Source: Alphaproteobacteria bacterium (GTDB lineage: Bacteria; Pseudomonadota; Alphaproteobacteria; RF32; CAG-239). Taken from it: 64,000 nucleotides of DNA. Shown here piece after piece: positions 1 through 64,000 of the stretch. The notes beneath the pieces were generated by a model. The model had not been told where the DNA came from and made no database searches. It saw only the letters and a list, made by a program, of their open reading frames with translations. Position 1 is the stretch's first letter. Each line of letters begins with the position of its first letter. Location: contig JAGAZZ010000006.1 of NCBI GenBank assembly GCA_017939155.1, forward strand, positions 7,564 to 71,563. The letters are read 5' to 3'. The position numbers were made by a program, and so were the translations under genes.

Positions 1-1
1 T

Positions 2-169
2 GACGGTGACACCGTCATCAGAACATACGGCGTTCCGGTTGAAACGGTTGAAGAATTTTCTTTCAAAGGGCGCCAAACCCGCGCTGATGAACTCGAACGC
101 ATTAAAACCAAACAAGAGCTAATCACGGCTTTCGGTGCAGTTAAAATCTGGAAAAGCGGAGAAAAATAA
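2..169 (+). CDS. C-terminal fragment of an unidentified protein (gene starts left of the window)
   Basis: The frame is open from the window edge and ends ...ITAFGAVKIWKSGEK*. Its stop overlaps the next start (TAATG). No family motif was recognised. Confidence 0.4.
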   Translation, partial: DGDTVIRTYGVPVETVEEFSFKGRQTRADELERIKTKQELITAFGAVKIWKSGEK

Positions 170-567
170 TGATAGGAATTGTTTTGGTAACGCACGGCAG
201 ACTGGCTGATGAATTTGTATCTGCCATGCAGCACGTTGTCGGTCCGCAAAGCCAAATTGCCACCGCCTGCATCGGTCCTAATGACGATATGAACAGCCGC
301 CGTGAAGACATTATGTCTAAAGTAAAAGAGGTCGACACCGGCGATGGCGTTATCGTGTTAACTGATATGTTTGGCGGCACCCCCTCTAACCTTGCCATCT
401 CGATTATGGACAAGGCAAATATAGAGGTTATCGCCGGCATTAACTTGCCAATGTTGGTTAAGCTTAACACCTTGCGCCGCGAAAAATCGCTCAAAGACGC
501 TGTTGCCGGCGCCAAAGAGGCCGGTATCAAATACATCACCATTGCTTCCGAACTTTTGGGAAAATAA
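169..567 (+). CDS. PTS EIIA component, mannose/fructose family (regulatory PTS)
   Basis: 132 aa. The N-terminus MIGIVLVTHGRLA carries the His typical of EIIA-Man, and an HPr gene follows directly. Confidence 0.85.
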   Translation: MIGIVLVTHGRLADEFVSAMQHVVGPQSQIATACIGPNDDMNSRREDIMSKVKEVDTGDGVIVLTDMFGGTPSNLAISIMDKANIEVIAGINLPMLVKLNTLRREKSLKDAVAGAKEAGIKYITIASELLGK

Positions 568-568
568 A

Positions 569-847
569 ATGACAGACACACTCACCACAACTGTTGAAAT
601 TATAAACGAACGCGGTCTGCACGCCCGTGCCGCCGCACACTTCGTCAAAACAATTGAAAATCTTAATGCAGCGGTTGAAGTAGAACGCCTAAACCAAACC
701 GTTGACGGCAACTCGATTATGGGGCTGATGATGCTTGCCGCCTCCAAAGGCTCTTCTATTAAAATCAGCGCCTCAGGTCCTGACGCTAAAAAAGCAATTG
801 ATGATTTGACAACCTTGATTAACAACAAATTCGGTGAAGAAAAATGA
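569..847 (+). CDS. ptsH: HPr/NPr phosphocarrier protein
   Basis: The ATG at 569 gives MTDTLTTTVEIINERGLHARAAAHF... with the GLHARAA active-site His region. The ORF-track start at 503 is an upstream extension overlapping EIIA. Confidence 0.9.
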   Translation: MTDTLTTTVEIINERGLHARAAAHFVKTIENLNAAVEVERLNQTVDGNSIMGLMMLAASKGSSIKISASGPDAKKAIDDLTTLINNKFGEEK

Positions 848-1776
848 GCAGCACACCTGCCCCGCGCAACAAAACCATCATTTTAAACAATGAAGAAATA
901 GAAACCTACGCCTCAAGGGCAATAACGCTGAGCTCAAAAGCCAAATTAAAAGACATCGTCAATAAAACAATTTTCCAAGATACTTTTGAAGCCTTAAAAT
1001 TTTTACCCGCCAACTTTGCCGACCTCGTTGTTGTAGACCCGCCATATAATTTAACCAAAAAATTCGGCACCAAAGAATTTAAATCAATGGACTGGAACGC
1101 TTACAAACGCTGGATGGATAAATGGCTTGCCGAGGTTTTCATCTCCTTAAAGCCGAACGGTAGCCTCTATATCTGTTCAGACTGGAACACCTCCATCGCT
1201 ATCCCCGAAATCGCCGGCAAATATTTCCTCTTAAAAAACCGTATCACTTGGGAACGCGAAAAAGGGCGCTCTGCCGGGAATAACTGGAAAAACTGTATGG
1301 AAGATATATGGTTTTTTACCAAATCGCCCGAATACACCTTTAATCTCGACGCCGTAAAGTTAAAACGCCCCGTCTTAGCCCCCTATAAAGACGCTAATGG
1401 GATTCCCAAAGACTGGCAGGAAGATGAAGAAATTGAAGGCGGCAAATTTCGTTTAACCGCCCCGTCAAACCTATGGACGGATATTTCCATTCCTTTCTGG
1501 TCAATGCCTGAAAACACCCCACACCCCACCCAAAAGCCTGAAAAGTTGATAGCCAAGCTTATCCTGGCTTCCAGTAATGTTGGTGACGTGGTTTTTGACC
1601 CGTTTTTAGGCTCCGGCACCACCTCTGTCACTGCCTCAAAACTTAACCGCCGCTACATCGGCATAGAGCGGGAAAAAGAATATGTCGCCATCGCTGAAAA
1701 GCGGCTTGAAATCGCTCAAACCGATAAAACTATCCAAGGTTATGAAAACGGCGTTTTCAAACTTCGCCATGCCTGA
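844..1776 (+). CDS. Site-specific DNA methyltransferase, beta class (N6-adenine type DPPY)
   Basis: The catalytic motif VVVDPPYNL lies upstream of the AdoMet motif FDPFLGSGTT (beta-class motif order). The start overlaps the ptsH stop (ATGA). No restriction endonuclease gene is adjacent. Confidence 0.85.
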   Translation: MSSTPAPRNKTIILNNEEIETYASRAITLSSKAKLKDIVNKTIFQDTFEALKFLPANFADLVVVDPPYNLTKKFGTKEFKSMDWNAYKRWMDKWLAEVFISLKPNGSLYICSDWNTSIAIPEIAGKYFLLKNRITWEREKGRSAGNNWKNCMEDIWFFTKSPEYTFNLDAVKLKRPVLAPYKDANGIPKDWQEDEEIEGGKFRLTAPSNLWTDISIPFWSMPENTPHPTQKPEKLIAKLILASSNVGDVVFDPFLGSGTTSVTASKLNRRYIGIEREKEYVAIAEKRLEIAQTDKTIQGYENGVFKLRHA

Positions 1777-1844
1777 TTTCCTTAAAAATTGGACACTCTA
1801 AAAAAAATACTTGCAAAAATATATAACATAGTATATACCAAAAG

Positions 1845-2012
1845 CAATCTTGCTAAGCAGGATTGGAGCTTCAGAAACTCCTCAAGCAATCGTCTTTTAT
1901 AAGACGTTAGTCCCTATGTTATCACACGGTCGGATGTCGACGAATAAGAGTTACTCAAATAAGTCGAGCCGTCTTATTGCTTACGGTTTCTGAACGTCCG
2001 CCCGCCTTTTTT
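1845..2012 (+). ncRNA. Candidate small structured RNA of unknown family, between the MTase gene and ftsH
   Basis: There is a promoter-like TTGCAA (1811-1816) with a TATATA/TATACC box near 1832-1839. Long-range complementarities are TTCAGAAAC (1870-1878) with GTTTCTGAA (1986-1994) and AAGCAAT (1884-1890) with ATTGCTT (1976-1982). A local hairpin is CGTCTT-TTAT-AAGACG, and a T-run lies at 2007-2012. No ORF is present. Confidence 0.3.
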
Positions 2013-2154
2013 CTATTTCAGATAAAATAATTCTCCCCCAACCTGCTGAAAAACAAAAATAGCTGTTGAGTTTTCCCTATTTCCGCCCTATATATATAAA
2101 CATCGGCAAAATGCCGACATCAACCTTATTTTTTCTGTTGGGATAATGTAAAAC

Positions 2155-4020
2155 ATGAAAAACTCAAAAAGTATTTTGTTATGGCTTATCGCATTTGTTT
2201 TTTTAAGCCTTGCTTTCAATAACTTATCAATGGAATCCGCACGTGGTTCCGCTGAAGTCATTGCTTTTTCTGATTTTATGGACAGGGCGGAAGATAACCG
2301 TGTCCAGTCCGTCACCATCGTCGGCAATGATATTCAGGGAACATACACTGACGGCACCAAGTTCCGCACTTATGCCCCCTACAACCCCGGTATGGTCGAA
2401 AATTTAAGAAAACTCGGCATAAAAATTGAAGCTCAGCCGATAGACACCTCCGAGAGCACCTTTTGGGGCATATTGATTTCTTGGTTCCCGATGTTGCTTT
2501 TAATCGGCGTATGGATTTTCTTTATGCGTCAGGCAAACTCGGGCAACAACAAAGCCATGAGCTTTGGCAAATCCCGCGCTAAGTTAATCGAAAACACCAA
2601 AAAAGTCACCTTTGCAGACGTTGCCGGTGCTGATGAAAGCAAACAAGAACTTGAAGAAATTATTGATTTCTTAAAAGACCCGCAAAAATTCCAACGTTTA
2701 GGCGGCAAAATCCCTAAGGGTGTGCTTTTAGTTGGTCCTCCGGGAACCGGTAAAACCCTGCTTGCCAAAGCTGTCGCCGGTGAAGCAAACGTTCCGTTTT
2801 TCTCCATTTCCGGCTCAGACTTTGTGGAGATGTTTGTTGGTGTGGGCGCTTCGCGTGTGCGTGATATGTTTGCCCAAGCCAAGAAAAACGCTCCCTGCCT
2901 CTTGTTTATTGATGAGATAGACGCAGTAGGTCGTCATCGTGGCGCCGGTCTTGGCGGCGGAAACGACGAGCGCGAGCAAACCTTAAACCAGCTCTTGGTG
3001 GAAATGGACGGCTTTGATGCTAATGAAAACGTCATCTTAATCGCCGCCACTAACCGTCCTGACGTCTTAGACCCTGCGCTCCTGCGTCCCGGACGTTTCG
3101 ACAGGCAGGTGACTGTCACAAATCCTGATGTCAAAGGTCGTGAAGAAATCTTAAAAGTTCACGTCCGCAAAGTTCCTTTAGGCAAAAATGTTGATTTAAG
3201 CGTTGTTGCCCGCGGCACACCGGGATTTTCCGGTGCCGATTTGGCAAATCTTGTCAATGAAGCAGCACTTCTCGCCGCCCGCAAAAACAAGCTCAAAGTA
3301 AGCTCAGCCGACTTTGATGCTGCCAAAGACAAGGTCTTAATGGGTAACGAACGCAAATCTATGGCTATGGATGAAAAAGAAAAAATGCTGACCGCTTATC
3401 ACGAAGCCGGTCACGCTATCTGTTCGTTAAACGTCAAAGACACAGACCCGATTCATAAGGCGACAATCATTCCGCGCGGACGAGCCTTGGGTATGGTGCA
3501 GCAATTGCCCGAAAAAGACAGATATTCCTACACTCGCGCGCAAATGCTCTCTCGTTTGGCTATTTGTATGGGCGGACGTGTCGCCGAAGAGCTGAAATTC
3601 GGCTATGACGCCGTCACCTCTGGTGCCTCGTCAGACATCAACGCCGCCACCAACTTAGCACGCGCTATGGTAACGGAATGGGGAATGAGTGACGTGCTTG
3701 GTCCGATTCGCTATTCTGAAAACTCAAACGAGGTTTTCTTAGGTCGTTCGGTCACACAAAACCAGAATATGAGCGAAGAAACCGCGCGTTTGGTCGATTC
3801 GGAAATTAAGCGCCTTGTCACCGAGGGCTACGAAGAAGCCAAAAAAATCTTAAACAAACATAAAAAAGATTGGGAAACATTAGCTGTCGCTTTAATGGAA
3901 TATGAAACCCTGACCGGAGATGAAATAAAAGCCGTTATCAAAGGCGAGCCTATTGATAAAAGCAAAGACGCTCCCGTCTCGGAAGAAAAGCGAACCAAAG
4001 CATCCGTTCCCGAGTTATAA
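2155..4020 (+). CDS. ftsH: ATP-dependent zinc metalloprotease FtsH
   Basis: 621 aa with N-terminal TM segments, Walker A GPPGTGKT, an AAA+ module and the HEAGHA zinc motif. Confidence 0.97.
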
Positions 4021-4023
4021 AAA

Positions 4024-4052
4024 CAATCCCCCGAAAAATCGGGGGATTTTTT
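4024..4052 (+). terminator. Intrinsic terminator of ftsH
   Basis: ATCCCCCG-AAAAAT-CGGGGGAT hairpin followed by TTTTTT. Confidence 0.8.
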
Positions 4053-4272
4053 AGAAAGTGGAAACCCTTTTAACGTAGTATATCTATCCTACCTGCTGAA
4101 AAAAAAGGATCGTTTTTTTTCAGCAACTTGCTCAATACAGTATATATAGTATAATCAAAAGGTTAACATTTAGTTAATTTCCTCAAAAATTGCATAAAAA
4201 AAACGATGGTTTTTTATAAACAATCTTTTCCAAAACAGCTTGCAAATACAAAACTAATGAAAGGAAAAGAAC

Positions 4273-4641
4273 ATGAAATATCTAAGATTATTCGCATTAA
4301 CGCTTATTCTTACCTGCATCTTCGCTACTGTATCTTATGCAGAAGGCGGAGGCGGAGATAATTCGTTAATGGGCTTGGCGGCAACAAAAGCTGTCAATGT
4401 CTTCAATCACGTCAAAGCCATCATCTTTATCGTTGGCGGTTTTGGTTTGGTAGGAATTGCCTTTCAGGCTATCTTTGGTAAGGTAAAATGGGCTTGGTTT
4501 GCAGGTCTTGCAATCGGTCTGGCTATTTTGGCTGCGGCCGCTTCCATCGTTAACTACGCAACTGGTGACACGATGGGAGGTAAAATAAACTCTACTAAAG
4601 TCGAAGATACCTTCCAAGACAGCGGCGAAGGAAATCTCTAA
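4273..4641 (+). CDS. TrbC/VirB2-like pilin-type small membrane protein (orphan)
   Basis: 122 aa. It has a signal peptide ending ...VSYA/EG, then two hydrophobic helices (AIIFIVGGFGLVGIAFQAIFG and AWFAGLAIGLAILAAAASIV) joined by a short basic loop KVKW. This is the VirB2/TrbC architecture. The gene is monocistronic, with a downstream terminator. Confidence 0.45.
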   Translation: MKYLRLFALTLILTCIFATVSYAEGGGGDNSLMGLAATKAVNVFNHVKAIIFIVGGFGLVGIAFQAIFGKVKWAWFAGLAIGLAILAAAASIVNYATGDTMGGKINSTKVEDTFQDSGEGNL

Positions 4642-4777
4642 CCGATATTTCGTTCTCCTTTCGCTTTGATAAGCTTTTAGCTTAAAAAAGCAAATTTATT
4701 ACACACAAAAAGCCTCTGTCTCGCAAGAGACAGAGGTTTTAAAAAACTAAAAGCAGGCTTAAAGCCTGCTTTTAATA

Positions 4778-5335
4778 TTACATACGATACTCCAACGAGT
4801 AATAAATACTCGTCGAACCCAAACGAAGCTTGCCACGCTCATCAAACATCATGGCTTTGTTTTTTCCGACCACATTGGCCTTCTTCAACACCGCCTTTTC
4901 TTTATATGAGCCATCGGCAGCACAGAAGCGCCACAATCCGTCATCTAGGCGGATAAAATGCTTCTTTTTCTTAAGCTCGGCAAACCCGCGCAAATCTGTG
5001 TGAACAACCTTGCCTGTTTCATCAAAAACGCTTATCTTGCGCCCCTTAACAAGCCTATACTCAGGATACTGTTCTAGTTCGTTATCAGAAACCACCAAAA
5101 AGCCCGTTTCTGAAAAACAATAATACCGGCAAGCAACAACAAAATGCCAACCGGTCGTGAAAACCAAGATACTGCCGTCTTTATACTTGAGGAAAATAAA
5201 TCCTTTACAAACATTTTCCTCACAATCGGCGCTCTTACCTAACTTCTCAAGAGCAAACTTCTTACTGTTCTCACCTGCAAAGCACCCCATCTGTTGCCCT
5301 GCCTGAATTCTCACACTAGCTGTATTCGTATTCAT
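4778..5335 (-). CDS. Hypothetical protein (possible WG-repeat-like)
   Basis: 185-aa ORF with repeated FDE(T/R)GK.. and DGLWRF-type segments, and a terminator hairpin downstream. The function is not recognised. Confidence 0.5.
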   Translation of the reverse strand: MNTNTASVRIQAGQQMGCFAGENSKKFALEKLGKSADCEENVCKGFIFLKYKDGSILVFTTGWHFVVACRYYCFSETGFLVVSDNELEQYPEYRLVKGRKISVFDETGKVVHTDLRGFAELKKKKHFIRLDDGLWRFCAADGSYKEKAVLKKANVVGKNKAMMFDERGKLRLGSTSIYYSLEYRM

Positions 5336-5459
5336 ACAATAAAAATAAAATTACAAATAAACATAAATTTATTAAAACCTTAGTAAAATAACACTACTTC
5401 ACCGACATTGCAAGTTTTTTTAACAAAAAAGGCGATATTTTCTATCGCCTCAAATTAAC

Positions 5460-6131
5460 TCAACTTCTTTTTTTTATGATATGATACTGCCACAAGATAA
5501 GCGCCGCCAAATAAGGCAAAAACATCTCGCTCGATTCTTCCAAAAGTTGGAAAATAGCATAAACATCATCATCTAAAGGCACACCACCATGCGCTTTGCG
5601 GTAATTTGATGGATAGCGGTCAACAATCTTGGCAAAAACACCCGTGGTACACAACACCGCAACCGACCAGCTAATCGTATCAAGCTTGAAAAAGGAAGTC
5701 ACCAGATACTTGGAATATTTATACGCCAAATACAAAACTGCACCCAAAATCACCAGCAAGACCGCGCCAAACACAATTTTTTCACCCAAAGGATTATTCG
5801 GGTTTAAAAAGAAGCGTGATTTAAACGGCGTCGTATCCGTTTTTGATAAATGGTGCTGAATGCCGCCTTCGCGCAAAAAGCAACAAATCGCCAAAAACAA
5901 ATAAATTCCCCAAGTCTTGATTTTATCCTTAAAATCATCGCTGACCCAAAGCAACACCGCAATCAAAACCACATAGCCAAAGTGAGAAATAATTTCAATA
6001 ATCTCGCCTTCTTCAGTCAAACGCAACACTTCTGTCGGATAACCAAAATAAATTACCCCCATAAAAGAAAGCCATAAAACCAAAAAAGCCGCTATCACAA
6101 AAAACGGGGATACAAATAGATTCTTAAACAT
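5460..6131 (-). CDS. Hypothetical polytopic membrane protein
   Basis: 223 aa with about 6 hydrophobic segments. No family was recognised. Confidence 0.55.
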   Translation of the reverse strand: MFKNLFVSPFFVIAAFLVLWLSFMGVIYFGYPTEVLRLTEEGEIIEIISHFGYVVLIAVLLWVSDDFKDKIKTWGIYLFLAICCFLREGGIQHHLSKTDTTPFKSRFFLNPNNPLGEKIVFGAVLLVILGAVLYLAYKYSKYLVTSFFKLDTISWSVAVLCTTGVFAKIVDRYPSNYRKAHGGVPLDDDVYAIFQLLEESSEMFLPYLAALILWQYHIIKKRS

Positions 6132-6242
6132 AACAAAGTCCTTAAAACTAAAAAATATTTCCTAAAAAATATACCCTGTTACGGATTTTCATAAGCAAAA
6201 AGTAAAACTTACGCACAAATAACGCGCCTTTTTCCGAATGTT

Positions 6243-6827
6243 TTAGGCTAAAAACGCATTTTGTTCCAAAATTTCAACGATTCTTTTCAACACTTTCTGC
6301 TCAACAAATTCGCCTTTCTTTAAATAAATGGCGCTTTTCACCCCGTCTTGGCAATAAAACGGAGAAATTCTGCGATAATTTTTCTCTAAAGCTTTAACCG
6401 AAACGCTGATTTCCGCCACCTCTTCCGCTAAATCAGCCATTTCCCCATCATAAACGCAGTCCACCACAACCTGAGGCTTAAGTTTTTCTTTTCCCGTCAT
6501 AAACAAATCATAAATAACCGCACCGCCCGCTATATAAATATCCTTTTCTTCCACCACATCGCTAATCTCTTTAAGCCCCGTCACCGCATAATGGCACGCC
6601 GCGTCAGAAACCGCATACCCCTCATCACGCGTTAACACAAAAATCTCACACCCGGGCAATGTCCTGTCCTTAAAACTCTCGTATGTTTTACGCCCGCAAA
6701 CCACCGTTTGTCCTGCAACCACATCTAAAAAATGCTTGGCATCGCTTGCAACCGACCACGGAATAGAACCGCCCATCCCGATAACATTATCTCCCTCATG
6801 TCTGCACCACATCGCCACAATCGTCAT
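6243..6827 (-). CDS. folA: Dihydrofolate reductase-like protein
   Basis: IVAMW..NVIGMGGSIPW....D..HF....GQTVVCGRKTYESF...LPG and IYIAGGAVIYDLF match the DHFR core pattern (IGxxxxxPW, GRxTxES, GG..vY). There is a C-terminal extension of about 40 aa. Confidence 0.75.
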   Translation of the reverse strand: MTIVAMWCRHEGDNVIGMGGSIPWSVASDAKHFLDVVAGQTVVCGRKTYESFKDRTLPGCEIFVLTRDEGYAVSDAACHYAVTGLKEISDVVEEKDIYIAGGAVIYDLFMTGKEKLKPQVVVDCVYDGEMADLAEEVAEISVSVKALEKNYRRISPFYCQDGVKSAIYLKKGEFVEQKVLKRIVEILEQNAFLA

Positions 6828-7444
6828 TTCAAAAACTCCTTAATCGGCGCGTATGTCCGCCTATGTTCCGGCGTCACACCGAATTTTTTTAACCCCTCAA
6901 TATGCGCTTTTGTGCCATAACCGGCATTTTTCTCAAACCCGTACCCCGGATAAGTCACCGCCATTTTTTCCATCAATCTGTCCCGATAAACTTTGGCTAA
7001 AATGGACGCTGCCGAAATGGAATAAGACTTCGCGTCCCCCTTAATCACGGCTTTTGCCGCAAACCCGAAATCTTTTGGCAGCCGATTGCCGTCAATAAGC
7101 ACCAGAGCGGGCTGAGCATTTGCCTTGGCAATTGCCCGTTTCATCGCCAAAAACGAAGCGTTTAAGATATTAATTTCATCAATTTCTCTGGCTGACGCTT
7201 CACCGATTCCGATTAAAATATTCCCTTTTTCAGCTTCACTTTCCAGCAAAGCATACAACATCTCTCTTTTTTTCTTCGAAAGCTTTTTGGAATCATTAAG
7301 CTCTGAAAGCAGCCTCTCATCAACATTTCTGTTCAAAAACACCGCACATCCGGCAACCACCGGACCAACCCAAGGACCGCGCCCCGCCTCGTCCACGCCG
7401 GCAACCAAACCTTCTGTTTCGTCTTCTAAAAGAAAATCGGGCAT
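6824..7444 (-). CDS. rnhB: Ribonuclease HII
   Basis: VAGVDEAGRGPWVGPVVAG catalytic motif in 206 aa. The gene overlaps folA by 4 nt. Confidence 0.92.
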   Translation of the reverse strand: MPDFLLEDETEGLVAGVDEAGRGPWVGPVVAGCAVFLNRNVDERLLSELNDSKKLSKKKREMLYALLESEAEKGNILIGIGEASAREIDEINILNASFLAMKRAIAKANAQPALVLIDGNRLPKDFGFAAKAVIKGDAKSYSISAASILAKVYRDRLMEKMAVTYPGYGFEKNAGYGTKAHIEGLKKFGVTPEHRRTYAPIKEFLK

Positions 7445-7501
7445 AACATATCTCCTTTTTTGTATGTTTTACCCGATTTTCTTATAAACTCAATCTTTAT
7501 C

Positions 7502-7813
7502 TTAGTTTTTCAGCACTTTTACACCTTCATATTCAGCTTCAATAATACCACCCACAACCACCGCCACGTTTGGGTACCCGGCTTCTTCAAAACGTTCCGC
7601 CACTTCCGAAGCAATACCGCCCGAGGTACATAAAATATTCACTGTTTTATTCCCTTGGGGGTTATATTCCGCCATAAACTCATCTGGATTAACGCTGTCC
7701 GCCTTAATCACAATATGCGGAAGCGCCAGCCTTTCTTTCGCATATTCGCCCTCATCGCGCACATCTAATATAATCGAATCTTTATCAAGACTTTCCGGTT
7801 TAATAAAATGCAT
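7502..7813 (-). CDS. Rhodanese-domain protein
   Basis: 103 aa with an active-site loop CTSGGIAS and a typical single rhodanese fold pattern. Confidence 0.8.
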   Translation of the reverse strand: MHFIKPESLDKDSIILDVRDEGEYAKERLALPHIVIKADSVNPDEFMAEYNPQGNKTVNILCTSGGIASEVAERFEEAGYPNVAVVVGGIIEAEYEGVKVLKN

Positions 7814-7921
7814 CGCTTCCTCCTTTGTTTACTCTATGAAGATAACTCTGCTGGTTGATTGTTAAACCTCTATTTTAGTTATAAAAAAAAGCGGCTCTTC
7901 GCCGCTTTTTTGAAAAAACTC

Positions 7922-8698
7922 TTAAATTTTCAACACGCGATACTCTATCCCGCTATTGTCAACATTAAGAATTTCAATCTCCGTTCCGCCAAAAGAAAGC
8001 ATCTTATCATACATCGAGAACGTATAAGTCTTCTGCTCTTCAACGCTAAGCTTGCCATCAGGCTCAACTAAATAATACTTAAAGACCATCTGAGAATCTT
8101 GAATACCCTCATAACGGATTTCCATACTCGTCACCACACTTTCCCCGTCAAACTGATGTTGTGCGGCATTTCTAAACACTAAATCATCCGGCTCAAGCAA
8201 AAATGATGTATTAATCAGCGCCAACCTGTCATTATAGATTCGCCCGACTCTCGGATAAATCTTTCCGCTACCGTCAATCAATACCACATCGCCAATGCGG
8301 TTAGGCTCTAACAAACGATACATTGTCCCGTTAATTTCCGTTTCACCGATAGTTTTATAAACTTTCTCATCCGAAAATTCCACCGGAACGGTATAGCTGA
8401 CAAGCGCCCCTTTCTTATTCGGGCGAACATACCCTTCTGAATAAACTTCTTTCTCCAAAATTTTTGAAGAAACCACAATTCCTCCCGGCATAGCATACCG
8501 AACCGCCCCCGGCTTAAAGTTGCTGACCGTCTCTGTTTCAATCTCCGCCGCGGCAAACTCATCTTGCGCATAATAGCGAATATTATAAGTATAAAAGAAG
8601 TCATTAAACGTATTGCGGCTCCCGAGCGTATAATCCCCCTTAAGGTAAAAACACGATGATAATGCCAAAACAGCCAAACCGATAAATATTTTTTTCAT
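7922..8698 (-). CDS. Hypothetical lipoprotein
   Basis: Signal peptide with a lipobox LALSSC. 258 aa, no recognised domain. Confidence 0.6.
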   Translation of the reverse strand: MKKIFIGLAVLALSSCFYLKGDYTLGSRNTFNDFFYTYNIRYYAQDEFAAAEIETETVSNFKPGAVRYAMPGGIVVSSKILEKEVYSEGYVRPNKKGALVSYTVPVEFSDEKVYKTIGETEINGTMYRLLEPNRIGDVVLIDGSGKIYPRVGRIYNDRLALINTSFLLEPDDLVFRNAAQHQFDGESVVTSMEIRYEGIQDSQMVFKYYLVEPDGKLSVEEQKTYTFSMYDKMLSFGGTEIEILNVDNSGIEYRVLKI

Positions 8699-8787
8699 AA
8701 TATAATCTCTTTTTAACGTTTCCCTTACTATATTTATGCAACGTTATTTAAAACTTGTAAACAAAAAAATATTTTAAAGAGAAAACT

Positions 8788-9660
8788 ATGTATAACATTA
8801 AACCGAGCTGTAAATTAATTCATTTTTTCCCCGTAGAACAAATGCCCGAACGCGAGGCGGAATTCTTGGAAGAAACCTTTGATGTCACCACTATTGACTA
8901 CACCGATGACGGATTGGAGAAATACACCTGCTACGCCAAGTTAGACTTTGATATTAACGCTTTCAAAACGCAAATTACAAACCTTAACCTCTCTTTGCCC
9001 GAGTTTGAGGAAGAAATTTTAGAAAGCAAAAACTGGCTTAAAGAAAACGTTATCAAATTTCCTCCCTATGAAATCGGCGCCTTTTTAATCTACGGCATCC
9101 ATGAAGCAACCTGTCCGAAAACCGACAAGCTCCCGGTTCAGGTTTACGCCGCCACGGCTTTTGGCTCCGAACACGCCACCACGCAAATGTGTTTATCTGC
9201 CATAACCGAACTCAAACAAATCGCTCCCGCCCCCAAAAAAATCCTTGATATGGGCACCGGCTCGGGCATTCTCTCAATCGCCGCCGCCAAAATCTGGCAT
9301 AATACGCCCAAAATCATTGCCGCTGATATTGATTCCGAATCGGTTGACGTCACACAAAACAACGCCATCACCAATAACGTTGAAAACAACATCACCGTCT
9401 TATTAAGTAACGGCTATCAAAACCCCGCCATTCCCGCAACCGCTCCCTATGATATGATTTTTGCCAATATTTTAGCCAATCCCTTAAAAGAAATGAGCCC
9501 CAACGCTTACGCTTCTTTAATCCCGAACGGCTATTACCTTATCTCAGGCTTTATCGAAAACCAAGAGCAAGACATCATAAACACACACTTTGCCCTTGGC
9601 TTTAAGCTCATCAAAACTTATAAAAAAGAAAACTGGCGCGCTGCCCTGTTGCAAAAATAA
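8788..9660 (+). CDS. prmA: Ribosomal protein L11 methyltransferase
   Basis: LDMGTGSGILSIAAAK AdoMet motif with a PrmA-type N-terminal domain, 290 aa. Confidence 0.85.
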   Translation: MYNIKPSCKLIHFFPVEQMPEREAEFLEETFDVTTIDYTDDGLEKYTCYAKLDFDINAFKTQITNLNLSLPEFEEEILESKNWLKENVIKFPPYEIGAFLIYGIHEATCPKTDKLPVQVYAATAFGSEHATTQMCLSAITELKQIAPAPKKILDMGTGSGILSIAAAKIWHNTPKIIAADIDSESVDVTQNNAITNNVENNITVLLSNGYQNPAIPATAPYDMIFANILANPLKEMSPNAYASLIPNGYYLISGFIENQEQDIINTHFALGFKLIKTYKKENWRAALLQK

Positions 9661-9676
9661 ATAAACGGAGGTCATT

Positions 9677-15818: not shown

Positions 15819-17210
15819 TTACCCCTTTAAGATTTCCCACTCGGCAAGCTTATGCCTATACATCTCCGCATTTTCGCCTTTCAACCCCTGAAACTTGCGC
15901 GCAATGACATATTGCGGTAAGAGCTTTTTAATCTCATTAACATCACGTCCCCACATCTCCGGTTTAAGGCGGATTTTTTTGCCCTGACCGGCAGAAACTT
16001 TTGTTGTCACCTCTCCGGTTTCAGCGTCTTCAAACTCGTTTAACGTCAAAGCATAGTTTTCTAACCCGCCGGGAATCAGAAATTCTATCGTTTCACCGGA
16101 GGCTATATAATTTCTAAGCTCAAAAATCGCGTCGTCGCCCTGCCATTCGACAATCGAACCGGCAAACAGCCACTCGCCGAGCGTGCGCGTATATTCATAG
16201 TTTTGGCTGATATTTGTTAGTTTACCATCGTGAAAGCCCAAGCAATATCCTCTGTTTTGCAACCCCATCAAATCCGGCATATATTTATGATAATCCCAAT
16301 GCTCAGGGTCGGCATAATAATCATCAATCGCCTGACGATAAGCGCGCGCCACCGTTCCGGCGTAATATTCGGTTTTGTTGCGCCCCTCGACTTTAAGTGA
16401 GTTCATCCCGATTCGGAGCAAATCATTCAACCTAGGCATTAAACACATATCCTTGGAGTTCAAAAGATAGCTGCCATGTTCGTCTTCCACCACTTCATAA
16501 AGTTCACCGGGGCGAAAATCCTCTTCCAAAAGATACTCAAAATTATCTTTGTTTTCATCGTTAATCACCAGTTCGCGCACCGTACCGTCTTTAAGTTTGA
16601 TATGCAATTTATAGTGCCAACGGCAACAATGCGCGCATTTGCCTTTATTAGCGCTCCTGTCTGCCATAAAGTTAGAAATCAGACACCGTCCGGAATAAGA
16701 CATACACATTGCCCCGTGCATAAAACACTCCAACTCAACATCCGGACATTGTTTGCGGATTTCCTCCATCTCGGCAAAAGTTACCTCTCGCCCCAAAACA
16801 CAAAGCTTCGCCCCCATCGACTGCCAAAATTTCACCGTCTGCGCCGAGCAGATATTCGCTTGCGTAGAAACAAAACGGTTTAATTCCGGCGCGTGTTCTT
16901 TAAGATAATAAAACACCCCCGGGTCTGCCATCAGCACACCGTCCGGTTTAAGCCGGCGCAAAGTGTCCACAAATTGCGGCAATTTAGCGGCTTCTTCATT
17001 ATGAATATAGAGATTTAAAGTCAGATAAATCTTTTTGCCCTGTTCATGCACAATCCGGATTCCTTCCTCCAACTCTTCTAAAGAAAACTTGGATTGTGTT
17101 CTCAAGCTCATATCCGGCGTTCCGGCATACACGGCGTCCGCCCCATAAAGAAGAGCTGTTTTCAGTTTAACCAGAGAGCCTGCCGGCAATAAAAGTTCTG
17201 ACTTATGCAT
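15819..17210 (-). CDS. Peptidase U32 family protein (YegQ/TrhP-like)
   Basis: 463 aa. The N-terminus ELLLPAGSL..LK.A...GADAVY.G and the Cys-rich central motif are typical of the U32 family. Confidence 0.88.
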   Translation of the reverse strand: MHKSELLLPAGSLVKLKTALLYGADAVYAGTPDMSLRTQSKFSLEELEEGIRIVHEQGKKIYLTLNLYIHNEEAAKLPQFVDTLRRLKPDGVLMADPGVFYYLKEHAPELNRFVSTQANICSAQTVKFWQSMGAKLCVLGREVTFAEMEEIRKQCPDVELECFMHGAMCMSYSGRCLISNFMADRSANKGKCAHCCRWHYKLHIKLKDGTVRELVINDENKDNFEYLLEEDFRPGELYEVVEDEHGSYLLNSKDMCLMPRLNDLLRIGMNSLKVEGRNKTEYYAGTVARAYRQAIDDYYADPEHWDYHKYMPDLMGLQNRGYCLGFHDGKLTNISQNYEYTRTLGEWLFAGSIVEWQGDDAIFELRNYIASGETIEFLIPGGLENYALTLNEFEDAETGEVTTKVSAGQGKKIRLKPEMWGRDVNEIKKLLPQYVIARKFQGLKGENAEMYRHKLAEWEILKG

Positions 17211-17222
17211 AATTTCTGTTCC

Positions 17223-17999
17223 TTATTTAGTTTTCAAAGTCCTTGGCAATACTTTTAACGCCCCTAATGGCGTTGAGTCAATCCCTATTTCAAGAATAAA
17301 GGGCATTTTAGACTTTTTCTCCGTCCCCACCCAAAAGTTAATCGGCTTATCCGCGCTCACATCCCATAAAATATTGTCATTGTTTTCTTTTAAGTTTTCA
17401 ATATAAACCTGACATTTTCGCGCCCGTTCTTCCTTGCCGGTAAAATCAAAATAACGCTTATATGTCCCCTTATCAGCCACAATAACGTTATAATGCTTCT
17501 TACCGTCATAAACCTCGCGTTTAAGCGCACACCCGCCCGTCTTCTTAAAATTAATCAGCAACTCGGCAAAAACAGACTGCAAATCCGCCGCATCCGCTGT
17601 CTCCGGCACATCATCGATTCGCACCGTATTTTGCTTTTTATCCTTAAATGATACGCGTTTATAGGGTTTACCTGATTTGTCATAAAAAATCGTCTTACCC
17701 CGAATATGGCTTCTTGTCTTGCTCTGCGTTTCATAAATTTCAGGCTTAACTCCTTTTGTTAAAATCTGTCCCTTGCTTTTATAACTTCCCTCAAAAGGAT
17801 AAAGCGTATCAAACAAATTTTGTGTTAAAACCTTGGATGTAATATCAAATACCCCGTTTGCTTCCGTATACGCCAAGCTCACTTTAGCCGCGTCAAACAC
17901 CCCGACCGAAACATCCATCTCCTGTTTTAATTCCGCCGCCGTCACGATTTGAGCTGACATCAGCGCCATTCCCGCAAACAAAAATATTTTTTTAAACAA
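17223..17999 (-). CDS. Secreted hypothetical protein (possibly DUF3108-like)
   Basis: TTG start and a signal peptide MFKKIFLFAGMALMSAQIVTA. The product is predicted to be beta-rich. The family call is tentative. Confidence 0.5.
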   Translation of the reverse strand: MFKKIFLFAGMALMSAQIVTAAELKQEMDVSVGVFDAAKVSLAYTEANGVFDITSKVLTQNLFDTLYPFEGSYKSKGQILTKGVKPEIYETQSKTRSHIRGKTIFYDKSGKPYKRVSFKDKKQNTVRIDDVPETADAADLQSVFAELLINFKKTGGCALKREVYDGKKHYNVIVADKGTYKRYFDFTGKEERARKCQVYIENLKENNDNILWDVSADKPINFWVGTEKKSKMPFILEIGIDSTPLGALKVLPRTLKTK

Positions 18000-18073
18000 G
18001 TCCTTTAACCTTTCTTAATTTTTTTCTTTTAAAATCATACCTATAACAAGAATAAAAGATAAGGAGTTAAATA

Positions 18074-18988
18074 ATGACTAAAAAAGTAATGGTTTTAATG
18101 GGCGGTTTTTCCTCTGAACGCGAAGTCAGCTTAAACAGCGGCAAAGCAGTAGCCGCAGCCTTAAAGCAAAAAGGTTATGACGTTATTGAGCACGACTTGA
18201 CCGACAGCCGCAAATTAATAGAGGTTCTAAACAAAGAAAAACCTGACGTCGTATTTAACGCGCTTCACGGCAACTGGGGCGAAGACGGCACGATTCCCGC
18301 CCTTTTAGACCTGTTGCAAATTCCTTATACGCATTCAGGATTAACAGCTTCCTGTGTCGGAATGAATAAATATTTAACCAAACTCATTGCCGAAAAAGCA
18401 AATATTAAAACCGCCTTCGGTCGCAAGATGACCGCACGCGAATTTATCACCATCGGCGCCACCGTTGCCCGTCCGTTTGTTGTCAAACCGGTGTCTGATG
18501 GTTCGTCGGTCGGCGTTTTCATTGTTGAAAAGCCTGAGGATATTTTCAAAATCCGTTATGATGACCCCACCACTGAGCTGATTGTTGAAAAATACATCCC
18601 CGGACAAGAGTTAACGGTTATGTGCTATCAGGGCAAAGCCCACGTTGTCACCGAGATGAAAGCCAAAGAGGGCTTTTATGACTATCAAAATAAATACACC
18701 TCCGGCAAAACCATGCACATTATTCCGGCAAACATCCCTGATGATGTGGCAAAACTCTGCCTTTCTTACGCTGAAACGATACATAACAAACTAGGTTGCA
18801 AAACCGTTTCCCGCTCAGATTTTCGTTATAATCCCGAAGACGGTGTCGTCTTTTTGGAAATCAACACCCACCCCGGTATGACTGACCTCTCTTTGGTGCC
18901 CGAACAAGCCAAATATATCGGCGTCAGCTATGAAGACCTTTGCGCCTCTTTAGTGGAAGAAGCCCAATGCAGACCGCTCAGCAAATAA
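18074..18988 (+). CDS. ddl: D-alanine--D-alanine ligase
   Basis: GG.S.EREVSL.SG and ATP-grasp motifs, and a C-terminal EINT.PGMT motif. 304 aa. Confidence 0.93.
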   Translation: MTKKVMVLMGGFSSEREVSLNSGKAVAAALKQKGYDVIEHDLTDSRKLIEVLNKEKPDVVFNALHGNWGEDGTIPALLDLLQIPYTHSGLTASCVGMNKYLTKLIAEKANIKTAFGRKMTAREFITIGATVARPFVVKPVSDGSSVGVFIVEKPEDIFKIRYDDPTTELIVEKYIPGQELTVMCYQGKAHVVTEMKAKEGFYDYQNKYTSGKTMHIIPANIPDDVAKLCLSYAETIHNKLGCKTVSRSDFRYNPEDGVVFLEINTHPGMTDLSLVPEQAKYIGVSYEDLCASLVEEAQCRPLSK

Positions 18989-19911
18989 TCATCATCGCCG
19001 GTCCCACCGCTTCCGGCAAATCAAACCTTGCCCTAGCCTTGGCCAAAGAGTTAAACGGTGTCATCATTAACGCCGATTCGATGCAGGTTTATAAAGATAT
19101 TCCAATCCTATCTGCCGCGCCAACCGAAGAAGAAATGACCCACGCGCCGCACAAGCTCTACGGCATTTATGACGCTTCTTATCGCGGCAATGTGGTCGAA
19201 TGGCTCACACTCTGCAAACAAGAAATTGCCCTTGCAAGAGAGCAAAACAAAACGCCCATTGTCATCGGCGGCACCGGATTATATATTGAGGCTCTGATAA
19301 ACGGCGCTTCGCCCATTCCCGAAACGCCCGAAGAAATCAGAGAAAAAATCGCACAAATTCTTTTAGAAAAAGGGCTTGATTATCTTTATGAAGAACTAAC
19401 AAAAGTCGACCCTGAAACTGCCGCGCGTCTGCCTGCCGGCGATACCACCCGCATAAGACGTGCTATGGAGGTCTACGAACACACCAAAAAGCCGCTGTCA
19501 TACTGGCACACAATTCCGTTGACATCGGAATTTGCCTCAACCGATTTTTTAACCGTCTATGTCGCCCCGCCACGAGAGCTTTTAGACATTCGTCTTCGTA
19601 CCCGTTTTGATAAAATGATGAAAAACGGAGCACTTGAAGAAGCCGAACGTTTAATTGCCCGTAATCTCCCCGACACTCTTCCCGCCATGCGCGCCTTGGG
19701 TGTTCCGGAATTAAAGGCTTTCATAAACGGGCAATGCCAGCTTAACACCGCCATAGAACAGGCTAAACTGCGCACCCGCCAGTACGCCAAACGCCAATCC
19801 ACTTGGTTTAACAACCGCTTTGACGCTGATTTTAAATATAACGCTTGTTTTGATGAGGATAAAAATTTTGTTGATGATATAAAAAAAGCTTATAAAACGC
19901 TTGCAAAATAA
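18967..19911 (+). CDS. miaA: tRNA dimethylallyltransferase
   Basis: The ATG at 18967 gives MQTAQQIIIIAGPTASGKS (P-loop), followed by DSMQVYKDIPILSA. It overlaps the ddl end. Confidence 0.93.
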   Translation: MQTAQQIIIIAGPTASGKSNLALALAKELNGVIINADSMQVYKDIPILSAAPTEEEMTHAPHKLYGIYDASYRGNVVEWLTLCKQEIALAREQNKTPIVIGGTGLYIEALINGASPIPETPEEIREKIAQILLEKGLDYLYEELTKVDPETAARLPAGDTTRIRRAMEVYEHTKKPLSYWHTIPLTSEFASTDFLTVYVAPPRELLDIRLRTRFDKMMKNGALEEAERLIARNLPDTLPAMRALGVPELKAFINGQCQLNTAIEQAKLRTRQYAKRQSTWFNNRFDADFKYNACFDEDKNFVDDIKKAYKTLAK

Positions 19912-19926
19912 ACCATTTACGCTTAA

Positions 19927-21000
<1,074 letters not shown>

Positions 21001-21014
21001 ACTAAAGGAAAAAG

Positions 21015-21878
21015 ATGAAACGCCAACGGATTTTATTTATCAAAGAAAATTACGTCCTGCGTATCTTCAAAAATTTTATGATGGCAGGGCTGTTTGCCAT
21101 AGCCCTGCTTCTTATTTTGGTGCATAAAATTGACTTAGGGTTGATTTCAGGCGTTTCCAAAGGTGTGCTTTTCATCACTGCCCCGCTGATTCGTACGGCG
21201 GGTCTTCCGGCAGAAGGCTTAAGCTATGCTTATAAAAAAGCCTCTGAAATAACCAACGTTTACCAAGAAAACGAACGTTTAAGAAAAGAAAATAACGAGC
21301 TTTTTCTCTTAAAAGACCAAATGAGAGCCGTTCAGGCTGAAAACGCTATCTTAAAAAAGCTCTTACATCACTTTGACACCCCGAACGCTCAAACCTACAC
21401 TGCCAGGGTCATCGCTGAAACCGGCTCAGCCGTTGCCAACTCCTTAATTTTATACATCGGAAAAAATGAAGGTAAAATCACTCCCGGCAACGCCGTCGTT
21501 AGCTCGAAAGGTCTTATCGGTCGAATAGATTTAATCAGTGGCAAATACGCCCGTGTCACTTTAATCACTGACATCAACTCCAAAATCCCCGCTGTCGTCA
21601 AAAAAAGCCGTGACCGCGGCATATTAATCGGCACCAACACACAGGAATTAAAACTTATTTTCACCCCGCTCTTAGCTGAGCTTCATAAAGGCGATATTTT
21701 GGTAACTTCCGGCATCGGTGGCGGCTTACCGCCGGATATTCCGGTTGCCGTCATCAAAAAAGCCACCACAGACACCATCACCGCCGTTCCGCTTTATTCC
21801 CCCAAAGAATTGGAAATTGTCAAAATCATCGCTTATGACATCACACCGGACGAACAAACCGCAGAGGAGCTCGAATGA
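21015..21878 (+). CDS. mreC: Rod shape-determining protein MreC
   Basis: It sits directly after mreB. It has an N-terminal TM, a coiled coil (ENERLRKENNEL), and GLIGRI and TSG..G..P.. motifs. Confidence 0.85.
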   Translation: MKRQRILFIKENYVLRIFKNFMMAGLFAIALLLILVHKIDLGLISGVSKGVLFITAPLIRTAGLPAEGLSYAYKKASEITNVYQENERLRKENNELFLLKDQMRAVQAENAILKKLLHHFDTPNAQTYTARVIAETGSAVANSLILYIGKNEGKITPGNAVVSSKGLIGRIDLISGKYARVTLITDINSKIPAVVKKSRDRGILIGTNTQELKLIFTPLLAELHKGDILVTSGIGGGLPPDIPVAVIKKATTDTITAVPLYSPKELEIVKIIAYDITPDEQTAEELE

Positions 21879-22414
21879 AGCGCCTTTTCAAAAACATTCT
21901 TCAAGAATCAGCCGCCCTCCTCGTTCCGCTGGCAAGCATTATGCTCCTTGTCTTAATTTTATCTATTCCGCGAACCGGCGGTTATTGGAATTTTTTACGC
22001 CAAGCCCCGTTTTATGCCGGCATATATTTTTGGCAAAGCCAGCGACCGGACGCTTTTAACATCTTTTCCGCCTTCATCTTAGGCATATTCGCTGATGTCT
22101 TAGGCGGCGCACCGCTCGGCATAAACATTATGTCGTTCTTAATTCTTTACATCATCGCCGTTCGTATCACCGCGCAGTTTAACATCAAACGCTTTTCATA
22201 CTCCTGGCTTTTGTTCTCCGGCGCCACTATCTTGACCTTTATTTTCAAAACTCTGATTGTCAGCGCTTTTTACCGCCGTTTTATCCCTTTAAATTTAATC
22301 ATCTTGGAATCAGCGCTGATTATCGCCGCTTACCCGCTGTTTGCCAGAATTTATATTTGGATAGAAAGGCGTTTGATTCACTTAGAGGTGCGTTATGAAA
22401 AAATCGAACCATAA
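21875..22414 (+). CDS. mreD: Rod shape-determining protein MreD
   Basis: Small polytopic membrane protein lying between mreC and mrdA, with a 4-nt overlap with mreC. Confidence 0.75.
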   Translation: MKRLFKNILQESAALLVPLASIMLLVLILSIPRTGGYWNFLRQAPFYAGIYFWQSQRPDAFNIFSAFILGIFADVLGGAPLGINIMSFLILYIIAVRITAQFNIKRFSYSWLLFSGATILTFIFKTLIVSAFYRRFIPLNLIILESALIIAAYPLFARIYIWIERRLIHLEVRYEKIEP

Positions 22415-24203
22415 GCTGAGGCTCCTCTTAAAACGCTCGCTCGTGATGTTTAGCATAAACATTATTTTGTTGTTTATCTTAGTCGGGCGCCTTTATTTTT
22501 TACAAATCTATCAAGGGGAAAAATACGCTCTTCTGGCAGACAGTAATCGGATGTCAAAACGCCTGTTACCGCCTCCCCGCGGGGTAATCAATGACCGTAA
22601 CGGTGTTGAGCTTGCCGTAAACGCGCAAAACTTTCAAGCTATGCTCATCCCCGAGCAAGCCCGCAAGGTAGACCATCTCTTGTCAGCCATTGCACCGGTT
22701 CTCAAGCTCTCAGAAACCGATATTGCCCGTATCAAAAAAGACATCTCGCGCCATCGCCGCTTTGTTCCGGTCAAAATTAAAGATAACCTAAGCTGGGAAG
22801 AAGTTTCGTTTTTAATGCTTAATAATAACCGCTACCCCGGTTTAATCATTGACGAAGGCTTAATCCGAACATACCCCTATAAGCAATACACCGCCCACCC
22901 TTTGGGCTACGTTGGCTCCGTGTCTGAAGCAGACTTGCAAAAATCAGACGCCCCGCTCTTGCAAGTCCCCGGCTTTAAAATCGGCAAATCCGGCTTTGAA
23001 AAAACTTATGACGAAAGCCTCCGCGGTACCGAGGGCAATTTAACTTACGAGGTCAACGCCTACGGTCGTATTATGCGCGAAATAGAAAAAAAAGACGGCG
23101 AAAAAGGCAAAGACCTTGATTTAACCATAGATATTCGTTTGCAGCAAAAAGCCTACGAAGCTTTTGGCAATGAATCCGGCGCCGCGGTTGTCCTAAACGT
23201 CCACACCGGAGAAATTTTGGCTTTTGTCTCCGTTCCCTCTTTTGACCCGAATTTGTTTGTTGACGGCATCTCAATCAAAAATTGGAATACGCTCCTTTAT
23301 GATGAAAAGACCCCGATGACGGATAAAGCCGTTTCCGGGCAATATTCCCCCGGCTCAACTTTCAAAATCGTTGTCGCACTTGCCGCGCTTGAAGCCGGTG
23401 TGATTAACGAAAAGACCACCTCTTTCTGCTCCGGCAAAATGAAATTAGGCGACCATCTTTTCCACTGCTGGCGTCATAGCGGACACGGCAGACAAACGCT
23501 TATTGACGCCATCAAAAACTCTTGTGACATCTATTTCTATGAAACAGCCCTAAAATTAGGCATTGAAAAAATCGCCGCCATGAGCCGCCGTTTAGGCTTG
23601 GGGCAGATATATGATTTAGGGCTTGAAAACCAAAAACAAGGCGTTATCCCTGATAAACAATGGAAAAAAGAAAAATTAAAACAACCCTGGCAACAAGGCG
23701 AAACCGTCATCGCCGGCATTGGGCAGGGCTATGTGCTCGTCACCCCCTTGCAACTTGTCACTATGCTTGCCCGTGTCGTCAACGGCGGCTATGCCATCAC
23801 CCCGACTTTTATCAAAACTGACACGCAGCCTTCTCCCCCCTCGCTAAACCTCAAACCGGAAAATATCAACCTTGTCAAACAGGGAATGTTTGAAGTTGTC
23901 AACGGTATCGGCGGCACCGCAACTCGCGCCAGATTAAAGTTAAAAGACGTCAAAATGGGGGGCAAAACCGGTACCACCCAAGTCCGCCGTATCAGCTTAA
24001 AAGAGCGCGCCTCAGGCATTAAACGGGACGAAGACCTGCCGTGGAAATATCGCAACCACGCGTGGTTTATGGCCTATGCACCACACGATAATCCCAAATA
24101 CGCCGTCGCAGTCATCGTTGAACACGGGCGCTCCGGCTCGGGCGTTGCCGCCCCCATCGCCTCAAAAATCTTAGAAGAAGCAATCAAACTGGATATCAGG
24201 TAG
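22395..24203 (+). CDS. mrdA: Penicillin-binding protein 2 (elongasome transpeptidase)
   Basis: SxxK (STFK), SxN-region and KTGT motifs, and a PBP dimerisation domain. 602 aa. Confidence 0.92.
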   Translation: MKKSNHKLRLLLKRSLVMFSINIILLFILVGRLYFLQIYQGEKYALLADSNRMSKRLLPPPRGVINDRNGVELAVNAQNFQAMLIPEQARKVDHLLSAIAPVLKLSETDIARIKKDISRHRRFVPVKIKDNLSWEEVSFLMLNNNRYPGLIIDEGLIRTYPYKQYTAHPLGYVGSVSEADLQKSDAPLLQVPGFKIGKSGFEKTYDESLRGTEGNLTYEVNAYGRIMREIEKKDGEKGKDLDLTIDIRLQQKAYEAFGNESGAAVVLNVHTGEILAFVSVPSFDPNLFVDGISIKNWNTLLYDEKTPMTDKAVSGQYSPGSTFKIVVALAALEAGVINEKTTSFCSGKMKLGDHLFHCWRHSGHGRQTLIDAIKNSCDIYFYETALKLGIEKIAAMSRRLGLGQIYDLGLENQKQGVIPDKQWKKEKLKQPWQQGETVIAGIGQGYVLVTPLQLVTMLARVVNGGYAITPTFIKTDTQPSPPSLNLKPENINLVKQGMFEVVNGIGGTATRARLKLKDVKMGGKTGTTQVRRISLKERASGIKRDEDLPWKYRNHAWFMAYAPHDNPKYAVAVIVEHGRSGSGVAAPIASKILEEAIKLDIR

Positions 24204-24211
24204 GACAAACC

Positions 24212-25345
24212 ATGACCATTATCTTAAATCAAAATCAGGAATTAAGCCTAAAAGAACGTTTTTTTCACCTCAATTTCGTTTACATTGCCATTATCATCAC
24301 ACTTGCTTTCATTGGTTGCGCCACGCTGTATTCCGCCGCCGGCGGCAAACTCTCCCCTTGGGCTTTAAATCAGGGCATCCGCTTTGGCATAGGCTTTGCC
24401 GTTATGCTGACAGCCGCCCTTATCCCCCCGGAGTTTTATTATAAAACCGCCACACCGTTTTATATTTTCACGCTCATCTTATTAATCATCGTTGAAGTCG
24501 CCGGACATACCGGAATGGGCGCTCAACGCTGGATAAACTTAGGCTTTTTCAAACTCCAACCCTCAGAACTAATGAAAATAGCCATTGTCCTCGAACTGGC
24601 GCGTTATTTCAGCGTCACCCCGCTTGAAAACATTTTAAGCATCAAAGGTCTTTTCGTCCCCGCGCTTATTGTTGCCGTTCCCGTCGGTTTGATTATGATA
24701 CAGCCCGACCTCGGCACTTCATTGATGATTTTATTTTGCGCGATTGCCCTGTTTTATCTGGCCGGTCTGCAATGGTGGAAATTTGCCCTTGGAATCACCG
24801 CCGTTGTTTCCTCAGCCCCCGTTTTATGGCACTTTTTGCATAATTACCAAAAAAACCGGATTTTGACCTTTCTTGACCCCGAAAGGGACCCGCAAGGCGC
24901 CGGTTATCACATCATTCAAGCCAAAATAGCCTTAGGCTCCGGCGGTTTTTGGGGCAAAGGCTTCCTCTCCGGCACCCAAAGTCACCTCAATTTCTTACCC
25001 GAAAAACACACCGACTTTATTTTCACCATGTTCTCCGAAGAATTCGGAATGTTAGGCGGCACAATCATATTATTCTTAAACCTCATTTTAATCAGCTACG
25101 GCTACTGGTTTGCTTTCAGAATCCATAACTCAAACTACTTTGGCAAAATGGTGATTTTAGGCTTAAACACCAACTATTTTCTCTATGTTTTTATTAATAT
25201 CGCAATGGTTATCGGTCTATTGCCGGTGGTAGGCGTTCCCTTGCCGCTCATCAGCTACGGCGGCACCGTCATCATCTCGGTTATGGCAAGCTTTGGCATT
25301 ATCCTCTCGTTTTATGCTAACCGTGACCGTGAACTAAAAAAATAA
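24212..25345 (+). CDS. rodA: Peptidoglycan glycosyltransferase RodA (SEDS family)
   Basis: About 10 TM segments, with QPSE..K, PE..TDFIF and PLP.ISYGG motifs. Confidence 0.92.
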   Translation: MTIILNQNQELSLKERFFHLNFVYIAIIITLAFIGCATLYSAAGGKLSPWALNQGIRFGIGFAVMLTAALIPPEFYYKTATPFYIFTLILLIIVEVAGHTGMGAQRWINLGFFKLQPSELMKIAIVLELARYFSVTPLENILSIKGLFVPALIVAVPVGLIMIQPDLGTSLMILFCAIALFYLAGLQWWKFALGITAVVSSAPVLWHFLHNYQKNRILTFLDPERDPQGAGYHIIQAKIALGSGGFWGKGFLSGTQSHLNFLPEKHTDFIFTMFSEEFGMLGGTIILFLNLILISYGYWFAFRIHNSNYFGKMVILGLNTNYFLYVFINIAMVIGLLPVVGVPLPLISYGGTVIISVMASFGIILSFYANRDRELKK

Positions 25346-25403
25346 TCTTGACGCTTGAAAATGCAGCAATACATCATATATCCCCTCAAAAAAGGAGGAA
25401 ACA

Positions 25404-25811
25404 ATGCTCAAACGTTACATAACACTTTTAACCTTGCTCATAACCGTCACCGCCTGCGCCACCGCTCAAAATTATGAAAATATGCTAAACCGCGAAATCG
25501 GTCAAAACGCCGACGCGCTGATTAATAAATTCGGCGCACCGACCAGCGTTAAGCGCTTCAAAAACGGCGATGAAATTATCACCTACACCCACATAAACAA
25601 TCAGGTCGTCCCTTCCCCGAATTATTATTTCAACACTGATTTTATGACCGAAGACGAAATGTTTGCCCCGTTCACCTACGGCGGCAACGCCATCCCCGTC
25701 GGCAACTTTATGGGCGAGGTTATCACCGAATATTGTCAAACCAAATTTTACTTAAAAAACAACATCGTCACCTCATGGCAATATAAAGGCAACGCCTGCG
25801 TGGCAATGTAA
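25404..25811 (+). CDS. Hypothetical lipoprotein
   Basis: Lipobox LITVTAC in 135 aa, with a GGAGG SD. Confidence 0.6.
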   Translation: MLKRYITLLTLLITVTACATAQNYENMLNREIGQNADALINKFGAPTSVKRFKNGDEIITYTHINNQVVPSPNYYFNTDFMTEDEMFAPFTYGGNAIPVGNFMGEVITEYCQTKFYLKNNIVTSWQYKGNACVAM

Positions 25812-25813
25812 CA

Positions 25814-25843
25814 TAAAAAAAGAGGGGCATCCCCTCTCTTTTT
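25814..25843. terminator. Bidirectional intrinsic terminator
   Basis: AAAAAAAGAGGGG-cat-CCCCTCTCTTTTT lies between convergent genes. Confidence 0.8.
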
Positions 25844-25864
25844 ATTAATCAGCCCCGCAAAAGC

Positions 25865-26872
25865 TTAAGCATATTGCAACTGTAACTTTTTCTCTTTACG
25901 TTTAAGTGAAATAAGGTTTTTACCCGCATTGCTTTTAACATTGCCCGCTCTCTTTGTAACCTTAAAGCGCTCAGCCATTTTGCTTGCACGCCGCGTTTTT
26001 TCAAAAACAGCTTTTTCCACCCGCGTTTTATTGGCAAAATTTTGCTTCATACTCAACGCCACAGCGTCACGGGCAATTTCTTTGCTGCCCCGTCCTTTGC
26101 CAAGTGTAGGCTCAATTTTGATATTCTGTCCGGCCATAACTCCCGTAAACATCGTCAAGACATCAGGGCTTAAATGCCGCAAAGCCGCCTGTTGCGGTTT
26201 AGCACGCAAATAATTAACCGTCTTTTCTAACACGTCTTTACCCGTAAGCTTCTTGGCATACTTTTTAAGTTCACGCTCCAACGAAACAGCTTTCATCTCA
26301 GCCCCGGCTCTGTCAACATCAGTTCCACCGCGTTCTGCTCTTTTTCTCTCACGGCTTAATTCTTTAACCAAATGCAACAAATATTTTTCCGGCTGATAAT
26401 TTTTATAATCCTGCAAAATAGCTTCTTTATCACTCTCCCGCAAAGCCAGCCATTTTTCCATTTGTGCGGCACTGAGTTTGCCATCTTTAGCCTCATTCAA
26501 CAACTGTTGGCGCAGAGCTTGATTCTTTGCCAAAACCTCTGCGGTTTCCACCGCATAGCCGAGCGCCGCAATACTAAGGCTTATCGCCACAACATCTACA
26601 CACGCCTCAGTTTCTTTAGCGTCTTTTTCAATCTCGTCTTTAACAAATTTTTGCACGTTTTCATTGCCGTTTAAAACCTCTTTCGGCAATCTGTCACCAT
26701 ATTCGTTCTTAATCCACTCCGGCACGGCTTGCCAAATCTCATAATGCGCGCGATGTTTAGAGATAATCGCCGTCAAAACGTCTTCCGGCACATCTTTAGC
26801 CGTTGCCCGCCGGTAATCATCCGGATAGTTGGCATACAAAAAACGCTCAAAATCTTCAGAAACGTTTGCCAT
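25865..26872 (-). CDS. Hypothetical protein (ORFan, charged/coiled-coil rich)
   Basis: The ATG at 26872 (MANVSEDF...) is preceded by GGAGGA. 335 aa with a basic C-terminus. No family was recognised. Confidence 0.6.
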   Translation of the reverse strand: MANVSEDFERFLYANYPDDYRRATAKDVPEDVLTAIISKHRAHYEIWQAVPEWIKNEYGDRLPKEVLNGNENVQKFVKDEIEKDAKETEACVDVVAISLSIAALGYAVETAEVLAKNQALRQQLLNEAKDGKLSAAQMEKWLALRESDKEAILQDYKNYQPEKYLLHLVKELSRERKRAERGGTDVDRAGAEMKAVSLERELKKYAKKLTGKDVLEKTVNYLRAKPQQAALRHLSPDVLTMFTGVMAGQNIKIEPTLGKGRGSKEIARDAVALSMKQNFANKTRVEKAVFEKTRRASKMAERFKVTKRAGNVKSNAGKNLISLKRKEKKLQLQYA

Positions 26873-26999
26873 GGCTAAATCCTCCAAACTTTAATCACTT
26901 TATACTCAAAGTATATCACATCAGATTAAAGCTTGCAACAAAAAAGCACATAAAAAAAATCCCCCGTAAAAGCCAATGCTTTTAATCAGGGGAAAATTC

Positions 27000-27365
27000 T
27001 TACTCTTCTTGACTAAGCTCATCATCAATATGTCGATGACAAACTGTGTTCAAAAAATAAACTGCCTTAAAGACGATGACCACCATCAGTCCGAAAGCAA
27101 GCAAACCGCACAAAGCAGAAAGCAAAGAAAGCCCGAAGCACCCCAAAAGGGACGCAACCACCAAACAGAAGCACATGGCGTGCCATACACTTGTGTTTGT
27201 CAAGCAGTTCTCACTTTTAATTGCCATCACGAGAACAGCTGTTACCACAACAGTTGCAACCGATAATACGGCAATTTCAGCAACACCACCCAAGAAGAGT
27301 GATACCAAATAAAGCACCAAGGCTGCACTTGACAGCGCGATGCGATTGTTCGATGAATTTTTCAT
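27000..27365 (-). CDS. Hypothetical membrane protein
   Basis: 121 aa with 3-4 hydrophobic, Cys-rich segments. Confidence 0.55.
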   Translation of the reverse strand: MKNSSNNRIALSSAALVLYLVSLFLGGVAEIAVLSVATVVVTAVLVMAIKSENCLTNTSVWHAMCFCLVVASLLGCFGLSLLSALCGLLAFGLMVVIVFKAVYFLNTVCHRHIDDELSQEE

Positions 27366-27456
27366 AATAAATTTTTTTTAAATTAAACATAAAAATAATA
27401 AATTCAAATAGAAGAATAACCGATTCGGCGTAAAAAATCAAGCAAAAAACAAAATT

Positions 27457-28422
27457 TTATTTTGTCCCGTATAAAAACCACTTGAGCTTAGCTTTCACAA
27501 GCGACATCGCCGCCCGTGTGGAACTCGCTTCACTTAACGCATTGAGCATCATAAAATCATGAATCGTGCCGTTAATCCGCACCGAGATAGTTTTAACCCC
27601 CGCCTCATCAAGTTTTTTGGCGTATGCCTCGCCCTCATCGCGTAAAACATCGTTTTCACCCGTAATCACGAGCGCCGGCGGCAATTCTTTAAGCTCTTCA
27701 ACCGTCGCCATCAACGGGCTTGCTTCTTTAGCCTTGCGTTTTTCTTCATCCGGAAGATACTGATTCCAAAACCATTTCATCGCCTCTTTAGTAAGCCACG
27801 GTCCTTTTTCAAATGTTTGGTACGATTCGCTGTCAAATTCCGCCGAGGTCACCGGATATAACAGCAATTGAAAACAAATAGGCGGCACACCACCTCTTTC
27901 TTTAGCCATCAACGTCATCACGGTTGCCATATTGCCGCCGACACTATCACCCGCAACCGCCAAATGTCTGCTGTCAAGCCCGTATTCGTCCCCATGCTCG
28001 GCAATATACAAAAGCCCTTTATACAAATCTTCCGTCACTTGCGGAAATTGCGCCTCGGGCGATGGCGTATAAATCGGAAAAACCACCCCCGCCGGAATAT
28101 CCGCCGCCAGTTCGGAAATCAAGCGCCGGTGCGTCACGTCATCGCCCATCACCCAGCCGCCGCCGTGAATATAATACACCACGCCAACCTCGCCGGTTAA
28201 CCCTGCCGGTTTAACAATCAAAAGCTTTAATTTGCGCCCTTCCCCTACGTCCACTTCAATTTTTTGCGCGCTCACTTTCGGCAAGTCAAGCTCCTCTTTT
28301 TGCACATCCAAAAGCACTTGACGCGCCTCCTTGGGGGTTAAGGTATACAAAGGCGCGCTCTGCTCTTCACTCAAGCTGTCAACAAATACTTTAACGTCAC
28401 GAAACAATTTTTCTTTTACCAT
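27457..28422 (-). CDS. Alpha/beta hydrolase (hormone-sensitive-lipase-like esterase)
   Basis: HGGGW oxyanion motif and GDSVGGN nucleophile elbow. The ATG at 28422 (MVKEKLF...) is preceded by AAAGGAGA. Confidence 0.85.
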   Translation of the reverse strand: MVKEKLFRDVKVFVDSLSEEQSAPLYTLTPKEARQVLLDVQKEELDLPKVSAQKIEVDVGEGRKLKLLIVKPAGLTGEVGVVYYIHGGGWVMGDDVTHRRLISELAADIPAGVVFPIYTPSPEAQFPQVTEDLYKGLLYIAEHGDEYGLDSRHLAVAGDSVGGNMATVMTLMAKERGGVPPICFQLLLYPVTSAEFDSESYQTFEKGPWLTKEAMKWFWNQYLPDEEKRKAKEASPLMATVEELKELPPALVITGENDVLRDEGEAYAKKLDEAGVKTISVRINGTIHDFMMLNALSEASSTRAAMSLVKAKLKWFLYGTK

Positions 28423-28629
28423 GTCAAATCTCCTTTTCACCCTCTGAAATAACCCGTCAAATTCCGTTTTCAAGCTCAAAAAGTGATATTATGTTTCTCC
28501 CCTTTTTAAACATAAAAAACCGCCCGAAACATCTCTCGGGCGATTCTCTTTGCAAATATCCTGCCTGCTTATTTCAACTTGTCATATTCTTCATCTGTCA
28601 CCGGCTCAAGCCACTCGGCGCTAGCCCCC

Positions 28630-28878
28630 TCATTCGGAACAGAAACCGCAATACGCATACGTCTGTACCAAAATTTCCTTAAATTCATTAACGCTCACGC
28701 CATTATCCAGCCCTTTGCTCAACGCTTGTTTTAACCCTGCCTGATTACCGCGCGCCGCATACGCCGCCGCCTCGGCAATAGATTTTTGTTTAGCATTTAA
28801 CGCATTTTCTGCCATTGCATTTCCTCCCAAAAATAACATTGTACCCAAAATAAACGAAGTCAAAACTTTGTTTGCCAT
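28630..28878 (-). CDS. Secreted carboxymuconolactone-decarboxylase-like small protein, possibly truncated or frameshifted
   Basis: Signal peptide and a CMD-like segment ...VSVNEFKEILVQTYAYCGF, then a stop. A +1 frame continues to 28569 (VPNEGASAEWLEPVTDEEYDKLK*). Confidence 0.4.
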   Translation of the reverse strand: MANKVLTSFILGTMLFLGGNAMAENALNAKQKSIAEAAAYAARGNQAGLKQALSKGLDNGVSVNEFKEILVQTYAYCGFCSE

Positions 28879-29018
28879 AACATAACTCCTGATAAATAAT
28901 AAACCAACAAAGCCTTAACGGCTTTTGTAAAAAGTACTATAATTTTTAGAGTATACTCTAAGTCAAGCCTTATTTTATAAAATCGAAAAAAAATTTATTT
29001 TAAGAAAAAATGAGTTTA

Positions 29019-29858
29019 TTACAATCCCTTGTCTTTAACAATAACATTCTTCAAATACGCAATGTCTTCCTCTTTGCCGATAATATGAGCGTTCTTAAAT
29101 TTCAAATCGTCGGTTAAATCATCTGTATCAAGCTTTTCCAAATATTTTCCCGCCTTAACATCATATAATCTATATCCCAGCGCTCTAAAAATACACCACC
29201 CGCCGGCCATATCCCAAAGCCAATCTTTAAACATACCGCAACGCGCCCTGCCGGTTGCCAGTAAAACATAACAAAAAACCGAGCAAAAATAATCCACAAA
29301 CAGATAATTTTTAACGTTCTTACTGTTATCTAATTCAAAATGCCGTTGCAAATCAACAATAAGCGGTGAATTTGAAACAAAATCTTCATGTAACCGAATA
29401 AAATGTTCCTGCTCATTAAAAGCATTTTTCACCCAATACGCTTCATTTTTGTCATTAACAAAAACTAACTCGCCTAACGCCGGCAAATACAATGCCCCCA
29501 AATACGGTTTACCTTTTTTAAAAACCCCGAGCGAAACGCCAAACAACGGAATATTTTGGCTATAATGCACCGTCCCGTCCAACGGGTCTAAAACGAACAA
29601 ATACTCACAATTGTTCATTTTCGTCTTAACATCAGAACCATATTTGCCAAAACTTTCCTCATCCAAAATCAAATAATCTAAATCCGAAAAATGCTCTGCG
29701 GCATACGCCTCAAACAGACGGCTGATTTCCAAATCCGTCTTAGTAACCATCGTCACGGGCTGCGCTCCCTTATACCCAATATCAAGCCCTTTTTCACAAC
29801 GAAGACGAAGCTGTTTCTCTCCCACCTGTTTGATAAATTCTAAAATAGTGTCAATCAT
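29019..29858 (-). CDS. Inositol monophosphatase family protein
   Basis: LDPLDGT and WDMAGG motifs. The ATG at 29858 gives MIDTILEF... Confidence 0.8.
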   Translation of the reverse strand: MIDTILEFIKQVGEKQLRLRCEKGLDIGYKGAQPVTMVTKTDLEISRLFEAYAAEHFSDLDYLILDEESFGKYGSDVKTKMNNCEYLFVLDPLDGTVHYSQNIPLFGVSLGVFKKGKPYLGALYLPALGELVFVNDKNEAYWVKNAFNEQEHFIRLHEDFVSNSPLIVDLQRHFELDNSKNVKNYLFVDYFCSVFCYVLLATGRARCGMFKDWLWDMAGGWCIFRALGYRLYDVKAGKYLEKLDTDDLTDDLKFKNAHIIGKEEDIAYLKNVIVKDKGL

Positions 29859-30021
29859 ATCCCTAACCTTTCCCAACAAAACTACGCTAAAAAAATTAAA
29901 ACATATTTAAAATACACTTATAAAAACAAATCGTACCTCACACCTTAAAGACACCCAGCCATAAAAAAGCCTCCCAAAGGAAGCTTTTTAACGCGTTTCA
30001 TACCAAAATTTATAAAAATTC

Positions 30022-30729
30022 CTATCTGTCCTTAGATAAATCTAACGGCACCGCACATTGTTTGTTCTTAATGTGTTTGGTAATTTCTAATTCCATTATT
30101 TTTTCACACTCGCGGTTAATCAAGGGATAATTCGCGTTCCACTCTTTTTTATCCCATTTGTTTTCTTTGGAAGCTTTGTTCATTTTTTGAACAAACAAAT
30201 CGTGTTTTAGCCCACCTGTCGCAAATTTAAATATATTAGATTTTACAGCTTTTTTCCAGTCTAAGACTCTCCCGTCCGGAGAAATAACCGGCTGTTCCTC
30301 ACTCCAAATGCCAATCGCCGCATCTGCCTCCACAACGCCCAAACATTCTTGAACACAAACATCATCAAAATATCCTGCGTTCAGTTTCTTCATTTCCTGT
30401 TTAAATGCCACAATCTCCGGTCGCTTAAAAATATTTTCTTTTTTCCTCATCTCGCTGTCAGCCTGATAAAAATACCGCTCATTTGAAAGGTCAATATTCT
30501 CAATATTTTTCTTTTTCTCATCATCCGAAAGAGAACCGTTGTTTACCGAATTAATCGCCAAAGACACCAACGCCATAGCATACAAACGCCTTGCCGCCTT
30601 ATAATCATCCCTAAAATAGGTCGGATTACCGGATATTTTTTTAGCTATTGCCACCCCTTCCTTAAAAACCGGCAATAAGCTTTGTTCCATTATTTTGAAA
30701 GGGTCTTTTAATTCTTCATCTTGCAACAT
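30022..30729 (-). CDS. Hypothetical protein (ORFan)
   Basis: The ORF is open to 30762. The ATG at 30729 (MLQDEELKD) has an AAGGAAG SD, and alternative starts lie at 30759 and 30762. No family was recognised. Confidence 0.55.
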   Translation of the reverse strand: MLQDEELKDPFKIMEQSLLPVFKEGVAIAKKISGNPTYFRDDYKAARRLYAMALVSLAINSVNNGSLSDDEKKKNIENIDLSNERYFYQADSEMRKKENIFKRPEIVAFKQEMKKLNAGYFDDVCVQECLGVVEADAAIGIWSEEQPVISPDGRVLDWKKAVKSNIFKFATGGLKHDLFVQKMNKASKENKWDKKEWNANYPLINRECEKIMELEITKHIKNKQCAVPLDLSKDR

Positions 30730-30841
30730 TCCGTCTTCCTTTATAAAGGTCTTAAACATCAAAAGTATAACAGTTTTTCAAGAATAAAGCAACAACTTTT
30801 TGCTACAAAACAAGCCCCCATTTTATGGGAGCTCATTTAAT

Positions 30842-30857
30842 TGGTGACAGCGGCGGG
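30842..30857 (-). repeat. Partial duplicate of the tRNA-Arg 3' end (distal copy)
   Basis: tggtgacagcggcggg is identical to 31273-31288 and is flanked by a degenerate copy of the tRNA-downstream hairpin. Confidence 0.8.
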
Positions 30858-30866
30858 CTGAGGAGT

Positions 30867-31015
30867 AAAAAACAATTCGGGGAATTGTTTTTTGCCCGAA
30901 GGCGAGAAAAACCTTTGCTTTTAAAAGTGGTGTAAACCACGCATAAAAAGCTTAGGTTTTCGAGTGACCGAAGCGGAGTTGGCGCGCGCAAAAGCGCAAG
31001 CCTTACGAAGCAAGA
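30867..31015 (-). repeat. F element copy 3 (structured ~149-nt element)
   Basis: The minus strand starts tcttgcttcgtaagg and contains ccaactccgcttcggtca. It has the GCTTTT..[GTGGT-TTAC-ACCAC]..AAAAGC helix and ends AAAAAACAATT-cccc-GAATTGTTTTTT. Confidence 0.55.
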
Positions 31016-31095
31016 CCGAACCCACGGGGTCGAGCCCGCCCACATCTCCTCATTTTCGCTACAAAACAAGCCCCCTCGAAGGGGGCTTGTTTAAT

Positions 31096-31114
31096 TGGTG
31101 GCAGCGGCGGGACT
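31096..31114 (-). repeat. Partial duplicate of the tRNA-Arg 3' end (proximal copy)
   Basis: tggtggcagcggcgggact matches 31273-31291 with one mismatch. It is preceded by the hairpin caagccccc-tcga-agggggcttg (31067-31089), which resembles the one next to the real tRNA (31243-31268). Confidence 0.8.
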
Positions 31115-31272
31115 GACCTCATTACATTCGGCCGCACGGGCGCTCATCGGCTTACCGCCGACCGGCGTTCTCCGCCCGCCTTTCGCTTGTAGTCAAACCC
31201 ACTATTCCGTGGGTTCGAGTCCAAAACATCATTACCAATTAAGCAAGCCCCCTCGAAGGGGGCTTGCTTAAT

Positions 31273-31349
31273 TGGTGACAGCGGCGGGACTCGAACCCAC
31301 TACCCACAGTTTAGGAAACTGTTGCTCTATCCTGATGAGCTACGCCGCC
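31273..31349 (-). tRNA. tRNA-Arg (anticodon CCT)
   Basis: 77 nt: GGCGGCG-TA-GCTC..GAGC-A-ACAGT-TTCCTAA-ACTGT-GGGTA-GTGGG-TTCGAGT-CCCGC-CGCTGTC-A-CCA. The cloverleaf has two G-U pairs in the acceptor stem, and CCA is encoded. Confidence 0.9.
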
Positions 31350-31482
31350 CCATATATCTCACATATACAATCCCGCCGCTTATTTTGCAAGCAAAATTTT
31401 TACACTTAGTTAACGTTTTTCTGTTTCAAAATTTTTTTTCTCAACTATAATAACAAAAAGAACTTAAAAAAGGAGAAAGTCC

Positions 31483-32286
31483 ATGAAAGAGCACCTCCTC
31501 TCCCTGACAAGAAACTGCATTGTTCTCGGCGCCGTACTGCTTTTGTACGGCGTTTTTTGTGAGCCGAACTGCCTGCAAGTTACTCATTACACCATAGAAA
31601 ACCCCGCCCTTTCCGGTATAAAAGTCGCCTTTGCATCGGATTTTCACGTTTCCAAACGCCACCTCAAACGCCTCTATAAAACCATTAACGCGATTAATGC
31701 CGAAAAACCCGACCTCGTTATTTTAGGCGGAGATTATGTCAAAGGTCATAAAAAATCCTCCTCTCTGCCGATAGAGCAAATCGCCGCCGCTTTCACACAC
31801 CTAAAAAGCCCGCAGGGAACCTACGCCGTGCTTGGCAATCATGACCATTATTACGGCAAAAAAGAAGTCGCTTCTGCGCTCAAAAACGCCGGTATAACCG
31901 TCCTTGATAACAAAAACCGTCGCCTCAATATCAACAATAAAGAGCTAACTTTAGCCGGCGTAGCCGATTATTCGGAAGACAAACCGGATTTAATCAAAGC
32001 TTTCAAAAACGCAACCGCACCGGCAATCTTAGTTTCTCACTCACCGGACATCTTTCCCTCAAGCCCCAAAACTGCGCTAACGTTAGCCGCACACACCCAC
32101 GGCGGGCAAATCCGCCTCCCCGTCTTTGGCGCGCCGCTCATCCCCTCAGAGTATAAAAGACGCTACGACGCCGGCTTTATCCGCGAAAACGCCAAAGATA
32201 TGATTGTCACCCAAGGTCTTGGCACCAGCCTCTTGCCGATACGCCTCAACTGCCCGCCGGAAATTGTCATCATCTCCTTTAAATAA
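31483..32286 (+). CDS. Membrane-anchored metallophosphoesterase
   Basis: SDFH, GGDY, GNHD and HTHGGQ calcineurin-like motifs with an N-terminal TM. Confidence 0.85.
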   Translation: MKEHLLSLTRNCIVLGAVLLLYGVFCEPNCLQVTHYTIENPALSGIKVAFASDFHVSKRHLKRLYKTINAINAEKPDLVILGGDYVKGHKKSSSLPIEQIAAAFTHLKSPQGTYAVLGNHDHYYGKKEVASALKNAGITVLDNKNRRLNINNKELTLAGVADYSEDKPDLIKAFKNATAPAILVSHSPDIFPSSPKTALTLAAHTHGGQIRLPVFGAPLIPSEYKRRYDAGFIRENAKDMIVTQGLGTSLLPIRLNCPPEIVIISFK

Positions 32287-32382
32287 AATAGCGAAAAGCA
32301 AAACTTCTTGACAAAATTTTAAGTTTTGCCTATAAAAAATTTAGAAATATATTTTTATGTCTAATCTTTAATTTTTACAATT

Positions 32383-33945
32383 ATGAAACATCTAAACAAT
32401 GAGGTAATCTATCAGATTTACCCGCTGACTTTCAATTACGCGCCGGGAAGCAAAAGTGACCCTTACAAAGGCTCGTATGGTAATCTCAAGGGCATTACGG
32501 CTCTTGCTCCTTATGTCGCCTCCTTAGGCGTTGATACGATATGGCTCACGCCGTTCTATCCTTGGGGCGGTCACGGTTTTGGGTATGACATCACCGACTA
32601 CACCGGGATTGACCCGATGTTTGGCACCACCGAAGATTTGCAAGAACTTTGCAAAACTTTCCATAATTTAGGGCTAAGGGTTTTGATTGACCAAGTCTAT
32701 AACCATTGTTCAATGCACCACCCGTGGTTTCAAAAAAGCCTGAAAAAAGAAGCGCCGTACACCGACTACTTTGTATGGGCTGACGCCAAAGGCTACGATG
32801 AAAACAACGAGCCGATAGCGCCGAACAACTGGCCGGCAACATGGTCATCAGACGGGGACAGCGTTTGGCGTTGGAGCAAAAAACGCCGGCAGTTCTATAT
32901 GCACAGCTTTGACTACACGATGCCAAACCTAAACTTGAACAATCCTGTTGTGCAAGATGAACTGTTGAAAGTTGCCAAGTACTGGTTTGATTTGGGCATA
33001 GACGGCTTCCGTTTAGATGCCACGACACATTATGCGTGTGACCCGCTTTTGCGTGACAATCCGCTTGATGAAAACGGCAAACAAAAACGCATCTATGACG
33101 TCACAACCCAAGGCGGTGCTGATTTTATCAACCGCTTAAAGCAGTTGTGTAACTCTTATGCGACACCCAAAACATTGCTTGCCGAATACTGGTTTGACAA
33201 GAGCCCTGAAAGCCTTGATAAAAACAGCAAACTCATCAAAAACAGCGGCTGTGACGCCTTTTTCCTTGATGCACTCAATCACAAACTCTCAGACTTTGTC
33301 AAGAACGTATCAACGGCATTAAGCGTCATCCCCAAAGGCGAGAAAATGAATTGGGCATTCAGCAATCATGACCTTGAGCGTGCGGCAACACGCCTGTTTG
33401 GCAATCACTACACCCCGCAAAAGATGGTGATGTTAATGCAGCTTTTAACCGCTCTGCCGGGAAGTATTTGCCTGTTCCAAGGCGATGAGCTGGGGTTGCC
33501 TAATCCGGTTTGGTTTGGAAACTGTAAAAAGCCGGAGTTTGACCCGCTTGACTTATGGACACCATTCTCAATGCCATGGGACGCTGCCCGCGCCGGTTTT
33601 GCCATGAGCAATGCAGACAATGACCCGACCAAAAAAATGGCTTTGCAGCCGGACAGCCGACAATATGCTTTGGCTGTTTCCACCCAAGATAAGCCCGGCT
33701 CAACGCTAAACCGCGTCCGCAAAGCGATTGCCAGACGGCGTAACAGTATTTTCAATGAATATGGCAACATCTATTTCTTAAACAGAAAAAAGCCCGCCGA
33801 GTTCATTGCTTTTGTGCGCACCAACGCTGATGAAAGTCGCAAAGTTCTTTGCCTCTACAATTTCAGTGACCGATATGTGAAACTGACTTACAAAAAAAGA
33901 ACCTACAAACTGGCTCCTGAAAAAGTGCTGATAAAAGAACTCTGA
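32383..33945 (+). CDS. GH13 alpha-amylase-family glycosidase (alpha-glucosidase-like)
   Basis: DQVYNH, GIDGFRLDA and FSNHD conserved GH13 regions. 520 aa. Confidence 0.85.
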   Translation: MKHLNNEVIYQIYPLTFNYAPGSKSDPYKGSYGNLKGITALAPYVASLGVDTIWLTPFYPWGGHGFGYDITDYTGIDPMFGTTEDLQELCKTFHNLGLRVLIDQVYNHCSMHHPWFQKSLKKEAPYTDYFVWADAKGYDENNEPIAPNNWPATWSSDGDSVWRWSKKRRQFYMHSFDYTMPNLNLNNPVVQDELLKVAKYWFDLGIDGFRLDATTHYACDPLLRDNPLDENGKQKRIYDVTTQGGADFINRLKQLCNSYATPKTLLAEYWFDKSPESLDKNSKLIKNSGCDAFFLDALNHKLSDFVKNVSTALSVIPKGEKMNWAFSNHDLERAATRLFGNHYTPQKMVMLMQLLTALPGSICLFQGDELGLPNPVWFGNCKKPEFDPLDLWTPFSMPWDAARAGFAMSNADNDPTKKMALQPDSRQYALAVSTQDKPGSTLNRVRKAIARRRNSIFNEYGNIYFLNRKKPAEFIAFVRTNADESRKVLCLYNFSDRYVKLTYKKRTYKLAPEKVLIKEL

Positions 33946-33979
33946 CATGAAAAACACCGCCCCAATGGCGGTGTTTTTT

Positions 33980-35566
33980 TTACGCCAAAGCCGCCTTAAT
34001 TAACTCTTGGGCATACCCTGTCTGCGGACGCAAAAACACCTCATCAGCCGTCCCTTGTTCAATAATCCGTCCTTTGCGCATAACCGCCACTTCGTGCGAA
34101 ATTGCCCTAACCGCCCGCATATCATGCGAAATAAAAAGATAAGAAATCCCTCTTTCATTTTGCAACCGTTTTAACAAACGGATAATCTCCGCCTGCACCG
34201 TCACATCTAAAGCCGACGTCGGCTCGTCCAAAATCATAATCTTCGGCTCCACCGCAAGCGCCCTTGCAATAGCGATTCGCTGCCGCTGTCCGCCCGAAAA
34301 TTCATGCGGATACTGTTCATAAATCTCTTCACCAAGCCCTACATCTCTTAAAACCTTAATCACTCTTTCCCGCCGTTCTTCTTTATCTAAAGCTCCAAAG
34401 TGAACCTTAATCCCCTCTTCCACAATCTCACCCACCGTCATTCGCGGATTAAGGGAATTATACGGGTCCTGAAAAACCACCTGCACATTTTTTCGAAAGT
34501 CTTTTTCATTTTGAATATGCACAGACTTTGCCGTCAAAATATCCCCTTTATAAGAAATAAGATTAGCCAGACACATCCCGAGCGTCGTCTTGCCCGACCC
34601 CGATTCGCCGACAACTCCCAAAGTTTTCCCTTCATAAAGCGACAAGCTCACGTCATTAACTGCCTTAATCTCTTTTAACACCTTACCGAACAGACTCTTT
34701 TTAATCGGAAAAGAAACCGAGATATGTCTGGCGTCCATCAGTTTTCTTGCGTTAAAATCTTCCCTGGTGGCTGTCTTGGCAAACGCGCTTAAAAGCTCTT
34801 TGGTATAAGGATGATTTGGCACATTAAACACATTACCGACACTCCCCTGCTCCACAATCACACCTTGCCGCATCACAATCACACGCTCGGCAATTTTCTT
34901 AACCACACTCAAATCATGCGAGATAAAAATAACCGCCATCTTAAATTTATTTTTAAGCTTTAAGAGCAGCTCCAAAATCTGCTTTTGCACCGTCACGTCC
35001 AAAGCGGTCGTCGGTTCATCAGCAATCAGGATTTTCGGTCGGTTGGCAACCGCCATGGCAATCATCACCCTTTGCCGCTGTCCGCCGGAGAGTTCAAACG
35101 GATAAGCTTCCATCCGCTCTCTAGCGTTTTCAATCCCGACAAGTTTAAGCAAATAGCGCGCTCTTGCCTTAGCTTTTATAGCCGAAACATTTTTATGCGC
35201 GCGGATAACTTCGGCAATCTGTTCCCCCACTTTTAAGAGCGGATTAAGCGAGCTCATCGGCTCTTGAAACACCATACTAATCTCATTGCCGCGCACCTCT
35301 TGCCATTCCTCTTCGGAAAGTCCGGTCAACTCCCTGCCCTCAAACACAATTGAGTTCGTGCTTTTATAAAGCACTTTCTTTGCGTCAATCAAGCCCATAA
35401 GCGACAACGCCGTCACCGATTTTCCTGAGCCCGATTCGCCGACAATGGCTAAAACCTCACCGGGATTTACCTCAAAACTGCTATTATAAACCGCTGAAAA
35501 TAACCCGCCGTCTTCTTTAATAAAGCGGACATTCAAGCTCTTAACTTCTAAAACCGGCTCGCTCAT
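33980..35566 (-). CDS. ABC transporter ATP-binding protein with two ATPase domains (YejF-like)
   Basis: Two Walker A motifs (GESGSGKS/T), two LSGGQRQR signatures and two Walker B motifs. 528 aa. Confidence 0.9.
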
Positions 35567-36561
35567 CTTTTCCTCTTATCCATCGCGTCCCGTACCCCTT
35601 CGCCGATAAAAATCAGCAAAGACAGCATTAAGGACAACACAAAAAAGATACTCAACCCAATCCACGGCGCCTGCAAATTATCCTTTCCCTGTCGCACCAA
35701 ATCACCAAGTGACGGATATTCATGCCCTAAACCTAAGCCCAAAAAGTCAAGTGCCGTCAACGCCACAATCGCCCCGGCTAAAATAAACGGCACAAATGTC
35801 ACCGTCGTCACCAACGCATTAGGCAAAATATGCCGGCTCATAATCCGAAAATTGCTAACCCCGACCGCTTTTGCCGCCTTGACATATTCAAAGTTCCGCG
35901 CTCTTAAAAACTCTGCTCGAACCATCCCCGTCAGCTCTGTCCATGAAAACAACAATAAAATAACCAATAACGTCCAAAAACTAGGCACAAACACGCTTGC
36001 CACAATAATCAGTACAAACATCTGCGGCATCGATTCCCAAATCTCAATCACACGTTGCAAAACAATATCCGTCTTCCCGCCGAAATAGCCTTGCACCGCA
36101 CCGATAAAAATACCGATAACCGAAGAAAAAAACGTCAGCAAAAAAGCAAACGCAAACGATAGCCTTATCCCATACAGCAACCTTGCGAAAATATCCCGTC
36201 CTTCTTCATCTGTCCCCAGCCAATGCCGTTTTGACGGCGCCGCCGGAAACGGCTCGTTTAATTCATAATCCACCGTATTATAAGAAAACTCTATAAGCGG
36301 CATAATCATATACCCTTCAGCCTCAATATTTTGCCGGATAAACGGGTCTTTATAATTAGCCTCGGTCGGAAAATCCCCGCCAAACCGAGCATCGGTATAA
36401 ACCTTGGCAATCGGGAAAAAATACTCACCCTGATATTTCAAAACAATCGGCTTGTCGTTGGCAATCACTTCGGCAAATAAAGACAATATTAACATAAACA
36501 CCAACACGCCAAAGGCGGTTTTTGAGCGTTTGTTTTTAATGTATTTGCCAAGCTTCATCAA
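35563..36561 (-). CDS. ABC transporter permease (YejE / oligopeptide-type)
   Basis: BPD-transporter permease pattern with an extended periplasmic N-terminal loop (HWLGTDEEGRDIFARL). It overlaps the ATPase gene by 4 nt. Confidence 0.88.
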   Translation of the reverse strand: MMKLGKYIKNKRSKTAFGVLVFMLILSLFAEVIANDKPIVLKYQGEYFFPIAKVYTDARFGGDFPTEANYKDPFIRQNIEAEGYMIMPLIEFSYNTVDYELNEPFPAAPSKRHWLGTDEEGRDIFARLLYGIRLSFAFAFLLTFFSSVIGIFIGAVQGYFGGKTDIVLQRVIEIWESMPQMFVLIIVASVFVPSFWTLLVILLLFSWTELTGMVRAEFLRARNFEYVKAAKAVGVSNFRIMSRHILPNALVTTVTFVPFILAGAIVALTALDFLGLGLGHEYPSLGDLVRQGKDNLQAPWIGLSIFFVLSLMLSLLIFIGEGVRDAMDKRKR

Positions 36562-36653
36562 ATTTCCGTTCGTTAATTGCTATTAGACAACGAATTAACA
36601 CACTTTTTAGCCGCTGACAAGTGTTTAATCAACAATTAACCGGATTTATTGAA

Positions 36654-38963
36654 TTATTCTTCGGCTTCCACGCTCTTTTCAGGCATCACATCTGCCGTTT
36701 CCGCCGGTGTTTCAACACCAACTTCAACCTTTTCAGGTTCAGATTGTGCATCAGATAACACATTTCCCTCAATAACTTCATTTTTAACTTCTGCTGCAGG
36801 CTCAACCTCAGGTTTTGCCTCCGCCGCAGATACCACCTCAGGCTCAACGGCTACCTCGGGTTTTGCTTCCACCGCAGGTACAACCTCTGCCTCAGGCTTA
36901 ACTTCTCCTTCAGATTCACTCTCAGACTTTGCCTCCGCCGTAGGTGCTACCTCAGGCTCGACCTCAACCTCGGGTTTTGCCTCCACCGCAGGCACTACCT
37001 CAGGCTCAGGCTTAGCTTCAACAACAGACTCTGTTTTCACCACCGGTTTCACGTCAATCACAGGTTTAGTCACTTCCGTAGAAATTTTAGCTAAAGCCTC
37101 CTTATTAAGTTCTTCCTGCCATTTTTGATAAATCCGACTGTGTTTTCTAAATTCTTCATACCAGTCCCGATAATTAGCCGCAATATTTGTAATTTTGCTA
37201 TCGCGAAGCATTGAGTTATTGATAAGGTTTTGTTTCAAATTCAACGCGTCCTCAACAGATAGCTTCATATCATCAACCGAATAGCACGCCTTTTGTCCCA
37301 AAATCTCGGAACGCGTCACATCGCTTGCCAAACAAATATCGGTATTAATCACAAAATTCGGCGCCTTTCCTCTTCTTATACCCAAATTAACCAACTTGTC
37401 TGCCACAAAATTACCATACCGTCCCGCCGGCATTCCTGCCAATTCACGCAAGGGGCTGACTCCTTGAACGATAATATCAGTATTTTGCAGTTTGTCATTG
37501 GTCTTCATTTTTTCCATAAACATTTGCATCAAGCCGATAAAACATTTAGCCTGGTCAGCGTAAGCTTTGCGCTTCAAATCAATACCGCCCGAATAATACG
37601 AATTGTCTTTAAGCGCCACCCAATCCTTTTGCTCTTTAAGGTTGCAAAACTCATCATAAAGATACAAATCAGACGGCAACTCAACAAAGCTCATATAAAC
37701 CACACCGTTTTTATCTTTGTAAAAATCACTATACACTTTATCAAAAATTGCCGGTGCACCCTCAATAGACAAGCGTCTGTTTTCTGAAATCACTCTCCAG
37801 CCTTTCATATAAGACATATCCAAAAGTGACTTTACACCGGATTTAAGGCTTATATTGTTAAAACTATGCACCCATTCACCCAAAAGCGCAAAAATATTTT
37901 TTTCAAGCGTACTTTTTTTGTTATATAACGAAACTAAACCGTTCTCTTTCACCACGCACCTATCGGTAAACATCGTCCCGGCCTTATAGCAGAAATTAAA
38001 CAGCGGCATCGGATAAGTGCTTGTCTTAATCCCGTCTTTTGCCAAAGTTCCATAAAGCTTATTGTCTTCAAGCGCTCTAGTATCCAAAGAATTATGCAAG
38101 AAATTCCAATCATTCAAAATTTCGGCATACCCCCTAATTCCGCTCGAGGTACTGGTGTAATCCACTAAATTAAAAATATCGACAATATTGCTGACCGTGT
38201 CATTTTTTTGCACAAAAGCGTTCGGATAAACTTCAAAATCATTAACAGCATAAAACCCTAACATCATATCGCGCAACTCGCGGAAATTAATATCCTTAAC
38301 CGTGCTCAAAAAATGATACGACGGGAATTTTGGCGCCATCAAATAAACCGTGTTTTTATCTTTTGCGTCGGTCTTCATAACCCCAAGCTCTTTAACGGTG
38401 CTAAAGTTGCCTGTCGGTTTCTTGCCCATTTCAGTTTGATACACCCCGATTCCCAAAGAGCTTGCCACCATCAAAACACCGAGAAAGATAAACCCCGTAT
38501 TTCTGAAAGCAAAAAAGACAATAACCGCCAATACCAACCCAATCAGCCAATTTGACGGAATAAACCCGATAAAGCTCAAAAAGCTTGCGTGCTCTATAAG
38601 CCAAACTTCAATAAAATTGCTGACATTAAACAACGCAAATTGGTCTAAAAAAACCAGCGTCATCAAAAGCATCATAACCGCACAAAAAATATCTTGCGCC
38701 ACACCTGATTGAGATAAAAGCAACATAATCACCAAAAAGAGCGCAAAGAAACCGCCCGCAATATAAACCATCGCCTCATTAACAACACCGTTTTCCATAA
38801 CTCTGCCGTTAATGGAATAAACAAACATCACAAAATCAAGCACAACTAACAAGCTGACAAATAAAGCTCTCAATATCCTATCAAAAAAACTGTTTGTCGC
38901 AGTTTCTAAAATACTCAATTTTTTTTTATTATTTGTGCGATTAATTTGAACGGTCTCTGTCAT
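36654..38963 (-). CDS. Large polytopic membrane protein with an acidic Pro/Glu/Val-rich repetitive C-terminal tail
   Basis: 769 aa with about 6 N-terminal TM segments and a large extracytoplasmic domain. The C-terminus carries repeats VVPAVEAKPEV(E/A)VEPEV. The family was not recognised. Confidence 0.7.
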   Translation of the reverse strand: MTETVQINRTNNKKKLSILETATNSFFDRILRALFVSLLVVLDFVMFVYSINGRVMENGVVNEAMVYIAGGFFALFLVIMLLLSQSGVAQDIFCAVMMLLMTLVFLDQFALFNVSNFIEVWLIEHASFLSFIGFIPSNWLIGLVLAVIVFFAFRNTGFIFLGVLMVASSLGIGVYQTEMGKKPTGNFSTVKELGVMKTDAKDKNTVYLMAPKFPSYHFLSTVKDINFRELRDMMLGFYAVNDFEVYPNAFVQKNDTVSNIVDIFNLVDYTSTSSGIRGYAEILNDWNFLHNSLDTRALEDNKLYGTLAKDGIKTSTYPMPLFNFCYKAGTMFTDRCVVKENGLVSLYNKKSTLEKNIFALLGEWVHSFNNISLKSGVKSLLDMSYMKGWRVISENRRLSIEGAPAIFDKVYSDFYKDKNGVVYMSFVELPSDLYLYDEFCNLKEQKDWVALKDNSYYSGGIDLKRKAYADQAKCFIGLMQMFMEKMKTNDKLQNTDIIVQGVSPLRELAGMPAGRYGNFVADKLVNLGIRRGKAPNFVINTDICLASDVTRSEILGQKACYSVDDMKLSVEDALNLKQNLINNSMLRDSKITNIAANYRDWYEEFRKHSRIYQKWQEELNKEALAKISTEVTKPVIDVKPVVKTESVVEAKPEPEVVPAVEAKPEVEVEPEVAPTAEAKSESESEGEVKPEAEVVPAVEAKPEVAVEPEVVSAAEAKPEVEPAAEVKNEVIEGNVLSDAQSEPEKVEVGVETPAETADVMPEKSVEAEE
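36817..37024 (-). repeat. Intragenic tandem repeat (period ~114 nt) encoding the PE-rich tail
   Basis: gcctccgccg...cctcgggttttgc(c/t)tccaccgcagg... recurs at 36817 and 36931. Confidence 0.75.
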
Positions 38964-39100
38964 TTTTACCTCATCAATAAAATTGTTTTGTTTAACACTA
39001 TCCCATATTGTTAAATAAAAACTTAAAAAAAATTCTTTCCCCTAAAAATATAACAAACGATATATCTTGAATTTTTAAAATTCGCCGTTATACTGAGAGA

Positions 39101-39412
39101 AGTTTCTCTTTTTGAAACTATGATACGAAAAGCCGTATGGAATAGGTATATTGGACCCGGGGGCGGTACCCGGCGCCTCCACCAAAAATCTTTTAAGGGG
39201 GCGAAACAGGTTTGACAGTATATAGTAAAGATATGAGGCTGTATTCGGCAGGATACCACCGTTATCGGTTCAAATAAAATAAACGCAAATGATAATTTTG
39301 CACCTGTTGCCGTAGCTGCTTAATCAGGCAAAGCAACAAACTAAAATTCTTTAGGCTTTGGTTAGCATAAAGTGGGGAAGGAGCCGCCTAGCAACAGAAC
39401 GGCTCATTTTAT
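39101..39412 (+). ncRNA. ssrA: Two-piece (circularly permuted) tmRNA
   Basis: Promoter TTGAAT (39067-39072), 16 nt, TATACT (39089-39094). The acceptor piece ends CCGGG-GGCGGTA-CCCGG-CGCCTCC-ACCA (to 39184). The coding piece starts GGGGGCGAAACAGGTTTGAC (39197), pairing with the acceptor 3' strand with a G3-U pair. The tag ORF gca aat gat aat ttt gca cct gtt gcc gta gct gct TAA (39285-39323) encodes ANDNFAPVAVAA. A terminal hairpin GAGCCG..CGGCTC plus a T-run follows. Confidence 0.88.
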
Positions 39413-39436
39413 TTGTAATAAAAAGCGAGGCTTAAA

Positions 39437-39901
39437 ATGACAGATTTTGTAAGTGAAATAAATTATGACAAATTAATCGAACAGGCTCTCAAGCAGGTTG
39501 TTGTGGATGCCCTAAAGATTGCCGAGCTCCAAGGCTTGCCCGGTGAAAACCATTTTTATATCACTTTCAAAACCGACCACCCCGAAACAATCATCCCTAA
39601 AGACTTAAAAATCCAATATCCCGAAAGTATGACCATTGTTTTACAACACCAATACTCAAATTTGGTTGTCACAAGCGATTCGTTTTCGGTAGAATTAAGT
39701 TTCGGCGGTCGTCTTCAAACTCTGATTATCCCGTTTGATGCCATCACCTATTTTGCTGACCCGTATGCAAAATTCGGTTTAAGCTTTTCGTTTTATGAAA
39801 ATGGCGACGTTCATTCGCTTGATGATATTGAACCTGAAAAGAAAGTTTCCGGCGAAACAGCGCAAATCATCTCTTTTGACAGTTTCAGGAAAAAACAATA
39901 A
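39437..39901 (+). CDS. sspB: ClpXP adaptor SspB (alpha-proteobacterial type)
   Basis: The LPGENHFYITFKT..P....P..L...YPESMTIVLQHQ....V....F.V.LSFGG....L.IPF.AI..F.DP pattern is characteristic of SspB. Confidence 0.78.
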   Translation: MTDFVSEINYDKLIEQALKQVVVDALKIAELQGLPGENHFYITFKTDHPETIIPKDLKIQYPESMTIVLQHQYSNLVVTSDSFSVELSFGGRLQTLIIPFDAITYFADPYAKFGLSFSFYENGDVHSLDDIEPEKKVSGETAQIISFDSFRKKQ

Positions 39902-40125
39902 TGAAAAAATTTTCCGTTGTCATCGCCAACCGTCACGCCACCAGCGTTTCGCTTGAAGATGAATTTTATCTTGAACTCCTAAACCTTGCCAAAGAGCAAA
40001 ACTTAACCCTAAACAGCCTTATCACCAATATTGATAAAACACGTTTAACGCCAAACCTCTCCTCGGCAATTCGCATCTATATTCTAAAAACGTTGCGTCA
40101 AAAGCTCGAGAAATCCTTAAAATAA
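39901..40125 (+). CDS. Ribbon-helix-helix domain protein (RHH_4-like)
   Basis: The RHATSVSLEDEFYLELLNLAKEQNLTLNSLITNID......NLSSAIRIYIL pattern. 74 aa, with its start overlapping the sspB stop. Confidence 0.7.
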   Translation: MKKFSVVIANRHATSVSLEDEFYLELLNLAKEQNLTLNSLITNIDKTRLTPNLSSAIRIYILKTLRQKLEKSLK

Positions 40126-40842
40126 GTCAAATTCCGACTCATCTTCAGAACTTTTTTCCTCTTTCGGCTCAGCCTTAACCTCTAAAGCTTGTGTTTCAGG
40201 CACAATAGTCTGCACCTCGGGCTTTACATCTTCAACTTCAGGCTCGACTTCAACCGCTACAGACTTATCCTCTGTTGTAACCTCAGGCACTTGATTTTCT
40301 TTTTTCAAAATTCCCGCCAACCCGCCGGCTTTAACCCCGCTTTCCTCAAGCAAAACCGCCGCGTCATCTTCTTTATCTGAAACAACTTCAGAATCATTTG
40401 CCTTTTTCTTAAACCCGCTGCGTTTTTTCAAACCAGCTTTGGTTTCTTCAATCTTTTTATCCCGAACAACTTTTTTATTATAATTTTCACCTTTCGGACG
40501 TTTGCTTTCTTCAAGTTCTTCCTTATACTCTTGTTTTATCCGCGCCACATCCGAAGCCAACCCCTCCGGCACCAAATCAACTGCGCCGCTCTCTAATGCC
40601 TTAGACACGGTTTGAACCTTAACTGTCTGATACTGCGCTTGATACCAACTCAAAATATTATCAAACGCAACGCCTTTGCTCATCGGAAAATAAATAACCC
40701 CGCACCCTAAAACCAGCAAGACAAACAAAAACCATACCGGATGCCTGAAAATAAACAGCACCGCAAATATCGGAAACGTTATCACGCTCAAGGTCACATA
40801 AAAAAACTTAAAAACGGCACTTCTTTCTCTTACTTCGCTCAT
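40117..40842 (-). CDS. Membrane-anchored protein with an acidic PE-rich tail
   Basis: Two N-terminal TM segments and a C-terminus VEVEPEVEDVKPEVQTIVPETQALEVKAEPKEE. 241 aa. Confidence 0.6.
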   Translation of the reverse strand: MSEVRERSAVFKFFYVTLSVITFPIFAVLFIFRHPVWFLFVLLVLGCGVIYFPMSKGVAFDNILSWYQAQYQTVKVQTVSKALESGAVDLVPEGLASDVARIKQEYKEELEESKRPKGENYNKKVVRDKKIEETKAGLKKRSGFKKKANDSEVVSDKEDDAAVLLEESGVKAGGLAGILKKENQVPEVTTEDKSVAVEVEPEVEDVKPEVQTIVPETQALEVKAEPKEEKSSEDESEFDLF

Positions 40843-40915
40843 AAACTTTTCCTCTCAATTTAAGGCACAAATCTATCATAAAGTTTTTTGTTTAAAACTT
40901 ATTTAACAGATTCAT

Positions 40916-42430
40916 TTAATCTGCGTAACGCCACTTTCCGCTCACCATATCTTTCACGCACGCCCGGTTATCATACTCTTTTTTTAACACATAAATCGGG
41001 TTAAACGGCGTCACCTCATAATACGTCTTAATCAAATCCATATCAAGATAATGGACAATCTCTTTACGTCCGCTCTCTGATGAAAATTTATTAAAGTAAT
41101 TCATACCAAACACAAACTTCGGCTTTAATTCCCTAATCAACTGGTTAATATCAGGTTTAGGCTTAATCCCCGTTTGTTCACCGATAACATCAAGCTGACC
41201 GATAAGTTGCCAATAATACGCCGGGTCTTTACCGAAAATATTATACATCATTCCATCCCCGTTAAACACATAATCGCAAGGAGTAATCTGTCTTGTAATG
41301 TAATCCGGTAAATATGGCTTTTCCTTGCTATCCTGATAATAATCGTAATAAACGCCCACCGTTCTTATAAACAAATAAAACAATCCCCCGAGCACGACCA
41401 AACTAACAGCTCGATTTTTCCCGTTTAACTTCCATAAAAGCGGCATTCCGCAAAGCGCCGCAAAATAAACCAATGTCCAATAATAATACGAATAAGGCGA
41501 AAAATAAAACCGTCGTTGCAGATATTCGCTGACAAACAAAAACGCGCAAACTATCCAATATTTATTACAAGAAAGCAGAGCGCCTATCACTCCGCCCCAA
41601 CCGACACACATCAAAACGGCAATATAAATCGGAAATTCGGCAATTTTCGTCATCTCAAAACCGTCAGCCAAATTAAGGTTAAACGTATAATTTGACTTAA
41701 AATAAAGCTCCACCATATCATAATGGTACAAATAAAGCAAAAATGCTCCGCAGCCCGCAAGCGGCAAAATCAGCGCTTTTATCAAATCTTTCGTCACAAT
41801 CTCTTTTTTATACCAAAAATAAAGCCCCGTCAGCCCTAAAAAAAACAACGGAAACAACGCCTTTTGCGCAAACATAAACCCGACAAAAAACCACAAAAAC
41901 GCCACCGTCAAAAACGCCGGCTTCTTCTCTTTCAAATAACTGAAATAATAATAAATTCCCCCCGTCAAACAAAAAATCATATAATTATCCGGTCTGAAAT
42001 CAACCGCAAAAAGCTTTCCTCCGGGCGTAGCAATAACAGCCGCCGCCGTAAGCCCCCAAAACTTATCGCACAAAAAGCCGCTGCATATCCGATACACATA
42101 CACCAACGACTTCAAAAACACCAAAAACGATACAAAACAAGCCGCCTCGGCAATCGTCGCATTATAAGAAAAAAGTTTTGCCACCGGTGCAAACAAATAC
42201 CATAACAGCGGATTATGATGTTGGAAAAAATCCCGGTACGGCACCTCACCTGTTGCCACCAAAAAACTCGAATGAATATGCTCAATGTTATCCCCGTTCA
42301 ATGTCGGCAGCAAAACTGACATCAACGCATAAAACACCGCCACCCCGATAAGATACAGCCAAACCGCCCCCATCGGAACATACTTAAAAAAAATCTCTTT
42401 AGCTTTTTGAAAACGTACCGAACAAAACAA
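40916..42430 (-). CDS. Polytopic membrane protein, GT-C (ArnT/PMT-like) glycosyltransferase candidate
   Basis: More than 10 TM segments. The first loop GEVPYRDFFQHHNPLLWYLFAP resembles the G.PY..KPPL.YW loop of GT39/GT83 enzymes. The start is uncertain (non-ATG at 42430 or ATG at 42373). Confidence 0.55.
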   Translation of the reverse strand: MFCSVRFQKAKEIFFKYVPMGAVWLYLIGVAVFYALMSVLLPTLNGDNIEHIHSSFLVATGEVPYRDFFQHHNPLLWYLFAPVAKLFSYNATIAEAACFVSFLVFLKSLVYVYRICSGFLCDKFWGLTAAAVIATPGGKLFAVDFRPDNYMIFCLTGGIYYYFSYLKEKKPAFLTVAFLWFFVGFMFAQKALFPLFFLGLTGLYFWYKKEIVTKDLIKALILPLAGCGAFLLYLYHYDMVELYFKSNYTFNLNLADGFEMTKIAEFPIYIAVLMCVGWGGVIGALLSCNKYWIVCAFLFVSEYLQRRFYFSPYSYYYWTLVYFAALCGMPLLWKLNGKNRAVSLVVLGGLFYLFIRTVGVYYDYYQDSKEKPYLPDYITRQITPCDYVFNGDGMMYNIFGKDPAYYWQLIGQLDVIGEQTGIKPKPDINQLIRELKPKFVFGMNYFNKFSSESGRKEIVHYLDMDLIKTYYEVTPFNPIYVLKKEYDNRACVKDMVSGKWRYAD

Positions 42431-42501
42431 AACTTTTTCCTTTTCAACCTCTAAAAAACTCTATCAGGCAGAAGCTTCCCCCCTGCCTGACTTTATCTAA
42501 A

Positions 42502-44625
42502 CTAGCGCCATTTTTTAACCACATCTAAAATACGCCGATACCCGTCATTTGACGCCATATCTTCAATATCCACCGGAACGCGGCTTCTCCAGTTCGGATA
42601 CTTGTCAATATCCGTCCCCGGCAAATTCTGCAACTTCATCGATAAGAAAATATCCTCCGGTTGCATAATAAAAATCTCGCTGTTGGTTTTAGCCATATAA
42701 GCATGAACTGCCTCTTCAAGCCCCTCAGGGAAACCCTCACCGTAAATATAATCAGATTTTCTCAAATTATCTTGCGGCCAAACACCCTCACCGTCTAACG
42801 CTTCAAGCAACAGTTTACGCTCGTGGTCGCGCCAATGATAAGCCTTGTCAACCTCTTCTGCCGTTAACATCCCCAGCTCTTTCATTGTTGTCTGCTCAAC
42901 CGCAAACCACCACGCTTTAAGCGGCGGCATATCATGCGTACCGATAGAAGCTACATATTTGGCATCAAACTCATGCGGACGGCGAACCGTACCAAAATCA
43001 TCTGTATGTTCGCACCACAAAACCCCCAAAGAATAAATATTGCGCGCCGTCAATCGCTCACGATAACTCCCTTCAACATTACCGATACATTCACCAACAA
43101 CCACGCATCTATTCAAATAACTTTCAAGCGCCAAAATATTAAGCATATCTTTTTCGTTATAACGGATATACGTTCCCTCTTCTTTATCATTCGGAATCAC
43201 ATATAATCTGGACAAGCCCATAATATGGTCAATACGAACCGCGCCCGCGTATTTCATATTTGCCCGCAAAATCCGAATAAACGGCTTATAGCAACGTTCT
43301 TTTAGCTCAAACGGATTAAACGCCCCGAGCCCCCATTTTTGTCCGGTCGGGAAAGCATTATCCGGCGGCGCCCCCGCACCGCTTTTTTGCATATAAAGAT
43401 ATTTGTCGTTCCAAACCTCAGCGCTGTTTTGTGACACGCCGACCGGCAAATCGCGATACAGCCCGACCGCCATATTTTTCTTTTTAATTTCTTCATAAAC
43501 CTCTTTAAGCTGTCTGTCCGCCTCAAATTGCAAAAATTTAAAAAAGTTGATTTCATCTTTATGTTTGTTCACAAACTCTTTAATACCGCGACCGGCAAAA
43601 GAACTTACCCCCTTAGCTTCAACCGCGCTGAATTCTCCGTTCTTTTTCGCGCTGTTAATAGCCTCAAGCACCGCCAAACAATGCAGTCCGCCCTCATCAG
43701 CCTTAACAAACTTTTCAAACGCTTTATAATACGCCTCACCCTTGCGTTCATTAACTCTGACAAAGATATTCTTTAACGCCCTCATTTTAGCATTATAAAT
43801 CGTCGTATAGTCAATATTTTCTTTTTCTTTAGCCTGCTTGATTGCCTCTTCGTCCTTATCTCCTTGTTCATAATAAGGCACCTTAGTCACATCAATATAA
43901 ATCGGGTTTAAAAACAATCTGCTGACCGAAGCGTATGGGCTCGCCTGCTCGGGATAATCATGCTCTAACACGCTGAGCGGATTAAGCCCGATAATATCCC
44001 CGCCGTCTTGAGCCAAAATATCAACCATATTCGCTAAATCCGTAAAATCGCCGACACCCCAGTTTCTGCGGCTCTTTAACGCATAAAGCTGCAACGCAAA
44101 GCCAAATAATTTTTCTTTGCCTTTTTTATCTAAGGCATAACATTGTTTCGGCGCCACCGCCAAAACGGTTTTATACTCTTTGCCCGACACTTTTGCCATA
44201 ATATCATAATACCCGAGCGCCACGTCTTCTTTAATCTCAGCGCGAAACTTAACCAAAGGCGTCCGCCCCTCATGATAAGTTTCAATTTCAGATAACCATA
44301 CATTAAGCGGCTGATAATCTCCCGAATCTTCTTTGGCAATAAAAAATTCAACCTCTTCGCCTTGTTTTAAAACAATATCAAAAACCTTATCATCTTCTTC
44401 TACCACATAAACAGCTTCCATCACCCTCTGCCAGCGCTTTTTAGAAAGTTTAGCTAAAGAGGCTTCCATCGCCGCGTCATCTGTTGCATCATAGCCCATA
44501 CTTTTGATAAAAAATTTCAACACGTCATCAGAAACATTAACCGCTTTTTCAACACCGCCGCTGGTATAAGTAAAACTTGTACTGATATTTAACGTATTTG
44601 CAAGCTCATGCAACAACTCACTCAT
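42502..44625 (-). CDS. malQ: 4-alpha-glucanotransferase (amylomaltase, long form)
   Basis: GH77 core (GAAPD..F...GQ.WG, VRIDH.MG). About 707 aa with an N-terminal extension as in enterobacterial MalQ. The second ATG (44625) has better GGGAG spacing than 44631. Confidence 0.9.
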   Translation of the reverse strand: MSELLHELANTLNISTSFTYTSGGVEKAVNVSDDVLKFFIKSMGYDATDDAAMEASLAKLSKKRWQRVMEAVYVVEEDDKVFDIVLKQGEEVEFFIAKEDSGDYQPLNVWLSEIETYHEGRTPLVKFRAEIKEDVALGYYDIMAKVSGKEYKTVLAVAPKQCYALDKKGKEKLFGFALQLYALKSRRNWGVGDFTDLANMVDILAQDGGDIIGLNPLSVLEHDYPEQASPYASVSRLFLNPIYIDVTKVPYYEQGDKDEEAIKQAKEKENIDYTTIYNAKMRALKNIFVRVNERKGEAYYKAFEKFVKADEGGLHCLAVLEAINSAKKNGEFSAVEAKGVSSFAGRGIKEFVNKHKDEINFFKFLQFEADRQLKEVYEEIKKKNMAVGLYRDLPVGVSQNSAEVWNDKYLYMQKSGAGAPPDNAFPTGQKWGLGAFNPFELKERCYKPFIRILRANMKYAGAVRIDHIMGLSRLYVIPNDKEEGTYIRYNEKDMLNILALESYLNRCVVVGECIGNVEGSYRERLTARNIYSLGVLWCEHTDDFGTVRRPHEFDAKYVASIGTHDMPPLKAWWFAVEQTTMKELGMLTAEEVDKAYHWRDHERKLLLEALDGEGVWPQDNLRKSDYIYGEGFPEGLEEAVHAYMAKTNSEIFIMQPEDIFLSMKLQNLPGTDIDKYPNWRSRVPVDIEDMASNDGYRRILDVVKKWR

Positions 44626-44635
44626 AAACATCTCC

Positions 44636-46711
44636 CTACTTTTTTATCTCAAAACAAAGAACAGACCACGCCGGAACCCAAATCTCGGCGCCTCCCGTAA
44701 TTTTTTCAGCCTCAAATTTGGCTGACGTATCTAATAATAAATTCCATTTATACGATTTCTTAAAATGAGGCAACTTCCAACTGACATTATTAGCATTTGC
44801 GTTCATAATCACCATAAACAGCTTTTCGTGCGCCGTCACCACATACGACAACGCGCGCCTGTTAGACTGAAACCAATCGTTTTGCAAAAACTCAACGCCT
44901 TTTTCCGTATACCACGCTAAGTCTTTAAACCCTTGCTTATCGTCCGTCACGCTACCTGAAAAGAAATTTCTGCGATTAAAAATTCCCATCCGTTTACGCA
45001 GCTTAATCAACCCTTTTATAAAACGAATATTATTGATTTCATCTCCGCCCAAAGCTTCCCAAACCATATAGGAAATAACATTATCCTGACAATAAGCATT
45101 ATTGTTGCCAAACTGGGTTTTTAAAAACTCATCTCCCCCGCGCCAAATTGGCGTTCCGAAAGACAAAAACAACGTTGCCGCCATCGCTCTTTGCCTGAGT
45201 TTTCTGTTTTCAAGCACTTGTTTATCCGTGCTCATTCCCTCAATACCGGAATTCCAGCTCCAGTTGGCGTCTGTTCCGTCACGATTGTCTTCACCGTTCG
45301 CCTGATTATGCTTATGGTTATAAGTCACCAAATCATTTAACGTCATTCCGTCATGCACGGCGATATAATTTACTGAGCTCCAAATTGTCCGCCGGCTCGG
45401 TCCGAAAATATCGCTTGAACCGGAAAGCCTGCTCGCCAGTTCACCAATCTGTCGGTCATCTCCGCGCCAAAAACGTCTGACCACATCCCGATAGCGGTCG
45501 TTCCACTCTAAACACCCCGGATAAAACGCCCCGAGTTGGTATCCGCCAATGCCGACATCCCAAGGCTCCGCCGCCACTTTAACCAGTTGCATCACCTCAT
45601 CTTGGCGCATAGACATCAAAAAGCCGCTCCCCTGATTAAACTCATGGCGAACTCTTGCCAAAGACGTCGCTAAATCAAGCCTGAAGCCATCAACGTGCAT
45701 TTCTTCAACCATATACCGCATAGAGTCCATAACAAGCGTCAAAACGTATGGATTTTGCACATTAAACGACGCCCCGCAACCGGTACTGTCGTAATAATAA
45801 CGCTTGTTGGCATCGTCTAGCGTATAATAACTCTCATTGTCAATTCCCCGATAGCAAAGCGTCGGTCCTAAATGATTTCCCTCAAAAGTATGGTTATAAA
45901 CCATATCGAGGATAACCTCGAGTCCCTCTTTGTGAAAACGTTTGACCATTTTCTTAAAATCATCAACTTTTCCACCCACTAAATAGCTCGGCTCGAACGC
46001 AAAAAAGCTTAAACTCTCATACCCCCAAAAATTCTCTTTCAACCCCTTATTGCGTTCTGCCATAAACGCACTCACGGGCATTAATTCAACAGATGTCACT
46101 CCAAGCCATTTCAAATAACTGCAAACGCTGCGGCTGGCTAGTCCTGCAAACGTCCCGCGTTTGGCGTCCTGAACTTTCGGATGAAGTTTAGTAAACCCTT
46201 TGACATGCAGTTCATAAAAAATCGTTTTAGCGGCATCAACCTGCGGCGGCACATCATCTTCCCAGTCAAACGAACTGGCTTTTGTGACAACCGACTTTGG
46301 AACGTATGGCGCACTGTCAAGCGTTGAAAAAGACAAATCTTTTTCCGGGCTATCCGTATCATAGCCGAAAATCGCTTTATGCCAAATCAACCGACCGATA
46401 ATCTTTTTAGCGTATGGGTCAAGCAAAAGTTTATTCGGATTAAACCGCTTTCCTTTTGTCGGTTCATACGGTCCGTAAACCCGATACCCGTAAACCTGTC
46501 CGGGTTCAACCCCTTCAAGGTAAATATGCCAGATATTATTCTCGCGAACAGATACTTCATAACGCGCTGTTTCTCTCACACCACTCTTATCAAACAAACA
46601 AAGTTCAACTTTGGTGGCTCCGGCAGAAAACAAAGCGAAATTCACGCCCCACTCATCAGGAGTGGCTCCCAGCGGATAAGCTCTTCCGTCCCAAACTTTA
46701 ATATCCGGCAT
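44636..46711 (-). CDS. glgX: Glycogen debranching enzyme GlgX
   Basis: The N-terminus PLGAT....GVNFALFS and the GH13 regions DMVYNHT, DGFRLDLA and YIAVHDG. 691 aa. Confidence 0.93.
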   Translation of the reverse strand: MPDIKVWDGRAYPLGATPDEWGVNFALFSAGATKVELCLFDKSGVRETARYEVSVRENNIWHIYLEGVEPGQVYGYRVYGPYEPTKGKRFNPNKLLLDPYAKKIIGRLIWHKAIFGYDTDSPEKDLSFSTLDSAPYVPKSVVTKASSFDWEDDVPPQVDAAKTIFYELHVKGFTKLHPKVQDAKRGTFAGLASRSVCSYLKWLGVTSVELMPVSAFMAERNKGLKENFWGYESLSFFAFEPSYLVGGKVDDFKKMVKRFHKEGLEVILDMVYNHTFEGNHLGPTLCYRGIDNESYYTLDDANKRYYYDSTGCGASFNVQNPYVLTLVMDSMRYMVEEMHVDGFRLDLATSLARVRHEFNQGSGFLMSMRQDEVMQLVKVAAEPWDVGIGGYQLGAFYPGCLEWNDRYRDVVRRFWRGDDRQIGELASRLSGSSDIFGPSRRTIWSSVNYIAVHDGMTLNDLVTYNHKHNQANGEDNRDGTDANWSWNSGIEGMSTDKQVLENRKLRQRAMAATLFLSFGTPIWRGGDEFLKTQFGNNNAYCQDNVISYMVWEALGGDEINNIRFIKGLIKLRKRMGIFNRRNFFSGSVTDDKQGFKDLAWYTEKGVEFLQNDWFQSNRRALSYVVTAHEKLFMVIMNANANNVSWKLPHFKKSYKWNLLLDTSAKFEAEKITGGAEIWVPAWSVLCFEIKK

Positions 46712-46729
46712 ATTGCTCCTCTACAAAAA

Positions 46730-49030
46730 TTAATATCTGATATGTTTCAACACAATTGTCGAAAGCGGCGGCAACGTCAGCTCAATTGAATGCGGACGGC
46801 AATTCATCCCTTCGTCTTTGGCAATCAATTCACCTTCGTTTTTAACCCCGCTGCCCCAATAGTTCTTATCATCGCTGTTAAAAATTTCCTGATAAGCGCC
46901 ACTGTCCGGCACACCCAACTTAAAGTTAGACCGAACCACCGGCGTAAAGTTGGAAATAACAATCATATAGTTGTTATAATCGTGTCCGCGGCGAATGTAA
47001 GAAATCACGCTGTCATTCGCATTGGCATGGTCAATCCACTCAAAGCCTTTCGCGTCAAAATCCTCTTCATAAAAAGCCGAATTTCCTTTATACATCAGGT
47101 TCAAATCGCGTACACAATTCTGCATTCCTTTATACATCGGATATTGCAACAAATGCCAGCGCAAACTTTCATTCGCGTTCCATTCCCAGTCCTGTCCGAA
47201 CTCAGAACCCATAAACAAGAGTTTTTTGCCCGGATGTGTCCACATAAAGCCATAATAAGCGCGCAGGTTCGCAAACTTCTGCCACTCATCACCCGGCATC
47301 TTTTGCAACATCGACCCTTTGCCATGAACAACCTCATCATGAGAAATCGGCAAAATAAAGTTTTCATTAAACGCATACAACAAACCAAACGTCAATTTGC
47401 CATGTTCATATTTGCGATAAACCGGGTCCTTGCTGATATAGTTCAGCGTGTCGTTCATCCAGCCCATATTCCATTTATAGCCAAAGCCCAAACCGCCCAT
47501 AGACGTCGGACGCGAAACCATCGGCCATGCTGTCGATTCTTCGGCGCAAGTCATCACACCTTCGCAGTTGCCATAGCAAAGTTCGTTCATCTTGCGGATA
47601 AAGGCAATCGCCTCTAAATTCTCATTACCGCCATAAATGTTCGGCACCCACTCGCCGTCTTTGCGCGAATAGTCAAGATAAAGCATTGAAGCAACCGCAT
47701 CAACTCTCAGCCCGTCAATATGATATTCTTTAAGCCAATATAAAGCGCTGGAACAAAGCACGTTGCTAACCTCTGTGCGACCATAGTTATAAATTTTGGT
47801 GCCCCAGTCTTTATGCTCGCCTTTACGCGGGTCGGCGTGCTCATACAAATGCGTTCCGTCAAATTCGATTAAGCCGTGTGCGTCCTTCGGAAAGTGAGCC
47901 GGAACCCAATCCATAATCACGCCGATATTCGCCTGATGGAACTTGTCAATCATATAGCGAAAATCATCCGGATTCCCGAAGCGTGATGTCGGTGCAAACA
48001 ACCCCGTTACCTGATAGCCCCAAGAACCGTCAAACGGGTGCTCACATACCGGCAAAAACTCAACGTGCGTAAAGCCCATATTCATCACATACGGCACCAA
48101 CGTATCCGCAAGTTCGCGATAGCTTAAAAATTCAGTCCCGTTTTCGCCTTTTCTGCGCCAAGAACCAAGGTGAACTTCATAAATGCTCGTTGCTCTGTCA
48201 AAGCTGTTATATGCCGCGCGATATTTCATCCATTCGTTATCGTTCCAGTTATAATGGTTCAAATCATAAACAATCGACGCAGTATTCGGACGAACTTCAT
48301 TATAAAACGCCATCGGGTCGCTCTTGGTTAAAATATATCCCTCATGTGTTTTAACCTCAAATTTATAATATTCGCCTTCAACAAGATTCGGAATAAAAAT
48401 ATCCCACACGCCGCAGTTATAATGCTTACGCATCACATTAACGCGTCCGTCCCAATTGTTAAACGCGCCGACAACCGAAACACGCTTTGCATTCGGCGCC
48501 CACACCGAAAAACCGACACCCTTAACACCGTTAATTTCCATTAAATGCGCGCCGAGTTTTTTATACAAATCCAAGTGATTTCCCTCAGCAAACAAATACT
48601 CGTCAATATCCCCTAAAATCGAGGGATAAGAATAAACGTCTTCCTCTTCGTAAACATCATTTTTATCATTGGTAATCTTAAATTTATGCCCAAAACCGTC
48701 GGTGTTCATCACCCCTAAATTAATTTGATAAAAACCGCGTTCATCAAGCTTGGTCATCTGCCCGAGCGAATTGCCGTTTTTATCCAAAAGTTCAATTGAT
48801 TTTGTTTGCGGTTTATAAGCGCGGATAAAAACTTCCTTACTGCCTTTATCTCTATGAATGCCCAGCACAGCCATAACATTTTCATAATCGCCGTTAATAA
48901 TGCAGTCCATCTCTTTTTTTGAAAGCAAATTATTCATCTTCTCTCCCATCGGGCTCAAAACCGCAAAACTTTGCGCTGCCCCATTCTCTTGTTGTGTTAC
49001 AGTCTGGTTATTTTTAACTGTGTTGGCCAT
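46730..49030 (-). CDS. glgB: 1,4-alpha-glucan branching enzyme GlgB
   Basis: GH13_9 regions DWVPAHF, DGLRVDAV, EESTAWP and SHDEVVHGK. The ATG at 49030 follows a GGAG, and the track start at 49045 is an upstream TTG. Confidence 0.95.
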   Translation of the reverse strand: MANTVKNNQTVTQQENGAAQSFAVLSPMGEKMNNLLSKKEMDCIINGDYENVMAVLGIHRDKGSKEVFIRAYKPQTKSIELLDKNGNSLGQMTKLDERGFYQINLGVMNTDGFGHKFKITNDKNDVYEEEDVYSYPSILGDIDEYLFAEGNHLDLYKKLGAHLMEINGVKGVGFSVWAPNAKRVSVVGAFNNWDGRVNVMRKHYNCGVWDIFIPNLVEGEYYKFEVKTHEGYILTKSDPMAFYNEVRPNTASIVYDLNHYNWNDNEWMKYRAAYNSFDRATSIYEVHLGSWRRKGENGTEFLSYRELADTLVPYVMNMGFTHVEFLPVCEHPFDGSWGYQVTGLFAPTSRFGNPDDFRYMIDKFHQANIGVIMDWVPAHFPKDAHGLIEFDGTHLYEHADPRKGEHKDWGTKIYNYGRTEVSNVLCSSALYWLKEYHIDGLRVDAVASMLYLDYSRKDGEWVPNIYGGNENLEAIAFIRKMNELCYGNCEGVMTCAEESTAWPMVSRPTSMGGLGFGYKWNMGWMNDTLNYISKDPVYRKYEHGKLTFGLLYAFNENFILPISHDEVVHGKGSMLQKMPGDEWQKFANLRAYYGFMWTHPGKKLLFMGSEFGQDWEWNANESLRWHLLQYPMYKGMQNCVRDLNLMYKGNSAFYEEDFDAKGFEWIDHANANDSVISYIRRGHDYNNYMIVISNFTPVVRSNFKLGVPDSGAYQEIFNSDDKNYWGSGVKNEGELIAKDEGMNCRPHSIELTLPPLSTIVLKHIRY

Positions 49031-49638
49031 AATATATAACTCCAAAATAAAAACAAAAACTAGGTTACAAATTATCTATAAAAACAAAACAAAAAAAAAG
49101 CAAGAAAATTATCAAAAATTTTGTTTTTTTAAGTTTGTTTTTTCTTTTAAAAACAATAACTCACCTTTTTAAAACGACTTTTTCAAAAAAGCATTTTTTT
49201 ACACCTCAAAAACTTCGGATTCTTTTTTCGGATTTTGTTTCAAAACACCCCAAAAATTTCATCCTCAAAATCCCCCTCAAAAGATAAAAAAAATTTTTTT
49301 TGCACATTTAAAACTAATTTTTTTAAAATTTTTTTTCATCAAACGGATTGTATAAAATCTCCTTCTTTTTCCTCTTTTCAAACATATACTATTTTATATA
49401 TTATATTCAACCCGTTAGCCTAACAAAAAACACACTGTTTTTTTCAAAGTATTTTCATATAACCATATAAAAAATATAAAATTTTTTTTTCTTTCCCCCT
49501 CTTTTTTTAATGTTTTTTTAAACTATTTAACTCTATACCATACTCAAATAACGTAAACGCAATAAATTCGTGTTTACAAAATAAAAATATTATTTATACT
49601 TAACCTTGTTTTATAACGAAATTATTTGGAGAATTGAA

Positions 49639-49866
49639 ATGACATTCAATGAAAATTTAATCAGAGAAGCTGCTTATTACAACTGGCAGAATGCCGGCTG
49701 CCCGTTTGGTCAGGACGAAAAGTTTTGGAATATGGCTATCGAACAGATTTATGGCTCAAAAGCTACTAAATCTTGCTGCAGCTCTTCTTGCTCTGCAAAG
49801 AAAACAGCTACTAAAACAGCTGCTAAGAAATCTACATCTTCTTCTAAGTCAAAAGCTAAGAAATAA
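49639..49866 (+). CDS. DUF2934-like small protein with a Lys/Ser-rich tail
   Basis: IREAAYYNWQNAGCPFGQDEKFWNMAIEQI matches the IRERAY.LW...G.P.G.D...W..AE pattern. GGAGA SD before the ATG at 49639. Confidence 0.65.
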   Translation: MTFNENLIREAAYYNWQNAGCPFGQDEKFWNMAIEQIYGSKATKSCCSSSCSAKKTATKTAAKKSTSSSKSKAKK

Positions 49867-49879
49867 GGTCGATGAAATC

Positions 49880-49912
49880 AAAAAAAGCCGCCTTCTTTAA
49901 GGCGGTTTTTTT
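49880..49912 (+). terminator. Intrinsic terminator
   Basis: AAAAAAAGCCGCC-ttctttaa-GGCGG followed by TTTTTTT. Confidence 0.8.
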
Positions 49913-49990
49913 ATACTCAAAAATTTTTGCTTAACCTTATGTTAAACTCTCTGCTCTAAACTAAAAAAAGACTAATAAAAAGAGAGACCG

Positions 49991-51238
49991 ATGAAACAAC
50001 TAAACCCCTTAAACAAACTAGACCTGGCCTGTTTTTTGCGCTCCCAGCTCTACCTTGCCCCCGTTCTTTTGCTGTTTTATCAGCAAAACGGTTTAAGCAT
50101 CGCCGACTATGTTATGATACAAGGAATTTTCCAACTCACCGGTATCATTTTTGAGATTCCCTGCGGCTATATCGCCGATGTTCTCTCTAAGAAAAAAGTC
50201 CTTATTTTAGCGTTCGTCTGTTTCTTTTTAAGAGCCGCCTTATGGCTTAGTTTTAAAGGGGTTTACATCATCCTTTTAGGTGAGCTTTTTAACGCCTTGT
50301 CGCGTGCTTTTCTCTCTGGTGTTTATGACAGCTATATTTATGATTACTTAAAAAGCACCAACAAAACCCGCCGTATGCTCAAAGAATGCGGTCGGACAAA
50401 TTTTGCCATGTCGGGCGGAGCTATGTTTGCCGCCATTTTCAGCGCCATGCTTTTTGACCGCTACGGCACAATCATCTTGCTCTCACTTGAGTTTATCTTA
50501 ACCTTAATCAGTATCATCCTGTTAACCACGCTCCCCAACCCGCCTTCGGCTAAACCGCACGCCGTCACCTTAAAACAAAAGTTCACCGAAATAAAAGACA
50601 CCGCCATCGCCACCTTAAAAAATAAAAACATCAACATCTACATTTTATACTCTGCTCTCTTGTTCTCCACCACTTCGCTCTTCTGCTGGTGTTTTCAACC
50701 ATTGTTAAAAATGTCCGCTGCCCCCGTGTTTATGTTTAGTTTTGTATATGTCATAAACCACGCTTTGCGCGCCGGATTCTCATATTATGTCAACCGCCTA
50801 AAAAACTTTTTTGGACTAAATCGTCTGCTCGTTGTCACCACGTTTTTATGCTTATATTCTTTTGCTTGTATGATATTGAGTTTTTACTTCAAGCTTCCAA
50901 ACATCGCTTGTTTAAGTTTAATTTTTGTCTGCATCGGTATCGGTTTTCAACTTGCTTTCGCAATTGCAAACATTAACCATATTCACACCTTCGCCCTTGA
51001 AGAAACCCGCGCCACAATCTCCTCGGTTAACAATATGCTCCAACAAACCATCTCCGGTCTTTCGCTTATTTGTTTTAAGTTTGTCATCGCCCCGCCAAGC
51101 GGTATGCAAGGTTTAAGCTTTGCGCAAGCGTTCTTTGTTTTCGGAGCTTTTTATATGGCGCTCTTTGCTATCCTCTTATATAAAATTTATCACAAAAAAA
51201 CGCCTCAAACGTCAAAACAACCGCTTCCTCTTAACTAA
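49991..51238 (+). CDS. MFS transporter
   Basis: 415 aa with about 12 TM segments. The loop 2-3 motif G.IADV.SKKKV resembles the MFS signature. Confidence 0.8.
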   Translation: MKQLNPLNKLDLACFLRSQLYLAPVLLLFYQQNGLSIADYVMIQGIFQLTGIIFEIPCGYIADVLSKKKVLILAFVCFFLRAALWLSFKGVYIILLGELFNALSRAFLSGVYDSYIYDYLKSTNKTRRMLKECGRTNFAMSGGAMFAAIFSAMLFDRYGTIILLSLEFILTLISIILLTTLPNPPSAKPHAVTLKQKFTEIKDTAIATLKNKNINIYILYSALLFSTTSLFCWCFQPLLKMSAAPVFMFSFVYVINHALRAGFSYYVNRLKNFFGLNRLLVVTTFLCLYSFACMILSFYFKLPNIACLSLIFVCIGIGFQLAFAIANINHIHTFALEETRATISSVNNMLQQTISGLSLICFKFVIAPPSGMQGLSFAQAFFVFGAFYMALFAILLYKIYHKKTPQTSKQPLPLN

Positions 51239-51299
51239 ATATAAAACTATCGGCTTTAAAATAAAATCACAATTTGAATAACTTTATAAGGAACACCCT

Positions 51300-51737
51300 A
51301 TGTCCGCATGGATTTTTTTTCTTATTCTGGCGCTTATCTTTTTTATTACTGAAATTTATACGCCGACGATGTTTTTCCTAAACTTTGCCATTGCTGCAAG
51401 CTTCTGCGGCATATTGGGAATTTTTACCGATAACTATAACATTTTAATCCCTCTGTTTGCCATTCTCTCGATTCTGTTTCTGCTCTTTTTGCGACCGCTG
51501 TTTAACATCAATCCGCAAAAAAACAAAGAACGTTCCTTTGAATCCCCCTACATTGGCAAACAAGCAACCGCGCTAACCAACATCACTGCTTTTAGCGGGC
51601 GCATAAAAATCTATGATGAAGACTGGGAAGCCCGCCTAGCAAACGAAGACGCCGCCGAAATCAAACAAGGCACCAAAGTCAACATTATCCGTCATAATGA
51701 CCTAACTATGTATGTAGAAAAAAAGGAGAAAAAATAA
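51300..51737 (+). CDS. NfeD-family membrane protein
   Basis: Two or three TM segments, then a C-terminal OB-like domain (GRIKIYDEDWEARL...GTKVNII). It lies immediately upstream of the SPFH gene. Confidence 0.8.
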   Translation: MSAWIFFLILALIFFITEIYTPTMFFLNFAIAASFCGILGIFTDNYNILIPLFAILSILFLLFLRPLFNINPQKNKERSFESPYIGKQATALTNITAFSGRIKIYDEDWEARLANEDAAEIKQGTKVNIIRHNDLTMYVEKKEKK

Positions 51738-52717
51738 TGCAAACTTTATTAATTATCTCAGTCATTGCCGCCCTTTATTTTGTCATAAAAGGTTGCATTA
51801 TTGTTGAACAGCAGGAAGTTGTCATCATCCAGCGCTTAGGTAAATACAAAGAAACCTTAACCGCCGGTTTGAACTTCATCATCCCGTTCATCGACGCCCC
51901 GAAAACAATCTATAAAAAAGTCACCGTCAATTATCGTGACGGCGGTTCATCTTCTTATATGCAAAAGACCAATCGTATAGACCTGCGCGAAAGTGTCTGC
52001 GATTTTCCACGTCAAAGCGTGATTACCAAAGATAACGTTTCCATCTCCATAAACGCCGTATTATATTTTCAGATTTTTAATCCTGAAAAGTCGGTTTATG
52101 GCGTTGAAAACCTTTATGAGGCAATTGAAAAATTAACCCAAACCACGCTGCGCCAGCTCATCGGTAAACTGGAATTGCAAGAAACCTTAACCTCGCGTGA
52201 TAAAATCAACACCGAACTGCGTGAAACCATTGACAGCGCTTCTGACAAATGGGGCGTCAAAGTCAATCGTATTGAACTTCAAGACATCACCCCGCCGGCA
52301 GACATTCAATCCGCCATGGATAAGCAGATGAAAGCCGAACGTGAAAAACGCGCGATGATTTATGAAGCCGAAGGAACAAAAGAATCAGCGATTCGCATTG
52401 CCGAAGGTGAAAAAGAAGCCGCCATCCGTCAAGCCGAAGGCGAGAAAGAAGCCGCTATCTTAAAAGCGGAAGGTATCGCCCAAGCCAGAATGGTTGAAGC
52501 CGAGGCTGAAAAAGAAGCCATCAACCGCATTATCGAAGCTCTTTCATCTAAAGGTCAGGCTGATAAATACCTTATCGCCATGAAGTACCTTGACACCATG
52601 AAAGACATCACCTCCGGCAAAGACAACAAAATTGTCTATATGCCCTATGAAGCCAGCGCCGTATTAAGCTCAGTCGATGGGATTAAAGAACTGCTCACCG
52701 CTAAAAAAAGCGCTTAA
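51737..52717 (+). CDS. SPFH/band-7 (stomatin-like) protein
   Basis: An N-terminal TM, an SPFH core (V..RLGKY......GLNFIIPFID ... ITKDNV.I..NAVLYFQI) and an Ala/Glu-rich coiled coil. Confidence 0.9.
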   Translation: MQTLLIISVIAALYFVIKGCIIVEQQEVVIIQRLGKYKETLTAGLNFIIPFIDAPKTIYKKVTVNYRDGGSSSYMQKTNRIDLRESVCDFPRQSVITKDNVSISINAVLYFQIFNPEKSVYGVENLYEAIEKLTQTTLRQLIGKLELQETLTSRDKINTELRETIDSASDKWGVKVNRIELQDITPPADIQSAMDKQMKAEREKRAMIYEAEGTKESAIRIAEGEKEAAIRQAEGEKEAAILKAEGIAQARMVEAEAEKEAINRIIEALSSKGQADKYLIAMKYLDTMKDITSGKDNKIVYMPYEASAVLSSVDGIKELLTAKKSA

Positions 52718-52768
52718 ACTAAAACAGACCCTGCCTTTCCCGGCAGGGTCTTCTTTTGAAAGAAAAAA

Positions 52769-53131
52769 ATGTTTATATTGATAACGCTCACGCTCTTTTT
52801 ATTAAAATTTTTAGCCGTCGCTGTCGTCGGGCTGTTCTTTATGGAAGATTTGGAACTCGTCAAATCAATCGGCAATGTCCCCTACGCCGCCTATTGCTTT
52901 TTAGCAATCTGCACGTTCTTCTCGCTGTTCTTTTTTGTTTTGGGCAAAAAATTCTTTTGGCTCATCGTCTGCCTTATCTCGGGCTTCCTCTATGCCGGAA
53001 TGTATAACGGCGCACCTGACATCAAAGAAATCCACCAGCAAAACGACCTTAAGTCAAGATATTTCCAAGACACAAACACTTTTATCGCGCGGATGACCGA
53101 TGTGTTTAATTTGATAAATAAAGAGGAATAA
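52769..53131 (+). CDS. Small hypothetical membrane protein
   Basis: 120 aa with 3 hydrophobic segments. The alternative overlapping frame 52756..53007 is less hydrophobic and less coherent. Confidence 0.5.
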   Translation: MFILITLTLFLLKFLAVAVVGLFFMEDLELVKSIGNVPYAAYCFLAICTFFSLFFFVLGKKFFWLIVCLISGFLYAGMYNGAPDIKEIHQQNDLKSRYFQDTNTFIARMTDVFNLINKEE

Positions 53132-53253
53132 TCCCTCTTTCCAACCCCGCTCCCGCTCAACAAAAAAATAATTGACTTTCCCCTCAAGATATGCTATGCT
53201 CCAAGCCAATCGTGAATTATTTTTAAATTATTAACTTCTTAAATTTTTATACT

Positions 53254-53727
53254 ATGTATACATTTTTTTCAATCGCTAGTGGCATAGCCATAGCGCTGAC
53301 GTTGTGCGTAACCATACTCCTGCTCGGCGGAGTTGCACAGATGACCGAAGATTTTCGAATGAAGAAGAAATTACGTTCTTTTGTGCTAATTGCGCTTCTT
53401 TTCGTGATTGAGGTGCTATTTGTCCTCCTCATAGGACGGGGTAACCTGAATTTAATCATTATTTTCGGGGTGCTTCTGTTTCTTATGCTAGCGTATCTGA
53501 ATTGGAAAGGGTCAAAACTACCGGCCGACAAAGAAGACCGCTGGGCGTTCATTTTTATTCAGGTCGCTTTGTTAGGGTGTATGTATTTAAGCAAAATACT
53601 CACCGACGCAACCACCGATTATGAATGGGAACACAAAGAAATTTATGTCGTTCAACCGGCTGGAAACAAAACACAAGCCGACACACTCTACATCTTCGAT
53701 GGTAAAATCATCACAAAACCAGACTAA
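53254..53727 (+). CDS. Hypothetical membrane protein
   Basis: 157 aa with 4 hydrophobic segments. A long terminator hairpin follows at 53731-53783. Confidence 0.5.
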   Translation: MYTFFSIASGIAIALTLCVTILLLGGVAQMTEDFRMKKKLRSFVLIALLFVIEVLFVLLIGRGNLNLIIIFGVLLFLMLAYLNWKGSKLPADKEDRWAFIFIQVALLGCMYLSKILTDATTDYEWEHKEIYVVQPAGNKTQADTLYIFDGKIITKPD

Positions 53728-53877
53728 AACAAAAACATCTTTTTAAGAACTCTCTAAAATGGGTTCTAAAAAGATGTTTTTTTATGCCCTGCGAGTCATT
53801 GCGAAGTGCGCCGTAAGGCAGCAACTGTGGCAATCCATAACTTGTGCGAAGCACACATTATCTGATAACACCAAGCT

Positions 53878-54414
53878 TTAATGCTCTGCTCCGAATTTCA
53901 GCTCGTATGCGTCACGCGCTTCTTCAATCAGCTTTTTGGCTTCCTCAGGTCCCAAGAAGCTCTCAATCGTCACCTGCTTTTTTTCCAAAACCTTATAGTC
54001 TTCAAAAAAGCGTCTGAGCATTTTTAAGATATGCGGCGGAATCTCTGAAATGTTATGATACACATTATACTCCGGGTCATCTTCATGAATAGCGATAATT
54101 TTATCATCTGCTTCCCCGCAGTCAATCATCTTCATCACGCCAATCGGACGCGCCCGCATAATCGACAGCGGAAAAATCGATTCCTGTCCCAAAACCAAAA
54201 TATCCAAAGGGTCATTATCTTCGCAATACGTTTGCGGAATAAACCCGTAGTTTGCCGGATAATGCACCGCGGAATATAAAATCCTGTCAACCTTTACAAG
54301 CCCGCTTTCTTTATCCAGTTCATATTTAACCTGCGAGCCTTTCGGAACCTCAATAATCGCCGGCACAATATCCGGAAATTGTGAATAATGCTTTACCTGA
54401 TGCCAAGGATGCAC
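53878..54414 (-). CDS. ppa: Inorganic pyrophosphatase (family I)
   Basis: The IEVPKGS..KYE.D and DPLDILV...... D.K..A motifs. 178 aa. Confidence 0.93.
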
Positions 54415-54561
54415 AACATTTCTCCTAAAAAATTAATCCTAACGAACATAGACAAATCCCCTCCCTTTGTCAAGTAAAAGTTTTGAAAAAAATATTTGCA
54501 ACCTATAAAAAATATGCTAAACTATCCCCTAACGAAGACAATAAAAAACACGGAGATAAAA

Positions 54562-56097
54562 ATGAAAACCTACCCGGCAGATTTATTAGGCAAACTCGAT
54601 TCCGAACAAATCAACATCATCCAGCAAAATTGTGACAAAGACGCGCTTGACTATCTTGAAGAAAAAAATGACGCTATGCCTTTCTTAAATGCCGAAGACA
54701 AAAAACACTTACGTGAGTATTATACAGACACGATGGAAAAATATCGTCTGCTCTATGAGGCAATCGTTTCCGGTTTTTCCACCCCGAATAAAACCGGCTT
54801 CCCCGAAGCTATCCATAATATTAACTTAAAAGACGGTAGTATAGAAACCAATAAAAACGGTCGCCGCGTTAATTATTCAACTGAAATCTTAGCCCCCTGC
54901 ACCAGTGCCCTTTTACACTACATCAACGGCGAATGCAATGACGTGTACGTTATCATCCCGCCCATCAAAAGCGTTGAACGCACCACAGAAAAATTAATCA
55001 CCGAGTGCGAGGTGGAATATCGGCAAAATCGCCAAAATGCTTTGGAAAAATTTGAAGACGAACCCGAGCTCCCTTTTTATGCCGCTTCGCAATCCTCCGA
55101 TTGTCCGACGGCTGCTCTGCTTGAAAATCTGCAAGCCGAACAAAAAACAAGCGGCGCCTTGTTAGACATTGCCAAAAAAGAACTCCTGCCCAAAGACATC
55201 TATCGCCTGTCCATCACCTCAAAATACCCCGGCGACTTAGAAGAATTAATCCGCGAGCTTGAAAATAACTTTCCGCCTTATATCAAGTTTGAAAACAATG
55301 AAAGAAACCTCTATAAAGAAAACTTAAGTCAAAACAAGCGCAACTATTTTGACATCAAAAAAACCGCCCGTATCACCATTCCTGACAGCGAGCGCCATTT
55401 TTATATTGAGTTTCAGTTCAAGCAGACCAATATGTTTTTTGCCCACATTCGCTCACACAGCGCTTATGAGGATTTTCGCTTATATGAAACAAAATACAAC
55501 GCCACCAAAGAAGCCGCATTAAAGAAAAAAACAACCTCTTCGCCCGAGGTCAAAGCCAAGCTCGCCCTCTTAAAAAAACAATGCGAAGAAAAACGCGACC
55601 TTTGCCTGCGCATACACCGTAACGCTGTCCACCAAAGCAACCTTTATTTAATGCACAAACTCCTTTGGCTGGATGACAACGCCCGTGGTTTAGGGCGCAA
55701 ACCCGAACTGCCGCAAGGTCGTTACAAACACTCGGTCGAAACCCTAAAAAAGAACTATATTGTTGAAAGTTACGAACCGTTTGACGGCACCACCGCGTTC
55801 ACCACCGCTGAAGATGAATACCTAAACAAATCCTATTACTTAAAAATGATAGGCATTCTCCCCGAAAGCTTTGACGAACTCGGCAAACACGCCAAAATTC
55901 ATATCAACAAAGCTTGGGAAAACTTAGGTCATGCCGATATTAAAGATTTTGACCGCATAACCAATATGGCCATCAAATATCAAGACGTTGTCCGCTCTAT
56001 CCAAAAAGAAAAACAACTGATGGATAATAACGCCCTCCTAAACGTCTTGGCGCAAGCCACCGGCAATAGCTTAAAATCGCAAACCGGCGGCAGGTAG
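54562..56097 (+). CDS. Hypothetical protein with a divergent RelA/SpoT-like (RSH) nucleotidyl/pyrophosphotransferase motif set
   Basis: GGAGA SD before the ATG at 54562. The motifs PPIKSVERTTEKL, DIYRLSITSKYPGDLEEL, RNYFDIKKTARITIP and FYIEFQFKQTNMFFAHIRSHSAYEDF appear in the order and spacing of RSH synthetase motifs Syn1-Syn5. The functional call is tentative. Confidence 0.6.
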   Translation: MKTYPADLLGKLDSEQINIIQQNCDKDALDYLEEKNDAMPFLNAEDKKHLREYYTDTMEKYRLLYEAIVSGFSTPNKTGFPEAIHNINLKDGSIETNKNGRRVNYSTEILAPCTSALLHYINGECNDVYVIIPPIKSVERTTEKLITECEVEYRQNRQNALEKFEDEPELPFYAASQSSDCPTAALLENLQAEQKTSGALLDIAKKELLPKDIYRLSITSKYPGDLEELIRELENNFPPYIKFENNERNLYKENLSQNKRNYFDIKKTARITIPDSERHFYIEFQFKQTNMFFAHIRSHSAYEDFRLYETKYNATKEAALKKKTTSSPEVKAKLALLKKQCEEKRDLCLRIHRNAVHQSNLYLMHKLLWLDDNARGLGRKPELPQGRYKHSVETLKKNYIVESYEPFDGTTAFTTAEDEYLNKSYYLKMIGILPESFDELGKHAKIHINKAWENLGHADIKDFDRITNMAIKYQDVVRSIQKEKQLMDNNALLNVLAQATGNSLKSQTGGR

Positions 56098-56100
56098 CCT

Positions 56101-56736
56101 ATGCCAGAAATAAAATACGCCATATTTGATGTCGGGCAAACCGTCTATCCGTTCACGCTTCAACCGCTTATTGACTATATGCAAAAAGAAACAGCCGAAC
56201 CGGAAGTTTTTGCCAATCATCACACCCCGCGTTTTTATGACTATAATCCGTATATGAAAGGAAAAATAACTAACGCCGAATTTGCCGAAGAGCTTTGCTT
56301 TTTCTGCCGCGTCCCTTATCACGAAAACAGGCTTGAAGAAATAAACCAAGCTCTGCACAAAGGCTGTGGTTCCCCCTTTCCCCAAACCTTGAAAGCAATG
56401 AATATCCTCCGCCAAAATAAAGTGGAAATATGCCTACTGTCAAACGCTCTGCCTCTGCTTGCAGACACCGGCTCATGTCTGACAAAACCCGAGCTGGCTT
56501 TTACCTCATACGACCTGCACCTCTTAAAACCGGACACGGCAATTTTTCAAACCGTCTTGGATAAGCTAAACACAACCCCTGAACGAACTCTCTTTTTTGA
56601 TGATAAATCAACCAATATCAAAGCCGCGCAATCGCTCAAAATGAACGGCATTGTTTATCGTCCTGAAACCGTTTTAAAAGAGCTTAGTTTTTATCTACCG
56701 CCCGCTCCCATGACTCTCCGTTCACGAGAAGTCTGA
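56101..56736 (+). CDS. HAD-superfamily hydrolase
   Basis: Motif I-like AIFDVGQTV, LLSNA, and motif IV FFDDKSTNIKAAQSLKMNGI. It starts 4 nt after the upstream stop. Confidence 0.8.
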   Translation: MPEIKYAIFDVGQTVYPFTLQPLIDYMQKETAEPEVFANHHTPRFYDYNPYMKGKITNAEFAEELCFFCRVPYHENRLEEINQALHKGCGSPFPQTLKAMNILRQNKVEICLLSNALPLLADTGSCLTKPELAFTSYDLHLLKPDTAIFQTVLDKLNTTPERTLFFDDKSTNIKAAQSLKMNGIVYRPETVLKELSFYLPPAPMTLRSREV

Positions 56737-57091
56737 GTGCGTATGGCTTAAATCCTTCTTTATAAGAAAACACAATCTCTGCCGTGTTGTTCGTATCCCT
56801 CACAGCTTTATCTAACGCCTGCGCTTTGTTTTCCGGCACATAAAAACGTCCTGCCCCCCCAAACGCCAACTTAGGACACAAACCACCTTCAAATTGCGTA
56901 CAATCCGTATTATCCCAGTCTAGCCAATACGAAATATAATGCCCCGAAAGCAAATCCCACGGGTCATATCCGCGCAACCGCACCACAACCTCTCGCCCCT
57001 GATTGCGCTGATGTGCAATTTCTGTCATCCAAACCAGCATAATCATCACCGGCAAAAACACTAACCCCACATAGCCGTATTTTTTAAGCAT
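56684..57091 (-). CDS. GDYXXLXY-domain protein
   Basis: An N-terminal TM and LRGYDPWDLLSGHYISY, which matches the P.DPrdl.rGdY..L.Y signature. The ATG at 57091 overlaps the upstream DUF2157-like gene. Confidence 0.75.
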   Translation of the reverse strand: MLKKYGYVGLVFLPVMIMLVWMTEIAHQRNQGREVVVRLRGYDPWDLLSGHYISYWLDWDNTDCTQFEGGLCPKLAFGGAGRFYVPENKAQALDKAVRDTNNTAEIVFSYKEGFKPYALRLLVNGESWERAVDKN

Positions 57092-58007
57092 TTTTCTTCT
57101 CCTCTTTTTTAATAAGTTTTGACCACTTGACAACACCTTTTACAAGAGCAATCAACAGCACACCGCTGATAATCAACCCGATACCGGTAGAAAAAAGTCC
57201 GATTTTACCGCCAAGATAAATATATAAACTAAACACCCACAGCCCCGCAAACTTGATATTAAGCCGCACTTTGCCGTAATCCTTAAAATAATGATAAACC
57301 CCGGAAGTCAAAAGCAAAATCAACGCGCTGATAGTCAAATGTAACGAATTCAACCATAAAATATAACCGGCCAACACCAGATAAAACGCAAAACACGCAT
57401 CACGCCTAAGCACTTCTCCCACAACAAAATCAGGCTTATACTTGCTCAAGAGCCAACCGCCGGCATATAACGCCGCATAAACAACCAAAAATTTCTCAAG
57501 TCCAAACGTTTTGTAGTCAAACGCATACATCGCATACCATACCAAAAACAGCGGCACCCAAAACCACGCCACATACTTTTTCTTTGCCGCAAATAACAAC
57601 GGCAGTGTCGCCGCCCACCAAAGCGCAAACAGAAGGTGCATAATATTGCCGCTTAATTGATAAATCTGTATCACCAGCCCGATTGCCGCGCCCACAAACA
57701 AAAACAGCACCACGAGCCATTTTTCCGCTCTATTGTCTTGTCCTTTAAGTTTGTTGGAAACCGCCATTCCTGCCGCCCCGAACAACAACGCAAACATCAC
57801 AATCAGTTTTAAGTTATCGCCGATATATTCCCAATTAGACGCCACCAGCGAAATCACCCCGACCCCGATGGTAAAAATCCCCAGCAAATTCAGCGCCCGC
57901 ATCACAAAACCGCCTGATGAATCATCAAAACTCAAAATCTGTTTTTGCTGTTCCGCCGTAATAATCCCCGCTTTAACCAGCTTGTCTAATTGTTTTACCT
58001 TAAACAT
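57084..58007 (-). CDS. DUF2157-like polytopic membrane protein
   Basis: A cytoplasmic N-terminal helix (LVKAGIITAEQQKQIL) and about 9 TM segments. It is paired with the GDYXXLXY gene, a known association. Confidence 0.7.
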   Translation of the reverse strand: MFKVKQLDKLVKAGIITAEQQKQILSFDDSSGGFVMRALNLLGIFTIGVGVISLVASNWEYIGDNLKLIVMFALLFGAAGMAVSNKLKGQDNRAEKWLVVLFLFVGAAIGLVIQIYQLSGNIMHLLFALWWAATLPLLFAAKKKYVAWFWVPLFLVWYAMYAFDYKTFGLEKFLVVYAALYAGGWLLSKYKPDFVVGEVLRRDACFAFYLVLAGYILWLNSLHLTISALILLLTSGVYHYFKDYGKVRLNIKFAGLWVFSLYIYLGGKIGLFSTGIGLIISGVLLIALVKGVVKWSKLIKKEEKKNA

Positions 58008-58078
58008 AAAAAACTCCTCTCATAACATCATAAAAGGAGCATATTCTCATCACCTTAATAAAACGTTTAAAAACCAAA

Positions 58079-59113
58079 CTATCTTCCGCCAACCTGCCGT
58101 TGCGCCGTTCTCATCTTTTCTGCGGCTATATACCTGGACATTCCCGCACCCTGCTCTTGACACGCCCGCATAACAGCCGTTGCCGCCAGCGCTTTTTTAT
58201 CCATCGGTTCCTTTCTGACAGCACCCACAAATTCTTGAAGCTCTCCGTGACTGAATTCCGGTTTTGCCGTCATATCATAAGTCAATTTCAAAATATCTTT
58301 GTCTGTCGCCGGAATACGCTCCGGATTTTCCGCATACTTCCTCAACGCCGCGTATGTCTTGGGCATAACGTATGTCATAACGCCGCTTTTAACCGCCCTG
58401 TCAACATCCTTGGCATTATGGATTTCATTAACAGTATGATTAATCTGCGAACGTTGATAATTAAAAACTTCAAAGACCTCCTTAGCATACTTCGGATGTT
58501 CTTTCATCACTTTTAAAAGCGCAAACACGTCACACTTGCGTTCATCATCTGTCCCCAGCGCCGCATGAACGCTCTCGTGATATAGCCCGCGCTTTAAAAA
58601 CATTTCTTGGCGCTCCGCCGCCGGAATATGCGCCACAAAACTCTTGCAATCTTCCGTTTTTCTGGGCATTGCATCACCTTTATCCTCTAAGGTAATAAGC
58701 TGCATATTGCCGATATGTTTTGCACAATAATTTGTATTACCGACAATGTCCCCAAAAACCTGCGCCGCATAAAAACGATTCCGCGTCACATCACCAAACA
58801 AAACATCATTTCCGTTTTTTTCATACGACAAATCAGACCCTCTGGCCTGTAACACAAAAAACACCATTTGCGCTTTCAGTTCCTCGTCGCTCATCTCGGG
58901 ATGTGCTTTTTTAGCACACTCAAAACCCTCTTTAACCTGCCGCCCGTTGACAAGCGAAATATCAGGAGCAACCGCTCCGCCGCGCGACATCACACCCGCA
59001 TTATATAACGGGTCTTCCTCAGGCATTTTTAATTCCGCCCCAGCCTCTTTGCCAAGCAAACATAAACCACGGGCAAACCCTTCATATTCAGCGCAAAACT
59101 CATTATAATCCAT
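58079..59113 (-). CDS. Hypothetical protein with an HExxH motif (possible metallopeptidase-like ORFan)
   Basis: 344 aa with GLYHESVHAALG. No signal peptide and no recognised family. Confidence 0.55.
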   Translation of the reverse strand: MDYNEFCAEYEGFARGLCLLGKEAGAELKMPEEDPLYNAGVMSRGGAVAPDISLVNGRQVKEGFECAKKAHPEMSDEELKAQMVFFVLQARGSDLSYEKNGNDVLFGDVTRNRFYAAQVFGDIVGNTNYCAKHIGNMQLITLEDKGDAMPRKTEDCKSFVAHIPAAERQEMFLKRGLYHESVHAALGTDDERKCDVFALLKVMKEHPKYAKEVFEVFNYQRSQINHTVNEIHNAKDVDRAVKSGVMTYVMPKTYAALRKYAENPERIPATDKDILKLTYDMTAKPEFSHGELQEFVGAVRKEPMDKKALAATAVMRACQEQGAGMSRYIAAEKMRTAQRQVGGR

Positions 59114-59226
59114 ATCCGTTCTCCTAAACCAAAGTATACCAAACTTTTACCCCAAAAACAAGCAAAATATGACTTTACATCTTTGTTTTAATACGCTATC
59201 ACTCAACTTAAAAAAGGAGAACTTGA

Positions 59227-59700
59227 ATGTCAAACCTGAAAACCAACGCCATGCGCATTTTAGATAAACACAAAATCACCTACAAAACCTATTGCTACGA
59301 AAGCACCGGCGCCATCTCCGGCGTTGAGGTTGCCGCCGCGCTAAACCAAAACCCCGCACAGGTTTTCAAAACACTTGTCACCACTGCCAAATCAGGCACA
59401 CATTATGTCTTTATGCTCCCCGTTGCCGAAGAGCTGGATTTAAAAAAAGCCGCCCTCGCCGTTAATGAAAAATCTGTTGAAATGCTAAAGCAAAAAGACC
59501 TTCTGCCTTTAACCGGTTATGTTCACGGTGGCTGTTCGCCTGTGGGGATGAAAAAACAATTCAAAACCATTATCCACACCACCGCGCAAAACTTCCCAAC
59601 CATCATCTTCTCTGCCGGACATATCGGCTATCAGGTCGAGCTTTCCTTAAATGACCTAATCTCCATCATCCCCCTCACCACCGCTGACATCATTGCCTAA
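59227..59700 (+). CDS. ybaK: Cys-tRNA(Pro)/Cys-tRNA(Cys) deacylase YbaK
   Basis: T.A.R.L......Y..Y.Y, VFKTLV and GY.HGG.SP.G motifs. 157 aa. Confidence 0.88.
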   Translation: MSNLKTNAMRILDKHKITYKTYCYESTGAISGVEVAAALNQNPAQVFKTLVTTAKSGTHYVFMLPVAEELDLKKAALAVNEKSVEMLKQKDLLPLTGYVHGGCSPVGMKKQFKTIIHTTAQNFPTIIFSAGHIGYQVELSLNDLISIIPLTTADIIA

Positions 59701-59763
59701 ACTTCGCCCCAATAAATTCCTTAATCAGCAATAATTAAGCATCTCAATCGCTTATCATCAAAA

Positions 59764-60576
59764 TCACTCTTTCCGCCCCCATATGTAATGACCGTTCTCA
59801 TCTTTAATCTTAGCCATGTCATCATCTGAAGATGAAGCTTTTATCTGCTCAAAATATTTTTTGAGCGTCTTCATCTGTTTCAGAACAAGCACCGTTTCAA
59901 TCGTAACTGTCATCGTATAATCCTCCGCACACTCAATAATTCCATCTGCCAAAGACAGATTTTTCTCACGCATACAAGCTTTAATTTCTTCCTGTTGTTG
60001 CAAGTTATCGAGACGCGAAATTGCTACCGCAACCGCACTTTTTATCTCGCTTTCCGTTGCGTCTTTCGGCAACGCCGCATAATCTACTGCCGGGTCAAAC
60101 ATATAAGAGGCAAGCAAAGCATCTTCAAAGTTAATTCCCCCTTGTTTGCGAAACGCCTCCATAACTTTTTCAACTTCGGCTGCAAATAAATCCCCGACAT
60201 ATTTCAGTTTTTGCAAATCATATTTTCCCTCTAACAGACTGACATTATTTTTTCTAAACCCTTCAATAACCTTTTGCTTAAATTCAGGCAGATTCATATT
60301 CCCTTTTATCAAAGCAACCCGCAATTCTATATCCTGAACATCATCCGGACGCTCCGCCCGAATATGCTCAATCTCCAACCTATGGTCAGGTATTGTTCCA
60401 TCACTTCCTAAAAAGCTCAATATCAATGAATTTGTATAATCATACAAAAGAATTGTATATTCCACCTCTTCCTTAATCGTATATCTATTTTCCCCAATAA
60501 AAACTGACGCTCTCGCCCCCAAAACCACAAAAACACTTACCCAGCTTGCAAACAAAAAAAGAGCAACTTTTCTCAT
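59764..60576 (-). CDS. Secreted hypothetical protein (ORFan)
   Basis: Signal peptide MRKVALFLFASWVSVFVVLGARA. 270 aa, no family recognised. Confidence 0.6.
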   Translation of the reverse strand: MRKVALFLFASWVSVFVVLGARASVFIGENRYTIKEEVEYTILLYDYTNSLILSFLGSDGTIPDHRLEIEHIRAERPDDVQDIELRVALIKGNMNLPEFKQKVIEGFRKNNVSLLEGKYDLQKLKYVGDLFAAEVEKVMEAFRKQGGINFEDALLASYMFDPAVDYAALPKDATESEIKSAVAVAISRLDNLQQQEEIKACMREKNLSLADGIIECAEDYTMTVTIETVLVLKQMKTLKKYFEQIKASSSDDDMAKIKDENGHYIWGRKE

Positions 60577-60704
60577 AATATGACATTTCCCTATAAATTA
60601 ACTATCAGAGCAATTGTATCAATACGTTAACAAAAAACAAGTCAAATTTAACAAAGAAAACCGCCCCAAAGGAGCGGCTCTCTTTCACAATATTTTAGAA
60701 ATCT

Positions 60705-61715
60705 CTAAAAGTGCTCATCACACTTCTTAATCAACTCTTCAATATTCTCAGGCGGCCAACCCGGAGTTTCCATACCCAAGTGAATTCCCATCTTAGAAAG
60801 AACTTCTTTGATTTCATTCAAAGACTTTCTACCAAAGTTCGGAGTTCTGAGCATTTCAGCTTCAGTCTTTTGAACCAAATCACCGATATAAACAATATTG
60901 TCATTCTTCAGGCAGTTTGCAGAACGAACAGACAATTCAAGTTCATCCACCTTGCGCAAAAGATTTCTGTCAAACGGCAATTCTTCTTTAATATCCTGAG
61001 CTTCGCTTTCCGGTTCGTCAAAGTTAATAAACGGCTTCAATTGGTCTTGCAAAATTCTTGCTGACAAAGCAATTGCATCTTCAGGCGTCAAAACACCGTT
61101 CGTTTCAATAACCATCGTCAATTTATCATAATCGGTATTTTGTCCGACACGTGTCTTATCAACTTTGTAAGAAACTTTTCTGACCGGCGAATAAATCGCG
61201 TCAATAGCAATCACGCCAATCGGCGCATCCGCAACTTTGTTTTGTACCGCCGGCACATAGCCTTTGCCTGTACCAACCGTCATTTCCATATTAATTTTGG
61301 CTCCAGAGTCTAACGTGCAGATAACATGGTCAGGATTCATAATTTCAACATCATGTCCGGTTTCAATCATGCCAGCCGTTACAACCATCGGCCCTTCTGC
61401 TTTCAGACGCATTGTTTTCTGTCCTTCAGAGTGGACAGCAACCGCCAAGCCTTTAATGTTTAAGATAACATCGGTCACATCTTCGCGAACGCCCTCAATA
61501 ACCGAAAATTCGTGCAGTACGCCGTCAATCTTAACGGAAGTAACCGCTCCGCCTTGCAAAGAAGATAATAACACTCTTCTCAACGCGTTCCCGAGAGTTA
61601 AACCAAAGCCTCTCTCTAAAGGTTCAACAACTATCTTAGCAACATTCCTGCCTTCGCCTGGAACAACCTCTAGATTAGTTGGTTTTATAAGTTCTTGCCA
61701 ATTCTTCTGAATCAC
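60705..61715 (-). CDS. rpoA: DNA-directed RNA polymerase subunit alpha
   Basis: Canonical RpoA N- and C-terminal domains ([11 protein letters not shown], ...[20 protein letters not shown]). A terminator hairpin follows directly after the stop. Confidence 0.97.
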
Positions 61716-61797
61716 CGGAATACCCTCTTTATTAGTTTATACGCTACAACAAAACAAGCAGAGGAAAGGAGTCTTTCCTCTACTCAAAACTCTAAAA

Positions 61798-62181
61798 TTA
61801 AACTCTGCGGCGTTTTCTTAAACGGCAGCCGTTATGCGGAATAGGAGTTACGTCACGAATGGAAGTAATGGTAAATCCGATAACTTGCAAAGCTCTGATT
61901 GCCGATTCGCGACCAGACCCTGGACCTTTAACTTCAACTTCCAAAGTCTTCATACCATTTTCTTGAGCTTTCTTACCGGCTTCTTCTGCAGCAACTTGTG
62001 CAGCGTATGGCGTAGACTTTCTCGAGCCCTTAAAGCCCTGTGCGCCAGCCGTAGACCAAGAAACAGTATTACCTTGTGCGTCGGTAATCGTAACTCTTGT
62101 ATTGTTAAATGTTGAATTAACATGAGCAACACCGGAGGTGATGTTCTTCTTTTCTTTCTTTTTAATAACTGTTTTTGCCAT
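61798..62181 (-). CDS. rpsK: 30S ribosomal protein S11
   Basis: [19 protein letters not shown]...[18 protein letters not shown] is the canonical S11 sequence. Confidence 0.97.
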
Positions 62182-62192
62182 CGCTACCTCAC

Positions 62193-62561
62193 TTATTTCT
62201 TCTTGTTCGCAACAGTCTTACGTTTACCCTTACGAGTACGCGCATTCTGCTTCGTGCTCTGACCGCGAACGGGGAGCCCTTTACGATGACGCAAACCACG
62301 ATAGCAGCCCAAATCCATCAGGCGCTTAATGTTTACGCCTACCTCACGGCGCAATTCGCCTTCCACGAGGTAGTCTTTGTCAATTACTTCACGAACTTTT
62401 GCGATGTCTTCGTCAGACAATTCATGTACACGACGTTCACCGGCAACGCCCGCTTTTGCACAGATATTCTGTGCGGTTTCTCTCCCAATGCCATAGATAG
62501 AGGTCAGTGCAATCTCTAATTTCTTGGCAGTAGGAATATTTACACCAGCTATACGAGCCAA
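62193..62561 (-). CDS. rpsM: 30S ribosomal protein S13
   Basis: TTG start. [11 protein letters not shown]...IALT.IYGIG is the canonical S13 sequence. Confidence 0.97.
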
Positions 62562-62636
62562 ATTAACTCTCCATTATACTATAAAATAAATTAAACCATT
62601 CAAAAAGTTGATCACCACTCTTCAAAATTAATGCGG

Positions 62637-62664
62637 ATTATAGGGCATAATTTCTTAGAGTCAA
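62637..62664 (-). promoter_or_regulatory. Near-consensus promoter of the rpsM-rpsK-rpoA operon
   Basis: On the minus strand, TTGACT (62659-62664 rc), 16 nt, TATAAT (62637-62642 rc). It lies downstream of a secY terminator hairpin (GCGCC..GGCGC plus a T-run, about 62745-62780). Confidence 0.6.
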
Positions 62665-62785
62665 CAATTCTTTTAAAAAAAATACATTTTTTCACATTTT
62701 TTTAATAATCGAAATGAAAGCACCCCCTCATTTCAATCAAAAAGCGCCCTGAAAACCTAACTTCAAGGCGCTTTTTCAAAACACT

Positions 62786-64000
62786 TTACTTTTTCTTTTT
62801 ATTAACCAAAGCCGCCTTTTTCAACAGCCCTTCATACTGATAAGCAATCAAATGTGACTGAACTTGGGTCATAAAATCCATCGTTACCTGAACCACGATG
62901 AGCAGAGTCGTTCCACCCAAAACAAACGGAACCGAAAGTTTTGCAATCAGGATTTCCGGCAAGATACACAGCGCTGCCAAATAAAACGCGCCGAGTACCG
63001 TCAAACGAGTAACAACATAATCCAAATACTCGGCAGTATTTTTACCCGGTCTGATACCGGCAATAAATCCACCGTGCTTCTTCAAATTATCCGCTGTTTC
63101 TTCAGGATTAACCACAACCGCTGTATAGAAGAAAGCAAAGAAGACAATCAAAAACGCATACAAAGCCAAATACAACGGCTGTCCGTGTCCTAAATAACGG
63201 CTCAATGTCTGCACCCATTCCGGACCGTTATTTGACCAAATATTAGCCACGGTAATCGGCAACAACAATAAAGCGCTGGCAAAAATCGGCGGAATAACGC
63301 CCGTCGGGTTAACTTTAAGCGGCAAATGAGAACTTTCCGCCGCGCTCATCCGCAAACCAACCTGACGCTTGGGATATTGAACCAAAATTTTTCTTTGTGC
63401 CATTTCAACTTTTAAGATGATATAAACCAAAGCAATGCTCATAACAAACAAGCTCAAAATAACCAAAGGCGACATAGAACCGATACGTCCCAACTCCCAA
63501 GTTTGCGCAATGGCTGACGGAATATTGGCGATAATACCAACCGTAATAATCAAAGACGAGCCGTTACCAACCCCGCGAGAGGTAATCTGTTCACCAAGCC
63601 AAACAATAAACATCGTTCCGCCGGTTAAAGAAATAATCGTGGAAAAGATAAACGTATACGGCGCAATAACAACAGCACTCGTCCCGTCATTGTTAGCAAG
63701 ACTCATCAACCCAACAGCAATACCATACCCCTGAACAATTGTAATCAAAACCGTCAAAAGCTTGGTATAGTGCATCATTTTGCGATGTCCGGCCTCGCCC
63801 TCTTTTTTAAGCGCGGCGAGCGACGGCAAAATGGATTGCCCGAGCTGTAAGATAATAGATGCCGAAATATAAGGCATAATGTTTAACGCAAAAATTGTCA
63901 TACGTTCCAACGCACCGCCGGAAAACATATTAAACATACCTAAAATACCGTTTGAATGTCTGGCAAAAATCTCAGCCAAAACCCGAGAGTCAATCCCCGG
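62786..64000 (-). CDS. secY: Preprotein translocase subunit SecY (N-terminus beyond the right edge)
   Basis: Typical SecY TM pattern (..FALNIMPYISASII.QL..., GTS.LI.V.V..D). The frame stays open to the window end, so the gene is partial. Confidence 0.95.
   Translation of the reverse strand, partial: PGIDSRVLAEIFARHSNGILGMFNMFSGGALERMTIFALNIMPYISASIILQLGQSILPSLAALKKEGEAGHRKMMHYTKLLTVLITIVQGYGIAVGLMSLANNDGTSAVVIAPYTFIFSTIISLTGGTMFIVWLGEQITSRGVGNGSSLIITVGIIANIPSAIAQTWELGRIGSMSPLVILSLFVMSIALVYIILKVEMAQRKILVQYPKRQVGLRMSAAESSHLPLKVNPTGVIPPIFASALLLLPITVANIWSNNGPEWVQTLSRYLGHGQPLYLALYAFLIVFFAFFYTAVVVNPEETADNLKKHGGFIAGIRPGKNTAEYLDYVVTRLTVLGAFYLAALCILPEILIAKLSVPFVLGGTTLLIVVQVTMDFMTQVQSHLIAYQYEGLLKKAALVNKKKK

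What the first reader, a model, noticed from the sequence alone, without database searches (positions are those of the whole stretch)
54562..56736. Divergent RelA/SpoT-like (RSH-fold) protein operonic with a HAD hydrolase: a candidate nucleotide-pyrophosphokinase toxin/effector with a detoxifying partner
Residues encoded at about 54958-55485 carry four motifs in order. PPIKSVERTTEKL resembles RVKxxxSxxxK. DIYRLSITSKYPGDLEEL resembles the DxxGxR strand. RNYFDIKKTARITIP resembles GYRSxH. FYIEFQFKQTNMFFAHIRSHSAYEDF resembles vEIQIRTxxMxxWAxxxHxxxYK. This is the motif order of small alarmone synthetases, toxSAS toxins and the ppApp-forming effector Tas1, but several canonical residues are replaced. 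The protein has long unique N- and C-terminal regions and no recognisable hydrolase domain. A HAD-family hydrolase starts 4 nt after its stop. Known toxSAS partners are small antitoxins or SAH hydrolases, so a HAD phosphatase partner would be a new pairing.
Basis: inference. Interest (0 to 1): 0.6.

Follow-up and report, generated by a model that had tools for sequence, protein, structure and literature searches.

The report
Divergent alarmone-synthetase-fold enzyme, no antidote partner
This gene encodes a very divergent, uncatalogued relative of the enzymes that make bacterial alarm nucleotides such as ppGpp. It is found only in one family of uncultured gut Alphaproteobacteria, and the phosphatase gene behind it is a loose neighbour, not a toxin antidote.

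Summary
The 511-aa ORF at 54562-56097 has no Pfam, NCBIfam, PADLOC or PDB sequence match. A confident AlphaFold model, and a second model of the core alone, retrieve only small alarmone synthetases (RelQ, RelP, CapRel, FaRel, an exported SAS) from the PDB (E about 1e-4, probability 1.0, TM 0.3-0.42).

In a 19-sequence alignment reaching 18% identity, only 12 non-initiator columns are invariant. Ten lie in the five RSH synthetase motifs: K136, R140, K144, D212, R215, Y262, E283, K287, H299 and Y302. Both arginines that sandwich the donor adenine in canonical enzymes are replaced (P134, S217).

The toxin-antidote reading fails. The HAD is a YihX-like phosphatase. It is adjacent in 8 of 29 informative loci, nearby in 8 and missing in 12, including the 97%-identical closest relative. 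Of 201 genomes, 44 have the enzyme without the HAD and 33 the reverse. The context is chromosomal and syntenic.

Most likely this is an active, lineage-specific pyrophosphokinase with an unknown acceptor.

Also noted: 61% of family members end in a C-terminal arginine, which is unexplained.

The scan has found this superfamily before on other DNA from gut Alphaproteobacteria.

The parts
54562..56097 (+). Gene for the 511-aa divergent RSH-synthetase-fold protein, stop included
   Evidence: ORF list. 83 homologues at 37-93% identity, all about 500 aa. AF2 pLDDT 86.6, pTM 0.82. Foldseek top 42 hits are all SAS or toxSAS.
54551..54554 (+). Shine-Dalgarno-like GGAG, 7 nt before the ATG
   Evidence: Read directly from the sequence.
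54562..54783 (+). N-terminal helical region (residues 1-74), specific to this family
   Evidence: Model helices 14-34, 44-53 and 57-72. It also occurs in more remote relatives that match only query positions 1-170.
54784..55536 (+). Catalytic core (residues 75-325) with SAS-like order of elements: strand, helix, strand, helix, three strands, helix
   Evidence: Secondary structure of both models. The core-only model again retrieves only SAS as its top 40 hits.
54958..54996 (+). Motif 1 (PPIKSVERTTEKL), the triphosphate-binding strand-helix junction. K136, R140 and K144 are invariant. The canonical first Arg is replaced by P134.
   Evidence: Canonical residues K80/S84/K88/R91 of SaRelP and R64/K66/S70/K74/R77 of FaRel2.
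55057..55176 (+). Variable insertion of about 40 residues (166-205) between motifs 1 and 2. It is partly disordered and absent from canonical SAS.
   Evidence: pLDDT below 50 at residues 166-179. The region is gap-rich and variable in the alignments. K-to-D spacing is 76 here against 27 in SaRelP.
55195..55221 (+). Motif 2 (DIYRLSITS). D212 is the presumed Mg2+ ligand. R215 is invariant but shifted, and the canonical Arg at +5 is S217.
   Evidence: invariant columns. (aligned to DIMAFRI of the genome's own long RSH)..
55339..55359 (+). Motif 3, G-loop equivalent (RNYFDIK). Y262 is invariant; D264 and K266 are nearly invariant.
   Evidence: The G-loop Tyr151 of SaRelP and Tyr116 of BsRelQ is critical for acceptor binding.
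55399..55470 (+). Motifs 4 and 5 (FYIEFQFKQTNMFFAHIRSHSAYE), with E283-x-Q285-x-K287 and H299-x-x-Y302
   Evidence: The Glu-to-His spacing of 16 equals E174-to-H190 in SaRelP.
55537..56061 (+). All-helical C-terminal region (residues 326-500), highly conserved within the subfamily, with no recognisable relative
   Evidence: pLDDT 92-96. Many invariant residues, including Q358, S359, N360, N398, Y399, F407, G409, P434, E435, F437, D438, E439 and W452. Only insignificant 14-3-3 or helical-bundle Foldseek hits.
56062..56094 (+). Disordered C-terminal tail ending in Gly-Arg. A terminal Arg is conserved in 61% of the family.
   Evidence: pLDDT 30-37. 77 of 127 full-length members end in R, against 8.1% of long ORFs in this genome.
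56101..56736 (+). YihX-like HAD-IA phosphatase gene, probably co-transcribed here but not a conserved partner
   Evidence: PF00702 4e-10, TIGR01509. Best solved relatives are E. coli YihX glucose-1-phosphatase entries at 4e-10, sharing the IFDxG motif. Context and phyletic analysis.
53878..54414 (-). Inorganic pyrophosphatase gene, divergently oriented upstream. It is a syntenic neighbour in 24 of 33 loci.

Best explanation
The 511-aa protein is a very divergent member of the RelA/SpoT-homologue synthetase fold, that is, it resembles a small alarmone synthetase. It belongs to an uncatalogued family confined, in the genomes searched, to one family of small-genome (1.1-2.0 Mb) uncultured gut and rumen Alphaproteobacteria. 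It most likely still works as a Mg2+-dependent pyrophosphokinase. In that model K136, R140 and K144 hold the triphosphate of an NTP donor, D212 and E283 hold the metal, and Y262 on the G-loop equivalent stacks on the base of the acceptor, whose 3'-OH receives the beta,gamma-pyrophosphate. These steps are inferred from conserved residues and fold; none has been shown. Both arginines that sandwich the donor adenine in canonical enzymes are replaced (P134, S217), while new invariant arginines appear (R140, R215). Donor binding is therefore probably rearranged. The acceptor could be a nucleotide, giving an alarmone-like product, or an RNA 3' end; this is unknown. The family-specific N-terminal helices and the strongly conserved helical C-terminal region probably regulate or target the enzyme. 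The gene is a vertically inherited chromosomal gene, additional to a canonical long RSH in the same genome. The YihX-like HAD phosphatase downstream is probably co-transcribed in this genome, but it is an ancestral, frequently lost neighbour and not an antidote.
For: Fold: the full-length AF2 model (pLDDT 86.6, pTM 0.82) gives Foldseek top 42 PDB hits that are all RelQ, RelP, CapRel, FaRel or an exported SAS (E from 1e-4, probability 1.0). A core-only model built from a different alignment again gives only SAS in its top 40, followed by Pol-beta-type nucleotidyltransferases at insignificant scores. A BFVD hit to a viral YjbM-like protein has rmsd 5.9 A over 156 columns.

Residues: the invariant columns across 19 sequences, down to 18% identity, sit in the five SYNTH motifs. 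6 of the 8 ATP, Mg and acceptor residues named for SaRelP are retained (K80, K88, D107, Y151, E174, H190), with identical E-to-H spacing. The mapping also agrees with the FaRel2 active site. The profile-profile alignment to the genome's own long RSH is not significant (E 0.075), but it aligns D212, Y262, E283, Q285, K287, M291, H299 and Y302 in register with the canonical motifs. One distant member has a weak RelA_SpoT Pfam hit in the right place (E 0.61). There is only one acidic residue on the D212 strand (D-I-Y-R), as in RSH enzymes, and no Pol-beta DxD.

Inheritance: the region is syntenic (Band7 - ppa - gene - ... - rpoA) across relatives at 38-97% identity. G+C is unremarkable. The family was found in 93 of 201 genomes of the order, all 93 in one of the two families sampled (15 of its 21 genera), and in none of 16 genomes of 16 other families (15 of them outside the order). 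The genome has its own 712-aa long RSH.

Not a toxin-antitoxin pair.
Against: No sequence method reaches significance against RSH families: Pfam, NCBIfam, PDB phmmer and hmmsearch, and hhalign. TM-scores are only 0.3-0.42, and rmsd is large for the long alignments, so the similarity is at fold level and rests on predicted structures. Two canonical donor-binding arginines and the motif-1 Ser and Arg are not conserved, so the chemistry could differ. Nothing indicates the substrate. Distribution within the bacterial family is patchy: 0 of 30, 0 of 10 and 0 of 7 genomes in three genera. The function is therefore dispensable.
Confidence: 0.6

Rival explanations
1. One reading: a toxSAS-like toxin or effector whose product, or whose modified target, is detoxified by the co-transcribed HAD phosphatase acting as a type IV-like antitoxin.
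For: A 3-nt spacer and no terminator-like site between the genes in this genome. The same tight arrangement occurs in 7 other loci from different subclades, and the HAD lies within 2.4 kb in 8 more, so the linkage is ancestral. There is a weak positive phyletic association (odds ratio 2.5, inflated by relatedness). An enzymatic antitoxin has a precedent in the SAH ATfaRel.
Against: 12 of 29 informative loci keep an intact enzyme gene with no such HAD within 4-6 kb, including the 97%-identical closest relative. No HAD orthologue was found anywhere in 4 of 5 such assemblies. 44 of 93 genomes with the enzyme lack the HAD, and 33 genomes have the HAD without the enzyme. Distant subfamilies have other neighbours. 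The HAD's best relatives are YihX-type sugar-phosphate phosphatases. There is no mobile, prophage or defence context.
Confidence: 0.07
2. A fused, self-inhibited toxSAS of the CapRel type. The conserved C-terminal region keeps the catalytic domain off until a trigger such as a phage protein releases it, giving abortive-infection defence.
For: The architecture is single-gene, with a catalytic domain followed by about 200 extra residues. CapRel is among the Foldseek hits (E 1.6e-2, 311 columns). The family is patchy among genera, as accessory defence genes are.
Against: The C-terminal region is all-helical and has no YxxY motif, unlike the pseudo-zinc-finger domain described for CapRel. It is the most conserved part of the protein, whereas sensor domains usually vary. 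The locus is syntenic and housekeeping, not a defence island. There is no PADLOC match. Nothing was found in phage or plasmid collections.
Confidence: 0.1
3. A translocated effector. The enzyme would be exported, for example by the type IV secretion system that is core to this bacterial family, with the disordered tail ending in Arg as part of the signal, and would act in another cell.
For: 77 of 127 family members end in Arg after a variable disordered tail, against 8.1% background. VirB4 is present in 196 of 201 genomes, and a VirD4-type coupling protein is present in this genome. Secreted and exported RSH-fold enzymes exist: Tas1, and the exported SAS 8vx3. There is no signal peptide, and no immunity gene would be needed if the target is not a sibling cell.
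Against: The secretion system is nearly universal in the family while the enzyme is patchy, so the phyletic test cannot discriminate. The gene is not linked to secretion genes. The tail is only mildly basic. A terminal Arg has other possible roles. There is no direct evidence of export.
Confidence: 0.1
4. The fold is kept but the chemistry has changed. The protein would be a nucleotidyltransferase, a kinase, or a non-catalytic nucleotide-binding protein, and not a pyrophosphokinase.
For: Both adenine-sandwich arginines and two other donor-site residues are replaced. An inorganic pyrophosphatase gene lies divergently upstream in 24 of 33 loci, which would suit a PPi-releasing reaction. Pol-beta-type nucleotidyltransferases are the next, insignificant, structural neighbours.
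Against: The RSH-specific Asp/Glu pair, ExQ, the G-loop Tyr and H..Y are invariant. A Pol-beta DxD pair is absent. The ppa gene is the ordinary housekeeping gene in a syntenic block, and it is absent upstream in 9 loci that keep the enzyme.
Confidence: 0.12

Closest known systems
Small alarmone synthetases RelQ/SAS1 (YjbM; PDB 5dec, 5ded, 5f2v) and RelP/SAS2 (YwaC; 6ewz, 6ex0, 6fgj, 6fgk, 6fgx)
   Same: They are the best structural neighbours of both models. The order of secondary-structure elements in the core is the same. The following are retained: the Mg2+ ligands Asp and Glu, ExQ, two triphosphate-binding lysines, the G-loop Tyr, and the His 16 residues after the Glu.
   Different: There is no detectable sequence similarity: no Pfam PF04607 match. 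The protein is 511 aa against about 200 aa. It has extra N-terminal helices and strands, an insertion of about 40 residues between motifs 1 and 2, and a helical C-terminal region of about 200 aa. RxK is PxK, the motif-1 Ser is Arg, DxxGxR is DxxRxS, and GYxSxH is xYxDxK. TM-scores are only 0.3-0.42.
toxSAS toxins FaRel2, FaRel and CapRel (PDB 8pu1, 7ztb), which act in toxin-antitoxin or fused defence modules
   Same: The catalytic fold is the same. The equivalents of FaRel2 residues K66, K74, D90, Y128, E145 and Q147 are conserved.
   Different: The equivalents of R64, S70, R77, G93 and R95 are not conserved. There is no conserved small antitoxin, SAH or pseudo-zinc-finger domain. The context is a syntenic chromosomal locus and not a prophage or defence setting.
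Secreted (p)ppApp synthetases: Tas1 of Pseudomonas aeruginosa, and the exported SAS of Streptomyces albidoflavus (PDB 8vx3)
   Same: RSH synthetase fold. 8vx3 appears among the Foldseek hits at E 0.09.
   Different: These are much weaker matches than RelQ and RelP. There is no T6SS or export-signal context and no adjacent immunity gene.
The genome's own long RSH (Rel/SpoT type, 712 aa, contig C35)
   Same: It carries the canonical motifs REKSPYSIWRK, DIMAFRI, GYQSIH and IEVQIRTHEMH...AAHWAYK. The target's motifs align to these in register.
   Different: The long RSH matches Pfam RelA_SpoT at 1e-43. The target has no such match and no other recognisable Pfam domain. It is an additional, separate lineage.
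E. coli YihX (alpha-D-glucose-1-phosphate phosphatase; PDB 2b0c, 8pno, 8pne), for the neighbouring HAD
   Same: It is the best solved relative (E 4e-10 over the whole length). It shares the IFDxG variant of HAD motif I. NCBIfam HAD-IA and PRK09456 hits agree.
   Different: The scores are far below the equivalog cut-off (53 against 295 bits), so the substrate is unknown.

Membership tests
RSH synthetase domain / small alarmone synthetase (Pfam PF04607 RelA_SpoT) | Match to the family's sequence profile above its curated cut-off | tested here: not met
   No Pfam or NCBIfam hit for the protein or any of 30 homologues, even at E<=10. The only trace is 10.8 bits (E 0.61, cut-off 27) in the distant member P0104. 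hhalign against long-RSH SYNTH profiles gives E 0.43 and 0.075.
RSH synthetase domain / small alarmone synthetase (Pfam PF04607 RelA_SpoT) | SYNTH fold: a mixed sheet with the element order strand-helix-strand-helix-strand-strand-strand-helix, similar to solved SAS structures | tested here: met
   Two AF2 models (pLDDT 86.6 and 75.8) show this order. The Foldseek top 42 and top 40 PDB hits are exclusively SAS or toxSAS, with probability 1.0 and E 1e-4. TM is only 0.3-0.42, and rmsd is 4.3-6.8 A over 92-118 columns for the compact alignments.
RSH synthetase domain / small alarmone synthetase (Pfam PF04607 RelA_SpoT) | Catalytic Mg2+ ligands: Asp at the start of the second strand, and Glu of ExQ on the last strand | tested here: met
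   D212 and E283 are invariant and Q285 is nearly invariant down to 18% identity. They are aligned in register to the D and ExQ of the genome's own RSH. The corresponding residues are D107 and E174 in SaRelP and D90 and E145 in FaRel2.
RSH synthetase domain / small alarmone synthetase (Pfam PF04607 RelA_SpoT) | Triphosphate-binding motif RxKxxxSxxxKxxR | tested here: inconclusive
   K136 and K144 are invariant at the two Lys positions. The first Arg is P134, the Ser is the invariant R140, and the last Arg is T147. A basic cluster exists but is rearranged.
RSH synthetase domain / small alarmone synthetase (Pfam PF04607 RelA_SpoT) | Two arginines that sandwich the donor adenine (R64 and R95 in FaRel2) | tested here: not met
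   The equivalent positions are P134 (invariant within the subfamily) and S217. R215 is invariant two residues earlier.
RSH synthetase domain / small alarmone synthetase (Pfam PF04607 RelA_SpoT) | G-loop tyrosine that stacks on the acceptor base | tested here: met
   Y262 is invariant. It lies between the third and fourth core strands of the model and is aligned to the Y of GYQSIH.
RSH synthetase domain / small alarmone synthetase (Pfam PF04607 RelA_SpoT) | Pyrophosphate transfer from ATP to the 3'-OH of a nucleotide or tRNA | not testable with these tools
   This needs a biochemical assay.
toxSAS toxin-antitoxin module | Conserved two-gene (or three-gene) architecture with a cognate partner | tested here: not met
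   The HAD is adjacent in 8 of 29 informative loci, 0.75-2.4 kb away in 8, reduced to a remnant in 1 and absent in 12. The phyletic table is 49 both, 44 enzyme only, 33 HAD only, 75 neither. No other conserved small neighbour was seen.
toxSAS toxin-antitoxin module | Partner of a known antitoxin kind (SAH hydrolase, pseudo-zinc-finger, GepA/Panacea type) | tested here: not met
   The partner is a YihX-like HAD-IA phosphatase. Known antitoxin kinds are listed in PMC7229694 and PMC11782079.
toxSAS toxin-antitoxin module | Growth arrest on expression, relieved by the partner | not testable with these tools
   This needs an expression experiment.
CapRel-type fused toxin-antitoxin | C-terminal pseudo-zinc-finger domain with a YxxY motif that blocks the ATP site | tested here: not met
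   Residues 289-500 are all helical in the model. No YxxY occurs in residues 326-511 (sequence). The feature is described.
HAD-IA phosphatases, YihX-like (the neighbouring gene) | HAD profile match above cut-off, and motif I with the nucleophilic Asp in the IFDxG variant | tested here: met
   PF00702 at 40.8 bits (cut-off 26.4), PF13419 at 32 bits, TIGR01509 at 46.9 bits (cut-off 29.4). The alignment to YihX shows IFDVGQT against IFDLGNV.

The most novel reading that the evidence does not exclude
The family is a new branch of RSH-fold enzymes with a rebuilt donor site. Either it makes a nucleotide product not yet described, serving as a lineage-specific second messenger in small-genome gut Alphaproteobacteria, or it is delivered through their core type IV secretion system into another cell, with the conserved C-terminal arginine tail as the signal.
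Probability: 0.15. Interest if true: 0.8.

Novelty: new variant of a known kind. Interest (0 to 1): 0.5.

Why it matters
RSH enzymes are catalogued with sequence profiles, and a family that no profile detects is missing from that catalogue. This one shows that the alarmone-synthetase fold extends into a branch that keeps the catalytic Asp/Glu/Tyr/His set but has replaced both adenine-clamping arginines and added large conserved domains. It therefore offers a natural test of how donor and acceptor specificity are set in this fold.

It is also an abundant unknown gene in uncultured gut and rumen Alphaproteobacteria; one cluster alone has 298 member sequences on 117 contigs. Its product could be a signalling nucleotide or a modified RNA in those organisms.

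The negative result matters too. Tight operon spacing with a hydrolase in one genome was not enough to infer a toxin-antidote pair.

Tried and rejected
1. Sequence searches of the protein and of a 30-sequence profile against Pfam, NCBIfam and PDB found nothing relevant.
2. hhalign of the family against a 23-sequence alignment of long-RSH synthetase domains taken from alphaproteobacterial genomes was not significant (E 0.43 and 0.075). The second run did give the expected register.
3. Phage and plasmid collections, searched with a distant member by tblastn, gave no match. PADLOC and PHROGs gave nothing meaningful. A mobile or defence origin was therefore rejected.
4. BFVD hits to large phage polyvalent proteins (E 2.5e-3 to 1.4e-2) were not followed further, because no Pfam LPD or ART domain is present.
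5. The idea that the gene replaces a missing stringent factor was rejected, because the genome has a normal 712-aa long RSH.
6. The idea that the convergent HAD seen in relatives is the same gene as the window's HAD was rejected. They are two unrelated HAD types: 61.5% identity to the co-oriented one, and no significant similarity to the convergent one.
7. A phyletic test of type IV secretion against the enzyme could not discriminate, because VirB4 is in 196 of 201 genomes.
9. An explicit structural superposition to confirm residue equivalences was not possible, because model coordinates are not exposed to scripts.
Full report
**What is there**

The window carries an ORF at 54562-56097 (+). 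Its ATG is preceded by GGAG 7 nt upstream, and it stops at TAG 56095-56097. The longer TTG-initiated frame from 54496 is not used, because all homologues begin at the same MKTY. Three bases after the stop, a 211-aa HAD gene starts (56101-56736). No terminator-like site lies between the two genes. G+C content is unremarkable across the region.

**No sequence method names the protein**

- Pfam and NCBIfam give nothing for the 511-aa protein.
- Scanning all 30 aligned homologues individually at E<=10 also gives no RelA_SpoT hit.
- phmmer, and a profile of 30 homologues, against all PDB sequences give nothing relevant.
- PADLOC and PHROGs give nothing.

**The family**

A word-indexed search found 83 homologues of about 500 aa at 37-93% identity. 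All come from gut or rumen metagenomes and MAGs labelled Alphaproteobacteria. An exhaustive profile search of 1.84 billion representatives added more remote full-length relatives at 18-31% identity. These also come from MAGs and metagenomes, one of them labelled Alphaproteobacteria.

In genomes of known placement, the family was found in 93 of 201 genomes of the order. All 93 lie in one of the two families sampled (92 of its 199 genomes besides the window's own; the single genome of the other family had no match). It occurs in 15 of that family's 21 genera but is patchy: 20/23, 11/11 and 10/10 in some genera, and 0/30, 0/10 and 0/7 in others. It was not found in 16 genomes of 16 other families, 15 of them outside the order. 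Some genomes carry two paralogues.

**Fold**

An AlphaFold2 model built on the 30-sequence alignment is confident (mean pLDDT 86.6, pTM 0.82). Foldseek against the PDB returns, as its first 42 hits, only RSH synthetase-domain proteins:

- RelQ/SAS1 (5dec, 5ded, 5f2v);
- RelP/SAS2 (6ewz, 6ex0, 6fgj, 6fgk, 6fgx);
- 2be3 and 3l9d;
- CapRel (7ztb);
- the exported SAS 8vx3;
- FaRel (8pu1).

The best E is 1e-4 and the probability is 1.00.

As a control I modelled the core alone (residues 75-325) from a different alignment that includes the remote subfamily (pLDDT 75.8). Its first 40 PDB hits are again only SAS. Pol-beta-type nucleotidyltransferases follow at insignificant scores.

The similarity is at fold level and not close. 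TM-scores normalised by the target are 0.3-0.42. The compact alignments have rmsd 4.3-6.8 A over 92-118 columns.

The order of elements in the core runs as follows:

1. strand 127-132;
2. helix 138-165;
3. an insertion;
4. strand 214-220;
5. helix 223-236;
6. strands 241-249, 265-272 and 279-288;
7. helix 289-321.

**Active-site residues**

In a 19-sequence alignment spanning all subfamilies, the only invariant columns besides the initiator Met are G92, Y105, K136, R140, K144, D212, R215, Y262, E283, K287, H299 and Y302. D264, K266 and Q285 are nearly invariant.

Published structures name the key residues:

- SaRelP: K80, S84, K88 and R91 for the ATP phosphates, D107 and E174 for Mg2+, the G-loop Y151 for the acceptor, and H190 (PMC5794853).
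- FaRel2: R64, K66, S70, K74 and R77 for the triphosphate, D90 for Mg2+, G93, R95 and Q147 for the adenine, plus E145 and Y128 (PMC11782079).

By motif register, the target keeps the equivalents of K80, K88, D107, Y151, E174 and H190, and also Q147. The Glu-to-His distance is 16 residues in both proteins.

The register is not only my choice. hhalign of the family core against the synthetase domains of long RSHs, including this genome's own, is statistically insignificant (E 0.075). Its single best alignment nevertheless pairs D212, Y262, E283, Q285, K287, M291, H299 and Y302 with the D, Y, E, Q, R, M, H and Y of DIMAFRI, GYQSIH and IEVQIRTHEMH...HWAY. One remote member has a weak Pfam RelA_SpoT hit over the matching region (10.8 bits).

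Not everything is conserved:

- The first Arg of RxK is Pro134.
- The Ser is Arg140.
- The last Arg is Thr147.
- The Arg of DxxGxR is Ser217, with a new invariant Arg215 two residues earlier.

So both arginines that clamp the donor adenine in canonical enzymes are gone. I read this as a rearranged donor site in an enzyme that is still active, because the metal ligands and the acceptor tyrosine are under absolute conservation. This is inference.

**What surrounds the core**

- Residues 1-74 are family-specific helices.
- Residues 166-205 are a variable, partly disordered insertion.
- Residues 326-500 form a helical region with very high confidence and many invariant residues within the subfamily. 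It has no significant structural neighbour.
- The last 11 residues are disordered and end in Gly-Arg.

Unexpectedly, 77 of 127 full-length family members, from subfamilies only about 25% identical, end in Arg, mostly as GR, ER or DR. Only 8.1% of long ORFs in this genome end in Arg, and 2.1% end in [GED]R. I cannot explain this.

**The HAD and the toxin-antidote idea**

The HAD passes the Pfam and NCBIfam HAD-IA cut-offs. Its best solved relatives are E. coli YihX glucose-1-phosphatase entries, which share the IFDxG form of motif I.

I compared 33 loci that carry the enzyme gene. Relatives have two unrelated HAD types near the gene. One is the window's type, co-oriented downstream. The other is a beta-phosphoglucomutase-like type on the opposite strand.

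Of the 29 loci with enough downstream sequence, the window's type is distributed as follows:

| Position of the YihX-like HAD | Loci |
|---|---|
| Directly behind the enzyme gene | 8 |
| 0.75-2.4 kb away, with other genes between | 8 |
| Reduced to a 42-codon remnant | 1 |
| Absent within 4-6 kb | 12 |

The absent group includes the closest relative, whose enzyme is 97% identical. In 4 of 5 assemblies of the absent kind, no orthologue was found anywhere. Conversely, 2 of 5 genomes without the enzyme have the HAD.

Across 201 genomes the counts are 49 both, 44 enzyme only, 33 HAD only and 75 neither. The odds ratio of 2.5 is inflated by shared ancestry.

The remote subfamilies sit next to quite different genes. 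The enzyme gene lies in a syntenic housekeeping block: MFS, NfeD, Band7, a small membrane protein, ppa, the gene, and onward to rpoA. Nothing related was found in phage or plasmid collections.

An enzyme that is kept intact for long periods without the supposed antidote is not an obligate toxin-antidote pair. A looser metabolic link cannot be excluded, for example the phosphatase trimming the product.

**Other readings**

- A CapRel-like fused, self-inhibited toxin is unlikely. The C-terminal region is all-helical, lacks a YxxY motif, is the most conserved part of the protein, and the locus is not a defence island.
- A secreted effector is not excluded. The bacterial family has a core VirB4-type secretion system (196 of 201 genomes). 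This genome also has a VirD4-type protein. The conserved terminal Arg might be part of a signal. Nothing else supports this reading.
- A change of chemistry is possible given the altered donor site. The divergently oriented ppa gene, present in 24 of 33 loci, would suit a PPi-releasing reaction. However, the RSH-specific residue set is intact, and there is no Pol-beta DxD pair.

**Relation to what is known**

The genome has its own canonical long RSH (712 aa, Pfam 1e-43), so this is an additional enzyme. The published RSH classification rests on HMM searches and lists 30 SAS subfamilies (PMC7229694). A family invisible to such profiles is, by inference, not in it. Two full-text searches found no paper describing it.

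Within this scan, the same superfamily has been reported before on other DNA from uncultured gut Alphaproteobacteria, with the same closest structures and with other chance neighbours such as Nudix, lysS and trpS. Those notes agree with what I found independently. They do not add evidence.

**Verdict**

The fold assignment is supported. The toxin-plus-HAD-antidote model is not supported. The protein is best described as a new, very divergent variant of the RSH synthetase fold. It is probably active, and its donor-binding mode and acceptor are unknown.

Noticed in passing
window 56062-56094, and the C-termini of family members P0001-P0164: 61% of full-length family members (77 of 127), from subfamilies only about 25% identical, end in Arg. 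Most end in -GR, -ER or -DR, after a variable disordered tail. Only 8.1% of ORFs of at least 250 aa in this genome end in Arg. The cause is unexplained.
   Followed up: partly
window 58079-59113 (-): A 344-aa protein with no family match carries an HExxH motif (HESVH). It is syntenic in several relatives (L046, L048, L062, L064).
   Followed up: no
L001 7512-8186 (-), L002 7552-8226 (-), L004 8316-8999 (-), L074: In several relatives a second, unrelated HAD (the DFDGV, beta-phosphoglucomutase-like type) lies convergent to the enzyme gene, sometimes overlapping its 3' end. The region has therefore acquired HAD genes of two kinds.
   Followed up: partly
G000 contigs C20:5648-6256 and C37:5024-6616 (outside the window): A single-copy VirB4-type ATPase of about 810-830 aa is present in 196 of 201 genomes of this small-genome alphaproteobacterial family. 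This genome also has a VirD4-type coupling protein. A type IV secretion system is therefore a core feature of the lineage.
   Followed up: partly
window 53878-54414 (-): The inorganic pyrophosphatase gene is divergently oriented 147 nt upstream of the enzyme gene. It keeps that position in 24 of 33 loci.
   Followed up: partly
window 56684-56736: The 3' end of the HAD gene overlaps by 53 nt the 3' end of the convergent GDYXXLXY-family ORF at 56684-57136 (-). That ORF pairs with a DUF2157 membrane protein gene at 57084-58007 (-).
   Followed up: no
L068 7488-7613: One relative keeps only a remnant of about 42 codons of the YihX-like HAD directly behind an intact enzyme gene. This looks like HAD decay in progress.
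   Followed up: no
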